NCBI GenBank assembly: GCA_963782055.1
Contig: CAWAIF010000003.1
Location: 3,168,001-3,232,000, forward strand
Length of the DNA: 64,000 bases
From: an uncultured delta proteobacterium
GTDB lineage: Bacteria; Myxococcota_A; Polyangia; Polyangiales; Polyangiaceae
Reading direction: 5' to 3'
The notes under the pieces: model-generated
The model's database searches: none
What the model was told of the DNA's origin: nothing
Seen by the model: the letters and a program-made list of their open reading frames with translations, nothing else
Shown: positions 1-64,000 of the stretch, piece by piece
How the letters are laid out: each line of letters opens with the position of its first letter
Position numbering within the stretch: the stretch's first letter is position 1
Made by a program: the position numbers and the translations under genes

Positions 1-1
1 C

Positions 2-1048
2 GTCTTCCCGCCGCGGCCGTCGCTGCGCCTCATCACCGACATCTTCGCCTTCGCGGCGAAGGAGGTGCCGCGGTGGAACACCATCTCCATCAGCGGCTAC
101 CACATCCGCGAGGCCGGCTGCGACGCGGTGCAGGAGGTCGCCTTCACCCTCGCCGACGGCATGGCCTACGTGAAGGCGGCCCTCGACGCCGGCCTGGACG
201 TGGATGGTTTCGCCGGGCAGCTGTCCTTCTTCTTCAACGTCCACAACAACGTGCTCGAGGAGGTGGCGAAGTTCCGCGCGGCGCGCCGCATGTGGAGCCG
301 CATCATGCAGGAGCGCTTCGGGGCGAAGACCGACCGCGCCCGCGCCCTGCGCTTCCACTGCCAGACCGCCGGGATGACCCTCACCGCGCAGCAGCCGCTC
401 AACAACGTGGTGCGCGTCACGCTGCAGGCCCTCGCCGCGGTGCTGGGCGGCTGCCAGTCGCTGCACACCAACAGCTACGACGAGGCCCTCGGCCTGCCGA
501 CGACCGAGGCGGTGACGGTCGCCCTGCGCACGCAGCAGATCCTCGCCCACGAGTCGGGCGTGGCGGACTTCGTCGACGGCCTGGGCGGCAGCTACGCCAT
601 CGAGGCGCTCACCGATCGCATCGAGAAGGAGGCGGAGCGCTACCTCGCCCGCATCGACGAGCTGGGCGGCATGGTCGACGCCATCGAGCAGGGCTACCCG
701 CAGCGGGAGATCCAGAACACCGCCTACGGCTACCAGCTGGAGGTGGAGAAGAAGCAGCGCGTCGTGGTCGGGCAGAACGCCTTCGTGCAGGACTCCCCGC
801 CCATCCCGGTGATGCGCGTCGACCCGCGCATCGAGCAGGAGCAGAAGGAGCGCGTCGGCGCGGTGCGGGCGAAGCGCGACGCGACGAGGCACTCCGAGTC
901 CCTCGCGCGGATCGAGGCGGCGGCCAGGACGAAGGACAACCTCCTGCCACTCATCCTGGATGCGGTGAAGGCTTACGCGACGGTCGGGGAGATCAGCAAC
1001 GTGCTGCGCGGGGTGTGGGGGGAGCACCAGGAGACCCTCGTCCTCTGA
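2..1048 (+). CDS. Methylmalonyl-CoA mutase, large/N-terminal (substrate-binding) subunit; 5'-truncated by the window edge
   Basis: Frame open from position 2 ([15 protein letters not shown]...). Motifs [30 protein letters not shown] and [15 protein letters not shown]. No C-terminal B12-binding domain, so a split-type MCM. Confidence 0.93.
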
Positions 1049-1829
1049 GGCCGTCGTGCCAGCGTGATGGCGATGGAGGGTTGCCACCATCGGGCCGACG
1101 CTCGCGCAGCGCCACGATGCCATCCCGAAGCGGGCGGTTCTCCCGTCCAGGGATCGGACCGGCGCGTCCTCTCGTCGTTCCGGACGCCGCCCCTCGCCCG
1201 ACAAGGACGAAGGGAGAACACGTGCCCCCTTCTCGCTCGGTCGCGCATAGGATTTCCCCATGGTGCGCCGTGAAGAAGCAGGTCGTCCGTCGGGCATGCC
1301 CGACGAACGACCTGCCTCAAGCTGCGCTTCTCCAGCGGGTGAGAGTCCCGCACCGGTAAGCGTCGGAGCGCCGGGTAGCAGGCCCCAGCCGAGCGGGAGA
1401 GATCCCGTCGGCCGAGCGGGGCGTCGAAAGGGTCCACGGACCGAGCGAGCACGCGGGCCGCAACATGAAGTGAAGCTTGCAGCCTCGTCAGATCTACAAA
1501 CCGGGAGCCGAGCCGATCATGTCGCGGCGAAGGCAATATCGGCGGCGCCAGATCCGAAACGCGCCGTCGGTCCCGGCGGGGTAGGGAGCGCAGCACGCGT
1601 GCAAGGAGGAGTGCGGAACTCGGGAGGCCCGTCTGCGTCGCCCTCGTCGGGGCAAGGCGCGTCGTATAAGCCAGAGGCGAAGTCGGCCGCTGCGCAGCGG
1701 GAGTCCGAGGGGGTCACTGTACCGAAGAGCGAGGCGCGAGCTTCGCGAACGAACGCCGTGAAGAACAACGCGGCAGGAGGGAAAGACCCCTGCAGTGGTC
1801 GTGTCGGCGGAGCAGGTAAGCGCGAGGGC

Positions 1830-3179
1830 ATGGCCGGCGAGACCGGTCCCAACCACCCCCATCGGCGACAGCCCATGGACAAAGTGCGACAACTGCAACG
1901 CCGGCTGTGTGCCGCGGCCAAGCGGCATCCGGAGCGCCGATTCCACGCGCTGTATGACCGCATCGCGAGGCGTGACGTCCTCGCGGAAGCGTGGAAGCGG
2001 GTAAGGAGGAACAAGGGAGCCGCGGGCGTCGATGCCCAGACGATCGCGGCGCTCGAGGTGTACGGAGTGGATCGACTCCTCGGAGAGATCCATGACGTGC
2101 TCCGTGCAGGCAGGTACCGGCCGGCAGCGGTGCTGCGCCGGTACATCCCGAAGGCCGATGGGAAGAAGCGGCCGCTTGGGATCCCGACGGTCCGAGACCG
2201 GGTGGTGCAGATGGCGACGAAGCTCGTGCTGGAGCCGATCTTCGAGGCGAGCTTTCGCTCGTGCTCGTACGGCTTCCGTATCGGGCGGAGCGCGACGGAC
2301 GCCCTGGAGACGCTGAGGAAGCTCGGCGCGAAGGGGTACAACCACGTGCTCGACGCCGACATCCGTGACTACTTCGGGAGCATCGATCACGACAAGCTGA
2401 TGAAGCTCGTCGAGCGGCGCATCTCGGACCGGAGGGTGCTCAAGCTGCTGCGGCAGTGGCTCACGGCGGGGGTGATGGACGAAGGCACGGTGACCAACCC
2501 CTCCAGCGGCACGCCGCAGGGCGGGGTGATCTCGCCGCTGCTCTCGAACATCTACCTCGCCGTGCTCGACGACGTGTGGACGAAGCGGTGCGCGCATCTT
2601 GGCGAGCTGGTTCGTTATGCGGACGACTTCGTCGTGATGTGCAGGACGAAGCGTGACGTCGACGAGGCCGAGCTTCGCGTGAAGCACGTGATGACGCGAC
2701 TCGGGCTCGAGCTGCACCCGGACAAGACGAGGAAGCTGGACCTCTCCTGGGGTAAGAAGGGGTTCGACTTCCTCGGCTGCCACCTGCGGAAACGCTTGAG
2801 CGGGTCCATCTGGGAGAGGTCGCGCAAACGCGTGTACTTCCTCCAGCGCTGGCCATCGGCTCGCGCGATGAAGCGGATCCGGCAGCGCGTGAGGGACCTC
2901 ACCCCGCGATCACGCTGCCACGCGGACCTGCGCGACGTCGTCGCGCAGCTCAACCCCGTGCTGCGTGGCTGGGGCGAGTACTTTCGCACCGGGAACGCCG
3001 ACGTGAAGTTCAACCGACTCGACGAGTACGTGTACGAACGGCTTCGAGCGCTGCGCCTGAAACGGGCCGGCTCGAAGCTCAAGGCCGGACAAGCCGAGCG
3101 CTGGACCCGCGACTACTTCGTCGAAGGCTTCGGGCTCCACCGCCTGCGCGGGACCATCCGCTACCCGGAGGCCGCGTAA
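1830..3179 (+). CDS. ltrA: Group II intron reverse transcriptase/maturase (start uncertain: ATG 1830 or 1875; frame is open back to host ATG 1260)
   Basis: Motifs KGAAGVD, YIPKADGKKRPLGIPTVRDRVVQ, SYGFR, DADIRDYF, GTPQGGVISPLLSNIYL, RYADD and FDFLG, plus X domain LNPVLRGWGEYF. No HNH endonuclease at the C-terminus. Confidence 0.95.
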   Translation: MAGETGPNHPHRRQPMDKVRQLQRRLCAAAKRHPERRFHALYDRIARRDVLAEAWKRVRRNKGAAGVDAQTIAALEVYGVDRLLGEIHDVLRAGRYRPAAVLRRYIPKADGKKRPLGIPTVRDRVVQMATKLVLEPIFEASFRSCSYGFRIGRSATDALETLRKLGAKGYNHVLDADIRDYFGSIDHDKLMKLVERRISDRRVLKLLRQWLTAGVMDEGTVTNPSSGTPQGGVISPLLSNIYLAVLDDVWTKRCAHLGELVRYADDFVVMCRTKRDVDEAELRVKHVMTRLGLELHPDKTRKLDLSWGKKGFDFLGCHLRKRLSGSIWERSRKRVYFLQRWPSARAMKRIRQRVRDLTPRSRCHADLRDVVAQLNPVLRGWGEYFRTGNADVKFNRLDEYVYERLRALRLKRAGSKLKAGQAERWTRDYFVEGFGLHRLRGTIRYPEAA

Positions 3180-3204
3180 TGCCGCGTCACGAGAGACCAC
3201 CGGT

Positions 3205-3299
3205 AAGCCGTGTGCGGGAAATCCGCACGCACGGTTTGAGAGGGGGTCTTGACTCCAACCGCCGCCGTAGGGCGGCCAAGGTGTAAGGATCTACCAATG
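3205..3299 (+). ncRNA. Group II intron catalytic domain V and domain VI
   Basis: DV is AAGCCGTGTGCGGGAAATCCGCACGCACGGTTT. DVI stem GGGGGTCTT(3242-3250) pairs with AGGATCT-A-CC(3286-3295), with A3293 bulged. Confidence 0.92.
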
Positions 3300-3896
3300 C
3301 ACCTCGATGAAGAGCTGCGAGGGCTGCTGCGTGGGAACTGGACGTTCGAGACCGCGCCGCCTGCGCTGCTCGCCCTCGGGCCACCGGCGCTGGACCGCCT
3401 TCTCGACGCGCCCTCCAGCGTCTTCTTTCCGACGGACACCGAATGGCGCGACTACGGCATGTACCGGCAGCACGCGGTCGCCGCCTTCGCGAAGCGCGAC
3501 CTGGACAGTGTGCTCGCGGCGATGAAGAAGCGGAAGTGGACGGACGCCGCCATCGGGCTCTCGGGCGTCGGCCTCGTGCGTGACGCTCGCGTCGTCCCGC
3601 TGCTCGTACGTCTGGTGGCCGACCCCGAGCCCATGCGCCGACAAGAGGCTGTCGAGCTCCTCGGCGGCCAGCGCGATCCGGACGCGACCGCCGCGGTTCT
3701 TCGCGCGCTGCGAGACCGTTCGTCCAACGTTCGACGCGCGGCGGTACACGCGCTCGGCGAGATTGGGGATCCGACAACGGTGGACGCGCTGGAGGAGGCC
3801 GCCCGCCGCTGGGCCAAGTCGCCGCTCATCGAAGCGGAGGTCGCTGCGACCCTCCGCAAGGTTCGCGACGCGGATCGACCCGCCGGGACCTCGTGA
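3297..3896 (+). CDS. HEAT/PBS-lyase repeat protein (intron host gene; original start ATG at 1260-1262)
   Basis: Repeats VPLLVRLVADPEPMRRQEAVELLG and VLRALRDRSSNVRRAAVHALGEIG. AAGGA SD 7 nt before ATG 3297. Confidence 0.8.
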   Translation: MHLDEELRGLLRGNWTFETAPPALLALGPPALDRLLDAPSSVFFPTDTEWRDYGMYRQHAVAAFAKRDLDSVLAAMKKRKWTDAAIGLSGVGLVRDARVVPLLVRLVADPEPMRRQEAVELLGGQRDPDATAAVLRALRDRSSNVRRAAVHALGEIGDPTTVDALEEAARRWAKSPLIEAEVAATLRKVRDADRPAGTS

Positions 3897-3952
3897 GATG
3901 GCGCGCGCTTCGTGAGGCGCCCGGGGGCGGCTGATGCTTGGGAGGACGCCGC

Positions 3953-5287
3953 CTACTTCTTCTTCACGATCCTCGCCAGCGCGTCCCCCGCGCCCTTCGC
4001 CAGCACCTCCATCCGCTTCGTCCCCAGCGCCGTGTCGCCCAGCTCGTCCGCCAGCAGGATGAGCGCGGGATGCATGTTCACCCGCACCGACGTCACCCCC
4101 ACGTCGCGCGTCGCGCCGTGCATGAACTGGACGACCGGCTCGTGCGCCTCCGTCCGGAAGAGCGGCCCCAGGTAGGTGATCCCCGACGCCGCCGACGCGA
4201 AGACGCTCGGCAAGCTCGTCGGCACCGTCAGCTTGCGCCACGCGCGCGCGTCACCGAACTCCGAGTTGCACGACCAGCCGACGAAGGCGTCGCGCTTGAC
4301 CGCGAGCACCGCCACCCGCCGCGCCACCACGCGCACCCCGGACATGAGCAGCGCCACGATCGCGTCGCGGTCGTTGGCCTCGTGCATCGCGGCGAGCACC
4401 GGCGCGGGGTCGGGGAAGGGCGGCATCGGCGCGTGCGACGCGATGGGCGGCGACGACAGCACCGGGTAGCGCATCGACGGGGGCGCGGTGGGCCGCCGCG
4501 ACACCGAGGTCGACTGGCGCAGCGCGAACACCGGCTCCGCGTCGCGCTGCGTGTCGGGCGGCGGCACCTGCGAGTCGCGCGGTCCGGGCAGGACGCTGGG
4601 CGGGCGTGCCGGGCGCACCTCCCGCACCGAAGGCGGGAGCGCCGCGGACGGCGGCGGCGCGGTGGGCAGCAACGAGCGCCGCATCAGGGGGATGGGCATG
4701 TCGGCCCCGCCCACGTGCGGCGGGGAGGAGGGCGAGACCGTGACGATGGGCGTCCCCCACAGCGGCGTTCGCACGCGCTCTCCCCCGGGGCGCTCGGCGC
4801 CGCGCATCCAGATCGGCGCGGCCAGCGACTGCGCGTTCTGCGAGGGGGGTGGCGCCTGCGTCGCCTGGTGCTCGTCGATCGCGCGCAATGCCGCGCGCAT
4901 CGCGCCGATGGTGGTGCGGATGAGGTGCACCTCCGCCCGCAGGACGTGGGCCACCTCCCGCGCCGGGTGCGGATCGCGCGCGTCGACGACGGCGAGGTCC
5001 ACCGCGCCGCTGTGGGCGTCCCGGCCCAGCGGGATCGCCAGGAGCTGCTTGCATAGACCCCGCGGCAGCTGATCGACCAGGTCGTAGGCGGGCCGCACCT
5101 CCACCAGCGCGGGCAGCTCGCCGCGGCCGAGCTCCGCCTCCAGGTGCGGCTCGTCCATCGCGCTGGTGAGCAGCAGCGCCTGCACCAGCGGGATGTGCTG
5201 CGTCACGCTCACGTACAGCGCGCGCGCCACGGCCTTCTCGCGGACCGCGTCGGACAGGAGCAAGCTGCGACCGAGCTCGACGCTCAC
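3953..5287 (-). CDS. Hypothetical protein with GspE/PilB N-terminal-like domain, long Pro-rich linker and GAF-like C-terminal domain
   Basis: LVDQLPRGLCKQLLAIPLG...VDLAVVD resembles T2SSE_N. Central Pro/Ser-rich stretch. No ATPase motifs. Confidence 0.6.
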   Translation of the reverse strand: MSVELGRSLLLSDAVREKAVARALYVSVTQHIPLVQALLLTSAMDEPHLEAELGRGELPALVEVRPAYDLVDQLPRGLCKQLLAIPLGRDAHSGAVDLAVVDARDPHPAREVAHVLRAEVHLIRTTIGAMRAALRAIDEHQATQAPPPSQNAQSLAAPIWMRGAERPGGERVRTPLWGTPIVTVSPSSPPHVGGADMPIPLMRRSLLPTAPPPSAALPPSVREVRPARPPSVLPGPRDSQVPPPDTQRDAEPVFALRQSTSVSRRPTAPPSMRYPVLSSPPIASHAPMPPFPDPAPVLAAMHEANDRDAIVALLMSGVRVVARRVAVLAVKRDAFVGWSCNSEFGDARAWRKLTVPTSLPSVFASAASGITYLGPLFRTEAHEPVVQFMHGATRDVGVTSVRVNMHPALILLADELGDTALGTKRMEVLAKGAGDALARIVKKK

Positions 5288-5297
5288 CGGCTCGAAT

Positions 5298-5615
5298 CTA
5301 CATGGACTCGGCGCCCTTCGAGGGGGGGAATTGGAAGACCACCTCGCTGGTGCGCACCATGCCTAGCTGATCGCGTGCGATGGCCTCGACGGCGGTCGGG
5401 TCGTCGCGGAGGCGCTGCACCTCGCTGCGCAGGTCCCCGATGTTGCGCTCCAGCTCGCGGTTCTCCCCGTTGACCTGGTCCAGCTCGCGCTGCAGCCCCC
5501 GCATGCGCGGCAAGCCCTGCGGCTCCATGATCATCGCCGGCACCGCCAGCGCAGCCACGGCGAGAATTCCTGCGGGGAGGGCCCGCTCCAGAAAGACGGT
5601 CAGACGCGACGCCAC
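5298..5615 (-). CDS. ftsB: Septum formation initiator (FtsB/DivIC family)
   Basis: GTG 5615. Single TM helix, coiled coil and LRDDPTAVEAIARDQLGMVRTSEVVFQF signature. Confidence 0.82.
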   Translation of the reverse strand: MASRLTVFLERALPAGILAVAALAVPAMIMEPQGLPRMRGLQRELDQVNGENRELERNIGDLRSEVQRLRDDPTAVEAIARDQLGMVRTSEVVFQFPPSKGAESM

Positions 5616-5693
5616 GGCCCGAAGCGTACGCGGCAGGTCGCGGTCCGGCCCACTTTCCGGGCACGACGCGCTGGTGCTACAACCTGCCGGGCC

Positions 5694-7208
5694 ATGTCCT
5701 CCCGCTACGAGCCTGTCATCGGCCTCGAGGTCCACGCCCAGCTCCTGACGGCGACCAAGGCCTTCTGCTCCTGCCCGACGACCTTCGGCGCGCCGCCCAA
5801 CACGCACGTCTGCCCCACCTGCCTGGGCCTGCCCGGCGCGCTGCCTGTCCTCAACGCGCGCGCGGTGGAGTTCGCGGTGCGGGCGGCGCTGGCGATGGGC
5901 TGCACCCTGCGCCGGGAGAGCCGCTTCGCCCGCAAGAACTACTTCTACCCGGACCTGCCGAAGGGCTACCAGATCAGCCAGTTCGACGAGCCCTTCAGCG
6001 AGCGTGGACACCTGGACATCGAGGTGCCGGTGGACCCCGCGTCGACTGAGGTCCCGCGCTTCGCGCGGGCCGACGGCCCGAAGGGCACGACGAAGGACGA
6101 GGCGGCGCCGAAGGAGACGCGCCGCATCCGCATCACGCGCATCCACATGGAGGAGGACGCCGGCAAGAACTTCCACGACCGCGGCGACGACTCCATCGTC
6201 GACCTGAACCGCTCCGGCGTCGCGCTCGTCGAGATCGTGGGCGAGCCGGACCTGCGCAGCGGCGCGGAGGCGGCGGAGTACCTGCGCACCCTGCGCGAGG
6301 TGCTCATCTTCCTGGGCATCAACGACGGCAACCTGGAGGAGGGCTCCTTCCGCTGCGACGCCAACGTCTCCATCCGGCCGAAGGGGCAGGAGAAGTTCGG
6401 CACCCGCGTGGAGCTCAAGAACATCAACTCCTTCCGGTTCGTGCAGAAGGCCATCGAGCACGAGATCCTGCGGCAGGAGGCGGTGCTGGAGTCCGGCGGC
6501 AGGATCACGATGGAGACGCGCGGCTGGGACGAGAAGGAGGGCAGGACCTTCTCCCTGCGCAGCAAGGAGACAGCGCAGGACTACCGCTACTTCCCCGAGC
6601 CGGACCTCTTGCCCCTGGTGCTGGAGGAGGCCTTCGTCGCCCAGGTGAAGGCGCAGATGCCCGAGCTGCCGCGCGCCAAGCGCGCCCGCTTCATCGCCGA
6701 GCACGGCATCACCCCCTACGCGGCCCAGGTGCTCACCCAGCACCCGCGCGTCGCGGGCTTCTTCGAGGAGGCGGCCACCCTCCACGGCGACGGCACCAAG
6801 GTGTCCAACTTCGTGCAGAGCGAGGTGCTGCGCGACGTGACGACACGCGGCCTCTCGGCGGACTTCCCGGTCACGCCGCGGCAGGTGGCGGACCTGCTGC
6901 GCCTGGTGGACTCGGGCAAGATCAGCGGCAAGCAGGCCAAGGAGGTCTACGCCGCGGTGAAGGGCACCGAGCGCGGGCCGGAGGAGGTCGTGCGCGATCT
7001 CGGCATGGAGCAGGTGAGCGACTCCGGCGCCATCGAGGCGGTCGTGCGCGAGATCGTGGAGAAGAACCCGAAGCAGGCGGAGGCCCTGAAGGGCGGCAAG
7101 ACGGGGCTGATGGGCTTCTTCGTCGGGCAGGTGATGAAGGCGACGAAGGGCAGCGCCAACCCGCAGATGGTCAACGACGCGGTGAAGAAGGTGCTCGGCC
7201 TGCCATGA
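5694..7208 (+). CDS. gatB: Asp/Glu-tRNA(Asn/Gln) amidotransferase subunit B
   Basis: Motifs VIGLEVHAQL, RKNYFYPDLPKGYQISQ, HMEEDAGK, RCDANVS and YRYFPEPDL, plus C-terminal GFFVGQVMK. Confidence 0.98.
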   Translation: MSSRYEPVIGLEVHAQLLTATKAFCSCPTTFGAPPNTHVCPTCLGLPGALPVLNARAVEFAVRAALAMGCTLRRESRFARKNYFYPDLPKGYQISQFDEPFSERGHLDIEVPVDPASTEVPRFARADGPKGTTKDEAAPKETRRIRITRIHMEEDAGKNFHDRGDDSIVDLNRSGVALVEIVGEPDLRSGAEAAEYLRTLREVLIFLGINDGNLEEGSFRCDANVSIRPKGQEKFGTRVELKNINSFRFVQKAIEHEILRQEAVLESGGRITMETRGWDEKEGRTFSLRSKETAQDYRYFPEPDLLPLVLEEAFVAQVKAQMPELPRAKRARFIAEHGITPYAAQVLTQHPRVAGFFEEAATLHGDGTKVSNFVQSEVLRDVTTRGLSADFPVTPRQVADLLRLVDSGKISGKQAKEVYAAVKGTERGPEEVVRDLGMEQVSDSGAIEAVVREIVEKNPKQAEALKGGKTGLMGFFVGQVMKATKGSANPQMVNDAVKKVLGLP

Positions 7209-8731
7209 ACCCCCCCGAGGCCCCGCCCGCCCGCGTGCTCATCGTGGACGACAACGCGGACCTCGCCGGCACGCTGCGCGACGTGCTCCTCGCGGGCAAC
7301 CGCGGGGAGGCCCCGCTGGAGGTGGACACCGCCCAGGACGGCGCGCACGCGCTGGGCGTGGCGCGCAAGCACGGCTTCGACGTGGCGCTGGTGGACGTGA
7401 AGCTCCCCGACGGCAGCGGCGTCGATCTCATCCGCCCGCTCCGCGAGGCGAACCCCAACAGCGAGGTGGTGCTCATCACCGGCTTCGCCAGCATGGACGC
7501 GGCGATCGCCGCGCTCCGCGCCGGGGCGTTCGCGATGATCCTCAAGTCCTTCCGGCCCGACGAGCTCATCACGACGGTGCGGCAGGCCCTGACGAAGGCC
7601 CGGCTCCAGCGCGAGCGTGAGGAGCTGGAGGGCCGCTACCGCGCGGTGGTGGAGCTCACCGACGTCGTCGTCGTCGCCCTGGACGCCGCGGGCAAGGTGG
7701 CGCTCTTCAACCGGCGCGCCGCCTCCCTCGCCGGCGTGCCGGTCGAGGACGCCATCGGCCGCGACTTCCTGGAGAGCTGGATCCCCGAGGGCGACCGTCC
7801 TCGGCTGCGCGAGGCCTTCCAGCTCGCGCGGGAGGGGGAGCGGGCCCGGGACGTGGAGACGGGGTTCGTGGAGGCCCCGAGCGGGGTTGCGGCGCCCGCG
7901 GTGACCGCCGGCGGGCACCAGGCCTCCCGCCCAGGCCCGCGCCGGGTGCGCTGGCACCTCTCCGGACCGGGGGAGGAGGGCGCCGCCGGCCTGGTCTACG
8001 GCATCGGGATCGACGTGACGGAGCGGCGCGCCCTGGAGAAGCGGGCGGCGGACGCCGAGGCGCTCTCGGCCATGGGCACGCTCGCCCTCAACCTCGCCCA
8101 CGAGATCCGCAACCCGCTCAACGCCGCGGTGCTGCAGCTCCACCTCCTCGGCCGGCACGTGGACAAGCTCGGCGCGGACGACGAGACGCGCACGAGCCTG
8201 CACCGCCGGCTGGACATCGTCGGCGACGAGATCGCGCGGCTCAACCGCCTGCTCACCGAGTTCCTGGAGCTCGCGCGGCCGCGGGGCATCGCGCGGGGGC
8301 CGGTGCACGTGAGCGAGCTGGTCGACGGGGTGCTGCAGCTCGAGCGGGAGTCGGCGGAGTCGCGCGGCATCCGGGTGGTGCGGGAGCTGGCGCCCACCGC
8401 CGTCGCCATCGGCGACGTGGAGAAGCTCAAGCAGGTGGTCATCAACCTGGTCGTCAACGCCATGGAGGCGATGAAGGACGGCGGGACGCTCACCGCCGTG
8501 GCGCGTCCGGACGGGGACGCGGTGATCATCGAGATCCGGGACACCGGGCCGGGGATCGAGCCGGCGTTCTTGAACCAGATCTTCGACCCGTTCTTCACGA
8601 CGAAGGAGGCCGGCACCGGCCTGGGCCTCTCCATCGTCCGGAAGATCGTGGACCAGCACGCCGGCGACGTGCGGATCACCAGCGACAAGGGCGGCACGCG
8701 CGTGCGCGTGCGCATCCCCCCCGGCCGGTGA
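7205..8731 (+). CDS. Hybrid sensor histidine kinase (REC-PAS-HisKA-HATPase)
   Basis: Receiver VLIVDDN...DVKLPD, H-box LAHEIRNPL, and DTGPGI, FFTTK, GTGLGL boxes. Start overlaps the gatB stop. Confidence 0.92.
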   Translation: MNPPEAPPARVLIVDDNADLAGTLRDVLLAGNRGEAPLEVDTAQDGAHALGVARKHGFDVALVDVKLPDGSGVDLIRPLREANPNSEVVLITGFASMDAAIAALRAGAFAMILKSFRPDELITTVRQALTKARLQREREELEGRYRAVVELTDVVVVALDAAGKVALFNRRAASLAGVPVEDAIGRDFLESWIPEGDRPRLREAFQLAREGERARDVETGFVEAPSGVAAPAVTAGGHQASRPGPRRVRWHLSGPGEEGAAGLVYGIGIDVTERRALEKRAADAEALSAMGTLALNLAHEIRNPLNAAVLQLHLLGRHVDKLGADDETRTSLHRRLDIVGDEIARLNRLLTEFLELARPRGIARGPVHVSELVDGVLQLERESAESRGIRVVRELAPTAVAIGDVEKLKQVVINLVVNAMEAMKDGGTLTAVARPDGDAVIIEIRDTGPGIEPAFLNQIFDPFFTTKEAGTGLGLSIVRKIVDQHAGDVRITSDKGGTRVRVRIPPGR

Positions 8732-8734
8732 AGG

Positions 8735-9448
8735 CTACATCCGGCCGGGCGGCTTGAGCGGCAGCACCGGCGTGGAGATGGGTGCAGCAGGGACCTTGCC
8801 GCTCTCCAGCTTGAGGGCGCTGCCCGGGGCCTCCGGGATGGCCTCCAGCGTGAGGAGCGCGTTGATGAGGCGATCCATGCCGAAGTCCAGCGCGGCCTCC
8901 TTCAAGAACACCTGCGTGATGCGCACCAGGCGCAGGCTGGTGGTCTTGCCGAGGTCCATCTCCCGCTCGAGGAAGGCCTCGAAGGAGCCGAAGCCCTTGG
9001 CCTCGTAGAGCTTGCGGGCCTGGACCTCGCGAAGGATGTTGCCGATGTCGTAGAACGTCTTGTGGAGGTTCTTGCGCATCGCCTTGATCTGCGTGAGGGC
9101 GTTGTGCAGCTCGGCGATGCGGGCCTTGATGTCCTCCGCGCCCGTGGGGGTGCGGATGGTGGCGCGCGCGCTGCCGGGCAGCGGTGGCTCGGCCGCGCGG
9201 GCACGGGCCTCCGCCGCGTGCTTGGCGGCGTGCCGGGCCGCCCACGGGGCAGCGCCCCGCAGGCCCAGCTTCCGCTTGCCGGCCTTGGGGTCCTGCGCCG
9301 CAGCGCCGGACTTGCCCTTCGCCCCGGACTTCGCCTTGGCCGCAGTCGGCTTGGCGACGGGCTTCGCCGCCTTCTTCGCCGCCTTCTTGGCCGGTTTCAC
9401 CGGCTTCGCCGGCGCCTTGCCCTTGGCTTTCTTCTTCTTGCTCGCCAT
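8735..9448 (-). CDS. Basic hypothetical protein: Lys/Ala/Pro-rich N-terminal tail plus helical putative DNA-binding domain
   Basis: N-terminus KKKKAKGKAPAKPVKPAKKAAKKAAKP. C-terminal half FYDIGNILREVQARKLYEAKGFGSFEAFLEREMDLGKTTSLRLVRI. Confidence 0.75.
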   Translation of the reverse strand: MASKKKKAKGKAPAKPVKPAKKAAKKAAKPVAKPTAAKAKSGAKGKSGAAAQDPKAGKRKLGLRGAAPWAARHAAKHAAEARARAAEPPLPGSARATIRTPTGAEDIKARIAELHNALTQIKAMRKNLHKTFYDIGNILREVQARKLYEAKGFGSFEAFLEREMDLGKTTSLRLVRITQVFLKEAALDFGMDRLINALLTLEAIPEAPGSALKLESGKVPAAPISTPVLPLKPPGRM

Positions 9449-9668
9449 GACGTTCTCGTTCTACGCGCCCTTTGGGCCATCGGCCCGCGCAAGCGCGGGA
9501 CCTCAGTCGCGCCCGATGGCCCGCGGAGCGAACGCCGCCGAGGATGACCAGGCCCCACTCCGTCGGTGCCCATGCGACACCTACGCGCCCCTTACCAGAA
9601 CGTCACACACCGCGTCCAGAAAACACTCTTGCTGCGGATGCAGGGGAGCGGTCACCATCACGCCGCGC

Positions 9669-10640
9669 ATGGCAACCTTCACCCGTCCGGAGCCTGCAGA
9701 CCTCGCGCGATTTGTCCGGAGTTATGGCATCCAGAAGTATGAGCAATTTCAATCAATTCCAGCTGGAAGTGTAAACAGTAACTTCAGCTTCGTCGCGGGC
9801 GACGAGAAGGCCTTCCTGCGTGTCTACGAGGAGCAGGATCACGCCGGTGCGGTGCGTGAGGCGGCGCTGCTCCGGACGCTCGCCGCTCGAGGGGTGCGCA
9901 TCGTCGCTCCACGCCTCGCGACCGACGGCACGCCGGTGGGCACCCTCGGCGGCAAGCCCGCCGCCATCTTCCGTTGGGTGGAGGGGACGATGGCCTGCCA
10001 GCGCGCCGTCTCGACGGGACGCGCGCGCGCGGTGGGGAAGGCGCTGGCGCGGGTGCACGCCGCGGGGGCCGGCATCGAGGTGGGGGGGGGCCGCTTCCGG
10101 CCCTCCGACCTGCGCGGGCGGCTCTCCAGGATCGGCGCCGACCCGCGGTTCGCGGGGGAGGCGGTGGGGCTGCGGGCCGCGCTGGCGCGCTGGGAGGTGC
10201 GCCGCGACGACTCCCTGCCGCGCGGTCTGATCCACGGCGATCTCTTCCGCGACAACGTCCTGTGGCGCGGCGAGCAGAGCGAGGAGATCGTGGCGCTGCT
10301 GGACTTCGAGAGCGCCTCGGAGGGCGTCTGGGCCTACGACCTGATGGTGACCGTGCTCGCCTGGTGCTTCGGCGACCGCCTGGACGCCGCGCTCGCCCGG
10401 GCCCTGGTGGCGGGCTACGCGTCGGTCCGGCCGCTGGAGCCGGCGGAGGGGGCGGGGCTGCTCGCCGAGGGATGCCTCGCCGCCCTCCGCTTCACCATCA
10501 CCCGCATCACCGACTACGCGATGCGCGGCGAGGCGGATGGCCCGCGAGTGATGAAGGACTGGCGCCGCTTCCGCGCGCGCTTCGAGGCGCTGGAGGCCCT
10601 GGGGGACGGGGGCCTGGCCGCCCTGCTGGCGGCCGGCTGA
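9669..10640 (+). CDS. thrB: Homoserine kinase type II (APH-like fold)
   Basis: GSVNSNF, FLRVYE, LPRGLIHGDLFRDNVL, LLDFESA and ALRFTITRITDY. ATG 9669. Confidence 0.85.
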   Translation: MATFTRPEPADLARFVRSYGIQKYEQFQSIPAGSVNSNFSFVAGDEKAFLRVYEEQDHAGAVREAALLRTLAARGVRIVAPRLATDGTPVGTLGGKPAAIFRWVEGTMACQRAVSTGRARAVGKALARVHAAGAGIEVGGGRFRPSDLRGRLSRIGADPRFAGEAVGLRAALARWEVRRDDSLPRGLIHGDLFRDNVLWRGEQSEEIVALLDFESASEGVWAYDLMVTVLAWCFGDRLDAALARALVAGYASVRPLEPAEGAGLLAEGCLAALRFTITRITDYAMRGEADGPRVMKDWRRFRARFEALEALGDGGLAALLAAG

Positions 10641-10689
10641 GCGTCGGCGGGCGCGCCTCCGGAGCGGCGGACCGCAAGCTTGCTTGCAA

Positions 10690-12535
10690 TCAGGCGCTCG
10701 GGGCCGCCTCGGCGGGGGGAGGGGTGGCTGCCTCCGGGGCGACGCGCACCCGCTCCGTCGTGGCCCAGAGCATCGCCCGCATGTCCTCCAGCTTCTTCTT
10801 GGCGGACTCCACGTGGGTGGCCTGCGCCTCCACCGTCTTGCGGGCGGTCTCCTCGTCCTGCTCGCCGCTCGCCTTGGCCGTCTGCGCGGCGCGGAGCACC
10901 TCCAGCACCTCGCGGTGAAGCTCCACGCTGGCGGTGATGACCCAGCTGTCCAGCTTGCCGGCGAAGTCGTCGATGATCTCGTCCATCTTGGGGCCGACCT
11001 TCGCCGCCACCTGGCGCACGACATCCGGCGCCATCTCCTTGGCCTTCTTCTTGTATTCGCCCTCGATCTTGCCCTTGAGCAGGTAGGCGACCACCGGCGC
11101 GGCGGCGATGAGCAGGCCGCCGAGCATCAGGTTGACGAAGAGGGTGCCCAGGCCCACCGCGAAGAGGGCGGTGATGCCCATGTCGTACTGGAAGGTGTCC
11201 ACCTGGACGTCCAGGCGCTTCACGTCGGCGCCGAGCGCATCGCCCACACGGCGCGTGGCGTCATGGGCGTCCTCGCGGACCAGGGCGATGGTGCGCTCGG
11301 TCAGCTCCTCCAGCTTGCCGGCGATCTCCTTGGACTCCGACTCCGCCCAGGTGCGGAAGGTGTCTTCCAAGAAGGAGGGCAAGAACTGCTTGAGCTCGTC
11401 ACCCTTGGCGTTGTCGATGACGTCGGGGAGCTGGCGGATGACGTCGTCGACGAAGCGATCCAGGTCCTTGCGGGCGCCGACCTTGATGCCCATGACCTCT
11501 TCCCGGATCTGCGTGCGGCGCTGCTCCAGCGTGCCGGCCTGACCCTCCAGGTCCTTCTCCAACATGCCGATGCGGCGCTCGAGCTCCTCCGCCTTCATGT
11601 CCAGGGTCCGGCGGCGGGCGTCGACTCCCTTGGAGAGCAGCTCGGTCACCTGCAGGCCCTCGCCCAGGGCGTTGTCCAGCATGATGCGGCCGCGCTCCTC
11701 CGCGAGGAAGCGCGTCAGGTAGGTGAGCAGCGCTGGCAGGCCGCTCGCCTCGCCCTTGCCGGCGAGCGCCATCTCGGCGCTGATGGGGAACACGACGGGA
11801 TCGCGCACGAGCTGGGCGAGCTTGCCCTTGGCATAGGCGAGGGCCTCGGCCTGCTCCGCCTCGCTCAGCAGGTCCCACTTGGTGATGACGAAGACGATCT
11901 TGTCGCGGGAGGCCTTGAGGAGCTTCTCCTCCAGGAAGACGCGCTCGCTCTCCTTGAGGATCTGGCCGGCGTCGAGCAGGAAGAGCACGGCATCCGCCCG
12001 CGGGATGTAGCTGTAGGTGATGTCCGCGCGCTGCAGGGAGAGGTCGTTGACGCCTGGGGTGTCGACCAGCAGGATGCGCTCGCGCAGCAGCGCCGCGGGG
12101 TAGCCCACCTCCAAGTAGTCGACCTCCTCCGCGTGCTCGCGGTCGCCACCGACGGAGAAGGCGCGCACGTCGGCGAAGGGCAGGGGCTCGCGCTTGCCCG
12201 AGACGAACACGACGGTGGCCTCCGGCGTCTCGGCGTAGCGCAGGTGGTGGATGGCGGCGGTCGTCGGCGTGACGCCGGTGGGGAGCGCCTCGTGCCCGAG
12301 CAGGGCGTTCACGAAGGTGGACTTGCCGTGGTTGAACTCGCCCACCACCACGAGGTGAAAGCGGTCCTCCTCCAGCTTGCGAACCAGAATCCTTCTGCAC
12401 GCGCTCGCCGAGCGTCTTCGCGCCGAGGGACCGGGCGATGTCGCCCAGCTCCTGCAGGCCGACCGTGACGTCCAGCTTGCGCTCGCGGAAGCTCGCGAGG
12501 CCCTCCTTGATGGGGTTCTCCCCGTCGGTGCTCAT
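10690..12535 (-). CDS. Bacterial dynamin-like GTPase with an apparent +1 frameshift near 12388 (sequencing error or pseudogene)
   Basis: G1 GEFNHGKST, G2 PTT, G3 DTPG, G4 TKWD, helical stalk and hydrophobic paddle. The N-terminal MSTDGENP...ERVQKD is in another frame; deleting one base gives ...KDLVRKLEEDRFHLVVVGEFN. Confidence 0.85.
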
Positions 12536-13431
12536 CAGGCATCCCCCTTGAGCAGGGCGCGGACGCAATCGTCCACCTCCTGCATGGTGAGGCCGGCGCC
12601 CTCGAGGCCGGCCGCCTTCTTGTAGATGTCGCTCTCGCCGAAGACGCGCATCGCGAGCACGCGCTTGGGCAAGTACGGGTGCGAGGCGAACGCTTCCATG
12701 TACTTTCCGATGCCGTCCTTGCCCTCGTCGTACTGCTCGAGGAACGCCTCCAGGTTGAACTCCTCGTAGAGCTTGCGCGAGCCGAGCGCGAGCTTGGTGA
12801 GCGCGCGGGCGGAGACCTCGCTGCTGCGTGAGCAGAGCATGCCGGCGCGGTCGCAGGTGATCTCGGCGCGACGCGACCAGGCGAGCAGGGCGACGAGCGC
12901 GGGCTCCATGGCCCAGCGCACCACCGCGCCGGCGACGCGCGTCAGGAAGTTGAGCGCCGTCAGGTAGACGACGTGCGAGTTGTGGATGTGCCCGCACTCG
13001 TGGCCGATGACGGTCAGCAGCTCCTCGTCGGAGTAGTGATCGACGAGCGCCGAGTGCACCATGATGAAGGACTCCTCGTTCGTCCCGTAGGTGGCGGCGT
13101 TGAGGACCGGGCTGTTGACGATGTAGACCTGCGGCGTGGCGATCTGCAGGGTGTCGGAGCACTTCTGCACCAGGCGCTGGATGCGCGGAAACTGCCTGTC
13201 GGACACCTTGACGGCGCTGCCCAGGAGCTGATTGCGCCAGACCTGCTTCCACATGCGGACGGTGGCGGCGACGGCCATCTCCACCGGCTTCATCCGCTCG
13301 AAGGCGGCGCGCGTCTGCTTGTCGGAGATGTAGGCGTAGTCGCGGCCGGCGGCGAGGGCCTCGCTGCTGGGGCCCTCCGCGCGTTTGCGCGCGACATAGG
13401 CAGGGAAATCGAGCTGGGGTGCTTGCGCCAT
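12535..13431 (-). CDS. M48 family Zn metallopeptidase
   Basis: LNAATYG, VIGHECGHI (HExxH), WSRRAEITCDRAG and SHP motif. Stop overlaps the dynamin ATG (TGATG). Confidence 0.9.
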   Translation of the reverse strand: MAQAPQLDFPAYVARKRAEGPSSEALAAGRDYAYISDKQTRAAFERMKPVEMAVAATVRMWKQVWRNQLLGSAVKVSDRQFPRIQRLVQKCSDTLQIATPQVYIVNSPVLNAATYGTNEESFIMVHSALVDHYSDEELLTVIGHECGHIHNSHVVYLTALNFLTRVAGAVVRWAMEPALVALLAWSRRAEITCDRAGMLCSRSSEVSARALTKLALGSRKLYEEFNLEAFLEQYDEGKDGIGKYMEAFASHPYLPKRVLAMRVFGESDIYKKAAGLEGAGLTMQEVDDCVRALLKGDA

Positions 13432-13571
13432 GGGGCCCTCGGGTGCGGGGAAAAGTTCTTGCCGCGGCGACTAGCGTAACGACGGCGCGCCACAGCGGCA
13501 ACCCGCGGGGCGAGGTACGACGGTTCTGCAGACAACTACCGTCCGGCCCGCCCCTTTCTTCCCGGGGCGGC

Positions 13572-14594
13572 TCACTGCGTCTGGACCCCGCCCTGCTCGA
13601 AGGTGGTGGTCGTGGTGGGCGGGGCGAACGCTCCGGCCGCCCCCAGGACCGCCAGCGTGCCTCCGACGGCGCCTGCGCCCACGAGCGCCCACGTGGCCCA
13701 GGCGGGCCAGCGCGCGTGGTGGACCTCCGGCGGCAGGCCCTCGCTCCAGGCGGCGCGCGGGGCGAGGTCGATCTCGGTGCCGCACGCGGCCGCGTGGCAG
13801 AGCGCCACTCGCAGCGATCCGGGCGTGACCCCCGCGCGAGCCGCGACCCACGTCGGACACCGCACGCCGGCGGCCGCGATACCTCCGGCGCGAAAGGCTG
13901 CATTCTGCATGTCATCGGCGCTGCAGGCGGGGGCCGTGGGTAGCGCGACGGCGATGCGCGTCCTCGCCGCCACCGTCACCCAGCTCGCCCACACGACGGC
14001 GCCCTCGCGCGAGGCCCACACCAGGTGTCGGCCGGGCGGGGCGCGCAGAACACCTGGGCGTACCGCGCGACCGTCCCAGTAGACGGCGGCGTCGCCGGAG
14101 ACGTCCAGCGTCACCTTCGCCGGGGCCGCGGCGGGGTAGGCGTCCTCACCCACGCCCGCCACGCGCCCGCCGTCCAGCGCGGCGGCGGCCTCCCACGCGC
14201 GCGCGGCGCGGGCGGGATCGCGCGGGGCGAGCCGGCCGAAGCGCACCGACCACGCGCGGTCCACCTCCGCCATGAGCCACGCGGCCTCGGGCAGCTCGGG
14301 GTGGTCGAGCAGCAGCGCCTCCGCGCGGGCGAGATCGCGCTCCACAGCGTCGGAGTCCAGGCGGGTGGTGGCGTCGTGCGCGGCCTGCAGGTCCGCCTCG
14401 ACCGAGGTCGCGACCTTGGCGTCGACCGGCCGCGCCGGGACGCTGCCCTCGGCCGGTGGCGACAGACGAAGTCCGCGCGCGCTCGCCCACGCCGCGAGGG
14501 CGCGCGCGGCGTCGGCGTCGTGCGCGACGGCGTCGGTCCGCTCGACGCCGTTCGCCGCGGGGGCGTCCATCCACACCAGCGTGGCGTCGATCAC
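13572..14594 (-). CDS. Hypothetical protein with PEGA-like segment and C-terminal hydrophobic helix
   Basis: GTG 14594 overlaps the bcp stop. AAVYWDGRAV...PPGRHLV is PEGA-like. C-terminal WATWALVGAGAVGG. Confidence 0.6.
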   Translation of the reverse strand: MIDATLVWMDAPAANGVERTDAVAHDADAARALAAWASARGLRLSPPAEGSVPARPVDAKVATSVEADLQAAHDATTRLDSDAVERDLARAEALLLDHPELPEAAWLMAEVDRAWSVRFGRLAPRDPARAARAWEAAAALDGGRVAGVGEDAYPAAAPAKVTLDVSGDAAVYWDGRAVRPGVLRAPPGRHLVWASREGAVVWASWVTVAARTRIAVALPTAPACSADDMQNAAFRAGGIAAAGVRCPTWVAARAGVTPGSLRVALCHAAACGTEIDLAPRAAWSEGLPPEVHHARWPAWATWALVGAGAVGGTLAVLGAAGAFAPPTTTTTFEQGGVQTQ

Positions 14595-15247
14595 GGCCGG
14601 GTCGCGGTGCGCTTCTTCGCCGGCTTCTTCGCTGCGGGCTTGGCGGCGAGCTTCCGCGCCGGCTTCGCCGCGACGCGCTTCGCGGGACGCGGGGGCTTGC
14701 GGGCCGGCTTCTTGGCGGTGGCCTTGCTGGCCGGTGCGCTCTTCTTCTTGCCGGCGGCGGCCTGGCCCGCGCCCTTGCCGGTGATCGCGGCGAGCACCGC
14801 CTCGGCGTGGCCGTCCACCTTCACACCACGCCACGCGCGCGCGATCGTGCCGTCCTCGTCGATGAGGAACGTGCTGCGGATGACCCCGAGCATCTTCCTG
14901 CCGTAGAGCACCTTCTCGCCGTAGGCGCCGAAGGCCTTGTGCGCCACGAGGTCAGGGTCGGACAGGAGCGGCACCTTCAGCCGGTACTTGTCGCGGAAGG
15001 CGCAGTGGCTGCTCACGCTGTCCTTCGAGACGCCCACGACCTCCGCCCCCGCCTTGCGGAACGCGGCCAGCTGGCTGCTGAACGCCTGAGCCTCCCGCGT
15101 GCAGCCGGGCGTGGAGTCCTTCGGGTAGAAGTACAGGACGAGCTTCTTGCCCGCGAAGTCGCGCAGCGAGACGCTCTTGCCGGAGCTCGAGACGAGCGAG
15201 AACGTCGGGGATGTGTCGCCGGCGGCGATGGATTGAGCCTGGGCCAT
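14591..15247 (-). CDS. bcp: Peroxiredoxin BCP/PrxQ with histone H1-like basic C-terminal tail
   Basis: VLYFYPKDSTPGCTREA and RSTFLID. Tail KKKSAPASKATAKKPARKPPRPAKRVAAKPARKLAAKPAAKKPAKK. Confidence 0.9.
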   Translation of the reverse strand: MAQAQSIAAGDTSPTFSLVSSSGKSVSLRDFAGKKLVLYFYPKDSTPGCTREAQAFSSQLAAFRKAGAEVVGVSKDSVSSHCAFRDKYRLKVPLLSDPDLVAHKAFGAYGEKVLYGRKMLGVIRSTFLIDEDGTIARAWRGVKVDGHAEAVLAAITGKGAGQAAAGKKKSAPASKATAKKPARKPPRPAKRVAAKPARKLAAKPAAKKPAKKRTATRP

Positions 15248-15370
15248 GATTCCTCTTTCCGCTCGAGGCGGCGAAAACGTAGACAACGGCGGGCGGCTGC
15301 GGCACCGTAGCTAGGATAGCCAGCGGTACGCCAGCCGAAGCGCGCGGAGGTTGTTCCGCGTGCCGAGACT

Positions 15371-15406
15371 CTCGGGGGGTGTCGGGGGTGAGCCCCCGAC
15401 CTTGAG
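15371..15406. repeat. REP-like GC-rich hairpin upstream of the MglA-like gene
   Basis: Perfect stem GTCGGGGG-TGAG-CCCCCGAC (15381-15400), extendable by CTCGGG/CTTGAG with G-U pairs. Confidence 0.55.
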
Positions 15407-15416
15407 GCCAGACAAC

Positions 15417-16196
15417 GTGCAGCTCAATTTCGCCGGTCGAGAAGTCACGATCAAGCTCGTTTATTACGGGCCCGCGCTCAGTGGAAAGACGACCAACCTC
15501 CGCGCGCTGCACGAGCTGACCAAGGACGACAGCCGCGGACGGCTGATGACCCTGGAGACGCGCGACGACCGCACGCTCTTCTTCGACATGCTGCCGCTCG
15601 TCTTCCGCGCCGACGGTCCCCCCTCCCCCAAGCCGGGGGAGCGCAGCTACACCCCGCTGGACCCGTCGACAGGCATGAGCGTGCGCCTGAAGGTGTTCAC
15701 CGTGCCCGGGCAGGTGCTGCACGGGGCGACGCGCCGGCTGGTGCTCCAGGGCGCCGACGGCGTCGCCTTCATCGCCGACTCGCAGATCACCGAGACGGAG
15801 AACAACGCCGCCTCCTTCCTCGACCTGCGCGCCAACCTGAAGGAGCTCAACCGCTCGCTGAAGGACATGCCGCTCGTCATCCAGTTCAACAAGCGCGACC
15901 TGCCGTCGATCCGCTCCGACGAGGAGCTCGGCGCGCTGGCGAAGGCGGGGCGCGAGCCGGTGTTCCGCGCCACCGCGGTGACGGGCGAGGGGGTGATGGA
16001 GACCTTCTTCGGCCTCCTGCACCTGGTGTGGACGCGGCTGGAGGCGGAGCACCAGCTCTCGCGCGTCATCGGCATCGAGCCGGACGAGTTCCTGCCCGTG
16101 GCGGCGCGCAAGCTGGGCATCAATCGCGACGTGTCCACCTACCTGCAGGCCTGCGTCGGGGGCCAGCTCCAGTTCTCGCGCCGGGAGCCGTCGTGA
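15417..16196 (+). CDS. MglA-family small Ras-like GTPase
   Basis: KLVYYGPALSGKTTNL, DDRTLFFD, FTVPGQV, GADGVAFIADS and QFNKRDL. GTG 15417. Confidence 0.9.
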   Translation: MQLNFAGREVTIKLVYYGPALSGKTTNLRALHELTKDDSRGRLMTLETRDDRTLFFDMLPLVFRADGPPSPKPGERSYTPLDPSTGMSVRLKVFTVPGQVLHGATRRLVLQGADGVAFIADSQITETENNAASFLDLRANLKELNRSLKDMPLVIQFNKRDLPSIRSDEELGALAKAGREPVFRATAVTGEGVMETFFGLLHLVWTRLEAEHQLSRVIGIEPDEFLPVAARKLGINRDVSTYLQACVGGQLQFSRREPS

Positions 16197-17611
16197 CCGA
16201 CCCGGCTCGCTCCGGCGCCGCCGCGCCCCTCGAGGATCCCGCGATGGACGGGCGCGTGCGGCTGGAGGACCTCACCGAGCGCGAGGCTCTGTCCGAGCTC
16301 TGCGAGAGCTTCTTCCTGCTCTTCGGCATCCCGGTGCGCATCTTCTCGGCCGACGGCGCGCTGCTGGCCGACGCCTCGCGCGAGCACGAGGTGTGCGGCT
16401 ACGTCAACACACTCGCCTCCGGGCGCGCGGCGTGCGGGGCCACCGTCGGCGCGGTCAAGGTCACCGAGCCGGACCAGGACGGCGTGGCGACACACCCGTG
16501 CTTCACCGGTCAGCATTACCGCATCGTCTCCATCGAGTACGAGGGGCGGCGCATCGGGCGCATCATCCTGGGGCCGTACCTCCCCGCCGACCTGGCGGAG
16601 ATCCCCTCGTCCTTCCTGGAGATCGACCCCAACGTCGACGCCGACCGCGCGCGCAAGTTGCTGATCAAGGTGCCGCGCGCCAAGTCGGAGACGGTGCAGC
16701 GCATCGCCCGGCACCTCGCCGCCGCGCTGGACCTCATCCTCTTCTCCGGCCACAAGACGCTGCTCACCAGCCAGATGCACCTGGCGAGCGTGCGGGAGAG
16801 CTACCGCGAGCTCACCGAGAAGAACACGCGCCTGCAGGAGGCCTACGACCGCCTGAAGGAGCTGGACCGCCTCAAGTCCAACTTCCTCGCCACCGTCAGC
16901 CACGAGCTGCGCACGCCGCTCACCTCCATCATCGGCTACAGCGAGATGCTCGCCGAGGGCATCGCCGGCGGGCTGAACGAGGAGCAGGGCGAGTTCGTAG
17001 GGACCATCCGCGACAAGGGGCAGCAGCTGCTCTCGCTCATCCAGGGGCTGCTCGATCTCTCCAAGCTGGAGAGCGGCACCATGTCGGTGCGCAAGGAGAG
17101 CGTCGACATCACCACCATCCTGGGCGAGGTGCAGACGACACTGCTCCCCTCGGCGCGCAAGAAGGGCGTGGAGCTGCGCCTCGCGAGCGACGAGGAGATC
17201 CCCGCGCTGCGCGGCGACCCGGAGCGCCTGCGGCAGGTGTTCATCAACCTGGGAGACAACGCGCTCAAGTTCACGCCCAGGGGCGGGTCGGTCACCTTCG
17301 AGGCGCGCCTGCGCGGCGGCGCCGCCGCCGACGGGGACGGGGATGGGGAGGGCTTCGCGCTCCTCGCGCCGGCGCGCCGGGAGATCGTCGCGCGCGTGCT
17401 GGACACCGGCATCGGCATCCCGGAGGCAGAGCGGCCGAAGGTCTTCGACGCCTTCTACCAGGTCGACTCCTCGTCGACGCGCGAGTACGGCGGCACCGGG
17501 CTGGGCCTGTCCATCGTCAAGCGGCTGGTGGAGGCCCACGGCGGGACGATCCACATCGAGGGCAACTCGCCGAGCGGGGCGGTCTTCGTGGTCACGCTGC
17601 CCGTGCCCTGA
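16193..17611 (+). CDS. Sensor histidine kinase with N-terminal PocR-like ligand-binding domain
   Basis: FGIPVRIF...VCGYVN...AACGA...PCFTG...IILGPY (three Cys). H-box SHELRTPL, then NALKFT, DTGIGI, GGTGLGL. GTGA overlap with the GTPase stop. Confidence 0.88.
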   Translation: MTDPARSGAAAPLEDPAMDGRVRLEDLTEREALSELCESFFLLFGIPVRIFSADGALLADASREHEVCGYVNTLASGRAACGATVGAVKVTEPDQDGVATHPCFTGQHYRIVSIEYEGRRIGRIILGPYLPADLAEIPSSFLEIDPNVDADRARKLLIKVPRAKSETVQRIARHLAAALDLILFSGHKTLLTSQMHLASVRESYRELTEKNTRLQEAYDRLKELDRLKSNFLATVSHELRTPLTSIIGYSEMLAEGIAGGLNEEQGEFVGTIRDKGQQLLSLIQGLLDLSKLESGTMSVRKESVDITTILGEVQTTLLPSARKKGVELRLASDEEIPALRGDPERLRQVFINLGDNALKFTPRGGSVTFEARLRGGAAADGDGDGEGFALLAPARREIVARVLDTGIGIPEAERPKVFDAFYQVDSSSTREYGGTGLGLSIVKRLVEAHGGTIHIEGNSPSGAVFVVTLPVP

Positions 17612-17644
17612 GGCCGCGCCGTCGCGGTGCTAAGGTGCGGCGCG

Positions 17645-18586
17645 ATGAGCACCGCGCGGCCCGGCAGCGAGCTCGCTCGCATCGCGCTCCTGTCGGAGGT
17701 GCTGCGTGCCTCCGCGCCCGGCGTGGAGACGAGCATCGGCGACGACGCGGCGGTGCTGGCGCCCCCACCCGGGCAGAAGCTGGTGTGGACGGTGGACGCG
17801 CAGGTGGAGGGCGTTCACTTCGAGCGCCGGCTCCTCTCGTGGGCGGACGTGGGGTGGCGCGCGGTGATGGCGGCGGCGAGCGACATCGCGGCGATGGGGG
17901 CGTCGCCCTGGTGCGCGCTCGCGGCCCTGGAGCTGCCCGGCGATGTGGATGACGAGGTGCTGGAGGAGATCGCGCGCGGGCAGGCGGAGGCGGCGGCCGC
18001 GCTCGGCGCCCCGATCGTGGGCGGCAACCTGGCGCGCGGGCCGGTGCTGGCGATCACCACGACCTTCCTCGGCACGACGCCCGCGCCGGTGCATCGTGAG
18101 GGCGCGCGCGCGGGGGACGGCCTGTACGTCGCGGGGGGGCTTGGTCTGGCGGCGGCCGGGTTCCGTCTGCTGTCGCGCGGCGAGACGGCTCCGGACGAGC
18201 TCGCGGGGGCGTGGCGACGCCCGCGCGCCCTGGTCGTGGAGGGATTGCGCCTCGTGGGGGTGGCCCACGCGGCCGTGGACGTCTCCGACGGGCTGGCGCG
18301 GGACGTGGGGCACCTGGTGGCGTCGGGGGGCCTACGCGGCGTCCTGGACGCCGCCGCGCTGCGCGGGCGTGCTTCGCCGGCGCTGGCGAACGCAGCGGAT
18401 GCGCTGGGCGTGGATGTGCTCGAGCCGATGCTCGCCGGCGGGGAGGATTATGCGCTGGTCTGCGCGAGCCCGGTGCAGGTCGAGGGGTTCGCGCGGATCG
18501 GCCACGTCGAGGAGGGGGCGGGTGTGGTGGTTCTGGACGGAGGGCGCGAGCTGGAGGCGGGGGAGGGGTGGGACCACTTCGGGTAG
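17645..18586 (+). CDS. thiL: Thiamine-monophosphate kinase
   Basis: IGDDAAV, EGVHF, SDIAAMG, IVGGN, DVSDGL and GGEDYAL. Confidence 0.93.
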   Translation: MSTARPGSELARIALLSEVLRASAPGVETSIGDDAAVLAPPPGQKLVWTVDAQVEGVHFERRLLSWADVGWRAVMAAASDIAAMGASPWCALAALELPGDVDDEVLEEIARGQAEAAAALGAPIVGGNLARGPVLAITTTFLGTTPAPVHREGARAGDGLYVAGGLGLAAAGFRLLSRGETAPDELAGAWRRPRALVVEGLRLVGVAHAAVDVSDGLARDVGHLVASGGLRGVLDAAALRGRASPALANAADALGVDVLEPMLAGGEDYALVCASPVQVEGFARIGHVEEGAGVVVLDGGRELEAGEGWDHFG

Positions 18587-18617
18587 GCACGCCCGCGTCC
18601 AATCGTTAGCCCGCTCC

Positions 18618-19095
<478 letters not shown>

Positions 19096-19545
19096 TCAGA
19101 GGCCCTTGCAGACCGCCGGGATCGTCTTTCCGGTCAGCATCTGCCGCACCGGGGCGAACTCCGGGGCCTGGCCGCCCTTCTGGTTGCCGACGGCGAGCAC
19201 CACGCCGTCGCACAGGGTGGCCGCCTGCGTGATCTGCATGGCCTCGGGCGAGTTGCCCATCGTCTTGGCCTGCGAGCGCAGCGCGTTGCAGCACTGCTTG
19301 ATGCGCAGCTGGTTCGTGGTGAGCCCGCTGCCGTGATAGACGGGCTTCGCTGCGGCCTCTTCCTCCGCGGCGTCGCCCGCGTCGTCCTCGATGGGGGCGA
19401 GCACCGCTTCGGTCATCGTCGGCGTCGGCGTGGGCGCGGGGGCCGCGTCCTGCACAGGGTTGGTCTTCTTGGGACACCCGAACAGGACTACGGGCATGCA
19501 CACGGCGGCCAGCATGGCGAGGGCGGAGCGGCGCTTTCGGCTCAT
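19096..19545 (-). CDS. Hypothetical lipoprotein with Cys-containing C-terminal helical domain
   Basis: Basic N-terminus, lipobox VLFGC, PT-rich linker and CC...C...C pattern. Confidence 0.72.
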   Translation of the reverse strand: MSRKRRSALAMLAAVCMPVVLFGCPKKTNPVQDAAPAPTPTPTMTEAVLAPIEDDAGDAAEEEAAAKPVYHGSGLTTNQLRIKQCCNALRSQAKTMGNSPEAMQITQAATLCDGVVLAVGNQKGGQAPEFAPVRQMLTGKTIPAVCKGL

Positions 19546-19585
19546 GCGCCGAACGGTACAAGCACCGCCCGCCCAACTCAATGGG

Positions 19586-22500
19586 CTAGCTGCAGCCCAT
19601 CGAGTTGCCGCAGTTCAGGCACTTGTAGCAGGCGCCGTTGCGTACGGTGATGTGGCCGCAGACGTCGCACACCGGCGCGTCGCCCATCATCGCGTCGAGC
19701 TGCGCGTCCAGCGCGGACCCGCCGCCGGCCGCGGGGGCCTCCTCGATGCGCGTGGCGCCGAGGCCCTCGTTCATCGAGGCGCTGCGGGCGAGCGCCTCCG
19801 GCGTGTAGGCGAGGGTGGTGGACGCCAGGCGCTCCAGCTCGCCCGGCCTCATGGACGGCGGCTCGGCCTGGATGAGGCCCTCCGAGCGCTCGTCGACCGC
19901 CTTGTTCTCCGGCTCCGGCTTGACGTGCGCCAGGTCGTAGCGGTGCAGGTACTCCACGCCCAGCACCCGGAAGAGGTAGTCGACGATGGAGGTGGCGATC
20001 TTGATGTTGGGGTGACCCTCCACCGTGCCCTGCGGCTCGAAGCGGGTGAAGGTGAACTGCTCGACGTAGGTCTCCAGCGGCACGCCGTACTGCAGGCCGA
20101 CCGAGACGCTCATCGCGAAGCAGTTCATCAGGGAGCGGAAGGCCGCGCCCTCCTTGTGCATGTCGATGAAGATCTCCCCGAGCGAGCCGTCCTCGTACTC
20201 GCCGGTGCGCAGGAAGATCTTGTGGCCGCCGACGCGCGCCTCCTGGGTGAAGCCGCGACGCTTCTTCGGCAGGCGGACGCGGATGCCGTGCGGGCGGGTG
20301 AGGGGCAGCACGAGCTGCGTGGCGTCCTGCGGCTCGCCGGTCCGCGGCAGCGCGGCGAGCGGCGCATCGGCCTTGGCGTCCTTCTCCTTGCTGCTGGTGG
20401 AGAGCGGCTGCGAGGCCTTGCACCCGTCGCGGTAGAGCGCGACCGCCTTCAGCCCGAGGCGCCAGCCCTCCTCGTAGATCTTCTGCACCTCCTCGACCGT
20501 CGCCTCGTTGGGGAGGTTGACGGTCTTGGAGATGGCGCCGGAGAGGAAGGGCTGCGCGGACGCCATCATGCGGACGTGCGCCATCGGCTCCAGGAAGCGC
20601 TGGCCGATCTTGCCGCAGCGGTTGGCGCAATCGAACACCGGCTGGTGCTCGTCGCGCAGGTGGGGCGCGCCCTCGATCGTCATGCGGCCGACGATGACGT
20701 CGCTCGCCTCGTCGATCTCCTCGCGCGGGAAGCCGAGGTGCTCGAGCAGGGAGAAGCCCTTGCGGCCGCGCATCTCGGCGAAGGCGCCGAGGCGCTCGTA
20801 GGTCTCCTCGCCGAGGACCCACGCGGCGAGGGCGCTGTCCAGGTCGAAGACGCCGGGGATGGCGGCCTCCACCTTGGCCAGGTCGTCGTCGGTCAGTCCC
20901 TTCTCCTTGAGGGTGCGTCGGTTGATGTGCGGCGCGCCCAGCAGCGTGTTGGTGCCGCTGACGTAGGCCACGATCTCCTGCACCTCCGCCGGGGAGTAAC
21001 CGAGGCGGACGAGCGCGTGCGGGACCGACTGGTTGACGATCTTGAAGTAGCCGCCGCCGGCGAGCTTCTTGAACTTCACCAGCGCGAAGTCCGGCTCGAT
21101 GCCGGTGGTGTCGCAGTCCATCAGCAGACCGATGGTCCCCGTGGGCGCGAGCACGGTGGCCTGCGCGTTGCGGTAGCCGTGCTGCTCGCCCAGGCGGACG
21201 GCGATGTCCCAGTCCTCGCAGGCGGCGCGGTACAGCTCCTGCGGGCAGTGCTCGCGGTGGATGGCGTACGCCGCGTCGCGGTGCATGCCCATCACCCGGA
21301 GCATCGGCTCGCGGTTCTTGGCGAAGCCGGCGAAGGGGCCCTTGGTGGCCGCCATCTCCGCGCTGGCGCGGTAGGCGTGCCCGCACATGATCGAGGTGAG
21401 CGCCGCCGCGATGGCGCGGCCCTCGTCGCTGTCGTACGGGACACCGAGCTGCATCAGCAGGCTGCCCAGGTTGGCGTAGCCGAGGCCGAGGGGGCGGTAG
21501 TCGTGGCTGTTCTTGGCGATGTTCGCCGTGGGGTAGCTGGAGAGATCCACCAGGATCTCCTGCGCGACGAAGAAGACGCGGCACGCGTGGCGGTAGCCGT
21601 CCACGTCGAAGGAGCCGTCCTCCTGCAGGAACTTGGTGAGGTTGACGCTCGCCAGGTTGCAGGCCGAGTCGTCCACGAACATGTACTCCGAGCACGGGTT
21701 GGACGCGTTGATGCGCGACGTGTTCGGGCAGGTGTGCCACCGGTTGACGGTGGTGTCGTACTGCACGCCCGGGTCCGCGCAGGACCAGGCGGCCTCGGCG
21801 ATCTGGCGCCAGAGGTCCTTGGCGTCGTAGGTCTCGACCACCTCGTTGGTGGTGCGGGAGATCGTCTGCCACTTGCCGCCGGCGAGCGCGGCGCGCATGA
21901 ACTCGTCGGTCACGCGGACCGAGTTGTTGGAGTTCTGCCCGCTGATGGTGTGGTAGGCCTCGCCGTTGAAGTCGCTCGCGAAGCCGGCGGCGATGAGGGC
22001 GTGCGCCTTCTTCTCCTCGCGCACCTTCCAGTTGATGAAGTCGACAATCTCCGGGTGGTCCATGTCCAGGCAGACCATCTTCGCCGCACGGCGCGTGGTG
22101 CCGCCGCTCTTGGTGGCGCCCGCGGCGCGGTCGAACACCTCGAGGAAGCTCATGAGGCCGCTGGAGGTGCCCCCGCCGGAGAGCTTCTCCTGCTTGCCGC
22201 GGATGGCGCTGAAGTTGGTGCCGGTGCCGGAGCCGTACTTGAAGAGGCGCGCCTCGTTCTTGACGAGGTCGTAGATGCTCATCAGGTCGTCGGTGGCGGT
22301 CTGGATGAAGCACGCCGAGCACTGCGGGCGCTCGTAGGCGTTCTTCACCTCCGTCACGCCCTGATTCGAGCGCGTGTCCCAGGCCCAGTTGCCACCCTGG
22401 CCGACGATGCCGTAGGCGTGGAAGAGGCCGCAGTTGAACCACACCGGCGAGTTGAAGGCGCCGTACTGGTGGACCAGCAGCCAGGAGAGCTCCGCCTCGA

Positions 22501-23026
22501 AGGTATCGGCGTCGTCCTTGGTGGCGAAGTAGTCGCCGAACTTCTCGCCCGCCTCGCGGATGGTGTGCGCCACGCGGTAGACGACCTGCTGCACGCTGCG
22601 CTCGCCCACGCTCTTGTCGCCGTGGATGCCTGCCTTGCGGAAGTACTTGGAGATGACGATGTCGGTCGCGAGCTGGCTCCAGCCGGCCGGGATCTCCGCG
22701 CCCTCCATCTTGAAGACGATGGATCCGTCGGGGTTGGTGATGATGCTGGAGCGGCGCTCGTAGACGAGCGGCACGCCATCGGGGCCGGGAGCGCCCGCAT
22801 CGAGCGGGTCCACGCCGGCGCGCGTCAGGCGGCGCGGCATCGGCACGCCGCGGCCGCGGCGGGCTTCCTCGGACGCGCGGCGCCGGCCGGTGCCCTCGGT
22901 GCGGGTCTTGGCGTGCGTGTCGCGAGGCTCGACCCTCGAGGTCCCCTCCGAACGCTTGCTCTGCTGCTTGGCCCTTGCCACGCCGTTCCTCTTGCCGTGC
23001 GCTCCGAACTCCGACGACTGTGCCAT
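19586..23026 (-). CDS. nrdJ: Class II (adenosylcobalamin-dependent) ribonucleotide reductase
   Basis: [23 protein letters not shown] and APTGTIG, plus TSCPD domain and C-terminal CxxC...CxxC zinc ribbon. GGAGG SD before ATG 23026. Confidence 0.96.
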
Positions 23027-23467
23027 GTCTCCGCCTCCACATCCTGGAGTCCGAGGGGCGAGCCAGGTCTTGCTCAACTTGCCCATCGAACCTGTCCTTC
23101 GCAATGCGTCGCCGTCCGGGCTGCCCGGGCCGCGACCCCCACACAAAAAGAATTCGCCGCCGTCCCCCTCGGGACGGGTCTATCTCCCTCGGCTGCTTTC
23201 TCGACTCCGCCGGAGGCTCGCCGTCGTCCCCCGAACGCCGCGACACCGCGCGGGAGAGCCCCCCGGCGGCGCCCCCCGAGCCTGCGAGCCGGGGGGTGGT
23301 CCCTCTTTCTGGATGCCCGGCGCGCAAGCGCCGTGCAGAAGCTCAAGTGTTCAGTCTCTACGGATGACCAGCGGTGGGGCCCCCGGAAGGCGGACCTGCA
23401 GGGCGGGTCTGCGTGTCCGCGGGGGATGACTCATCCGTGCCGCCAGACGCGCGAGAGATTCGTATAA

Positions 23468-23516
23468 CCCCAACCTGTTGTGGCTGTCCACCAAATCGAC
23501 ACACCAGATATTGCGC
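23468..23516. promoter_or_regulatory. Tandem NrdR-box-like operators upstream of nrdJ
   Basis: CCCCAACCTGTTGTGG (23468-23483) and ACACCAGATATTGCGC (23501-23516) resemble the acaCwAtATaTwGtg consensus. Starts are 33 bp apart in an AT-enriched patch. Confidence 0.68.
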
Positions 23517-23698
23517 TTACAGAAGCGTACGGCGCCCTCCATCCGCACACCCCAACGCAAGGCCTCGGAAGCACTGAACTTCCGTCTCACGCTGAACACA
23601 GGACGCTGACAGGCCTTCCCGAGGTTGTTCAGGTTCTGTCCACAGAGGGCCGGCCGCACGCGGACCGCTAGCATGCTCGCGGTCCGACGCTTGACCCG

Positions 23699-25255
23699 TC
23701 AATGAGTGGGGGCCGCAGGCGCGCTGGCGCTCTGGGGGATGGTGCTCACCGTGGCGAACTCCTTCTCCGGGTCCACCACCACCACCTCGCCGAAGCGGGA
23801 GAGCGGCTTGGCGATCACGTCGGCGTCGCCTGCGACGATGATGAGCGAGGCGGAGGTCGGGAAGAGCACCTTGGCGGCGGCAGAGGCCTTCGCCACGTCC
23901 AGCGAGCGTACAGCCGCTCGGTACTGGTCCCAGTAGCCGTCCGGCAGCCCGAGCGTGTCCTGCACGGCGACCTGCTCGGCGATGGCGCCGACCGTCTCCA
24001 GCGCCACGGCGAAGATGTCGCTCAGGTAGCGCCCCGCCGTGTTCACCTCCGCCGCGGTGACGGGCTGGTGCGTGATGCGATCCATGTTCTCCAGGATGCC
24101 GCTCACCGAGGCGACGGTCTTGTCCGTCTGGGTGCCGGCGTAGGCGAACACCGGCTCCTCGCCGTGCGCCAGCGGGAGGATGCGCGCGTAGGTGCTGTAC
24201 GCGAGCGAGCGCTGCTCGCGCACGTCGGCGAAGAGGCGGCTCGCCACGCCACCGCCGAGGATCTGGCTGGCCACGCGCAGCGCCGGCCAGTCGGGGGTGT
24301 CGCGCGGCGGGGCCAGATTCGCCACGAAGATGTCGCTCTGCGCGCTCTTCGGGCGGCTGGCGACGATGACGCGCCGCTTGGCGGGAGCGATCGCAGCCGG
24401 GAAGCTGACCTTCGGCGGCTCGCCGCCCTTCCACGACCCGAGGGCCTTGACGACCTCGGCCTGCGCGGTGGGCAGGTCCACGTCGCCGGCGAAGATGATC
24501 TCGGTGTTCTTCGGGACGTAGAAGCGCTTGTGGAAGGAGCGCACGGTGCCGCCGTTGATCTTGGCGATCTCGCTCGGGAGAAGGTCGTAGGTCGCGTAGG
24601 GGTTCTTCGCCGAGTACAGCTCGCGGAACATCAGGCGCAGGGCCATCCACTGGCCGTTGGAGCGCTCCGCCTCCTCCGCCTCGTCGGTGCGGCGCGAGAG
24701 GAGCTTCTTGAGCTCGCCGGCGTCGAAGCGCGGGGCCTGCAGCACGGGGCCGAGGATCGCCATGGCGTCGGCGAGGTGCGACTTGGTCACGCCCAGGCCC
24801 AGCACCGAGCGATCGAAGTCCACGTCCACGCTGAGCGAGGCCCCCAGCGACTCGATGCGGCTCACCACCTGCTGCGGCGTCATGGGCCCGGCGCCGCCGT
24901 CCTTGAGCATCTCGGCGGTGATCTCGGCGGCGCCCGCCTGGCCGTAGCCCATGCCGGCGTGCACGAGCACGCGCACCTGGACGATCGGGAGGGCGTGGGC
25001 CTCGATGACCGCGACACGCAGCCCGTTGGGCAGCGTCGCGCGGTGGATGGCGGGGAAGGGCGACGGCTTGGAGGCGGAGGGCGGCGGCGGCTGCTCCGCC
25101 GCCGAGGTCGCGCTCTTGGCGGGGACCACGCCGGGGTAGATGGGGATGTCGGCGTGCTGCGGCCCCGTCGTGGCGGCGGCGCCGCCCCCGCACGCGCAGA
25201 CCAGGGCGAGCGTGCCGGTGACGGCGAAGCGGCCGGCGGTCTCGAAGCGGCGCAT
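23699..25255 (-). CDS. M16B family peptidase, non-catalytic subunit (probable lipoprotein)
   Basis: TLPNGLRV and ILGGGVASRLFADVREQRSLAYS. Lacks HxxEH. Signal/lipobox LVCAC. Confidence 0.88.
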   Translation of the reverse strand: MRRFETAGRFAVTGTLALVCACGGGAAATTGPQHADIPIYPGVVPAKSATSAAEQPPPPSASKPSPFPAIHRATLPNGLRVAVIEAHALPIVQVRVLVHAGMGYGQAGAAEITAEMLKDGGAGPMTPQQVVSRIESLGASLSVDVDFDRSVLGLGVTKSHLADAMAILGPVLQAPRFDAGELKKLLSRRTDEAEEAERSNGQWMALRLMFRELYSAKNPYATYDLLPSEIAKINGGTVRSFHKRFYVPKNTEIIFAGDVDLPTAQAEVVKALGSWKGGEPPKVSFPAAIAPAKRRVIVASRPKSAQSDIFVANLAPPRDTPDWPALRVASQILGGGVASRLFADVREQRSLAYSTYARILPLAHGEEPVFAYAGTQTDKTVASVSGILENMDRITHQPVTAAEVNTAGRYLSDIFAVALETVGAIAEQVAVQDTLGLPDGYWDQYRAAVRSLDVAKASAAAKVLFPTSASLIIVAGDADVIAKPLSRFGEVVVVDPEKEFATVSTIPQSASAPAAPTH

Positions 25256-26772
25256 CAGTGGCCTCCCTTCTTCTTCGTCGCGACGGCGGGCGCTTGCGCG
25301 CCCGGCTTGACCTCCACGCGCGACCGGCGCTCCGGTGTCAGGTACTTGGCCGCGACGCGGCGGATGTCCTCGGCGGTCACGGCGGAGTAGCGCGCGATCT
25401 CGTCGTTGAGCAGGTCGGCGTCGCCCCAGTACAGCTCGAAGCGGGCGAGCTGCTGCGCGCGAGCGAAGTTGGACTGCAGGCCGAAGAGGAAGTGCGCCTC
25501 CAGCCGGGTGCGCAGCTTCTCCATCTCCTTCGCGGTGGGGGGCGTGCGCTGCACGCGTGCGATCTCCGCGTCGATCGCCTTCTGCACCTGCGCGACCGTG
25601 GCGTGGGAGGCCACCTTGGCGGAGATCTCCAGGTAGTCCGGCCCGCGCAGATCGTCGGTGCCGGCGTCGACGTCCTGGGCGATGGCGCGCTCGCGCACGA
25701 GCTTCTGGTACAGGCGCGAGCTCTCGCCGTCGGCGAGGAGCATGCCGAGCATGGCGAGGGCGTAGTGGTCGGGCGTGTGTGTCGGCGGGATGGCCCAGCC
25801 GAGGAGGATCGCCGCGAGCTTGGCGTGCGCGTCCTCCACGGTGGCGTCGCGCGGGGCGGTCTGCGCGGGCAGGGCGCCGGGCTCGAAGGGGGGGACCTTC
25901 GGCTGCGGCTTGGCGGCGCCGAAGTACTTGGTGACGAGCTTCATGCACTCGTCGGGCTGGAAGTCGCCGGCGATGGAGAGCACGGCGTCGTTGGGCGCGT
26001 AGTACTCGTCGTGGAAGGCGCGCACCCACTGCAGCTGCGCGGCGTCCAGGTCGGCCATGGTGCCGATGGCGGGGTGCTCGTACGGCCAGTAGCCCTGGTA
26101 GACCATCGACTGCAGGCGCAGCTCGGCGGGGACGTACGGCGCGTTGGACACGCGCATGCGAAACTCCTCCTCGACGACCTTGCGCTGGTTTTCGAAGTTG
26201 GACTGCGAGATGTCGAGGGACTTCATGCGGTCCGCCTCCAGCCAGAGGGCGAGGGCGAGCTCGCTCTGCGGGAGCATCTCGTAGTAGTTGGTGCGGTCCT
26301 CGCTGGTGGAGCCGTTGAGGGTGCCGCCGTGGCTGGTGACCAGCTTGAAGTGCTCGCCGCGCGCCACGTTCTTCGAGCCCTGGAACATCATGTGCTCGAA
26401 GAGGTGCGCGAAGCCGGAGTGGCCGCGCTTCTCGTTGCGGCTGCCCACGTCGTAGACGACGTCCACCGCGACCGTCGGCGAGGTGTGGTCGGGGGACATG
26501 ACGACGCGCAGGCCGTTGTCCAGCTTGGCGCGCACGACGGGGAGCTTCGGCGCGTACATCGGGGGCAGGGCCGCGGTGGACGCGGCGGGGTGGTGCGCGG
26601 GCGCGGCCTTCGTCGCCGGCTTGGCGTGCGGTCTCGTCGCCGGCCTGGCCGCCGGCTTGGCGTGCGGCTTTGCGGCTGGCTTGGCGTGCGGCTTGGCCGC
26701 GGGTCCGGCGGCGAGCGCGAGGGCAGGGAAGAGGAGCGCTCCGAGGAGCGTGGAGAGGCGGGCCGTTCGCAT
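25255..26772 (-). CDS. M16B family Zn peptidase, catalytic subunit
   Basis: SGFAHLFEHMMFQGS (HxxEH), NGSTSEDRTNYY and VEEEFRMR. Signal peptide followed by KPHAKPAA repeats. Confidence 0.92.
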   Translation of the reverse strand: MRTARLSTLLGALLFPALALAAGPAAKPHAKPAAKPHAKPAARPATRPHAKPATKAAPAHHPAASTAALPPMYAPKLPVVRAKLDNGLRVVMSPDHTSPTVAVDVVYDVGSRNEKRGHSGFAHLFEHMMFQGSKNVARGEHFKLVTSHGGTLNGSTSEDRTNYYEMLPQSELALALWLEADRMKSLDISQSNFENQRKVVEEEFRMRVSNAPYVPAELRLQSMVYQGYWPYEHPAIGTMADLDAAQLQWVRAFHDEYYAPNDAVLSIAGDFQPDECMKLVTKYFGAAKPQPKVPPFEPGALPAQTAPRDATVEDAHAKLAAILLGWAIPPTHTPDHYALAMLGMLLADGESSRLYQKLVRERAIAQDVDAGTDDLRGPDYLEISAKVASHATVAQVQKAIDAEIARVQRTPPTAKEMEKLRTRLEAHFLFGLQSNFARAQQLARFELYWGDADLLNDEIARYSAVTAEDIRRVAAKYLTPERRSRVEVKPGAQAPAVATKKKGGH

Positions 26773-26853
26773 GGGGATCCCTGTTAGCACCGACCGGCGT
26801 GGAGGGTGAGGAGGAAGCCGAGAGGGCGCGGGCGGCGTGGTGGCCGCCGCTCC

Positions 26854-27405
26854 TCAAGGAACGAAGGACAGCGGACCTTCCCGCAGCAGCAAGAAAAAGC
26901 TGGGGGTGCCCACGCGGAAGACGCCAAGGTCGACGTAGGACCAGCCGAGCAGCGCGTCCACCCGGCCGGGCTCGACCGCCACGAGGGGATCGCGGACGCG
27001 CCGCCCGAAGAAGGCGTTGCGCGGCACGTCGTAGTCGATGAGCAGGGCCTGGTCGTACGGACCGGGCATGCGCACGCCCTTCGCCTCCCGCACGAGGTAG
27101 TGGCCGAAGGTCCAGGGCTCGCCGCGCTTCTGCTTCGGCACGGCGGGGCCGCCGATGCCGTGCTGCTCCATCCGCACGTTCCACCCGCGCAGCGCGCCGG
27201 TGTCCGGATCGCGACGGAAGGTCTTGCGGAAGGTCTTCCAGGAGAGGCGCTCCATCCACGCGGGGAGGCCGAGGCTGATGCCGGCGTACTCGGTGTCGTC
27301 GAGCGCCGCCGGCTCGATGGGGTGTCCGGCGGCGAGGGCGGCCCGCAGGGCGCGGCCCTTCATCGGCAGGAAGCGCTCCACGAGCCCCTTCTGGTCGTCG
27401 TTCAT
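26854..27405 (-). CDS. Hypothetical protein
   Basis: ATG 27405 overlaps the stop of the S9 peptidase. Globular-looking sequence with typical codon usage. Confidence 0.65.
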   Translation of the reverse strand: MNDDQKGLVERFLPMKGRALRAALAAGHPIEPAALDDTEYAGISLGLPAWMERLSWKTFRKTFRRDPDTGALRGWNVRMEQHGIGGPAVPKQKRGEPWTFGHYLVREAKGVRMPGPYDQALLIDYDVPRNAFFGRRVRDPLVAVEPGRVDALLGWSYVDLGVFRVGTPSFFLLLREGPLSFVP

Positions 27406-29366
27406 GCCGCGACGTGCTCGCCGAGGAAGCGCAGCACGTGGCCGTACCAGGCGCGCGCGTTCTCCGGCCTCAGGATCCAGTGGTTCTCGTCCGGGAAGAC
27501 CACGAGCTCGCTCGGCACGCGGTGGGCCTGCAGCCACTCGAAGAGGATGAGCGCCTCCGAGATGGGCACGCGGTAGTCCTTCTCGCCGTGCAGGACGAGG
27601 GTGGGGGTCTTCCACGCGCCGACGAAGCGGTGAGGGGAGTGCTTCTCGAACTGCGCGCGGTCCACCCACGGGGAGGTGCCCAGCTCGACGTTGAACCAGG
27701 TGCCGTAGTCGCTCGCGCCGAACATGGCCTCGAAGTGGAAGATGCTGGCGTGGGTGACGAGGGCCCGGAAGCGGTCGGTGTGGCCGCCGATCCAGTTCAT
27801 CATGTAGCCGCCGAAGGACCCGCCCATCGCGGCGATGCGGGCGCCGTCGAGGTCCGGCCGCTTCACGACGGCGTCGGTGACGCACATGAGGTCGTCGTAG
27901 CACTGCGCCCCCCACGAGTTCTTCCAGATGCCCTCGACGAAGGCCTGGCCGTAGCCGGTGGACCCGCGCGGGTTGGGCAGCACGACGGCGTAGCCGGCGT
28001 CGGCGAACACGAGGGCGTTCCACCGCCAGTGCCACACGTCGCCCCACTGGTGGATCGGGCCGCCGTGCACCCAGAGGAGGGGGACGACCTTCGCGGGGGT
28101 GGCGGGGCGCAGGAGATAGGAGTCGACGCGCGCGCCGTCGGTGGAGGTCACGTCGAAGCGCGACACCACCATGCTCCCGGCGTCCTTCGGGTCGAAGCCG
28201 GAGAGACGCGCGAGCAGGCGCGGCTCGGCGCCCTCCTCCGGTTCGAGGGTGAAGGGCTCGGGGGGTTGCAGCAGGGTGTGGCGCACGCCGACGACGTGGC
28301 CCTGGCGGGTGACGGCGAGCCCCTCGTGCGTCCCGCCCGCGGACTCGGCGGTGACGCGGGTGATGGTGTCCTTCGCGGTGTCCACGACGTAGACCGGGAC
28401 GTGGCCCTCGGCGTCGGCGCTGGCGACCAGGTGCGTCTCGTCGAGGAAGGCCTGAGGGACGGGCCAGCCGTCGAAGTGCTTGCAGAGTACACGGACCTCG
28501 CCGCCCTCCACGTCGGCCAGGGTGAGCTCGCGGGGGCCGTGCGCCTCGGGGGAGCGGGTGTTGCGGCTGAGGGCGACGGTGCGTCCGCTGGGCGAGAAGA
28601 CCGGCGACTCCCCGTTGGTGCGCGGCTTGCGAGCCAGCACGCGCGAGGCGCCGGTCTTCAGGTCGAAGACGCGCGGGTAGGTGTCGAGGAGGCGATCGTC
28701 GGCGAGGGAGGCCTCCGTGACGACGGCCCTGGTGCCGTCGCGCGAGACATCGAAGCTCACGTCCCCGCGGTACTGGCGGTCGGCGTCGGGCGTGAGATCG
28801 CGCCGCCCCTTGCCCTGCGCGTCGTACGCGATGACGTGCGGCGCGGCCCGGCCGAGCCACTGGTCCCAGTGGCGCACCGGGGTGTGGGTATAGTGCAGGT
28901 CGGTCGGGCCCTTCTTCGCGAGGTCCTTCGCCCGGGCGCGCTGCTCGTCGTGTGGCACCCCGGGGAGGACCTCCGCCAGCACGCAGAGGGCGTCGCCGTC
29001 GGCGGCGAACTGGAAGGCGAGGACGCCCAGCGGCTCGTCGGTGAGGGGGAAGGGCTCGCCCCCGGTCGCGCGAAGGATCCACACCTGATCGCGGCGGTCC
29101 TCCTTGCCGTCACCGTCGGTGGGGCGGTCGGAGAGGAAGCCCAGGGCGCCGTCGCGCCGGAAGGAGGGTGCGCGATCGCGGTGCTTGCCCCGGGTGAGCT
29201 GGACCGGCGCGCCGCCGTCCAGCGGCACGCGCCAGAGCTCGGTCGTGTATTTCTGCTCCTCCGCGTCGAGGCGCGAGACGGGCACCGCGACCCAGGTGCC
29301 GTCGGGGGAGGGGACGGCGGCGCCGACGCGCCCGAGGTCGAGCAAGCGATCGATCGTGAAGGCCAT
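27402..29366 (-). CDS. S9 family (prolyl oligopeptidase/acylaminoacyl peptidase) serine peptidase
   Basis: WD40/PD40-like propeller repeats (SPDG), VHGGP, NPRGSTGYG, GGSFGG nucleophile, HGEKDYRV and FPDENH. Confidence 0.93.
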   Translation of the reverse strand: MAFTIDRLLDLGRVGAAVPSPDGTWVAVPVSRLDAEEQKYTTELWRVPLDGGAPVQLTRGKHRDRAPSFRRDGALGFLSDRPTDGDGKEDRRDQVWILRATGGEPFPLTDEPLGVLAFQFAADGDALCVLAEVLPGVPHDEQRARAKDLAKKGPTDLHYTHTPVRHWDQWLGRAAPHVIAYDAQGKGRRDLTPDADRQYRGDVSFDVSRDGTRAVVTEASLADDRLLDTYPRVFDLKTGASRVLARKPRTNGESPVFSPSGRTVALSRNTRSPEAHGPRELTLADVEGGEVRVLCKHFDGWPVPQAFLDETHLVASADAEGHVPVYVVDTAKDTITRVTAESAGGTHEGLAVTRQGHVVGVRHTLLQPPEPFTLEPEEGAEPRLLARLSGFDPKDAGSMVVSRFDVTSTDGARVDSYLLRPATPAKVVPLLWVHGGPIHQWGDVWHWRWNALVFADAGYAVVLPNPRGSTGYGQAFVEGIWKNSWGAQCYDDLMCVTDAVVKRPDLDGARIAAMGGSFGGYMMNWIGGHTDRFRALVTHASIFHFEAMFGASDYGTWFNVELGTSPWVDRAQFEKHSPHRFVGAWKTPTLVLHGEKDYRVPISEALILFEWLQAHRVPSELVVFPDENHWILRPENARAWYGHVLRFLGEHVAA

Positions 29367-29509
29367 GGCGCGGAAGGATAGCCGAAAGGGCCGCGCCCGC
29401 GCCCCCTCCACGAATTCCCCGCGAAACGCGTCATTGCACGCGTGCTAGCAGTCGCTCGGGCGACGCCCGCGGGCGGGGGGAGAGCCGGCCCGGGGCGGGC
29501 GTTCCTCCC

Positions 29510-30706
29510 TCAGAAGAGGCGGGCGATGGTGTCGTCGGCCAGGACCCAGGCGCGCGCAGGGATCCGGAGCGTGCCGCCGTCGCGGGTGAGCCGGCCTCGC
29601 TCGATCAGACGGGCCACCTCGGCCTCGCGCTCGCGTGTCCACGGCGCGATCCCGAGATCGACGCCCGCGGCGTCGAGGTCGACGCCCTCCGCGGTGCGGA
29701 GGCCGAGCATGATGCGTTCGCGGAGCAAGGCGGCCGCGTCCAGGGGCTCCGTGGACGCGGCCGCGGTCCCCTGCGCCATGTACTTCGCGGGGTCCGGCGG
29801 GTTGCGCCAGCGGACGCCGCCGGAATCGTTTCGAACGAATCCGTAGGCGGCGCACCCGAGCCCCAGGTACTCCTCCCCACGCCAGTACCCGAGGTTGTGT
29901 CGCGCCTCCTCCCCCTGCACGGCGTAGTTGGAGATCTCGTAGTGCCCGAACCCGCGCGAGGCGAGGGTGTCCTCGATGGCAGCGAAACCCTCGGCCACCG
30001 CGCCGTCGTCGGCGAGCGGCAGTCGGCCACGCCGCGCCAGCTCGCCGAAGCGCGTGCCCGGCTCGATGGTGAGCTGGTAGCAGGAGAGGTGCCGGAGGCC
30101 CAGATCGGCAAGAAACGAGGCCTGGGCGCGCGCGTCGTCGGGCGACTGGCCGGGCAGGCCGAAGATGATGTCGGTCGAGACGCGCGGCAGGTCGGAGGCG
30201 AGCGCGTCGCGAACGGCGTCGAGGGCGCCCTCGGGGTCGTGAAGCCGGCCGAGGAAGTCGAGCTGCTCCGGGCGGAGGGACTGCGTGCCGATGGAGACGC
30301 GGTTCACGCCCACGGCCGCGAGCGCGTCCGCACGCGCCCGGTCGAAGGAGGTGGGGTTGCACTCCACCGTCACCTCCAGGTCGGAAGATATATTCAAACG
30401 ATTTTTTAGGGCGCCGAGGACGCGCCCGAGCGCGTCCGGCGACCAGAGGCTGGGGGTGCCGCCCCCGAAGAAGACGCTGGCCACCGTCCGGCCAGAGAAG
30501 GTCGCAGCGCGCGCGTCCAGCTCCCGGATCACCGCGTCGGCGTAGCCCTCGTGATCGATGGCGTCCCGGGGCTTCGCGTAAGACACGAAGTCGCAGTACG
30601 GGCACTTCGCCAGGCACCACGGAAAGTGCACGTAGACGGACGCCCGCCTGGGTGACGAGGCACCGGCGCACGCGCCGGCAGAGCCAGCCTCGGTGGAGCG
30701 AATCAC
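29510..30706 (-). CDS. hemW: Radical SAM heme chaperone HemW (HemN-like)
   Basis: YVHFPWCLAKCPYCDF, FFGGGTPS, YEISNY and HNLGYW (HNxxYW). Exact start uncertain. Confidence 0.88.
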   Translation of the reverse strand: MIRSTEAGSAGACAGASSPRRASVYVHFPWCLAKCPYCDFVSYAKPRDAIDHEGYADAVIRELDARAATFSGRTVASVFFGGGTPSLWSPDALGRVLGALKNRLNISSDLEVTVECNPTSFDRARADALAAVGVNRVSIGTQSLRPEQLDFLGRLHDPEGALDAVRDALASDLPRVSTDIIFGLPGQSPDDARAQASFLADLGLRHLSCYQLTIEPGTRFGELARRGRLPLADDGAVAEGFAAIEDTLASRGFGHYEISNYAVQGEEARHNLGYWRGEEYLGLGCAAYGFVRNDSGGVRWRNPPDPAKYMAQGTAAASTEPLDAAALLRERIMLGLRTAEGVDLDAAGVDLGIAPWTREREAEVARLIERGRLTRDGGTLRIPARAWVLADDTIARLF

Positions 30707-30823
30707 GGGGGGAGGCTAGCACCGCGCTGTGTCCGCGACCCTCCTCGTCCACCAGACTCCATGGCCCTGCCAGGAGCGCAGCCGCCCTGTCCCCCCTGTC
30801 CCCCCTCCCTGTCCCCGGACACC

Positions 30824-30861
30824 AAACGTCGAACTGCGAGCAGGCTAGCACTTCGACGTTT
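30824..30861. promoter_or_regulatory. Perfect 10-bp inverted repeat in the hemW/marR divergent intergenic region (candidate operator)
   Basis: AAACGTCGAA-N18-TTCGACGTTT. Confidence 0.5.
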
Positions 30862-30915
30862 CGCCGGGTTTCTGCGGGGAGGGGGGGTGGCATGGGAGGT
30901 GCTCTGGGGGGTGGG

Positions 30916-31512
30916 ATGGATCCTGTGTTCTTCACGATCAAGCGGGCCTATTACGCGACGCTCAGGCTGACGCGGCGGGCGCTCCGGGCGATCGGGCTCA
31001 CGCCGGCACGCTACGACCTGCTCGATGCGCTCTACCGGCTCGGCACGGGCTGCGTTCACCTGCAGAGCCACCTTCGACGCGGGCTCGGCGTGGCGCGGTC
31101 GACCATCAGCCGGATGATGCGGTCGCTCGAGCAGCTGGGGCTGGTGACCCGACGGCGCGACGGGCGCGATTGCGTCGTCGCGCTCACGCCGGAGGGGCGT
31201 CGCCGCGTCCGCCGCGCCTTCTTCGGGCTGGTGCTCGTCGGGCACGTCGGGCTCGCCCTCGACGGCGCGCTCGCGCCCGGCGAGCGCCGGTGGCCGGCGG
31301 CGCGGGCGTGCGCGAGAGCCCGCAGGCACCTCGAAGTGCTCTGCATGCGCATCCGCCTCGGCTTCGGCGACGAGGCCACCCTCGACCGGCTCACCGAGCA
31401 CGGGTTCTGGGTCCTCCGGGCCGACGAACGGGCGCGCCGCGCACGGGCGCGCCGGGAGCACCACCGGCGCCAGCTCGACCGTGCGGGTTCGGCCACCGCC
31501 TCGCCGGGGTGA
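30916..31512 (+). CDS. MarR family winged-helix transcriptional regulator
   Basis: GLTPARYDLL...LGVARSTISRMMRSLEQLGLVTRRRDGRD...LTPEG. Confidence 0.78.
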   Translation: MDPVFFTIKRAYYATLRLTRRALRAIGLTPARYDLLDALYRLGTGCVHLQSHLRRGLGVARSTISRMMRSLEQLGLVTRRRDGRDCVVALTPEGRRRVRRAFFGLVLVGHVGLALDGALAPGERRWPAARACARARRHLEVLCMRIRLGFGDEATLDRLTEHGFWVLRADERARRARARREHHRRQLDRAGSATASPG

Positions 31513-31739
31513 GCCCTGAACGTCGTTTCAAACGAATAAATCGGCTGGCTGGCGGCTCCAGGGACGGCAGCCCGCGCCGGCGGCGGGCACCCCCCCAAAC
31601 CACCTCACCCACCAGGCGGCGGCAGCTTCCACCCCCCCCCGCCCACGGCCCGGCGCAGGCTGTGCAATTGCCCTGCCAATTTGCCGGTGTTACGTTCTTG
31701 TGCCCGTGTTTTTCCTCGCGGGAACGTCCAACGACACGA

Positions 31740-33902
31740 ATGCTCCAGGCAGATGACATCGTCCAGCGCGTGATGGCCTACCAGCCGTCCGCCGACGCCG
31801 CCCTCATTCAGCGGGCGTACGACTACAGCTTCAAGGCTCACTCCGGCCAGCTGCGGAAGTCAGGCGATCCTTACTTCGTACACCCCGCCAGCGTCGCCGG
31901 GATCATCACCGAGCTGCGACTGGACACGGCGAGCATCTGCGCCGGCCTCCTCCACGATGTCGTGGAGGACACGCTCGCGACCACCAAGGACATCGAGAAG
32001 GAGTTCGGCGCGGAGATCGCCACGCTGGTCGACGGCGTCACCAAGCTCAGCAAGATCAACTTCACCTCCAAGGAGGACCGCCAGGCGGAGAACTTCCGCA
32101 AGATGGTGGTGGCGATGGCGCGCGACATCCGCGTGCTGCTCGTCAAGCTGTGCGACCGCGTGGACAACATGCGCACCCTCCAGCACATGAAGCCGGAGGC
32201 GCAGGAGCGCATCGCCCGCGAGACGATGGAGATCTACGCGCCGCTCGCCAACCGCCTCGGCATGCAGGCCTTCAAGAGCGAGCTGGAGGACCTCTCCTTC
32301 CGGTACCTCGAGCCGCAGGCGTACGAGGACCTGTCCAGCCAGGTCGCCACCACCAAGCGCGAGCGCGACCGCTACATCACCGACGTCTGCAAGACCCTCT
32401 CCAGCCGCCTCGCCGAGCAGGGCTTCGCCGCCGACGTGACCGGCCGCGCGAAGCACCTGTATTCCATCTGGCGCAAGATGAAGGCGCAGGACTGCGGGCT
32501 CGATCAGATCCACGACGCCATCGCCTTCCGCGTGCTGGTCGAGAGCGTGAGCGACTGCTACGCGGTGCTGGGCGTCATCCACTCCAAGTGGGTGCCCGTG
32601 CCCGGCCGCTTCAAGGACTACGTCGCCCTGCCCAAGCCCAACATGTACCAGTCGCTCCACACGACGGTCATCGGCCCCGGGCGCGAGCGCATCGAGATCC
32701 AGATCCGCACCCACGAGATGCACCGCGTGGCCGAGCGCGGTATCGCCGCGCACTGGAAGTACAAGGAGCGCACCGGCGGCATCGCCGAGAGCGACGCCCA
32801 GAAGTTTGGCTGGCTGCGCCAGCTCATGGAGTGGCAGAAGGACCTGAAGGACCCCGCGGAGTTCCTCGAGGGCGTCAAGGTCGATCTCTTCCAGGACGAG
32901 GTCTACGTCTTCACCCCCAAGGGCGACGTGCGCGTGTTCCCGCGCGGGTCGACGCCCGTCGACTTCGCCTACGCCATCCACTCCCAGCTCGGCGAGCACA
33001 TCACCGGTGCGCGGGTGAACGGCAAGCTGGAGCCCCTGCGTTACAAGCTCAAGAGCGGGGACGTGGTCGACATCGTCACGGGCAACAACCAGCACCCCTC
33101 CAAGGAGTGGATGGACTTCGTCGTCTCCACGCGCGCGCGCGCCAAGATCCGCAACTACCTGCGCGCCGCGGAGCGGGAGAAGTCCCTGCGCCTCGGGCGC
33201 GAACTGCTGGAGCGCGAGCTCCACAAGGCCGGCGTCTCCCTCTCCAAGCTCATCAAGAACGACGCCGAGATGCAGAAGGTCCTGGAGGGCGCGCGCGTCG
33301 GCTCGCAGGAGGAGCTCTTCGTCCTCACCGGCTACGGCAAGGTCTCTCCCCAGGACGTCCTGGACGTCGTCGCCCCCAAGAGCCAGGACGACCGCCTCAC
33401 CCCGCCGCCCCCGCAGATCCGCGAGGGCCGCATCGAGACGCTGGTCCGCAAGGTCACCGGCAAGGACGACGGCGGAATTCGTTTGAATGGAATCGACGAC
33501 GTCCTCGTCCGGTATGCGCGGTGCTGCAACCCGCTGCCCGGCGACGACATCCTCGGCTTCATCACCCGCGGCCGCGGCCTCACCATCCACCGCCGCGGCT
33601 GCCCCAAGGCCTTCGACACCGATCCCGAGCGGCGCGTGGAGATCACCTGGGACACCCGGGCCAAGATCAACCGCGCCGTGCAGCTCCGCGTCGTCACCGC
33701 CAACCGGCCGGGCATCCTGGCCACCGTCGGGCAGACCTTCAGCGCCCAGGGCATCAACATCAGCGAGGCCAACTGCCGGGCCGGCGACGACGGCCGCGCG
33801 GTCAACGTGTTCACCTTCCTGTGCAGCGATCTGGACCAGCTCAAGGGCGTGATGCGCGCCCTGCAGAAGGTCCAGGGCGTCGTGCAGGTGGACCGCGCGT
33901 AG
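31740..33902 (+). CDS. rel: Bifunctional (p)ppGpp synthetase/hydrolase (long RSH)
   Basis: HD hydrolase [12 protein letters not shown]...LLHDVVED, synthetase RFKDY...YQSLH...EIQIRT, TGS, CC zinc-finger and ACT domains. Confidence 0.97.
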
Positions 33903-33906
33903 CCCC

Positions 33907-35262
33907 ATGGCCGTCACCATCGTGGGCGCCGGGCTCGCCGGCTGCGAGGCCGCCTTCCAGCTCGCCGAGCGCGGCGTCGACGTCGTGCTCGTGGAGCAGA
34001 AGCCCCACGCCCGCACCCCCGCGCAGACGAGCGACTGGCTCTGCGAGCTGGTGTGCTCCAACTCCATGCGCGGCGCCGCCCTCGGCAACGCCGTCGGCCT
34101 GCTCAAGGAGGAGCTGCGGCGCGCCGGGTCCCTCGTGCTGCGCTGCGCCGACGCCGCCCGCGTGCCCGCCGGCGGCGCGCTCGCCGTCGACCGCGACGTC
34201 TTCGCCGAGAAGGTGACGCGCGCCATCGAGAGTCACCCGCGCGTCCGCGTCGAGCACCGCGTGGTCGAGCGCATCCCCGACGCGAGCCCCGAGGCGCCGG
34301 TGATCCTCGCGACGGGCCCGCTCACCGGCGACGCGCTGGCGGCGGACATCGCGCGCGTCGTCGGCGCCAAGCACCTGGCGTACTACGACGCCATCGCGCC
34401 CATCATCGCCGCGGACTCCATCGACGAGTCGAAGGTGTACCGCAAGTCGCGCTACGACAAGGGCGACGCCGACTACATCAACTGCCCGATGGACGAGGCG
34501 CAGTACCGCGGCTTCGTGCGCGCCATCCTGGAGGCGAAGAAGGTGGAGCCGCGCAGCTTCGAGGACGTGCGCTACTTCGAGGGCTGCCTGCCCATCGAGG
34601 TGATGGCCTCGCGCGGGGAGCTGACGCTGGCCTTCGGCCCGATGAAGCCCGTGGGGCTGGAGGATCCGCGCACCGGCACCCGCCCCTTCGCCGTCGTGCA
34701 GCTCCGGCAGGAGGACGAGGCGGCGACGGCGTACAACATGGTCGGCTTCCAGACGCGCATGACGTACCCGGAGCAGCTCCGCGTCTTCCGCACCATCCCG
34801 GGGCTGGAGGAGGCGGAGCTCCAGCGCTATGGCAGCGTGCACCGCAACACCTTCGTCCACGCGCCCGCCGCGCTGGACGATCGCATGCAGCTCCAGGCGC
34901 GGCCAGGGGTCTTCCTCGCCGGGCAGATCACCGGCGTGGAGGGCTACGTGGAGAGCTGCGCCGGCGGGATGCTGTGCGCGCTCATGCTGGCGCGCTCGCT
35001 GCGCGGCGAGCCGGTGCTGCGCCCTCCACCGACGACCGCGCTCGGCGGCATCCTCGCGCACCTCTCCCGCCCCAGCGCCGACTACCAGCCGTCCAACATC
35101 ACCTGGGCGCACGTGGCGCCGCTGCCCGGGCGGCGCAAGAAGCGCGAGCGCTACGAGGCCATGGCCGAGCGCGCCCTGGCCGACCTCGCGCCCTGGCTCC
35201 GGCAACTTTCCATTGCCGGGCCCAGCCCCGTCACGATAACAGAGGGGCGTGGGATCGCGTAA
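33907..35262 (+). CDS. trmFO: FADH2-dependent tRNA (uracil-54-C5) methyltransferase
   Basis: [41 protein letters not shown] and [10 protein letters not shown]. Confidence 0.96.
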
Positions 35263-35896
35263 ACAGGCCCGCGCCGCCGGCCCGGCCGCGGGGCCGTCGA
35301 AGAAGCGCGCGGCCGCCGGGCAGGGGGACGAGGTCGGCGCCGCCGAGCTCGGCAGGCGCGTGGCGGAGAACCTGCGGCACCGCCGCAAGGTGCTGGGCAT
35401 GTCGCTCGACGACCTGGCCCGCTCCTCCGGCGTGAGCCGCGCCGCGCTCTCGCAGATCGAGACGTGCAAGAGCAACCCGACGGTGGGTCTGCTGTGGAAG
35501 ATCGCGGTCGGCCTGGGCGTGCCCTTCGCCGAGCTCATCGGCGCGCCGGTCAAGGGCACGGTGAGCATCCTGCGGCGCGGTGACGCCCAGGTGCTGCGCT
35601 CCACCGACGGCAAGCTGGAGAGCAGGCCGCTCGCGCCGGCGGGGGTCTCGCCGCTGGTGGAGGTCTACGAGCTGCGGCTGCTGGCGCGCTCGTCGCACCA
35701 GGCGGAGGCCCACGCCCCCGGCACGCACGAGATCGTCGTCGTGCTGAGCGGCGTGCTCCGCATGCGCGTCGGCGAGGAGCTCCACGAGCTCGGCCCGGGC
35801 GACACCATCTCCTTCGCCGCCGACGGCCCGCACGCCTACGAGAACCCCGGCGGCTCCGAGGCCCGCTACCAGGACATCATCATCTACGAGCGCTGA
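35249..35896 (+). CDS. XRE-family HTH regulator with C-terminal cupin
   Basis: [21 protein letters not shown]...NPT, plus cupin [17 protein letters not shown]. Confidence 0.9.
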
Positions 35897-36795
35897 CGCT
35901 CGCGGACGAACGGCATCCCTTGACGGGTCAATCGTTCGCTCGCGGTCCGCACCGCGAGCGCGCCCGCGTCCAGGCCCACCGCCCTGCGCCCGTGCGTCGC
36001 CGCGGCGACCAACGTCGTGCCCGACCCGCAGAAGGGGTCCACCACCAGCGCGCCGGGCTCGCTCGACGCGCGCACGATCCGCTCCAGCAGCTTGAGCGGC
36101 TTCTGCGTGGGGTAGCCCGTCGCCTCGCGCCGCAGCGGCGTGTTGGCGCTCATCGCCGGGCAATCGGTCCAGACGCTCCCCAGCGCACGGCCCTCGTCGG
36201 CGTAGTAGCGGTACGTCTTGCCGCGAACGACGCGGTCGCGGTAGGCGCGGCCGTCGTCGTCGCGCGACTGGAAGTGCATGTCCAGGCTGGTGGGGGCGAA
36301 GGGCTCGCGCAGCACGGGGTCGCGCGCGTTCCACACCATCTCACCGGTGCGCGAGTAGACGAGCAGCGTCTGGTGGGTGACGCCGGGGCCGCGCCGCGCC
36401 TTGGAGCCGTTGCCCGGCGTCCAGATCACCTCCCCGGCGAAGCGCGCGCGGCCGAAGACCGCGTCGCAGGCCGCCTTCGCCTCGTGGACCGCGCGGTGGT
36501 CGAGGTGCAGCCACATCGCGCCGCGCTCGGAGAGGGCGTCGCGCACCACCTCCAGCCGGGCGGTGAGCCACGCGATGTACGCCTCCAGGCTGGGCCAGCG
36601 GTCGTCGTAGGCCGCCGGCCCGGCGGCGCGGGCCTGCCCGGCGCGCACGCGCGCGCCGAAGCGCACGCCCACCGCGAAGGGCGGATCGAGGTAGGCGAGC
36701 TGCGCCGAGCCCGCGCGCACGTACTCCCCGAGGCGAAGCGCATCCGCGCGCGCCAGGAGGACGTCAGCGGTGGGACGAAGCGACGGTCTGGGCAT
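35884..36795 (-). CDS. Orphan N4-C/N6-A DNA methyltransferase (beta class)
   Basis: Motif IV YLDPPF precedes YPTQKP and motif I DPFCGSGTT. Confidence 0.88.
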   Translation of the reverse strand: MPRPSLRPTADVLLARADALRLGEYVRAGSAQLAYLDPPFAVGVRFGARVRAGQARAAGPAAYDDRWPSLEAYIAWLTARLEVVRDALSERGAMWLHLDHRAVHEAKAACDAVFGRARFAGEVIWTPGNGSKARRGPGVTHQTLLVYSRTGEMVWNARDPVLREPFAPTSLDMHFQSRDDDGRAYRDRVVRGKTYRYYADEGRALGSVWTDCPAMSANTPLRREATGYPTQKPLKLLERIVRASSEPGALVVDPFCGSGTTLVAAATHGRRAVGLDAGALAVRTASERLTRQGMPFVRERQRS

Positions 36796-37613
36796 CGGCG
36801 CCGATGGGCTCGAGGAGCGCCATGACGAGATCATCCACCGAGTCCGCGGGCGGCGGCCTGGGTGGCAGGGCGAGCCACGGGCGCACCGGGCCGAAGGGCT
36901 CGCATCCCTCGTTGACGTCTTCCCGGCTGCAGGTGGTGCGCACGTGGATGTGGTCGTCGTGGAGTCCGCCCGGGTGCGGCTCCAGCATGACCTGGCTCGC
37001 CCGCCACACCAGGTCCGCCGGCTCGCCGCGCGCCTCCGCCCAGCGGAGCATCAGCGCCTTGACGTTGTGGTGGATGAAGATCCACTGCACGCGCGCGTCG
37101 GGGTCCTCCAGCAGCGCCTTGACGAGCAGCCACTCGCGCTCGATGTCGAAGCGCACGTAGCGGTGATGGGTCTCGTCCCACGCCAGGCCGTCGGCGCCCA
37201 CCTTGAGGAAGCCGTGATCGGGGACCGGCGCGCCGTCCAGGGTCGTCAGGTAGAAGATCGAGATCGCCGTCGCGCCCGGCGCGGTGGGAGAAGTGCGGCA
37301 GGAGCCGCCCGCCGGTGCGCGTGGAGAAATCCCCCAGCACCAGCGAGCTGCCCGGCCGCTCCTCCTCCACGCGGGCGGCGGCCCGCTCCACCGCCTCGGC
37401 GAAGCGGGGCAGCGCCCAGTGGCGATTGTCGTGACGCAGGAAGTGGAAGCCGGAGCCGGTGAGGGGGAGCTCCTCGCCGCCCACCAGCACCCCCCGGTGC
37501 GTCATCCCGACCAATCCGTGCGCGCCGGGCCAGAGGGGCGAGGGCACGTCGCTGCAGCCCGCCGAGGCGAGAGCAAGGGCCAGGAGCCCACCCATCGCGG
37601 TCGCACGGCACAT
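36764..37613 (-). pseudogene. MepA-like penicillin-insensitive murein endopeptidase lipoprotein with an apparent +1 frameshift near 37260 (possibly a sequencing error)
   Basis: 5' frame: lipobox SAGC, GDFS..GG, HFSHRAGRD. 3' frame continues IFYLTT...HDDHIHVR (LAS-family HxH). Confidence 0.75.
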
Positions 37614-37697
37614 CGAGGATGTGGCTTAGCACACGCCCTCCGCGCTTGTCAGGAGAACGGGGAAGCGCGCCGGCCGCGGGGGCGTAAGATGAGGGCG

Positions 37698-38492
37698 ATG
37701 CGCGCGTCCGCTGTCTGTCTCGTCGGCCTCTCCGCCCTCTCCCTGACGCTCGCCGGGTGCAAGCTCCCGGGGCACCACTCCGCCGACGGCGGCACCTCCG
37801 GGCCGAGCATCCTCTCCACGCTCGCCTCGCTGGTCGGCTTCGAGGGCGAGATCGAGGCGGACATCAAGACCTCGCTCGGAGGCGCGTCCGGCACGCCGGC
37901 CCTGCCGCCCATGAAGATGACCTTCAAGATCAAGGGCGACAAGCTGCGGATGGAGCTCGGCGGGTCGGGCTCCTTCGGGATGACGACGTTGATCGATGGC
38001 AGCGCGCACAAGTCCTACACGCTGTTCGACACGACGCACACGTACACCGAGACGGACCTGGACGCGGCGAAGAAGGCCGCGGCGGCCACCGGCACCTCCG
38101 CCACGCCGCCGCCCAAGTCGGTGGTGAAGGACACGGGCAAGAGCGACACCATCGCCGGCTACTCGTGCGAGGTGTGGTCGATCACCGAGCCGACGACGGG
38201 CACCCGCACCGAGACGTGCGTGGCGCGCGGCATGACCTTCCTCGGCCTGGGCGCCGGGCCCTTCAGCGCGCTCGCCGGCACCGACGACGGCTGGGGGCAG
38301 GTGATGGCGCACGGTTTCCCCCTGCGCATCGACACCTACACGCGCACCGGCGGGCTGGTCATGCGCATGGAGGCGACGCACATCGAGAAGAAGAAGGAGG
38401 CCGACTCGCTCTTCGAGGTGCCGCCGGGCTACAGGAAGGCCCGCACCCCCTACGGCGGCCCGCCGCCGACGTACGGCGGCGGGAGCCTGTGA
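37698..38492 (+). CDS. DUF4412-like lipoprotein
   Basis: Lipobox LAGC. FEGEI, TGKSDTIAGYSCE, GFPLR and SLFEVPPGY. Confidence 0.78.
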   Translation: MRASAVCLVGLSALSLTLAGCKLPGHHSADGGTSGPSILSTLASLVGFEGEIEADIKTSLGGASGTPALPPMKMTFKIKGDKLRMELGGSGSFGMTTLIDGSAHKSYTLFDTTHTYTETDLDAAKKAAAATGTSATPPPKSVVKDTGKSDTIAGYSCEVWSITEPTTGTRTETCVARGMTFLGLGAGPFSALAGTDDGWGQVMAHGFPLRIDTYTRTGGLVMRMEATHIEKKKEADSLFEVPPGYRKARTPYGGPPPTYGGGSL

Positions 38493-38495
38493 GGG

Positions 38496-39128
38496 CTACT
38501 TCGTTCCGAAGAGGCGATCCCCCGCGTCCCCCAGCCCCGGGAGGATGTACCCGTGATCGTTCAACCGCTCGTCCACCGCCGCGGTGAACACCGGGACGTC
38601 CGGGTGACGTTCGTGGAAGGTCTTGAGGCCCTCCGGGCAGGCGAGCAGGCACACGAAGCGCAGGCTCCCCGGCTTGGCCGCCTTGATGCGGTCCACCGCG
38701 GCGACCGCGGAGTTGCCGGTCGCGAGCATCGGGTCGCAGAGGATGACGTCGCGGTCGTGGAGGTCGTCCGGCATGCGGTAGTAGTACTCGACCGCCTGGA
38801 GCGTCTTCGGGTCGCGGTACAGGCCGATGTGTCCGACGCGCGCGCTCGGCACGATGCGCAGCATGCCATCGACGATGCCCTGGCCGGCCCGCATGATGGC
38901 CACGAGCACGAGCTTCTTCCCGTCCAGGAGCGGCGAGGTCATCGTGGCCAGCGGCGTCTCGATCTCCACGTCGGTCGTCTTGACGTCCCGCAGCGCCTCG
39001 TAGGCCAGCAGCATGGATATCTCGGACAGCAGAGCGCGGAAGTTGGAGGTGCTCGCCTCCTTGCGGCGCATGAGGGTGAGCTTGTGCTTGATGAGCGGGT
39101 GATCCACGACCGTCGCTTGGCTGGCCAT
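38496..39128 (-). CDS. upp: Uracil phosphoribosyltransferase
   Basis: [22 protein letters not shown] and [18 protein letters not shown]. Confidence 0.97.
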
Positions 39129-39200
39129 GCGCCCGAGAGACCACCCGGAGACCGCCCGTGTCAAGCCACGCGGTGGCCTCTGCCGTGGTAGGCTGAAAGC

Positions 39201-41453
39201 ATGGGACAGGCCCCAAGCGGGACGATACGCAGGCGCCGCAGCGGGTATCTGCGCGCGGAGCCTTCGCGTTTCGTCGGACGCCGGGCGGAGCTGGAGCAGC
39301 TCGCCGAGCCGCTCGCCCGCAGCCGCCTGGTCTCGGTGGTGGGGCCGGCGGGCATCGGCAAGACGCGCCTCGCCCTGCGGTACGCCACGGCGCGAGGCGA
39401 GCGCTACCGGAGCGTCTGGTTCTGCGACGTGAGCGACGCCGGGGACGTGGAGGAGATGACGGCCATCGCCCTGCGCGCGCTCGCGGCGGGGGCGCGCGCG
39501 GTCCCGAGCGAGGCGCACGCTGCCAAGGCGGTGAGGCGGGCGCTGGAGGCGCGACCCGGCGCGCTGGTGATTGTGGACAACATCGAGCACCTGCTCCCCG
39601 CGGCCGCCGGGACGATCCACGAGTGGGTGCAGTCGGCTCCTGGCGTGCGCTTCGTCGTGACCAGCCGGGTGCCGCTGGGGCTGCCGGGCGAGGAGCTGGT
39701 CGAGCTCGGATCCATCGGCGTGCGCGACGCGATGACGCTCTTCATCGAGCGCGTCCGCGCGCGGCAGGCCGACTACGCGCCGCCCACCGACGAGCTGCCG
39801 TACATCGCGGAGATCGTGCGTCACCTCGGCGGGGTGCCGCTGGCGATCGAGCTGGCGGCGGCGCGCGTCGGTGCGGAGGACACCCGCGAGCTCCTCGCCC
39901 GCGTGGTGCCGCGCTCCTGGCCACCTCCGCAGGGGGAGGCGGCCACGCGGCTGGTCGTGGCGCGCGCCTTCTCCCTGCTCTCGCCGGCGGAGCAGCAGAC
40001 GCTGAGCCAGTGCTCGGTGTTCCGCGGGAGCTTCACCCTCCGCGCGGCGAACCACGTCGTGCGGCTCGGCCAGGACTTCGCCGCCCCGGCGAGCGAGGTC
40101 GTGCTCGGCCTGGCCCGGAAGAACCTGCTGGAGGTCCAGCGCTACGCCCCGCTTCGCTTCGCGATGTGCGAGGGCATCCGCTCGGTGGCCGCCGAGGTGC
40201 TCCGGGCGTCGTCGGAGGCGCACGCGGTGGCGTGGCGTCACGCCGAGCACTACGTCAGGAGGGCGAACGCCATCGCCCGCCTGGAGCCGAGCGACGCGCC
40301 GCCGCCTCCCGACGCCGCGGAGGACTGGGACGACCTCGTGGCGGCCATGGCGTTCGGGGCGGAGTCCGGGAGGCCGCGCATCGTGCTGCGCACGGCGCTG
40401 GCGGTGGACGCGCTGGCGCTGGGCAGCGGGCTCGGGTCGACCAAGCTCGCCTACCTGGACGAGGCGCTGCGGATGGGGGCGGCGGGCGATCTCGGCGTGC
40501 TGTCTCGCGCGCTCGGCGTGCGGGCCACCGCGCTCTACGCGCTCGGCCGCCTGGTGGAGGCCCGGCGCGACGCCGAGACCGCCTACCGCCTCGCCGCCGA
40601 GCTGAGCGATCGCCGGCAGATGGGCGCGATGCTCCGGTGGGTGGGCGAGTCGGCGTTCCAGCTCGGCGACTTCGCCTCCGCGCGCGAGCACCTGATGCGC
40701 GCGCTCGAGCTGGAGGAAGAGCGCGGCGAGCCGGTGGCCATCGCGCAGGTGCAGATCCACCTCGGGTCGCTGTACCAGTCGCTGGGGGCCGCGTCGGCCG
40801 CGCGCGAGGCCTTCGAGCGGGCGCAGGAACTCGCGCTGCGCGCCCGGGACGCCGCGGTGGAGGCGCGCGCGCTCATGGGCCTGGGGTGGCACCACTTCGA
40901 GCGCGGGGACCGGGAGATCGCGCGCGAGACGTACGGGCGCGCGCTGGCGACGCTCCGCCGGATGAAGATGGCGCGCAGCGAGCGCATCGTCGTCGGGTAC
41001 ATGGGCGTGCTCTTCTTCGACGCGGGGGATCTGGACGAGGCGGAGGAGCACCTGCGGCGCGCGGCGTTCGCCTCGCGGCAGGCGGGCGACTTCCGCGTGG
41101 AGGGCATCTTCGAGGGCGTGCGCGGCGCGGTGCTCGCCGCGCTGGACGCCACGCGGGAGGCGCGGGCGTCGCTCGACCTCTCCGAGCGCCTCCTCGCCGA
41201 CAACGCGTTCTACGCGGAGTCGGTCGCGGTGTACCGCGGCCACCTGGACCTCGCCGAGGCCCGCGCGGCGCTCGCGGCGGGCGACGACGAGGCGGCGCGC
41301 GCGTGTGTGGAGCACGCGAAGGCCCGCCTGCAGAAGGCGCGAACCGCGGCGTCGGGGAGGCCCCCGCTGGTGCGCCGCTCCGACGACGCGCGCATGGCGG
41401 TGGCGATCCTGGAGCGCGCGATCGCCGCGGCCGGTCGCGCCGTCGCGCGCTGA
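39201..41453 (+). CDS. STAND-like P-loop ATPase with C-terminal TPR repeats
   Basis: FVGRRAEL, Walker [35 protein letters not shown], then TPR-like helices. Confidence 0.85.
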
Positions 41454-41465
41454 AGCCGCCCGCCC

Positions 41466-44090
41466 CTACACCCTCGGCTCGAGGAACCCGGCGACCTTGC
41501 CCTCGATGGTCTGCACCGCCTCCGCGCTCGCGTACGAGGGGGGCAGGGTGATCTTGCCGTCGGAGCGGGCGGCGTAGCCGAGGTCGACGAACGCCGCGAA
41601 GGCGTTCTCGAACAGGGGCCGGCTCACCGCCTCACGGCGGGAGATCTCGCCGGCGAGGTACATGCGCTCACCCACCCCGATGGCCTTCTTGGCGAGGTCC
41701 TTCGCGAGCAGCGGCCCGCGCACGAGCAGCGTCAGCGCGCGCGCGGCCACGCGGTAGCCCTCGACGAAGTTCTTCAGCATCTGCGCGTAGTGCTCGACCT
41801 GCACGCGCCCGTCGATCCGCACCCGGCCCTCCTCCCGGGAGACCTCGCCGTCGTGGATCATCGCGGCCAGCGTGTCCTCGAAGATGCGATCGAACGCGGC
41901 GTCGGCGCGGAACTGGAACTCGTACTTGAACAGGCGCGACAGCGACAGCACCCGCTCGCGGAGCGTCGCCTCCAGGACGGGCGTGCCGGGCGGCGCCACC
42001 AGCGCCGTCGCCACCAGGCCGCGCGCGACGAAGAAGTGCACGACGATGTTCTTGGCCAGGTCCAGCGAGAGGCGCGCCTCGTCGGGCACGATGTAGATCG
42101 CCCCCGGCACCACGCCGCGGAGCTTCTCCGGCTTCTTCCCGCCCGCGCCCGGCAGCCGCGCCTCCAGGTGCCCGGCGCGCACGAACAGGTCGCACGCCTC
42201 CCGCACCGCCTCCAGGCGGATGCGCCCGGGCTGGTGCGGGTAGGCGAGGGAAGGGGAGAAGCGCGCACCGAAGCGATGCAGGGTGCGCGCGAGCCGCTCG
42301 CAGGTCTCCGTGAGCTCGTCGTAGGTGAGGCCGCGCTTGCCGTGCGTGAGCAGGGCGGTGGCGACGAGCGCGCCCGGCGTCACCGCGGTGACGCGGTTGA
42401 TCTCGTTCATCACGCGGTAGCCGAGGCGCGTGACGATCGCCCGGCGCTTGGCGGGGGTGAGGTGCGCCAGCGCGGAGGGTGGCGCGTTCGGGTCGATGTC
42501 CTTGAGCACGCCCTCCAGCGTGAGGATCTCGCCGAACTGGACGCTGAGCCGCCCGTAGCGCCCGGCGACGACGCTCGCGGTCCCGAGCAGGCCCTTCATG
42601 TCCTCCTTGGACTTCTCGCCGCCGGAGACCTCGTTGACGTAGGCCTGCTCCTCGACGAGCCGCTCGTAGCCGATGGAGATGGGGACGAAGACGAGCGGTC
42701 GCTCGGTGACGCCCAGCGCGGCGTCCACGACGATGGAGAGCAATCCCAGCTTGGGCGGCAGCAGCTTGCCGGTGCGCGAGCGGCCGCCCTCCAGGAAGAA
42801 CTCCAGCGGCCAGCCGTCACGCAGCAGGCGCCGCATGTAGGCGCTCACCACCGCGCCGTAGAGGCGATCGCCCTTGAAGGTGCGCCGGATGAAGAAGGCG
42901 CCGGCGCGGCGGAGCACCGGACCCAGCGGGAAGAAGTCCAGGTTGTCCCCCGCCGCGATGAGGGGGGCCTGCATGTGCGCGTGGTAGAGCACGCGCGTCA
43001 GCACGATGTAGTCGACGTGCGATTTGTGGCTGGGCAGGTAGACCACCGTCGCCCCGCGCGCGGCGTCGCGCACGCGCTCCAGGCCCTCCTTGTCCACCTC
43101 CAGGCTGCTGTACATGCGCGCGACGGTCTGGTCGAAGATGCGATCGAGCATCGCGAGGGTGTTGGCCTCCGGCTGCGCCTCCATCTCGCGGAGCATCGCG
43201 TGGGCCTTCCACCGGAGCACGCGCCGCTCCTTCTCGCCCTCGCCCGCCATGTCGCGGATGATCTTCCGCAGCTTCGGGCTGCGGATCACCTCGTCGCGCA
43301 GGCGGTCAGCCGGCTTGCGCGTCGGTCCGATGACCCCGCGCCGCTCTCGCTCCAGCCGCCGCAGGAGGGTGTAGGTCATCCGCCGCACCAGCACCGCGTC
43401 GGAGACCGGCTGGTCGTCGTCCTCGCCGCGCGCCTCGGCCTCCAGGAACGCCTTCACGTCCAGCGGCTCGCCCGCGCGCAGCGTGACGCCGCGGTAGTTG
43501 GCGAAGAACTGCGCCAGCGTGCGGATCTTCCCCGGCCACTCGCGCGGGCCCAGCACCGCGTCCATCGTGGTGTGCTTGGCGGCGTCGCCGTGCTTGGACC
43601 AGACGAACACCTGCGGCACCATGAGGACAGGGCGCTCGCTGTCCCGCTGCACCTCCAGGATGGTGCGCAGGAAGAGATCGCCCTCGATGCGCCCGCGGCT
43701 GCCCGGCTCCGTCAAGGTCGGCGGGCGCTTGAGGAAGAGCGCGGCGGACGCTCCGTCGGAGACCGCGCGGCGAAGGTCACCGGCGTCGCGCGTCTCGTCG
43801 TGGGGGCCGAGCGCGTGGAGCCAGCCGCGGCCCATCGGCTCGAGCACCCACAGGCCGAGGTCGTTGGCGAAGCGGACCTGCGGCAGGTGGTGGCGCTTGG
43901 TCAGGTAGTCGAGCGCGAGGAAATCCACGAAGGACAGGTTGCGCAGGACGTAGACGACGGTGCCGCGCGACTCCGCCTGGCGCACCCGCGCCGCCCAGGC
44001 CTCGTCGACCTCGATGTGCTCGAAGAACCTGCGGTAGACCGCGGCGAGGAGGGGGTTCGGCTCGTAGGAGACGAGGGGCCTGTCAGTCAC
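41466..44090 (-). CDS. plsB: Glycerol-3-phosphate O-acyltransferase (PlsB-like)
   Basis: PSHKSHVDY (HxxxxD), AAGDNL, GAFFIRR and FFLEGGRSRTGKL. Confidence 0.88.
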   Translation of the reverse strand: MTDRPLVSYEPNPLLAAVYRRFFEHIEVDEAWAARVRQAESRGTVVYVLRNLSFVDFLALDYLTKRHHLPQVRFANDLGLWVLEPMGRGWLHALGPHDETRDAGDLRRAVSDGASAALFLKRPPTLTEPGSRGRIEGDLFLRTILEVQRDSERPVLMVPQVFVWSKHGDAAKHTTMDAVLGPREWPGKIRTLAQFFANYRGVTLRAGEPLDVKAFLEAEARGEDDDQPVSDAVLVRRMTYTLLRRLERERRGVIGPTRKPADRLRDEVIRSPKLRKIIRDMAGEGEKERRVLRWKAHAMLREMEAQPEANTLAMLDRIFDQTVARMYSSLEVDKEGLERVRDAARGATVVYLPSHKSHVDYIVLTRVLYHAHMQAPLIAAGDNLDFFPLGPVLRRAGAFFIRRTFKGDRLYGAVVSAYMRRLLRDGWPLEFFLEGGRSRTGKLLPPKLGLLSIVVDAALGVTERPLVFVPISIGYERLVEEQAYVNEVSGGEKSKEDMKGLLGTASVVAGRYGRLSVQFGEILTLEGVLKDIDPNAPPSALAHLTPAKRRAIVTRLGYRVMNEINRVTAVTPGALVATALLTHGKRGLTYDELTETCERLARTLHRFGARFSPSLAYPHQPGRIRLEAVREACDLFVRAGHLEARLPGAGGKKPEKLRGVVPGAIYIVPDEARLSLDLAKNIVVHFFVARGLVATALVAPPGTPVLEATLRERVLSLSRLFKYEFQFRADAAFDRIFEDTLAAMIHDGEVSREEGRVRIDGRVQVEHYAQMLKNFVEGYRVAARALTLLVRGPLLAKDLAKKAIGVGERMYLAGEISRREAVSRPLFENAFAAFVDLGYAARSDGKITLPPSYASAEAVQTIEGKVAGFLEPRV

Positions 44091-44103
44091 GCCTGCGCCG
44101 TTT

Positions 44104-44703
44104 TCAGCCGCCGCCGAAGGCCTTCTTCATGATCTCGACGATCTGCTTCTCGGCGTCGGGCGTGAGGCCGTTGTCGTTGGCGTACGGCCACGTGAACCCG
44201 AAGGAGCGCACCTGGTTGCAGGAGAGCGACACCAGGATGTCCGCCGGCGGCTGGTTGGGCTGCGCGATGGAGACGCCGAACTCGGCGTACATGCAGTTCT
44301 CCTTCGGCTGGGTGAAGCTGGAGTCGTGACCGAGCACGGCGAGCAGGTCGTCGTGCATCTTCGGGTCGTTGAGCGGCAGCCAGCCGAGGATGCGAAAGTC
44401 GTGGAAGCGCGCCTCGTTCTGCGCGGGGGCCGCTGCGGCGCCGGCGCCGGGGATGAGCCCGGGGGGCAGGAGGCCGGGCGGCAGGAGGGAGGCACCGGCG
44501 GTGACCCACTGCTGGATCTGCGGCGGGATGGTGAGCGTGCCGGCCGCAGCGGCCTGCTGCGGCGGCGGCTCGTAGTTCTGCAGCCGGTAGACGGTGATGG
44601 GAGCGCTCTTGAGCGACTCGAAGGGCTGCGAAAGCGACGAGGCGCAGCCGGTGGCGAACAGGAGCGCGGGCACTGCGAACACGAGGGCGGCGGACCTGGG
44701 CAT
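44104..44703 (-). CDS. Hypothetical lipoprotein
   Basis: ATG 44703, lipobox ATGC, and a pair of Cys in the C-terminal domain. Confidence 0.72.
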   Translation of the reverse strand: MPRSAALVFAVPALLFATGCASSLSQPFESLKSAPITVYRLQNYEPPPQQAAAAGTLTIPPQIQQWVTAGASLLPPGLLPPGLIPGAGAAAAPAQNEARFHDFRILGWLPLNDPKMHDDLLAVLGHDSSFTQPKENCMYAEFGVSIAQPNQPPADILVSLSCNQVRSFGFTWPYANDNGLTPDAEKQIVEIMKKAFGGG

Positions 44704-44763
44704 TGGCGTAATGTCCCCGGCTTTTCGGCGCGTGGCAATAGGGCACGTGGCAAGATGGGCCCC

Positions 44764-45216
44764 ATGCTGCGAATCAAGCGCATCGATCACGTCGCGATCT
44801 GCGTCCCGGACATCGACGAGGCCCAGGGCAAGTACGAGCGCGCGCTCGGCCTGATCCCGCGCTCCCGCGAGGTGGTCGCCTCTCAGAAGACCGAGGCGGC
44901 GCTCCTTCCCGTCGGCGACGCAGAGCACGGCACCGACATCGAGCTGATCGCGCCCCGCGGCAACGAAGGTCTTGCGCGCTTCCTGGAGAAGCGGGGGCCC
45001 GGGCTGCACCACATCGCCGTGGAGGTGGAGGGCATCGAGGAGGCGCTCGGCTTTCTGAAGGCGCTGGGCGTACCCCTCATCGACGAGACTCCGCGCCTCG
45101 GTGCGCGGGGCCACAAGGTGGCGTTCGTGCACCCCCGGGCGCTCGGCGGCGTGCTCGTGGAGCTCGTCGAGCCGGCCGGGGATCACCCCGGTGGCACCGG
45201 AGCGACGGAGGAGTGA
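44764..45216 (+). CDS. mce: Methylmalonyl-CoA epimerase (VOC family)
   Basis: IDHVAI, IELIAP, FLEKRGPGLHHIA and VAFVHP...GVLVELVE. Confidence 0.9.
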   Translation: MLRIKRIDHVAICVPDIDEAQGKYERALGLIPRSREVVASQKTEAALLPVGDAEHGTDIELIAPRGNEGLARFLEKRGPGLHHIAVEVEGIEEALGFLKALGVPLIDETPRLGARGHKVAFVHPRALGGVLVELVEPAGDHPGGTGATEE

Positions 45217-45347
45217 ACGGCTTGCGCGCGCGCCCCCGGCCTCGTGAGAGCCTTGCGCCACGGCAAAACCCGCTTGGTTTGGGGCGCGGGCTCTTGTAGG
45301 TTTGCGGGGCAGGCGACCTGCACGCCGGCCGACCAAGGGAGGAAGGA

Positions 45348-46394
45348 TTGAAGACGCAACGTTGGGTAGCAGCGCTCCTCGCGGCCACGATGACCGCGAC
45401 GCTGGGCGTGAGCTCTATCTCCACGACGGCCTTTGCCGCCAAGCCCAAGCCCAAGCCCGCGGCCACGGCGAAGGGCCCCTCTCTCAAGGAAGCCAAGGCC
45501 CACTACGAGTCGGGCCTGAAGAAGTTCAACGGCGGTGATTTCGCCGGCGCTCTGGACGACTTCAAGGCGGCGGACGCCATCAAGTCGACTCCCCAGTCGC
45601 AGCGCTACATCGGCCTCTGCGAGGACAAGCTCGGCCACTACGCCGAGGCGGTCGCCGCGTACGAGAGGTTCCTCGCCGCCGTCCCCGCCAAGATGAAGAA
45701 GGAGGGCGAGGAGCTGACCAAGCGCGTCGCGGAGATCAAGGCGATGCCCGCCAAGCTCCACGTGGAGACCACGCCTCCCGGCGCCACCATCACCGCCGAC
45801 GGCAAGCAGATGGCCGTCACCCCGGCGGACATCGAGCTCACGCCCGGCAAGCACATCCTCAGGCTGGAGCTCGCCGGCTACCTCCCGATCGACAAGGACG
45901 TGGACGTGGCCTACGGCGCCAAGGAAGACGTCAAGAACGAGCTGCAGGCCAAGCCGGCCGAGGCGACGCCCCCGGCGCCCGTCGCGACGACGCCGCCTCC
46001 GACGACGCCGGCGCCCGCCGAGCCGCCGCCCGCCGAGGAGCCGCAGCACAGGAGCAAGGTGCCCGCCTTCATCACCGGCGGCATCGCCGTCGCCGCGCTG
46101 GGCGTGGGCATCGGCTTCGGCATCGCCGCGCTCGGCAAGAAAAGCGATTTCGACTCCAACCCGCAGGAGGGCACCGCCGAGGACGGCGAGAACTTCGCCC
46201 TGGTGGCGGACATGGCGTTCGGCGTCGCGATCACCCTCGGCGTGACCAGCGCCGTCCTCTTCTTCACCAAGGATGACGAGCCCGCGAAGGCGGCCAACAC
46301 GCACACCCCCAGGAAGGTCGCGCCGCTGCGGATCATCCCCACGCCTTTCATCACCCCGCACGGCGGCGGCGCCGGCGCCGTGATGCGCTTCTGA
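45348..46394 (+). CDS. Secreted TPR + PEGA domain protein with Gly-rich hydrophobic C-terminus
   Basis: TTG start after GGAGGAAGG, signal peptide, TPR helices and PEGA (TTPPGATITADG...TP...PGKH). Ends GGGAGAVMRF. Confidence 0.82.
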   Translation: MKTQRWVAALLAATMTATLGVSSISTTAFAAKPKPKPAATAKGPSLKEAKAHYESGLKKFNGGDFAGALDDFKAADAIKSTPQSQRYIGLCEDKLGHYAEAVAAYERFLAAVPAKMKKEGEELTKRVAEIKAMPAKLHVETTPPGATITADGKQMAVTPADIELTPGKHILRLELAGYLPIDKDVDVAYGAKEDVKNELQAKPAEATPPAPVATTPPPTTPAPAEPPPAEEPQHRSKVPAFITGGIAVAALGVGIGFGIAALGKKSDFDSNPQEGTAEDGENFALVADMAFGVAITLGVTSAVLFFTKDDEPAKAANTHTPRKVAPLRIIPTPFITPHGGGAGAVMRF

Positions 46395-46407
46395 GGAGAC
46401 GCGATCG

Positions 46408-46758
46408 ATGAAGATCAGGACGACACGTGTGCTCACTGTGCTCTTGCTCGGCGTCGCCGTAGGAGGGTGCGAGCTGGTCGTGGACTTCGACCGCTCCAAG
46501 ATCGACGCCGGCGGTGTCGACGGCTCCTTCGTCGATGCGCCGACGAGCGACGTGGCCAATGACAACAACGTCAACCCCGACTCGGGCGGCAACGACGGCG
46601 GGAGCGATGGGGCGACGGACGCGGGCGGAGACGCGGCCGACGCGACGACGCCCGACTCCGGCAGCGACGCCAGCGTCAGCGACGCCGGCGACGGCGGCGG
46701 GGTGAACGACGCAGGCGCCGACGCCGACGACGGCAGCGCCGACGCAGCGTCGGAGTGA
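46408..46758 (+). CDS. Small acidic low-complexity lipoprotein (DAG/DGG-rich)
   Basis: Lipobox VGGC followed by Asp/Gly/Ala repeats. GGAG SD. Confidence 0.72.
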   Translation: MKIRTTRVLTVLLLGVAVGGCELVVDFDRSKIDAGGVDGSFVDAPTSDVANDNNVNPDSGGNDGGSDGATDAGGDAADATTPDSGSDASVSDAGDGGGVNDAGADADDGSADAASE

Positions 46759-46818
46759 TCCGGGCGGCTGGTCGCCGCGCCGCGTTGAGACCTCGTACGC
46801 GCGCCCGTGGGCTCCGGC

Positions 46819-48147
46819 TCACTGGGCGCGCGTGCATTCCAGGGCGAAGACGCCCTGGCCCACGTCGACGGGCCTGCAGGGGAAGCCGTTCGGGCAATCG
46901 CCGTCGGTGCAGCACGCGTCGGTGCAGTAGCTGCCGTTGTTGTCGGTGACGCAGCGGCGGCCGCGGCAGTCGGTGTCCTGGCTGCAGGAGCTACCCACCG
47001 CCGAGCCCCCGAACTCGGCGGGGAAGGGATCGGTGCAGCCCTGGAAGTCGGCGTTGGCGCCGTAGTACAGGGTACAGTACCGCTGCCCGTACAAGGCGTT
47101 CCCGCACGGGGCGGAGTTGCAGCAGTTGCTCCGGCAGGTCCCGTTGAGGCACGCGTTGCTCGAGCAGTCGGAGGAGTTGTTGCAGCTGCTGTTGTTGCCG
47201 CTGCCGGACTGCGGGTCGCGGCAGACGTAGGTGGCGACGCCGTAGAGCTGACCGCCGGCGCACGCCATCCCGCCGCATTGCACGTCGGAGCAGCACACGT
47301 CGGTGCAGTGGCCGGTGCCGTCGAGCTGGCCGGAGCGGCAGTCGGAGGCGGCGGCGGCGGAGGTGCCCGCGGGGGTGCTGCCGGTGGTCACGCCCGCGGC
47401 GCTCGCCTTGACGCAGTACTTCCCGCCGGTGCCCGACGGGTAGCACACCAGCGTGTTGTTGCCCGCGCACTCCGCCGAGCTGCAGCAGGACTTGGTGCAG
47501 ACGCCGCCGGTCGGCGCGATCTTGGCGCCCACCACGTTGCTGTACGCGCAGAAGCCGGAGGTGCACTCGCGGTCGCCGTTGCACGGGTCGCCCAGGCCGT
47601 GGCTGGCGGTCGGGTCGACACACTTGAGCGTGTCTGGATCGCACACCTGGGGCGAGGTGCAGGGGACCTGCTGGCACGTCTGCGTGGTGGAGATGCACTC
47701 GCCCGTCTTGGGCGCGCACGTCTCGCCCTGCGGGCACACCACGCCGGGGTCGTCGACGATGCCGTTGCAGTCGTTGTCCTTGCCGTCGCACACCTCCGGC
47801 GCGCCGGGGAAGATGCTGGCGTTGTTGTCGTCGCAGTCCTGGTCGAGCACCTTGCCGGCGTCCTGGTCGACGCGGCCGCAGTAGCTGAAGCCATCGTTGT
47901 CGCGATCGGAGAGGGGGCCGTCGTCCACCTTGCCGTTGCAGTCGTCGTCGAGCTGGTTGCACGGGTCATTGCCCGGCTCCAGGCACGGCGTGCATTCGCG
48001 GTTCATGCAGAACTGGCCGTCCGGACACGATCCGGGCGTGCCGTTGCAGTGAGAGCTCGGCAGGTCGCCGGGGACGAGCACCTCGCAGGAGAAGGTCGCG
48101 AGCACCGCGCCCACGAAGAGGACCGAGAGGGCGGTGCGGGCGCGCAT
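46819..48147 (-). CDS. Cys-rich secreted/lipoprotein with MopE-like metal-binding repeats
   Basis: DCDDNNASIFPGAPEVCDGKDNDCNG and many CxxxxxC / CC repeats. N-terminal TFSC. Confidence 0.82.
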   Translation of the reverse strand: MRARTALSVLFVGAVLATFSCEVLVPGDLPSSHCNGTPGSCPDGQFCMNRECTPCLEPGNDPCNQLDDDCNGKVDDGPLSDRDNDGFSYCGRVDQDAGKVLDQDCDDNNASIFPGAPEVCDGKDNDCNGIVDDPGVVCPQGETCAPKTGECISTTQTCQQVPCTSPQVCDPDTLKCVDPTASHGLGDPCNGDRECTSGFCAYSNVVGAKIAPTGGVCTKSCCSSAECAGNNTLVCYPSGTGGKYCVKASAAGVTTGSTPAGTSAAAASDCRSGQLDGTGHCTDVCCSDVQCGGMACAGGQLYGVATYVCRDPQSGSGNNSSCNNSSDCSSNACLNGTCRSNCCNSAPCGNALYGQRYCTLYYGANADFQGCTDPFPAEFGGSAVGSSCSQDTDCRGRRCVTDNNGSYCTDACCTDGDCPNGFPCRPVDVGQGVFALECTRAQ

Positions 48148-48947
48148 CAGAACGTCCCCCCGAACACCACCGCCGCGCCGCCGCGCGTGGGCGCGAAGCC
48201 GAGCGCGGGCGGCGGGTGCTTCTTGTCCTTGGTGCGCCCGAAGAAGAAGGCCAGCGTGGCGCCGGTGCCGACGACGCCGACGATGAAGCCGACGTCGGCG
48301 ATGATGCCCTCGGTGTGCGCCTGGTCCGCCTGCGCCTGGAGCTGGGCGTAGGTGCCGTCGGCGCCGGGCCCGCTCCCCGTCACGTAGTTGTTCTTCGGCT
48401 TGTCGGAGAGCGCGAGGATGCCGAAGGTCGTGCCCACGCCGATGCCGCCCACCGCGATCACCAGCGAGGTGATGGTGAGGGCGTCCACCCGCCCGTGCGG
48501 AGGGGGTGGGGGCGGTCCCGGCACGACGACGGTCACCGTGGCGGTGGGCGCGGCGGTGGCCGACCCCGCGGGCGGCGCCTCCACCTGCGTGCGCGCGCCC
48601 TCCAGCCGCTTGATGATCCCCTCCGCGCGTGCGCGCTCCGCCGGCTCGATGTCCATGTCCAGGTACAGCTTGTAGAAGTGCAGCGCCTGGTCGATGTCCC
48701 CGAGCTTCTCGTTGACGAGGCCCAGGTTGTAGACGAGGTCCTTCGCGTGCGGGTCGAGGGCGCGGGCTGTCTGCAGCTCGACGATGGCCTCCTTGTAATC
48801 GCCCGCCTCGTAGAGGTCGCGCGCCTTCTTGAAGTGCGCGGCCGCCGCCTTGATCGCGGCGGCGGAGGGGGGCTTGCCGTTCGCCGCGTGCGCCTGGGGG
48901 GCAGCGACGCCCAACAGGAGGGCCAGGACCAGGAGCGCGCGCCGCAT
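48147..48947 (-). CDS. Secreted TPR protein with Gly-rich hydrophobic C-terminus
   Basis: Signal peptide, TPR (LVYNLGLVNEKLG...ALHFYKLYL), ending GGAAVVFGGTF. TGATG coupling to the Cys-rich gene. Confidence 0.8.
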   Translation of the reverse strand: MRRALLVLALLLGVAAPQAHAANGKPPSAAAIKAAAAHFKKARDLYEAGDYKEAIVELQTARALDPHAKDLVYNLGLVNEKLGDIDQALHFYKLYLDMDIEPAERARAEGIIKRLEGARTQVEAPPAGSATAAPTATVTVVVPGPPPPPPHGRVDALTITSLVIAVGGIGVGTTFGILALSDKPKNNYVTGSGPGADGTYAQLQAQADQAHTEGIIADVGFIVGVVGTGATLAFFFGRTKDKKHPPPALGFAPTRGGAAVVFGGTF

Positions 48948-49022
48948 CGAGGCGCCAGCATACCGCGGGCGCCGCTGGAGTGTAAGACGCGGCCGAGCCG
49001 GGCGTTGTGGACGCAGAGGTCG

Positions 49023-49745
49023 ATGATGAGCCCTTCCGTCTCTTTTCCCGCCGGGGCCCTGCGCCCCCGTTCCTCGTTCCGGGTCTTCGCGCGGCGCGCC
49101 GTGGCCCTCTCCGCCCTCGGCGTGGCGCTCCTCGCCGCGGGCGGGGCGCGCGCCGACGCCACCGTGTCGGTGGGCAGCGGCTTCTCCGCGCCCCCGCCCT
49201 CCGAGCGGCCGCCCATCATCGTGGTGAGCCCGGACGACAGGCCGCCCGAGGACCTCCCCGGGCCGCCGCCCCGTGAGGTCTACCGCTCGCCGGTGCGCCT
49301 GCTGCTGGGGCCGGCCTTCGTGACGACCGGTCAGGGCATGGGCCCAGGCCTCGCGCTCGCCGCCGAGTTCGGGCGCGGTACCGTGGGCCTGCGGCTGTCG
49401 GCGAGCTGGCTCCGCGGGGAGAACCCCGACGATCCCTCCGCGCGGCTCGGCTCCGCGGTGGGCCAGTACGCCGGGGAGCTCACCCTGGACCTCTACAAGC
49501 GCGGGCCCCTCCACCCGGTGATCGGCGTGGGGCTCGGGGTCACCCACATCGACAACGCCCGCGGCGGTGGGTTCGCCGCGGTGGGCATCGCGCGGGCGGC
49601 CCTGGAGTACTCGCTCGGCCTCGATGACGCCGACGTCCGGCTGGGCGCCGGGGTGACCGGCGCCCTGACTGGGCCGGAGGACCGCGAGATGCAGGATGTC
49701 CGCGGCTACGCCATCGTCGGAGGGACCCTGACGATCGGCTTCTGA
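49023..49745 (+). CDS. Hypothetical exported protein, probable small outer-membrane beta-barrel
   Basis: Signal peptide (ARA-D), alternating Gly/hydrophobic strands and C-terminal TLTIGF. Start uncertain. Confidence 0.6.
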   Translation: MMSPSVSFPAGALRPRSSFRVFARRAVALSALGVALLAAGGARADATVSVGSGFSAPPPSERPPIIVVSPDDRPPEDLPGPPPREVYRSPVRLLLGPAFVTTGQGMGPGLALAAEFGRGTVGLRLSASWLRGENPDDPSARLGSAVGQYAGELTLDLYKRGPLHPVIGVGLGVTHIDNARGGGFAAVGIARAALEYSLGLDDADVRLGAGVTGALTGPEDREMQDVRGYAIVGGTLTIGF

Positions 49746-49750
49746 CCCCC

Positions 49751-49791
49751 GCCGTCGGGGGCGCCGAGGTCCGACGGCGCCGGCCGACGGC
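49751..49791. terminator. GC-rich hairpin after the beta-barrel gene (no U tract)
   Basis: Nested stems GCCGTCGG/CCGACGGC and GGCGCCG/CGGCGCC. Confidence 0.35.
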
Positions 49792-49822
49792 CCGAAGGGC
49801 CCGCACGTGGTATGCCCCGGGC

Positions 49823-51103
49823 ATGACGGCATCGAGGTCCGGCGAGCCCGCCGGCGTGGTCGAGACGACGCGCGAGCTATGCCGTCGTGCGCGGGCGGCG
49901 TCGCGCCTGCTCGGCGTGCGCTCCCGGGAGGACAAGGATCGCGCGCTCCGGGCGGTGGCCGCGGCGCTGCGCGCGGACTCGGCCGGCATCGTCGCGGCCA
50001 ACGCGGAGGACGTCGCGGCCGCCCGCGCCCGCGGCGTCAAGCCCGCGCTGATCGACCGCCTCTCCCTCGACACCGCGCGCGTGGAGGACGTGGCGCGTAG
50101 CGTGGAGGCCATCGCCGCGCTGCCGGACCCGGTCGGCCACGTGATCGAGGATCGCACGCGGCCCAACGGGCTGCGGGTCCGGCGCGTGCGCGTGCCGCTC
50201 GGGGTCATCGCGATGATCTACGAGGCGCGCCCCAACGTGACGGCCGAGGCCGCGGCGCTCTGCTTCAAGGCGGGGAACGCGGTGGTGCTGCGCGGGGGGT
50301 CGGAGGCGCTGCGCTCCAACCTGGCGATCGCGCGGGCGGTGCGCGCGGGCGTCGAGCGCGCCGGCCTCCCCGCCGACGCCGTGCAGGTGGTGGGCGACAC
50401 CTCGCACGAGAGCGTGCTGGCGCTGGTGCGCGCCGAGGGGCTGGTGGACCTGGCCATCCCGCGCGGGGGCGAGGCGCTCATCCGCTTCGTCACGGAGAAC
50501 GCGCGCGTGCCGGTGGTGCAGCACTTCAAGGGGGTGTGCCACCTCTTCCTCGACGCGGGCGCGCCCGTGGCGGAGGCGGCGGCCCTCGCGGTCAACGCCA
50601 AGCTCTCGCGCCCGGGCGTCTGCAACGCGCTGGAGTGCCTGCTGGTCGACGCCGCCGACGCCGGGCGGCTGCTCCCCCCGGTGGCGCGCGCGCTGCTGGA
50701 GGGCGGGTGCGAGCTGCGCGGCTGCGAGCGCACGCGCGCCCTGGTCCCGGAGGCGAAGGCGGCGGGGCCGGACGACTACGGTCGCGAGTTCCTCGACCGG
50801 GTGCTCGCGGTGCGCGTGGTGGACGGCCTGGACGGCGCGCTCGCCCACGTCGCGCGCTACGGGTCCGGTCACACCGAGGCCATCTGCACGGCCGTCGACG
50901 CCCACGCCCACCGCTGGCGGCGAGAGGTGGACGCCGCCTGCGTGGTGGTCAACGCCTCCACGCGCTTCCACGATGGCGGGGAGCTGGGCCTCGGCGCGGA
51001 GATCGGCATCGCGACCAGCCGCCTGCACTGGCGCGGGCCGATGGGCCTGGAGGCCCTGACCACCATGAAGTGGCTGGTCGACGGCAGCGGACAGGTCCGC
51101 TAG
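49823..51103 (+). CDS. proA: Gamma-glutamyl phosphate reductase
   Basis: RVPLGVIAMIYEARPNV, IPRGG, VCNALE, SGHTEAI, NASTRF and GLGAEIGI. Confidence 0.95.
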   Translation: MTASRSGEPAGVVETTRELCRRARAASRLLGVRSREDKDRALRAVAAALRADSAGIVAANAEDVAAARARGVKPALIDRLSLDTARVEDVARSVEAIAALPDPVGHVIEDRTRPNGLRVRRVRVPLGVIAMIYEARPNVTAEAAALCFKAGNAVVLRGGSEALRSNLAIARAVRAGVERAGLPADAVQVVGDTSHESVLALVRAEGLVDLAIPRGGEALIRFVTENARVPVVQHFKGVCHLFLDAGAPVAEAAALAVNAKLSRPGVCNALECLLVDAADAGRLLPPVARALLEGGCELRGCERTRALVPEAKAAGPDDYGREFLDRVLAVRVVDGLDGALAHVARYGSGHTEAICTAVDAHAHRWRREVDAACVVVNASTRFHDGGELGLGAEIGIATSRLHWRGPMGLEALTTMKWLVDGSGQVR

Positions 51104-51221
51104 GCGTCCGTCGCGCGGCCGCGGGCCGCGAGGGGCGATGAAGGCGTCGGCCACACGGTCCCCGCCGGAAGACGTTGACGGCCACCGGCGGCGATGGTCT
51201 TTTTGCGGTGAGGAGCCTTTC

Positions 51222-51821
51222 TTGGCGAAAAAGACACGATCGGGCGGAGGGGGCGCGGGGCGTGAGGGCGAGCGTCCGCGGATCAAGACATCGCACCACG
51301 GCAAGCCGGCGGCAGGTCCCGCGGCGCCGCCGCGAAAGCGCGCGACCCGGGCCGCGCCGCGGCCGACGACGGCGGCGAGCGCCGCGGCGGGGCTCAAGGC
51401 GGCGCTCGGGCCGCGCACGCGCAAGGCGAAGGCCGGTCCCATCGACACCGGCGCGGTCGCCAGCGACGAGGCGCGCCGGCTGGCCATCGAGATTGCCGTG
51501 GCCGCGCTGGAGAAGAAGGCGGTGGGCCTGGAGATCCTCGATGTATCGGGCAAGGTGGACTACGCCGATTTCCTGGTGCTCATGACCGGGCGCAGCGACC
51601 GGCAGGTCTCCGCGCTGGCGCAGGCGATCGAGGAGGCGCTGGGGAAGCGCGGGCGGCGGCCGCTGAGCGTGGAGGGCATGCCCAACGCGAGCTGGGTGCT
51701 GATGGACTTCGGAGACGTGGTCGTGCACGTGTTCCAGGAAGAGGCGCGGAACCTGTACGACCTGGAGGGCCTCTGGCTGGACGCGAGGAGGATTCCGGTG
51801 CCCGGGGAGGAGGTCACGTGA
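51222..51821 (+). CDS. rsfS: Ribosome silencing factor with long basic N-terminal extension
   Basis: EKKA...DYADFLVLMTGRSDRQV...WVLMDFGDVVVHVF...YDLEGLW. TTG 51222 after GAGGAG. Confidence 0.9.
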   Translation: MAKKTRSGGGGAGREGERPRIKTSHHGKPAAGPAAPPRKRATRAAPRPTTAASAAAGLKAALGPRTRKAKAGPIDTGAVASDEARRLAIEIAVAALEKKAVGLEILDVSGKVDYADFLVLMTGRSDRQVSALAQAIEEALGKRGRRPLSVEGMPNASWVLMDFGDVVVHVFQEEARNLYDLEGLWLDARRIPVPGEEVT

Positions 51822-51827
51822 AGGCGG

Positions 51828-53180
51828 TCACTCCGCTCGCATCCGCATCCGCATCGGCAGCCCGCCCCTGGGCCGCAGCGTGATCAGGGGCTGCGGCACC
51901 GCCTGGTGGCCGGGCAGGTGCTCCGGTCTCGCGCGCTGCACCAGCGTGGCGACCACCAGCACCGCCTCCATCATCGCGAAGGCCTGACCGATGCAGATCC
52001 TCGGACCGCCGCCGAAGGGGAAGTAGGCGAAGCGCGCGCGCGACGCCTCGCGCTCGTGGGTGAAGCGGTCCGGGTCGAAGCCCTCCGGGTTGGGCCAGAT
52101 GTCCGGGTGCCGGTGCGTCACGTACGGCGACGCGAAGACGAGGGTGCCGCGCGGGACCGCGACGCCGGCGATCTCGTCGTCCTGCTCCGCCAGCCGGCCG
52201 AGGATCCACGCGGGCGGGTACAGGCGCATCGACTCCTTGATCACGCGCGTGGTGTACTCCAGGCGCGGCACGTCCTCCGGCGTGGGGACTCGGCCGCCGA
52301 GCACGCCCTGGATCTCGTCGGCCATCGCGCGATCGATCCCGGGGTGGAGGGAGAGCAGGTGGAAGGTCCACGCCAGGGCGTTGGCGGTCGTCTCGTGGCC
52401 GGCGAGGAAGATGGTCATGACCTCGTCGCGGATCTGCCCGTCGGTCATGCCCTGCCCGTCGTCGTCGCGTGCCTCGAGCAGCAGGTTGAGCAGATCCCCC
52501 GGGCGACCCTTGCCCGCGCGGTGCTCGGCGACGGCGCGCAGCACGACGGTGTCGAGCACGGCCAGGCGCCTCGCCAGGGCCCGGTTGCGGCGGGTGGGGA
52601 CCTCCGGCGGCACGTCGTAGAGCACGCGCGTCCGCGCGTTGACGTCCTGGAGCACGTGCGTCACGGCGCGGCCGAGCTCGTCGGTCTCCGCGCGCACGTC
52701 GGTGCCGAGGAGGGTCTCGGCCACCACGTGCAGGGTGAGGCGCATCATGTCCTGCGCGACGTCCGCCACCGCGCCGGCGCGGGCAGCGCGCTCCCACCGG
52801 CCGGCGACCTCCTCCGCCGCGCGCGTCATCACCTCGGCGAAGGCGCGGATGCGATCCTTGTGGAAGGCGGGCTGCATGATGCGCCGCTGCCGCAGCCAGA
52901 AGTCGCCCTCGCTGGTGAGCAGGCCGTTGCCCAGAACGATGCGCAGCTTGTCGAAGCCACGCGTCTCCTTGCTGTAGGTCTTGTGGTGGTCCTGCAGGAC
53001 GTGGCGGATGTGGTCGGGGTGGGCAAGAAGGTGCCCGCGCACCCAGCCGAAGCGCAGGCGCGCCACGTCCCCGCACTGGTCGAAGGCGTCCAGCATGAAG
53101 CGCAGCGAGTCGCGCCGGAGCTGGGCGAAGTGCCCGAGGAGCAGGTCGCCGCGCGGCGCGGGCGCGATCGCCGCGGTCAC
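51828..53180 (-). CDS. Cytochrome P450
   Basis: AGHETT, ESMR (ExxR), PDRF and heme motif FGGGPRICIG. GTGA overlap with the tatC stop. Confidence 0.95.
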   Translation of the reverse strand: MTAAIAPAPRGDLLLGHFAQLRRDSLRFMLDAFDQCGDVARLRFGWVRGHLLAHPDHIRHVLQDHHKTYSKETRGFDKLRIVLGNGLLTSEGDFWLRQRRIMQPAFHKDRIRAFAEVMTRAAEEVAGRWERAARAGAVADVAQDMMRLTLHVVAETLLGTDVRAETDELGRAVTHVLQDVNARTRVLYDVPPEVPTRRNRALARRLAVLDTVVLRAVAEHRAGKGRPGDLLNLLLEARDDDGQGMTDGQIRDEVMTIFLAGHETTANALAWTFHLLSLHPGIDRAMADEIQGVLGGRVPTPEDVPRLEYTTRVIKESMRLYPPAWILGRLAEQDDEIAGVAVPRGTLVFASPYVTHRHPDIWPNPEGFDPDRFTHEREASRARFAYFPFGGGPRICIGQAFAMMEAVLVVATLVQRARPEHLPGHQAVPQPLITLRPRGGLPMRMRMRAE

Positions 53181-54028
53181 GAGTCGTCCGCCTTCTTCTC
53201 TTCCTCCGGCTCCTTCTTCTTGCGCGCCACCACGAACGAGATGAGCACCGAGAGGAAGTAGAGCACCACCAGCGCGCCGCTCACCGCCATCTGGCTGGTG
53301 ACCTCCGGCCCCGGGGTGGCGATCGCGCCCACCACGAAGGCCAGGAGCACCGCCCAGCGGCCGAACCGGAGGAGCTGTCTCGGCGTGACGATGCCCGCCA
53401 TCGCCAGGAAGGAGATGAAGAGCGGCAGCTCGAACACCGCGCCGAACGCGAGGAGCATGCGGGTGGTGAAGTCGAGATAAAACTCCAGCGTGGGCCGCTG
53501 CGTGAGGACCGTGCCGCTGGTGTCGACCTGCCCGAGCAGGGAGAAGAAGTAGTTGAAGGTGAAGGGGAAGGCGACGTAGTAGGCGAAGGCGACGCCGGAG
53601 AGGAAGAGCGACGTGGAGAAGACCACGAAGGGCACGATGAAGCGCCGCTCCTTCTTGTACAGGCCCGGACTGATGAACGCCCAGAGCTGGTAGAAGATGA
53701 TCGGCGCCGCGGCGATGACGCCGGCCATCAGCGAGAGCTGGAGGTAGCCGATGAAGACGTCCGCCGGGGAGAGGGTCTGCAGCTCCGGCGCGCCGGGGAG
53801 GTGCCTGCCCATCCAGGCCTTCTCGTAGGGCTTGAGCAGCCAGGCGAGGATGCGCACGCGGTAGACCCACGCGACCACCGTGCAGATCGCCGTGCCGATC
53901 GCCGCGCGCACCAGGCGGGTCCGGAGCTCCGCCAGGTGCTCCCAGATCGTCATCTTGACGTCCTTCTCCGGAGTCTCCGGAGTCTCCGGAGTCTCCGGAG
54001 TCTCCGGCTCTTCGGCGGCGGCGGTCAT
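53177..54028 (-). CDS. tatC: Twin-arginine translocase subunit TatC
   Basis: MTIWEHLAELRTRL, YQLWAFISPGLYKKER and FGAVFELP. Confidence 0.95.
   Translation of the reverse strand: MTAAAEEPETPETPETPETPEKDVKMTIWEHLAELRTRLVRAAIGTAICTVVAWVYRVRILAWLLKPYEKAWMGRHLPGAPELQTLSPADVFIGYLQLSLMAGVIAAAPIIFYQLWAFISPGLYKKERRFIVPFVVFSTSLFLSGVAFAYYVAFPFTFNYFFSLLGQVDTSGTVLTQRPTLEFYLDFTTRMLLAFGAVFELPLFISFLAMAGIVTPRQLLRFGRWAVLLAFVVGAIATPGPEVTSQMAVSGALVVLYFLSVLISFVVARKKKEPEEEKKADDS
53965..54007. repeat. In-frame 9-nt tandem repeat (TCTCCGGAG x4 plus partial) encoding PET repeats at the TatC N-terminus
   Basis: Directly visible. Confidence 0.85.
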
Positions 54029-54549
54029 TCGGCGGGATGCTCGGCGGACTGGCTCGTCGCGGCGGCGGGCGGGAGGACCGCGCTCTCGTCCCCGGTCATG
54101 TAGAGCGGGTCGTCGGCGAGGGGGCTCTTCGGCAGCGTGCCGGTGTAGACGATCGCCGTGTCGGGTAGCGCGCCGTAGGAGTCGGGCCCCTCTCGCGGGT
54201 TCTCCCTGTCGCGCTCCACGTACATCTCCGGGTCGTGCATCGGCTCCGGCGCCAGCGGCTCCGACCGGGACGTCGTCGCCGCGGCGGCCGCGCCGACGCT
54301 GGCGGAGCGCACCATGCCGCCCAGGTCCACCCGGGCGAGCTTGCGGATCTCGTGGATGGGCTCGGCCAGGCCCTCGTCGCGCAGGGCGTCGTCGATGCCG
54401 CTCTGCGCGCGCAGGTCCGCCGCCATGCGTCGCATCTTCCCCGACCACTTCCCGAGCTTGCGAAGGATCTTGGGCAGCTCCTTCGGCCCGAAGATGACCA
54501 GGGCGACGATCACCACGACCGTCAGCTCGCCAAAACCCATCCCGAACAC
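54025..54549 (-). CDS. tatB: Twin-arginine translocase subunit TatB
   Basis: MFGMGFGELTVVVIVALVIFGPKELP, immediately upstream of tatC. Confidence 0.88.
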   Translation of the reverse strand: MFGMGFGELTVVVIVALVIFGPKELPKILRKLGKWSGKMRRMAADLRAQSGIDDALRDEGLAEPIHEIRKLARVDLGGMVRSASVGAAAAATTSRSEPLAPEPMHDPEMYVERDRENPREGPDSYGALPDTAIVYTGTLPKSPLADDPLYMTGDESAVLPPAAATSQSAEHPAE

Positions 54550-54622
54550 GGGGCGAACCATAGCACGTACCGCGCGCGCCGGCGGGGCCGCGCCGTCACG
54601 AGAAATCGGCTAGAACTCGGGC

Positions 54623-55708
54623 GTGATTGCGCTCCAGGCGGTGACCCCGGACGAGCTCGTGCGCGCGCTGCCGGTGCTGCGCCCGGAAGAGGCGCGCAAG
54701 GTGGTGAGCGCGGTGCACCGCCGGGGCTGGCCAATCCCACCGGTGGCGGGGGTGAGGCGCATCGCCCTGGAGGCGGTGCGGGCGGCCGGCCATGTCCCGT
54801 CGCTCCAGGTGGCGCGCGTGCAGTCGAGCGCGGTGGACCCCTTCCGCAAGCTGGTGCTGGCCTCGCACGACGGCCAGGTGGTCGAGGCGGTGCGCATCCC
54901 CCTGGAGCGCGCCGGTCGCTTCTCGGCGTGCGTCAGCTCGCAGGTGGGCTGCGCCCTCGCGTGCGCCTTCTGCGCCACCGGCAAGATGGGCCTGCAGCGC
55001 AACCTGGAGGCGTGGGAGATTGTCGAGCAGGTGCGGGCGGTGCGGCGCACGCTCGACGCGGCGGCAGGGCAGCGCGTGCACGGCGTGGTCTTCCAGGGGA
55101 TGGGCGAGCCGCTCGCCAACCTGGATCGCGTGCTCGCCGCCATCCGGGTGCTGGCCGACCCGTGCGCGCAGGCCATCGACGCGCGGGCGATGACGGTGTG
55201 CACCTCCGGACTGCCTTCGGGGATCCTCCGGTTGCTCCGCGAGGCGCCGCGCGTGCGCCTGGGGCTGTCCATCGGCTCGGCGATCGCCGGGGACCGCGAG
55301 GGCATCATGCCCATCGACGCCTCCCACACGCTGGCGGAGGTGCTCGCGGCCGCGGCCGAGCACGCGCGCGCGACGCGCAACGCGCCCATGTGGGCGGTGG
55401 CGCTGCTGGAGGGCCGCAACGACACCCCGGAGCACGCGGCCGCGCTGGCCGATCGCGCGCTCCTGTTCGCCCGCGAGACGGGCGTGCGGCCGCGCATCAG
55501 CGTCATCCCTTACAACGACGTGCCCGGCGCCGGGTTCCGCCGCGCCTCCGCGGCGCGCGAGGAGGCCTTCCGTGACGCGCTGGCGGCGCGCGGCGTCCGC
55601 TCTCACAAGCGCTACAGCGGGGGAGGGGACATCGCCGCCGCCTGCGGCCAGCTCGCCTCCGTGCGCGGTCTTCCCCTCTCCCACCAGGGAGAGGGAGGGC
55701 CGGGGTGA
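54623..55708 (+). CDS. RlmN/Cfr-family radical SAM RNA methyltransferase
   Basis: CVSSQVGCALACAFCATG, FQGMGEP and DIAAACGQL. Confidence 0.88.
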   Translation: MIALQAVTPDELVRALPVLRPEEARKVVSAVHRRGWPIPPVAGVRRIALEAVRAAGHVPSLQVARVQSSAVDPFRKLVLASHDGQVVEAVRIPLERAGRFSACVSSQVGCALACAFCATGKMGLQRNLEAWEIVEQVRAVRRTLDAAAGQRVHGVVFQGMGEPLANLDRVLAAIRVLADPCAQAIDARAMTVCTSGLPSGILRLLREAPRVRLGLSIGSAIAGDREGIMPIDASHTLAEVLAAAAEHARATRNAPMWAVALLEGRNDTPEHAAALADRALLFARETGVRPRISVIPYNDVPGAGFRRASAAREEAFRDALAARGVRSHKRYSGGGDIAAACGQLASVRGLPLSHQGEGGPG

Positions 55709-55711
55709 GGC

Positions 55712-56707
55712 TCATCCCCCGAGGATTGTCGGGTCGATGTTGACGTGCGCCATCCCGTCGCCCACCGCGCCGGTGGAGTCGCGGACCTCCACCTTGACGT
55801 CGAGCGGCTGGCCCAGGAAGGGGTGGTAGTCGATACCCTGGTTGTCCAGCTGGTAGCGCAGGCCGTAGAGCTTGCAGTAGCCGCCCTCGTCGGGGTCGAA
55901 GGTGAAGACGAAGGAGGTCGGCGGGATGGTGAGGCCGGTGCCCGGCTGCGTGGCGCTGATGGTCGTCGTCGAGCCGGAGCGCTTCAGGTTGCGCATGCGC
56001 ACCGCCACGTAGAAGTGGTGGCCGCCCTGCGGGCCGAGCTCCGCCTGCACCACCTGACCATCGGTGAGCGGGAGGAAGTCGGTCTGGCCGGTGCCGACGA
56101 CGACCTCGGGGGGGCCAGGGTTGGCGGGGCGGCAGATGTCCGGCACCGCCGTCGGCCAGTTGGCGACGTAGTTCTCCAGCGCGGGGCCCGGCACGGTGTC
56201 GTCGACGCACGCGCCGCCCACGCAGGTCTGCGGCGCGGTGCACGTCGGGCCGGGCACGTTGTTGCTGCCCGGCGGCCACTGGTTGACGCAGCGGCTCTCC
56301 AGCCGGATGCGCAGCAGCTTGTCGATGCCGGGCACCATCTCGGTGCGGGCGGTGCGCACCAGCAGCGGAGGCTCCCCCGACGAGGGGTCCAGCCCGGCGA
56401 AGGCCTCGATGCGGACCGACACCTTCGCGCTCGCGTCGCCCTTGCCGTCGACGGCGATCTCCTTCGGGAAGAGCGGTCCATCGGAGGCGCGGAACACCTC
56501 GTCGGCCTGCGGCACCGCGTCGACGGTGGTGGTGGCGTGCAGCGACCCGACCAGACCGCTCAGGTCGTCGGTCTGGACGCCCACCGTCAGCGAGCCCGCC
56601 GGCGTCGTCCGCGGGCCGCACGCCCCGGCGACGAGGACGCCCGCCACCGCCGCCAGGCCGTGAGCCCACCGTGATCGGGGAGTCGTGGTGTGCCGTGCCG
56701 CCTTCAA
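55712..56707 (-). CDS. Hypothetical Cys-containing lipoprotein
   Basis: TTG after GGAGG, lipobox AGAC, CxxxxTCxxGAC repeat and C-terminal GPQGGHH domain. Start uncertain. Confidence 0.68.
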   Translation of the reverse strand: MKAARHTTTPRSRWAHGLAAVAGVLVAGACGPRTTPAGSLTVGVQTDDLSGLVGSLHATTTVDAVPQADEVFRASDGPLFPKEIAVDGKGDASAKVSVRIEAFAGLDPSSGEPPLLVRTARTEMVPGIDKLLRIRLESRCVNQWPPGSNNVPGPTCTAPQTCVGGACVDDTVPGPALENYVANWPTAVPDICRPANPGPPEVVVGTGQTDFLPLTDGQVVQAELGPQGGHHFYVAVRMRNLKRSGSTTTISATQPGTGLTIPPTSFVFTFDPDEGGYCKLYGLRYQLDNQGIDYHPFLGQPLDVKVEVRDSTGAVGDGMAHVNIDPTILGG

Positions 56708-56785
56708 GGATCCTCCGGGATTGTCCCGCGTGCGTGCCGCATGGGCAACGTGTAGCAAGCGCCGCGCCCACAGCCGTTCTGCGGT

Positions 56786-58132
56786 ATGGTCGGGCCGATG
56801 CGGCGGGCCTGGGTAGGGTTGGGAGTCGTGTGCGCGGCGGCGCTGGCACCGCGCCCGGCCGCGGCCTCCCCGGAGGACATCTTCGGCTACGGGCCGCGCT
56901 CGGAGGCCATGGGCGCCACCGGCGCCGCCGCCGCGCACGACTACGAGGCCACCTACGCCAACCCCGCGCTGCTCTCGCGCATCCGCGAGCCGCGCCTCGC
57001 CCTCGGCCTGCAGGGCGCGACCTTCGACCTGCACGCGAGCGGCACCGGCCTGCCCGGCAAGGTCTCCGCGCGCCCGGCGAAGGGCGTGGACATCGGGGTG
57101 GACCTGCCCATCCCCTTCGGCGGCGCGCTGAAGAACCGCGTCGCCGGCGGGCTGGCCTTCTACACCCCCACCGACGTCCTGGTGCGCGGCAGCATCCTTT
57201 ACCCGGAGACGCCACAGTTCCCGCTGCTGCCCGACCGCACGCAGTGCCTCGCCATCCGGCTGGGAGTCGGCGCGGACATCGGCCACGGCTTCCGCCTGGG
57301 CGTCGGGTTCGGGGCGCTCGCCGAGATCGTCGGCGACGTGATCGTGGCGACCGACTCCTCCGGGCGCGTCGGCTCCAAGGTGGAGGACCAGCTCATCGCG
57401 GTCTACGCGCCCATCGTCGGCGCGTCGTGGGAGCACCCGCTCGCCGGCGGCACCCTCCGCGTCGGCGCCACCTTCCGCGGGAAGCTGGACGCACGCTTCG
57501 CGGTGGCGATCGACGCCACCAAGCTGAGCTCGCTGGCGCTGCCCGTCTTCAACATCGCGGGCCTCGCGCAGTTCGACCCGCTGCAGGTCGCGCTGGACGC
57601 CGCGTGGGAGAAGCGCGGGTGGGTGCTCACCGCCGGGCTCACCTTCAAGCACTGGAGCGAGTACCCGGGTCCCTTCGAGGGCACCATCCAGTGCCCGGAG
57701 GACGAGCCGGACTGCGGCTCGCTCACGCCGCCCGAGATCGGCTTCTCCGACACGCTGGTCCCGCGGATCGGTGCAGAATACACCTTTCGTCTCCCCGACG
57801 AGGCGGCGCTCCACGTCCGCGGCGGCTACTTCTTCGAGCCCTCGCCGGTGCCTGGCACGTTGCCCTCCTCGCAGGCCTACAGCCCCGCAGCCCAGACGCT
57901 GGTCGACGTCCCGACGCGCTTCTTCGACGCCAGCCGCCATGTGCTGACCGCGGGGGTGGGCGTCTCGCTCCGCGCGCCGGTGCCGGTCAGCATCGACGCC
58001 TTCACCCAGCTCCACGTGCTGCACCCGCGCACGCTCCAGCTCGAGGCGGGGGACGGCGCGGGCGGCACGTCGACAGCCGACCTCTCCGGCGCGGTGTTCG
58101 CCACGGGCGTGGTGGTGGGGGTGGGGTTCTGA
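56786..58132 (+). CDS. FadL/OmpP1-like outer-membrane transporter
   Basis: FGYGPRSEAMGATG...YANPALL hatch motif, beta-strand pattern and C-terminal VGVGF. Confidence 0.75.
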   Translation: MVGPMRRAWVGLGVVCAAALAPRPAAASPEDIFGYGPRSEAMGATGAAAAHDYEATYANPALLSRIREPRLALGLQGATFDLHASGTGLPGKVSARPAKGVDIGVDLPIPFGGALKNRVAGGLAFYTPTDVLVRGSILYPETPQFPLLPDRTQCLAIRLGVGADIGHGFRLGVGFGALAEIVGDVIVATDSSGRVGSKVEDQLIAVYAPIVGASWEHPLAGGTLRVGATFRGKLDARFAVAIDATKLSSLALPVFNIAGLAQFDPLQVALDAAWEKRGWVLTAGLTFKHWSEYPGPFEGTIQCPEDEPDCGSLTPPEIGFSDTLVPRIGAEYTFRLPDEAALHVRGGYFFEPSPVPGTLPSSQAYSPAAQTLVDVPTRFFDASRHVLTAGVGVSLRAPVPVSIDAFTQLHVLHPRTLQLEAGDGAGGTSTADLSGAVFATGVVVGVGF

Positions 58133-59478
58133 TGCGCGCGCGCCTCGCCGCCGTCGCCGTCGTGGCCGCCGGGTTGCTCGCGCCGCGCGCCGCGCGGGCC
58201 AACCCGCTCGACACCTTCGGCTTCGGCTCGCGCGAGACCGCCATGGGCGGCGCGGTCTCCGCCGACGTCCACGATTTCTCCGCGGGCTACTACAACCCGG
58301 CGGGCCTGGCGCACTCGCCCTTCGAGATCGCCATCGGCTACTTCCGTGCGGTCCACGACCTGCGCACCAACGGCAAGAACAACAACGTGGACCCCGTCGC
58401 CGGGCTGAGCGGCGGGCTCGTCGTGCCGGGCAAGGTGCTGGGCTTTCCGGTGGCCTTCGGTCTGGCGCTCCACCTGCCCGACGACCGCATCTCCCGCGTG
58501 CGCGCCCTGCGTCAGGAGGAGCCGCGCTGGGAGCTCTACGACAACCGCAACCAGCGCCTGTACCTCGCCGCCAACGTCGCCATCAGCCCGTGGCCGTGGC
58601 TGGAGGTGGGCGGCGGCGTCTGCTTCATGTCGGCAACCGAGGGGCGGCTGGACATCACCGGGGAGGCCAACCTGCTGAACGTCTCGCAGTCGGAGCTGCG
58701 TCACGAGGTGAGCGCCGACCTGACGGCCGTGCGCTACCCGCAGCTGGGCGTGCGGGTGAAGGTCGGGCGGCGTGCGGCGCTCGCCCTGGTCTATCGCGGC
58801 CAGTTCTCCCTCGACCTGGACCTCTCCGCGCGCCTGCAGGGCGACATCAGCCTCGGCGCCCAGCCGCTCACGTCTGCGTACTACGCGCTGCAGGAGCACA
58901 GCGTGGACGCCTTCCTGCCGCAGCAGGTGGTGCTCGGCAGCTCCTTCGAGCTGACGCCGGCCCTGCACGCCAACCTGGATCTGACCTGGATCAACTGGAG
59001 CGCGTACGAGTCGCCGGTGGCGGACCTCAAGGTGAATCTGGACATCCCGCCGCCCGCCGGCGGGTGGCCGGCGGGGATCACCCCGCCCACGGTGCCCGCG
59101 CCGACGCAGCTCGTGCCGCTGGTGCTGCACGACCGCATCGTGCCGCACCTGGGCGTGGAGTGGCGCGCGGTGCGCGTCGGCAAGTGGGACGGCCTGGTGC
59201 GCGCCGGCTACGAGTTCCAGAAGTCACCCATCGAGCCGCAGACGGGCGTGACCAACTACATCGACCGCGACCGCCACTCCGTCTCGCTCGGGCTGGGCGT
59301 GCGCGTCGCGTCCCCCGCCGCCGTCCTCCCCGGTGACGTGCGCCTGGATCTCCACGCGCAGCTCAGCATCCTGCCGGAGGAGGTGACCGCCAAGGCGGAC
59401 CCGGCGGACCTGGTCGGCGACTACACCGCCGGCGGCTTCATCTGGAACCTCGGCACCACGCTCTCGGTGGGGTTCTGA
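58132..59478 (+). CDS. FadL/OmpP1-like outer-membrane transporter (second paralog)
   Basis: FGFGSRETAMGGA...YYNPAGL, VRAGYEF and C-terminal LSVGF. TGATG coupling. Confidence 0.8.
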   Translation: MRARLAAVAVVAAGLLAPRAARANPLDTFGFGSRETAMGGAVSADVHDFSAGYYNPAGLAHSPFEIAIGYFRAVHDLRTNGKNNNVDPVAGLSGGLVVPGKVLGFPVAFGLALHLPDDRISRVRALRQEEPRWELYDNRNQRLYLAANVAISPWPWLEVGGGVCFMSATEGRLDITGEANLLNVSQSELRHEVSADLTAVRYPQLGVRVKVGRRAALALVYRGQFSLDLDLSARLQGDISLGAQPLTSAYYALQEHSVDAFLPQQVVLGSSFELTPALHANLDLTWINWSAYESPVADLKVNLDIPPPAGGWPAGITPPTVPAPTQLVPLVLHDRIVPHLGVEWRAVRVGKWDGLVRAGYEFQKSPIEPQTGVTNYIDRDRHSVSLGLGVRVASPAAVLPGDVRLDLHAQLSILPEEVTAKADPADLVGDYTAGGFIWNLGTTLSVGF

Positions 59479-60578
59479 TGCGCTCGCTTCGCGGCTCTCC
59501 GCTCCTGCTCCTCCTCGCGCTCGGCGCGTGCTCCACCCTCGGCACCGTCAGCGCGGGCGACCAGAACCTCCCCACCGCCGGCGTGGGCCCGTTCCGCGTC
59601 CTCGCCCCCACCGAGATGCAGGGCGTGCCGCCGTACGTGATGGACGACAAGCCGCGGACCTTCCGCGAGCCGGCCGCGCTGCCCCTCGGCGACGGCGAGA
59701 CCGACGTGGCGCTGTACCTCGTCTCGCAGGAGGACTCCGGCGGGACGAAGCACGGTGCCATCGTGCGCACGCGCGCCGATGACGCGCGCAGCTTCTACGG
59801 GGCCACGCAGGACGTCGGGCATCACCCGCAGGTGGTGCTGACGGCGGACCAGCCGTGGGAGGGCGCCGACCTCTCCGGCCCGAGCGCCCTGCGCGTCGGC
59901 GACGAGGTGCTCCTGTACTACGCGGGCTCCGGCGGCGTGGGTCTGGCCCGCTCCCCCGACGGCCTCGCCTTCACCAAGGTCGCCGGCCCGGTGCTACCCG
60001 GCGACGCGGGGGGCGCCATCTCCGGCCCGAGCGTCGCGCAGGTGCCCGACGGCACCTTCCGCATGCTCTTCACGCAGGGCGACTCCATCTACGAGGCGCA
60101 GAGCCCGGACGGCGTCGCCTGGACGCGCGTGGACGCCGACCCCTCCACGCCGGCGATGGACGCCGTGCTCGGGCCGGCGGCGGCGCCCACCGACCTGGCG
60201 CCGGGGGAGAAGCCGCCCTTCGACACGCTGCGCGTGGCCGACCCGTGCCTCGTCCCGCGCACCACGCCGGCCGGGCGCCTGCATTTCCGTGTACTCTACA
60301 CGGGGTATGCGGCGGCCGGGGACGGCGGCGCGCCGACGTCGGCGATAGGCTTCGCCGCGCGCTACGGCCTCAGCGGTCGCCTCTCGCGCCAGCGCCTGGC
60401 CGTCTACTCGCAGGACCTGCACGAGGCGGGGCCGGCGCTCTTCGAGTGGTCGGGCGGCTCGCTCCTCTACGTGCACCAGGACCGCAAGGGCGACACCGGC
60501 TACACCGCCATCGCCGCGGCGTTCGCGCCGGCGACCTCCACCTTGCCGGCGCCCTCGGACTTCGCGACGAGCCCGTGA
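59478..60578 (+). CDS. Lipoprotein with five-bladed beta-propeller-like (glycoside hydrolase-like) repeats
   Basis: Lipobox LGAC. Repeated P-S/A...LYY/MLF...SPDG blades and ADPC...VLYTG. Confidence 0.62.
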   Translation: MRSLRGSPLLLLLALGACSTLGTVSAGDQNLPTAGVGPFRVLAPTEMQGVPPYVMDDKPRTFREPAALPLGDGETDVALYLVSQEDSGGTKHGAIVRTRADDARSFYGATQDVGHHPQVVLTADQPWEGADLSGPSALRVGDEVLLYYAGSGGVGLARSPDGLAFTKVAGPVLPGDAGGAISGPSVAQVPDGTFRMLFTQGDSIYEAQSPDGVAWTRVDADPSTPAMDAVLGPAAAPTDLAPGEKPPFDTLRVADPCLVPRTTPAGRLHFRVLYTGYAAAGDGGAPTSAIGFAARYGLSGRLSRQRLAVYSQDLHEAGPALFEWSGGSLLYVHQDRKGDTGYTAIAAAFAPATSTLPAPSDFATSP

Positions 60579-61375
60579 CGACCTTCGAGTGGGTGTGCGT
60601 CTCGGTGGCGGCCGGCTTCGGCTTCGGCGTGCTCGGCTTCACCCTGGTCACCTACGCCGTCGCGCGGAGCCACCACGAGCCGCGCCCGCTGCGATCCGCG
60701 CTGGGCAACGTCGCGCGGGAGGTGCTCCTCACGGTGGTGATGCAGCCGCTGTTGCCCCTGTACTTCCTCCTCGGCCGGCGGATGGGCGGAGCGGGCGGCG
60801 TCCCGATCATCCTGGTGCACGGTTACCTGCAGAACCGCGTGGACTTCCTCTACCTCGCCCGCGTGCTGCGCCGGCGCGGCCTCGGGCCGCTGTACGGGTT
60901 CAACTACTGGTCGCTGGGGCGCATCGAGAAGAGCGCCGAGCGGCTCGGCCGCTTCGCCGACAGGGCGTGCGAGGAGACGGGCGCGGCGCGCGTGGACCTG
61001 GTGTGCCACTCGCTGGGCGGGCTGGTCGGGGTGGAGCTCGCGCGCGCGCGCCCGGAGCGGGTCCGGCGGCTGGCGACCCTCGCCTCGCCGCACGCGGGCA
61101 TCGCGTGGCCTGGCCCGGTGCCGGGCGACGTGGGCCGCCAGATGAAGCGCGGCGCCCGCTTCCTCGCCGAGCGCGCCAGCGTGCCGGCGCCGGTGCCCAT
61201 CCTGTCCGTGTATTCTACACATGACAACGTGGTCTACCCGGCGCGCACCTCCTCGCGCGCGGGCGTCGGCGGCACGGACCTCGTCGTGGCTGGTGTGGGC
61301 CACTACGGCATCCTCTTCGATCGCGTCGCGGCCAACGCGGTCGCAGATTTTCTGAGCGAGCTTGGCGGGGCTTGA
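60575..61375 (+). CDS. Membrane-anchored alpha/beta hydrolase (lipase/esterase)
   Basis: N-terminal TM helices, ILVHGY, CHSLGG, LASPHAG, DNVV and GH. GTGA coupling. Confidence 0.85.
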   Translation: MTTFEWVCVSVAAGFGFGVLGFTLVTYAVARSHHEPRPLRSALGNVAREVLLTVVMQPLLPLYFLLGRRMGGAGGVPIILVHGYLQNRVDFLYLARVLRRRGLGPLYGFNYWSLGRIEKSAERLGRFADRACEETGAARVDLVCHSLGGLVGVELARARPERVRRLATLASPHAGIAWPGPVPGDVGRQMKRGARFLAERASVPAPVPILSVYSTHDNVVYPARTSSRAGVGGTDLVVAGVGHYGILFDRVAANAVADFLSELGGA

Positions 61376-61390
61376 GGTAGCTTCGGGGCG

Positions 61391-62419
61391 ATGGACTACA
61401 TGGCAGGGCTCGTCATGGGGGTGCTCTGCGTGGCCCCCATCGTGCTCTGCTACGCCTTCCTCATCCGGTGGGTGGACCGCTTCGAGCCCGAGCCCTGGTG
61501 GCTGCTCGGCTGCGCCTTCGTGTGGGGCGCGCTCTTCGCCACCTTCGGCGGCGGCATCTCCAGCGCCATCGGGGAGGGCGTCGCCATGGGCGTCACCGGC
61601 GCGCCCTCGACGGACCCGCAGATCCAGGCCTTCGGGGCGACGGTGCTGGCGCCCGTCTTCGAGGAGGGCTTCAAGGGCCTCGGCGTGGCGATCATCGCCG
61701 CCGCGAGCGGCCTGGGGCTGAAGGAGCTGGACGGCCCGCTGGACGGCGTCATCTACGGCGGCATGGTGGGGCTGGGCTTCACCCTGACGGAGGACACCCT
61801 CTACGTCGCCGACGCCTACGCCCGGAGCGGCGTCGGCGGGTTCGTGTCGCTGGTCTTTTTGCGCACCGTGATGCTCGGCCTCTCGCACTGCACCTTCACC
61901 GCCTGCACCGGCCTGGGCTTCGGCATCGCGGCGGAGTCGCGCAGCGGCGTGGTCAAGGTCTTCGCGCCGCTGGGCGGCTACTGCGTGGCCATGGCCATGC
62001 ACGCCATGCACAACGCGCTGCCCACCTTCCTCGGTGGGGAGGGCACCGCGCTGATGGTGCTCATCACCTGGTTCATCGACTTCCTCTTCTTCGCCATGCT
62101 GGCGGCGCTGGTGGTGCGCGACCGCGCCATCGTCATCCGCGAGCTCGCGCCGGAGGTGGGGGCGCTGCTGCACCCGATGGAGCTGCGCCTCATCACCACC
62201 TACGTGACGATCGGCTGGCGCAACTGGTCCAGCTTCCTCTCCCGCGGGTGGACGTACTTCCGGCAGCGCCGCAAGAAGCAGCTCGCCCTGGTGGAGATCG
62301 CCTTCCTCAAGAGCCGCCGGCGGCGCGGCGAGTACGGCCGCGGCCTGGACCTGAAGGAGGCGCGCCTCCGCTACGAGGTGGCCACGCTCAACCAGCGCGG
62401 CGTGTGGATCGGCGACTAG
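61391..62419 (+). CDS. PrsW-family intramembrane glutamic/metalloprotease
   Basis: DRFEPEP, PVFEEGFK, GFTLTED, H...F and HAMHN motifs. Confidence 0.88.
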   Translation: MDYMAGLVMGVLCVAPIVLCYAFLIRWVDRFEPEPWWLLGCAFVWGALFATFGGGISSAIGEGVAMGVTGAPSTDPQIQAFGATVLAPVFEEGFKGLGVAIIAAASGLGLKELDGPLDGVIYGGMVGLGFTLTEDTLYVADAYARSGVGGFVSLVFLRTVMLGLSHCTFTACTGLGFGIAAESRSGVVKVFAPLGGYCVAMAMHAMHNALPTFLGGEGTALMVLITWFIDFLFFAMLAALVVRDRAIVIRELAPEVGALLHPMELRLITTYVTIGWRNWSSFLSRGWTYFRQRRKKQLALVEIAFLKSRRRRGEYGRGLDLKEARLRYEVATLNQRGVWIGD

Positions 62420-62491
62420 ATGAGCGGTCGCGGTTCGCGCACGCTGATCTAGCCGCATCCACGGGGAGGCGCGTGCCGCCCCTGCGACGTC

Positions 62492-64000
62492 TCAATGCGC
62501 GAGGCTGATCGTGCTCTTGCCCATCAGGCTGCTCACCACGATGCGCGCGTACTGGCTCGGCTCCTCCGGGACCAGCAGGTAGCCGCCGGGGATGTGGTCG
62601 TACTCGTAGTAGAAGCCGGTCACCTGGCGCAGAGTGCTCCCGTCGGCGGCGAGGTACTTCACCGTGTGCTCCTCGCCGAAGAGCTTGGAGGTCACCGTCA
62701 TCGTCTGTCCGAAGGAGAGGGTGCCGTCCCCCTGCACCCGCACGAAGCGGTACTTCTGCGGCGCGTCCAGGCTGTGCGGGAAGAGCATGTCCGTCCCGTT
62801 GACGTACTGGATGCGCGTGAAGAGCGCCTTGTAGTTGTAGTCGCTGATCCAGTCCGGCTGGCAGTAGCCCATCATGTCGTGGGCCTTGGACGGGTCGATC
62901 AGCGAGCCGGAGTTGATGTCGTAGCCCCACACGCCGATACCGCCGTTGCTGTAGGGGAAGCTGGGGTCGACGCCGCTCGCGCCGCCGCAGGGCGCGTGAG
63001 AGCGGCCGTGCGCGTGGCCGACCTCGTGCGCCATCGTGTAGCCGGTGGCCTGCGAGATGCCGCCGCCGCCGGCGTACAGCAGGCCGATGCTCACGCGCGC
63101 CCAGGTGTCCGTCGGCTTGGTGGCGAGCGAGCTCAGGCCGGCGACGCACCCGCCGCCGCAGTAGTTCTGGAAGGAGGAGGAGGGGGCGAAGCCGCCGTAG
63201 TAGTAGACGTCCGCGGCCGGGTTGTCGTTCTGGCGCTTCTGCAGCATCGCGTTGAGGAGCGAGTCCCAGCCGGAGCCGTTCGCCGCGGGGATGCTGCCGC
63301 CGTAGCTGACGGGCGAGGCCACGGTGATCTGCACGTCGGGGATGGGGTACAGGCCGAGGAGGACCTTGCGGAACGCCTGGATGGCGCTCGACGAGGTGTC
63401 GGGGGTCAGGCCGTTGGAGAGCTTGATGGGGAACAGCTCGATCTTGAGCTGCGATCCGGCGTCCTTGACCTCCAGCGACTCGAAGCTGTAGTCCGCCGGG
63501 TACACCGCGTTGGGGTCCCCAGCCTGGTTGGGATCCCCGGACGGATCCTGGATGAGGACCTGGAACTTGGTGTCCGTCTGGAAGTCCTCGGCGTTCACGC
63601 CGAAGTTGAGCGTGGAGGCGAGGGCGGCGTCGGTGGACGCGGCCGAGGGCGTCACCGTGGCGCTGTAGTCCTTGGTGTTGCCGCCGGTGGTGAGCCGCAG
63701 GTACCCGTGGACCTGGTGGGGCGACCACGTGTTGTCCGGCTTGAGGAAGACGCGCACCAGGCCGGGGCGGTTGGCGATGAGCGGCGCGTTCTTGGCGATG
63801 TGCGCGCCGTTCTTCACCACCGTGACCTTCACGCCCTGGTAGACGGCGATGTCGGTGATGGCGAGGCCCTCGACGATCGGCGTGCCTTGCTGCGGGCCAC
63901 CGGAGTCCGCCTGGGTGCCGCCGTCGTCGGCGGCCGTGGCGTCGTCGCCGCCTCCGCCTCCGCCGTCACCGTTGGTGCCGAAACCGTTGCCGTCGGTGCC
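62492..64000 (-). CDS. Secreted Zn metalloprotease (M66/metzincin-like); 5'-truncated by the window edge
   Basis: AHEVGHAHGRSH, WGYD and DMMGYC (Met-turn), WISDYNY. Frame open to 64000. Confidence 0.8.
   Translation of the reverse strand, partial: GTDGNGFGTNGDGGGGGGDDATAADDGGTQADSGGPQQGTPIVEGLAITDIAVYQGVKVTVVKNGAHIAKNAPLIANRPGLVRVFLKPDNTWSPHQVHGYLRLTTGGNTKDYSATVTPSAASTDAALASTLNFGVNAEDFQTDTKFQVLIQDPSGDPNQAGDPNAVYPADYSFESLEVKDAGSQLKIELFPIKLSNGLTPDTSSSAIQAFRKVLLGLYPIPDVQITVASPVSYGGSIPAANGSGWDSLLNAMLQKRQNDNPAADVYYYGGFAPSSSFQNYCGGGCVAGLSSLATKPTDTWARVSIGLLYAGGGGISQATGYTMAHEVGHAHGRSHAPCGGASGVDPSFPYSNGGIGVWGYDINSGSLIDPSKAHDMMGYCQPDWISDYNYKALFTRIQYVNGTDMLFPHSLDAPQKYRFVRVQGDGTLSFGQTMTVTSKLFGEEHTVKYLAADGSTLRQVTGFYYEYDHIPGGYLLVPEEPSQYARIVVSSLMGKSTISLAH

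What the first reader, a model, noticed from the sequence alone, without database searches (positions are those of the whole stretch)
1249..3299. Start-codon-targeting group II intron that rebuilds the host ribosome-binding site and AUG at its own 3' end
Seen: the 5' flank is AGGAT-TTCCCC-ATG|GTGCG (1249-1262). The intron's last bases are AGGAT-CTACCA-ATG|CACCTC (3286-3299): the same SD core, the same 6-nt spacer and an ATG in frame with the downstream HEAT gene. Excising 1263-3299 restores ATG CAC CTC GAT GAA. Established: group II introns normally end in AY, and lineages targeting gene-boundary signals are known in general. Inference: this element homes to translation start sites and stays neutral, because both the spliced and the unspliced transcript give the host gene SD+AUG. 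The SD lies inside the DVI stem, so intron folding could gate host translation. I cannot tell from here whether this exact lineage is already described.
Basis: partly seen in the sequence, partly recalled or inferred. Interest (0 to 1): 0.9.

Follow-up and report, generated by a model that had tools for sequence, protein, structure and literature searches.

The report
Intron homing to leaderless start codons
A mobile self-splicing intron sits exactly between the start codon and second codon of a gene that appears to be transcribed without a leader. It ends in a start codon of its own, and its relatives in many bacterial phyla do the same at unrelated genes, a targeting habit I could not find described in print.

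Summary
Window 1263-3299 is an intact group II intron (GUGCG start, domain V, RT plus maturase ORF). Nine 5' and nine 3' junctions of 100%-identical copies are present in this genome.

- **Insertion site.** Every copy follows ATG (one follows GTG). Every copy ends ...CUACCAAUG and is followed by unrelated sequence.
- **Relatives.** 52 of 53 distinct relative sites, from many phyla, follow ATG or GTG. All 54 distinct intron tails end in AUG or GUG, with a bulged A seven bases from the end.
- **The upstream AGGAT is not a Shine-Dalgarno.** It belongs to TAGGAT, a -10 box. TAnnnT lies 6-8 nt before the start codon at 49 of 53 relative sites and 7 of 9 sites here. Only 0.68% of ATGs in this genome have that motif. 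The targets look like leaderless genes.
- **The tail SD is only partly general.** An SD-like core is suitably placed in 29 of 54 tails. The terminal AUG is universal.
The reading frame is open from the host ATG through ribozyme domains I-III into the RT in 55 of 68 mapped relatives. Only openness is conserved, not the peptide.
- **Not tested.** Splicing, transcription start sites and translation were not measured.

The closest description I found (IIB1 introns at start or stop codons) differs in a defining feature. This scan has already noted the same lineage on other DNA.

The parts
1248..1253 (+). TAGGAT, a -10-like hexamer of the host gene, 6 nt before its ATG
   Evidence: Sequence. The same TAnnnT-N6-8-ATG layout occurs at 7 of 9 own sites and 49 of 53 relative sites. 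It forms a genome-wide peak at spacers 6-8.
1260..1262 (+). Host start codon ATG. It is the last three bases of the 5' exon and the probable whole IBS1.
   Evidence: Position -4 varies (C 37, G 13, A 2, T 1 of 53). An intron-less ortholog in G001 starts at the same Met.
1263..3299 (+). Group II intron, 2037 nt
   Evidence: Identity between copies runs from GTGCG to CCAATG. Rfam hits.
1275..1318 (+). 5'-subterminal hairpin, variable in sequence and length among relatives
   Evidence: Inverted repeat (matches L013-L021). MFE folds of the window and 16 relatives.
1333..1582 (+). Domain I core matched by Rfam D1D4-4 and D1D4-6
   Evidence: 77.1 and 55.8 bits, both above gathering 49.
1464..1467 (+). 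CAUG in a 13-nt hairpin loop, the candidate EBS1 (CAU pairs with AUG)
   Evidence: CAU is kept at this place in most relatives that aligned (AACATGAAG 35, AACATCAAG 20 and minor variants; CCU 3 and CGU 2 do not fit). The assignment is inferred.
1260..3179 (+). 639-codon frame open from the host ATG through domains I-III to the RT stop codon
   Evidence: No stops in 190 codons, against 4 and 6 in the other two frames. Open in 48 of 58 plus 7 of 10 mapped relatives.
1830..3179 (+). Intron-encoded protein (RT plus maturase X, no D/En domains), starting at the conserved internal ATG
   Evidence: Pfam RVT_1 and GIIM. Of 79 relatives, 63 have ATG and 2 have GTG at the position taken for this codon; for many of the other 14 that position was extrapolated. 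The nearest solved RT is GsI-IIC.
3204..3238 (+). Domain V (AGC triad)
   Evidence: Rfam RF00029, 44.2 bits. MFE fold.
3242..3295 (+). Domain VI. Basal helix 3242-3250 with 3286-3295, bulged A3293 as branch point, inner hairpin 3257-3284.
   Evidence: MFE fold. Pair counts on 61 distinct strand pairs show covariation at pairs 6-11. A is at -7 in 54 of 54 distinct tails.
3284..3290 (+). UAAGGAU, the SD-like 3' strand of domain VI, 6-7 nt before the terminal AUG
   Evidence: Sequence. Paired with 3245-3250. An SD-like core is present in 29 of 54 distinct tails.
3297..3299 (+). Intron-terminal AUG, in frame with host codon 2
   Evidence: Constant among identical copies while the 5' triplet varies. 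49 ATG and 5 GTG of 54 tails.
3300..3896 (+). 3' exon: HEAT-repeat gene from codon 2 to its stop codon
   Evidence: Ortholog in G001 at 63% identity over residues 1-194.

Best explanation
Window 1263-3299 is an active-looking copy of a widespread lineage of endonuclease-less group II introns. The lineage is specialised for the start codons of leaderless genes.

Shown:
- The intron lies between the start codon and codon 2.
- The target is a -10-type hexamer (TAnnnT), then 6-8 nt, then ATG or GTG.
- The intron begins GUGCG and ends ...CUACCAAUG, with a bulged branch A seven bases from the end.
- The terminal AUG belongs to the intron.
- The reading frame from the host ATG stays open through ribozyme domains I-III into the RT.

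Inferred:
- The host promoter starts the transcript at the A of the ATG, so the 5' exon is only AUG. It is held by a 3-nt EBS1 (CAU).
- Ribosomes loading on that 5' AUG read through the ribozyme into the RT. This makes an N-terminally extended enzyme, or at least prevents premature termination and polarity. A conserved internal AUG may serve as well.
- Splicing restores AUG plus codon 2.
- In RNA that has not completed splicing, the terminal AUG gives the host ORF the same start. In this sub-lineage UAAGGA, 7 nt upstream and sequestered in domain VI, could help.
For: Anatomy: Rfam hits and the RT/maturase ORF.

Own genome:
- Nine 5' and nine 3' junctions of identical copies. All follow ATG or GTG and all end CCAATG.
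- Downstream ORFs are in frame. Four open with signal or lipoprotein-type N-termini.
- 7 of 9 sites have strict TANNNT at spacer 6-7, against 0.68% of all 135,094 ATGs. TANNNT peaks genome-wide at spacers 6, 7 and 8 (392, 302, 224, against about 100 elsewhere).

Relatives (best 80 of 578):
- 53 distinct 5' flanks give 49 ATG, 3 GTG and 1 AGG. TANNNT lies at spacer 6, 7 or 8 in 31, 10 and 8 of them.
- 9 of 10 further sites mapped with a looser pattern also carry TANNNT at spacer 6-7.
- 56 of 67 downstream in-frame ORFs reach 100 aa or more.
- In 6 of the 9 relative ORFs scanned, a Pfam domain's first profile positions (1-2) align to residues 2-9 of the ORF. These are EVE, DJ-1, chorismate synthase, TrmE_N (two ORFs) and glyoxalase.

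Intron-less orthologs in congeners start at the same Met behind a -10-like hexamer plus 6-7 nt. The HEAT ortholog shares the Met.

3' end: A is at -7 in 54 of 54 tails, and 49 end ATG and 5 GTG. The domain VI helix covaries.

The terminal triplet belongs to the intron. Among same-family copies the 5' triplet varies while the 3' triplet stays constant: L009 GTG, L076 GTG against L077 ATG, L092/93 GTG against L094/95 ATG.

Open frame:
- 48 of 58 and 7 of 10 mapped relatives are open for 600 aa or more. The other two frames hold 1-10 stops in the first 190 codons.
- The distance from the intron start to the RT ATG varies from 531 to 594 nt in the in-frame relatives checked and is a multiple of 3.
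- Substitutions are flat across codon positions upstream (27/33/24 and 22/27/24). In the RT they are biased to the third position (34/28/85 and 26/10/70).
Against: - No transcription start, splice junction or protein was observed. The RNA libraries laid gave only contigs internal to the intron.
- 13 of 68 mapped relatives, plus the Embleya copy, have a closed or shifted upstream frame. Six of them are open back to 11-188 nt from the intron's 5' end.
- An internal ATG in a conserved GGUAAGCGCGAGGGC-AUG motif is kept in 63 of 79 relatives, with 2 GTG. The RT may therefore not need the host AUG.
- The SD-like core is absent from 25 of 54 tails.
- The two-hexamer sigma-70 scan found no promoter in 1050-3450.
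- The HEAT ortholog in G001 has its TATGAT 14 nt upstream of the ATG, not 6-8.
- One relative (L062) sits after an ATG with no -10, antisense to what looks like coding sequence.
- The EBS1 assignment fails for 5 relatives (CCU, CGU).
Confidence: 0.75

Rival explanations
1. The key adaptation is a rebuilt ribosome-binding site. SD plus AUG at the intron's 3' end lets the unspliced RNA be translated into the host protein, and folding of domain VI gates this.
For: UAAGGA lies 7 nt before the AUG in the window. An SD-like core sits 5-10 nt upstream in 29 of 54 tails. U-G wobble pairs are tolerated opposite the GGA (24 of 61 at pair 8), as if the 3' strand sequence were kept for its own sake. The terminal start codon is universal and varies only between AUG and GUG.
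Against: 25 of 54 tails have no such core, including all the beta-proteobacterial and actinobacterial ones, yet they keep the AUG. The supposed matching SD in the 5' flank is a -10 box. The SD is fully paired in the MFE structure. No translation data exist.
Confidence: 0.35
2. The tail is a portable promoter. In DNA, (T/A)AGGAT-CTACCA-ATG copies the -10 plus 6 nt plus ATG layout of the target genes. It would then fire a leaderless host mRNA directly, with no need for splicing.
For: A at -11 and T at -7 relative to the terminal A are present in 43 of 54 tails, and the full TANNNT plus 6 in 19 of 54. Spacer 6 is the commonest spacer at host sites (31 of 53; genome peak). TGT precedes AAGGAT in the window.
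Against: T at the first hexamer position occurs in only 19 of 54 tails, whereas TANNNT at spacer 4-8 occurs at 51 of 53 host sites. T-7 and the CUACC stretch are already explained by pairing with the conserved GGGGG strand. Actinobacterial tails do not fit. No second intron copy directly follows a terminal ATG in the 3' flanks printed for 79 relative loci, as might be expected if the tail were a true target. The scan found no promoter there.
Confidence: 0.15
3. The terminal AUG is an RNA requirement with no role in translation. For example, it could mimic IBS1 and pair with EBS1 (CAU) to place the 3' splice site or protect the free intron.
For: AUG and GUG both pair with CAU, so the only variation seen (5 GUG of 54) fits pairing as well as it fits start-codon use. 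The AUG is kept in clades that have neither an SD nor a -10 mimic.
Against: No known group II tertiary contact uses the last three intron bases in this way (from my own knowledge, not a call). The AUG is in frame with a long host ORF at 56 of 67 sites, although the geometry of insertion already forces that.
Confidence: 0.25
4. The start-codon and -10 pattern reflects survival and not targeting. The intron inserts after many ATGs, and only copies at leaderless starts are expressed and tolerated.
For: A 3-nt IBS1 gives little specificity. One ectopic copy (L062) lacks a -10. The variable 6-8 nt spacer fits promoter function better than rigid recognition by the intron particle.
Against: All nine sites of 100%-identical, hence recent, copies carry the motif. 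One of them (L004) precedes only a 20-codon ORF, antisense to the end of a DDE transposase gene. There, host-gene preservation cannot be the filter. The first exon base is C at 8 of 9 sites, against 38% at comparable sites.
Confidence: 0.3
5. The ATG at both ends is a 3-bp target-site duplication or an alignment artefact, and the intron really ends at CUACCA.
For: Three relatives have GTG at both ends (L034, L078, L090).
Against: Nine relatives are discordant: L076, L092, L093 and L096 (5' GTG, 3' ATG); L054, L070 and L101 (5' ATG, 3' GTG); L072 (5' AGG, 3' ATG); and L040 (GTG before a GAGCG intron start, 3' ATG), with its near-identical sibling L041 the same. The 3' triplet is constant within families. 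The canonical GUGCG start and a branch A with six bases after it favour ATG|GUGCG...AUG|.
Confidence: 0.02

Closest known systems
Specialised subgroup IIB1 (CL1) clade at initiation or termination codons: Avi.groEL, EcKTE56.groEL. Michel et al. 2007 Biochimie, known to me only as described in Gomes et al. 2025, PMC12584367 (Introduction and Discussion read).
   Same: Group II introns tied to start or stop codons of protein genes. Both carry an extra element in the 5' strand at the base of domain I, and the window has a hairpin at that place.
   Different: That clade is defined by a 300-700 nt subdomain Ia, a IIB1 ribozyme, a CL1-lineage RT and proteobacterial hosts. Here the hairpin is about 44 nt, domains I-III total 567 nt, and the RT has no D/En part. 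The RT scores best against a IIC RT, and hosts span many phyla. The passages I read mention no -10 box, no terminal AUG and no exon-phased ORF for that clade.
Class C (IIC) group II introns, for example GsI-IIC and B.h.I1
   Same: Endonuclease-less RT. GsI-IIC is the nearest solved RT (197 bits). The 5' exon pairing is very short (3-4 nt). The target is a gene-boundary signal and not a long unique sequence.
   Different: IIC introns insert after terminator or attC hairpins. Here the 5' flank is a -10 hexamer plus start codon with no hairpin or T-run. The ribozyme here is longer, and it ends UG and not AY.
Yeast mitochondrial introns aI1 and aI2 (IEP ORF in phase with the upstream exon; recalled, not from a call)
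   Same: The RT reading frame is continuous with the upstream exon's frame.
   Different: Those are organellar IIA introns deep inside cox1. Here the upstream exon is only the start codon, and the in-phase stretch is the ribozyme itself, with no sign of selection on its peptide.
B.c.I4-type introns with a 3' extension after domain VI (recalled, not from a call)
   Same: An unusual 3' terminus in a bacterial group II intron.
   Different: Here there is no extra domain after domain VI. The branch A sits at the normal distance and only the last bases differ from AY.

Membership tests
Group II intron (bacterial, RT-encoding) | 5' end GUGYG | tested here: met
   GTGCG at 1263-1267, the point where identity between copies begins.
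Group II intron (bacterial, RT-encoding) | Domain V and domain I-IV ribozyme core | tested here: met
   RF00029 at 44.2 bits (gathering 40), RF02003 at 77.1 and RF02005 at 55.8 (gathering 49).
Group II intron (bacterial, RT-encoding) | Domain VI with a bulged branch A 7-8 nt from the 3' splice site | tested here: met
   A3293 is bulged and seventh from the end. A is at -7 in 54 of 54 distinct tails, and the helix covaries.
Group II intron (bacterial, RT-encoding) | 3' end AY | tested here: not met
   The intron ends AAUG. 49 of 54 tails end AUG and 5 end GUG. This is a departure in one consensus feature only.
Group II intron (bacterial, RT-encoding) | Intron-encoded RT with maturase (X) domain | tested here: met
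   RVT_1 at 1.1e-36 and GIIM at 1.1e-16.
Group II intron (bacterial, RT-encoding) | Self-splicing and retromobility | not testable with these tools
   Only indirect evidence: nine identical copies with exact ends.
IIB1/CL1 start- or stop-codon clade (Michel 2007 via Gomes 2025) | Insertion within or next to initiation or termination codons | tested here: met
IIB1/CL1 start- or stop-codon clade (Michel 2007 via Gomes 2025) | Large 5'-subterminal insertion (subdomain Ia) of about 300-700 nt | tested here: not met
   Only a hairpin of about 44 nt at 1275-1318. The intron start to the RT ATG is 567 nt in all.
IIB1/CL1 start- or stop-codon clade (Michel 2007 via Gomes 2025) | CL1-lineage RT and IIB1 ribozyme | tested here: inconclusive
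   No D/En domain by Pfam. GsI-IIC scores 197 bits against 172 for the chain 6me0_C ('Maturase reverse transcriptase'), which I take from memory to be a CL1-lineage RT. No labelled class phylogeny was available.
Class C (IIC) introns | Insertion just after a terminator or attC hairpin | tested here: not met
   The 5' flanks are -10 hexamer plus start codon. The scan found no terminator-like site in the 5' flank.
Class C (IIC) introns | Short IBS1-EBS1 pairing (3-4 nt) | tested here: inconclusive
   Only ATG is conserved in the flanks and position -4 varies. CAU sits in a domain I loop. No pairing was shown.
Class C (IIC) introns | RT of the class C lineage | tested here: inconclusive
   The nearest solved RTs are IIC. 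Apart from an Embleya copy of this same lineage (58%), the nearest plasmid hits are 46-53% identical (Streptomyces, Paenibacillus, Leptospira, Bacillus). No tree was built.

The most novel reading that the evidence does not exclude
The intron particle does not read a DNA sequence. It reads a promoter caught in the act. At a leaderless promoter the open complex of RNA polymerase melts the non-template strand from the -10 hexamer to just past the start codon. The intron, whose exon-binding site needs only AUG, would reverse-splices into that exposed strand. This would be the first retroelement that uses transcription-bubble DNA as its target. The resulting 3-nt 5' exon would also raise the possibility that abortive pppAUG transcripts act as exon in trans.
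Probability: 0.15. Interest if true: 0.95.

Novelty: new variant of a known kind. Interest (0 to 1): 0.8.

Why it matters
The 2015 review I searched by keyword lists three target specificities for bacterial group II introns: homing sites, terminators and attC sites (PMC4424553, passages). A lineage spread over many phyla that lands on -10 box plus start codon would add a fourth.

It also shows a mobile element built around leaderless gene expression. The element appears to borrow the host promoter and start codon for its own reverse transcriptase and to hand the host gene a replacement start codon.

Practical consequences:
- It gives a testable system for how a ribozyme works with a three-base exon.
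- It gives a testable system for how translation and ribozyme folding compete on one RNA.
- Its insertion sites could serve as a marker of leaderless genes in genomes that have no transcription-start data.
- Gene callers will tend to mis-annotate both the long fused ORF and the start of the interrupted gene.

Tried and rejected
- **RNA evidence.** One run search and one laying of four soil metatranscriptome runs. Contigs identical to the intron cover about 1311-3245. None covers the flanks except one 184-nt piece at 3712-3895. There are no joints and no usable ends. This says nothing about splicing, transcription start or expression.
- **Two-hexamer promoter scan of 1050-3450.** No sites found. 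The scan is not designed for -10-only leaderless promoters.
- **EBS1 extension.** The base after CAU (G or C) does not track the -4 base of the flank when searches are compared by eye. I therefore treat only AUG as paired.
- **Target-site duplication reading.** Rejected on nine discordant 5'/3' triplet pairs.
- **Membership in the IIB1 start/stop clade.** Rejected on the missing large insertion.
- **Class placement of the RT.** I had no labelled reference set. The PDB and plasmid searches only show that IIC-type RTs are nearest.
- **Literature.** Eight full-text searches found no description of group II introns at leaderless start codons, ending in AUG, or with an exon-phased ORF in bacteria.
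  - Michel et al. 2007 is not held. It may bear on novelty.
  - Keyword passages of PMC3552965, PMC3753933, PMC8919778 and PMC4748821 had nothing relevant.
- **Annotated example.** The Embleya plasmid hit had no annotation.
- **L012 site.** The gene content downstream of it was not resolved.
Full report
**What is at the coordinates.** At the other end it reads TAAGGAT 3284-3290, CTACCA, ATG 3297-3299, CACCTC. Rfam places group II domain I-IV models at 1333-1468 and 1481-1582 and domain V at 3203-3265, all above gathering score. The ORF carries RVT_1 and the group II maturase domain and nothing after them. The gene behind the intron is a 199-aa HEAT-repeat protein.

**The boundaries are those of a mobile unit.**
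- The window's genome (7.58 Mb, 71.7% GC) holds seven uninterrupted 100%-identical copies.
- One more copy is split by a 1.5-kb insertion in domain VI, and one is rearranged.
- Nine 5' junctions read CATG|GTGCG (eight) or CGTG|GTGCG (one).
- Nine 3' junctions all read CTACCAATG| followed by unrelated sequence, with C as the first base in eight.
- A domain V search of the genome finds only these nine.
- ORFs continuing from the terminal ATG are 199, 218, 136, 20, 85, over 500, 284, 141 and 93 codons long. Four open with signal or lipoprotein-type N-termini directly after the Met.

**The upstream motif is a -10 box and not a Shine-Dalgarno.**
- The nine 5' flanks carry TAGGAT (three), TACCAT (two), TAACGT and TACCGT at 6-7 nt before the start codon. 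Two carry one-base-longer variants, TAACGGT and TAGGGCT. TACCAT and TAACGT cannot be ribosome-binding sites.
- Genome-wide, TANNNT upstream of ATG peaks at spacers 6, 7 and 8 (392, 302 and 224 sites, against roughly 100 at other offsets). So the leaderless layout is a real feature of this organism.
- Only 0.68% of its 135,094 ATGs have that motif.
- Sites with the motif are followed by ORFs of 100 codons or more in 79% of cases, against 40% for random ATGs.

**Relatives.** A scan of one genome per species confirmed 578 relatives of the RT. The best 80 (56-90% identity) come from Myxococcota, Acidobacteriota, Planctomycetota, Beta- and Gammaproteobacteria, Actinomycetes, Gemmatimonadota and others.

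I mapped the 5' boundary in 58 of them. The other 22 were dropped for these reasons:
- 3 lie at a contig edge.
- 4 had no match to the 5' probe.
- 15 were not caught by my pattern.

Ten of those 15 were mapped later with a looser pattern.

Results for the relatives:
- Among 53 distinct flanks with at least 25 nt, the codon before the intron is ATG in 49, GTG in 3 and AGG in 1.
- TANNNT lies at spacer 6, 7 or 8 in 31, 10 and 8 of them, and at spacer 4 or 5 in 2. The last 2 have NANNNT at spacer 6.
- Nine of the ten later-mapped sites also carry the hexamer. The exception, L062, lies antisense to what looks like coding sequence.
- Downstream, 56 of 67 sites with enough flank have an in-frame ORF of at least 100 codons.
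- In six of the nine relative ORFs scanned, a Pfam domain's first profile positions align to residues 2-9. These are EVE, DJ-1/PfpI, chorismate synthase, two TrmE_N and glyoxalase. These are the true N-termini of unrelated proteins.

**Empty sites.**
- The HEAT ortholog in a congener (63% identity) has no intron and starts ATG AAC ATC GAT at the same Met. Its upstream region differs, with TATGAT 14 nt away.
- The gene at a second occupied site (L002) is intron-less in four congeners. All four start MAHWEHR behind TAGCAT, GAAGAT or GATGAT plus 6-7 nt.
- A third (L007) is intron-less in two congeners, behind TACACT plus 7 plus ATG and TAGACT plus 6 plus GTG.

**The 3' end.**
- The MFE fold of 3203-3320 gives domain V and then a long domain VI at 3242-3295. 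Its basal helix pairs 3242-3250 with 3286-3295 and bulges A3293.
- I counted this helix in fixed register on 61 distinct strand pairs. Pairs 1-5 are nearly invariant. Pairs 6-11 covary: U-A/C-G, C-G/G-C/U-A, U-G/C-G/U-A/G-C and so on.
- The bulged A is seventh from the end in all 54 distinct tails. 49 tails end AUG and 5 end GUG.
- Because ATG stands at both ends, sequence alone allows four registers. The canonical GUGCG start and the branch distance favour ATG|GUGCG...AUG|.
- The terminal triplet belongs to the intron. Within families of near-identical copies the 5' triplet changes with the site while the 3' triplet does not. Examples are L009 GTG here, L076 GTG against L077 ATG, and L092/93 GTG against L094/95 ATG.

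**How general is the SD?**
- In the window, UAAGGA lies 7 nt before the AUG and is fully paired in domain VI.
- Across tails, an AGGA, GGAG or GAGG core lies 5-10 nt upstream in 29 of 54.
- The beta-proteobacterial (CCAACGU) and actinobacterial (CCCCUGAC) versions have none, with matching changes in the opposite strand.
- A -10 reading of the tail fits 19 of 54 tails in full (TANNNT plus 6) and 43 of 54 loosely. However, T-7 and CUACC are already fixed by pairing.
- So the SD is a plausible function in this sub-lineage and not a property of the whole lineage. The terminal start codon is a property of the whole lineage.

**The reading frame.**
- From the host ATG at 1260 the frame runs open for 639 codons to the RT stop at 3179. 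It has no stop in the 190 codons that overlie domains I-III, against 4 and 6 in the other two frames.
- The same holds in 48 of 58 relatives, where the other frames carry 1-10 stops, and in 7 of the 10 mapped later.
- In the in-frame relatives checked, the distance from the intron start to the RT ATG varies from 531 to 594 nt and is a multiple of three.
- Of the ten exceptions, six keep the RT frame open to within 11-188 nt of the 5' end but are shifted. One has a single in-frame stop, and three are closed for longer stretches. The Embleya copy, at 58% identity, is closed too.
- Substitutions between the window and close relatives are spread evenly over codon positions upstream (27/33/24 and 22/27/24). 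In the RT they pile on third positions (34/28/85 and 26/10/70). Openness is selected, not the peptide.
- Against exclusive use of the host AUG, an internal ATG in a conserved GGUAAGCGCGAGGGC-AUG motif is kept in 63 of 79 relatives, plus 2 GTG. For many of the other 14 the codon position was extrapolated. The nearest purine-rich stretch lies only one base away from this ATG.

**Mechanism.**

Shown:
- the target layout;
- the boundaries;
- the branch geometry;
- ownership of the terminal AUG by the intron;
- the conserved open frame.

Inferred:
- The host promoter starts the RNA at the A of the ATG, so the 5' exon is AUG alone. Position -4 is not conserved. A CAU sits in a 13-nt hairpin loop of domain I in most relatives that aligned.
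- Ribosomes entering at the 5' AUG run through the ribozyme into the RT. This either makes an extended enzyme or prevents premature termination and polarity.
- Splicing rebuilds AUG plus codon 2.
- RNA that has not completed splicing still offers the host ORF an in-frame AUG, helped here by the SD when domain VI is open.

Whether the site bias comes from direct recognition or from survival is open. Three points favour recognition:
- All sites of identical copies carry the motif.
- One of them (L004) precedes only a 20-codon ORF, antisense to the end of a DDE transposase gene.
- The first exon base is C in 8 of 9 sites, against 38% at comparable sites.

The variable spacer suggests that the feature recognised is a working promoter, not a fixed sequence.

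**Comparison with what is known.** Gomes et al. 2025 (Introduction and Discussion read) describe, citing Michel et al. 2007, a IIB1 clade at initiation or termination codons of proteobacterial housekeeping genes. That clade is defined by a 300-700 nt subdomain Ia.

The window's intron compares as follows:
- It has only a 44-nt hairpin at that place.
- Its RT is endonuclease-less, and the nearest solved relatives are IIC enzymes.
- Its hosts span many phyla.
- Unlike IIC introns, its flank is a promoter and not a terminator hairpin.

The 2015 review lists only homing sites, terminators and attC as target types (passages). Eight full-text searches found nothing on leaderless start-codon targeting. 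Michel et al. 2007 itself could not be read.

**Earlier notes of this scan.** Notes on eight other windows describe the same lineage with similar readings. I reached mine before seeing them, and re-tested each shared claim here.

Noticed in passing
G000:C3:5377627-5379142 (loci L008/L012): One intron copy is interrupted inside the domain VI hairpin by a 1.5-kb element with terminal inverted repeats. The target sequence is repeated on both sides of it. It carries a long ORF that looks like an IS66-type transposase; that name is recalled and was not checked against a library.
   Followed up: partly
G000:C3:2503249-2504075 and 2517651-2518302 (L009/L011, L010): A rearranged copy. The 5' part has an internal deletion (query 836-1400). 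The 3' part lies 14 kb away on the other strand, and the two share a 6-nt breakpoint overlap. It looks like an inversion with one end inside the intron.
   Followed up: no
L004 (G000:C3:4454106-4459150): This copy sits behind TAACGT plus 6 nt plus ATG, followed by only a 20-codon ORF. The site is antisense to the 3' end of a DDE_Tnp_1 transposase gene, so it matches the motif without being a normal gene start.
   Followed up: partly
L090, L092-L096, L100: An actinobacterial clade of the same lineage reads ATG or GTG and then UCGCG or UUGCG in place of GUGCG. Either the 5' end is non-canonical, or the register is shifted by one base (AT|GUCGCG...CCAAU|G). The shifted register would give a normal AU 3' end.
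   Followed up: partly
L098:4390-4518: In a Polyangiaceae relative the stretch from the start of domain V to the intron end is 129 nt against 97 in the window, and the extra sequence lies within domain V.
   Followed up: no
L072 and L062: L072 has AGG and not ATG before the intron, behind a good TAGAAT plus 6. L062 is an ectopic copy after an ATG without a -10 hexamer, antisense to what looks like coding sequence.
   Followed up: no
G000, whole genome: TANNNT upstream of ATG peaks sharply at spacers 6-9, an excess of roughly 700-800 sites. A sizeable share of this organism's genes therefore look leaderless. The commonest hexamers end in CT (TACGCT, TATGCT, TAGGCT), whereas the seven intron sites with a strict hexamer have A or G at the fifth position.
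   Followed up: partly
window 1311-3245: Contigs from small soil metatranscriptome libraries match the intron with no or almost no differences, while the unique flanks are almost uncovered.
   Followed up: partly
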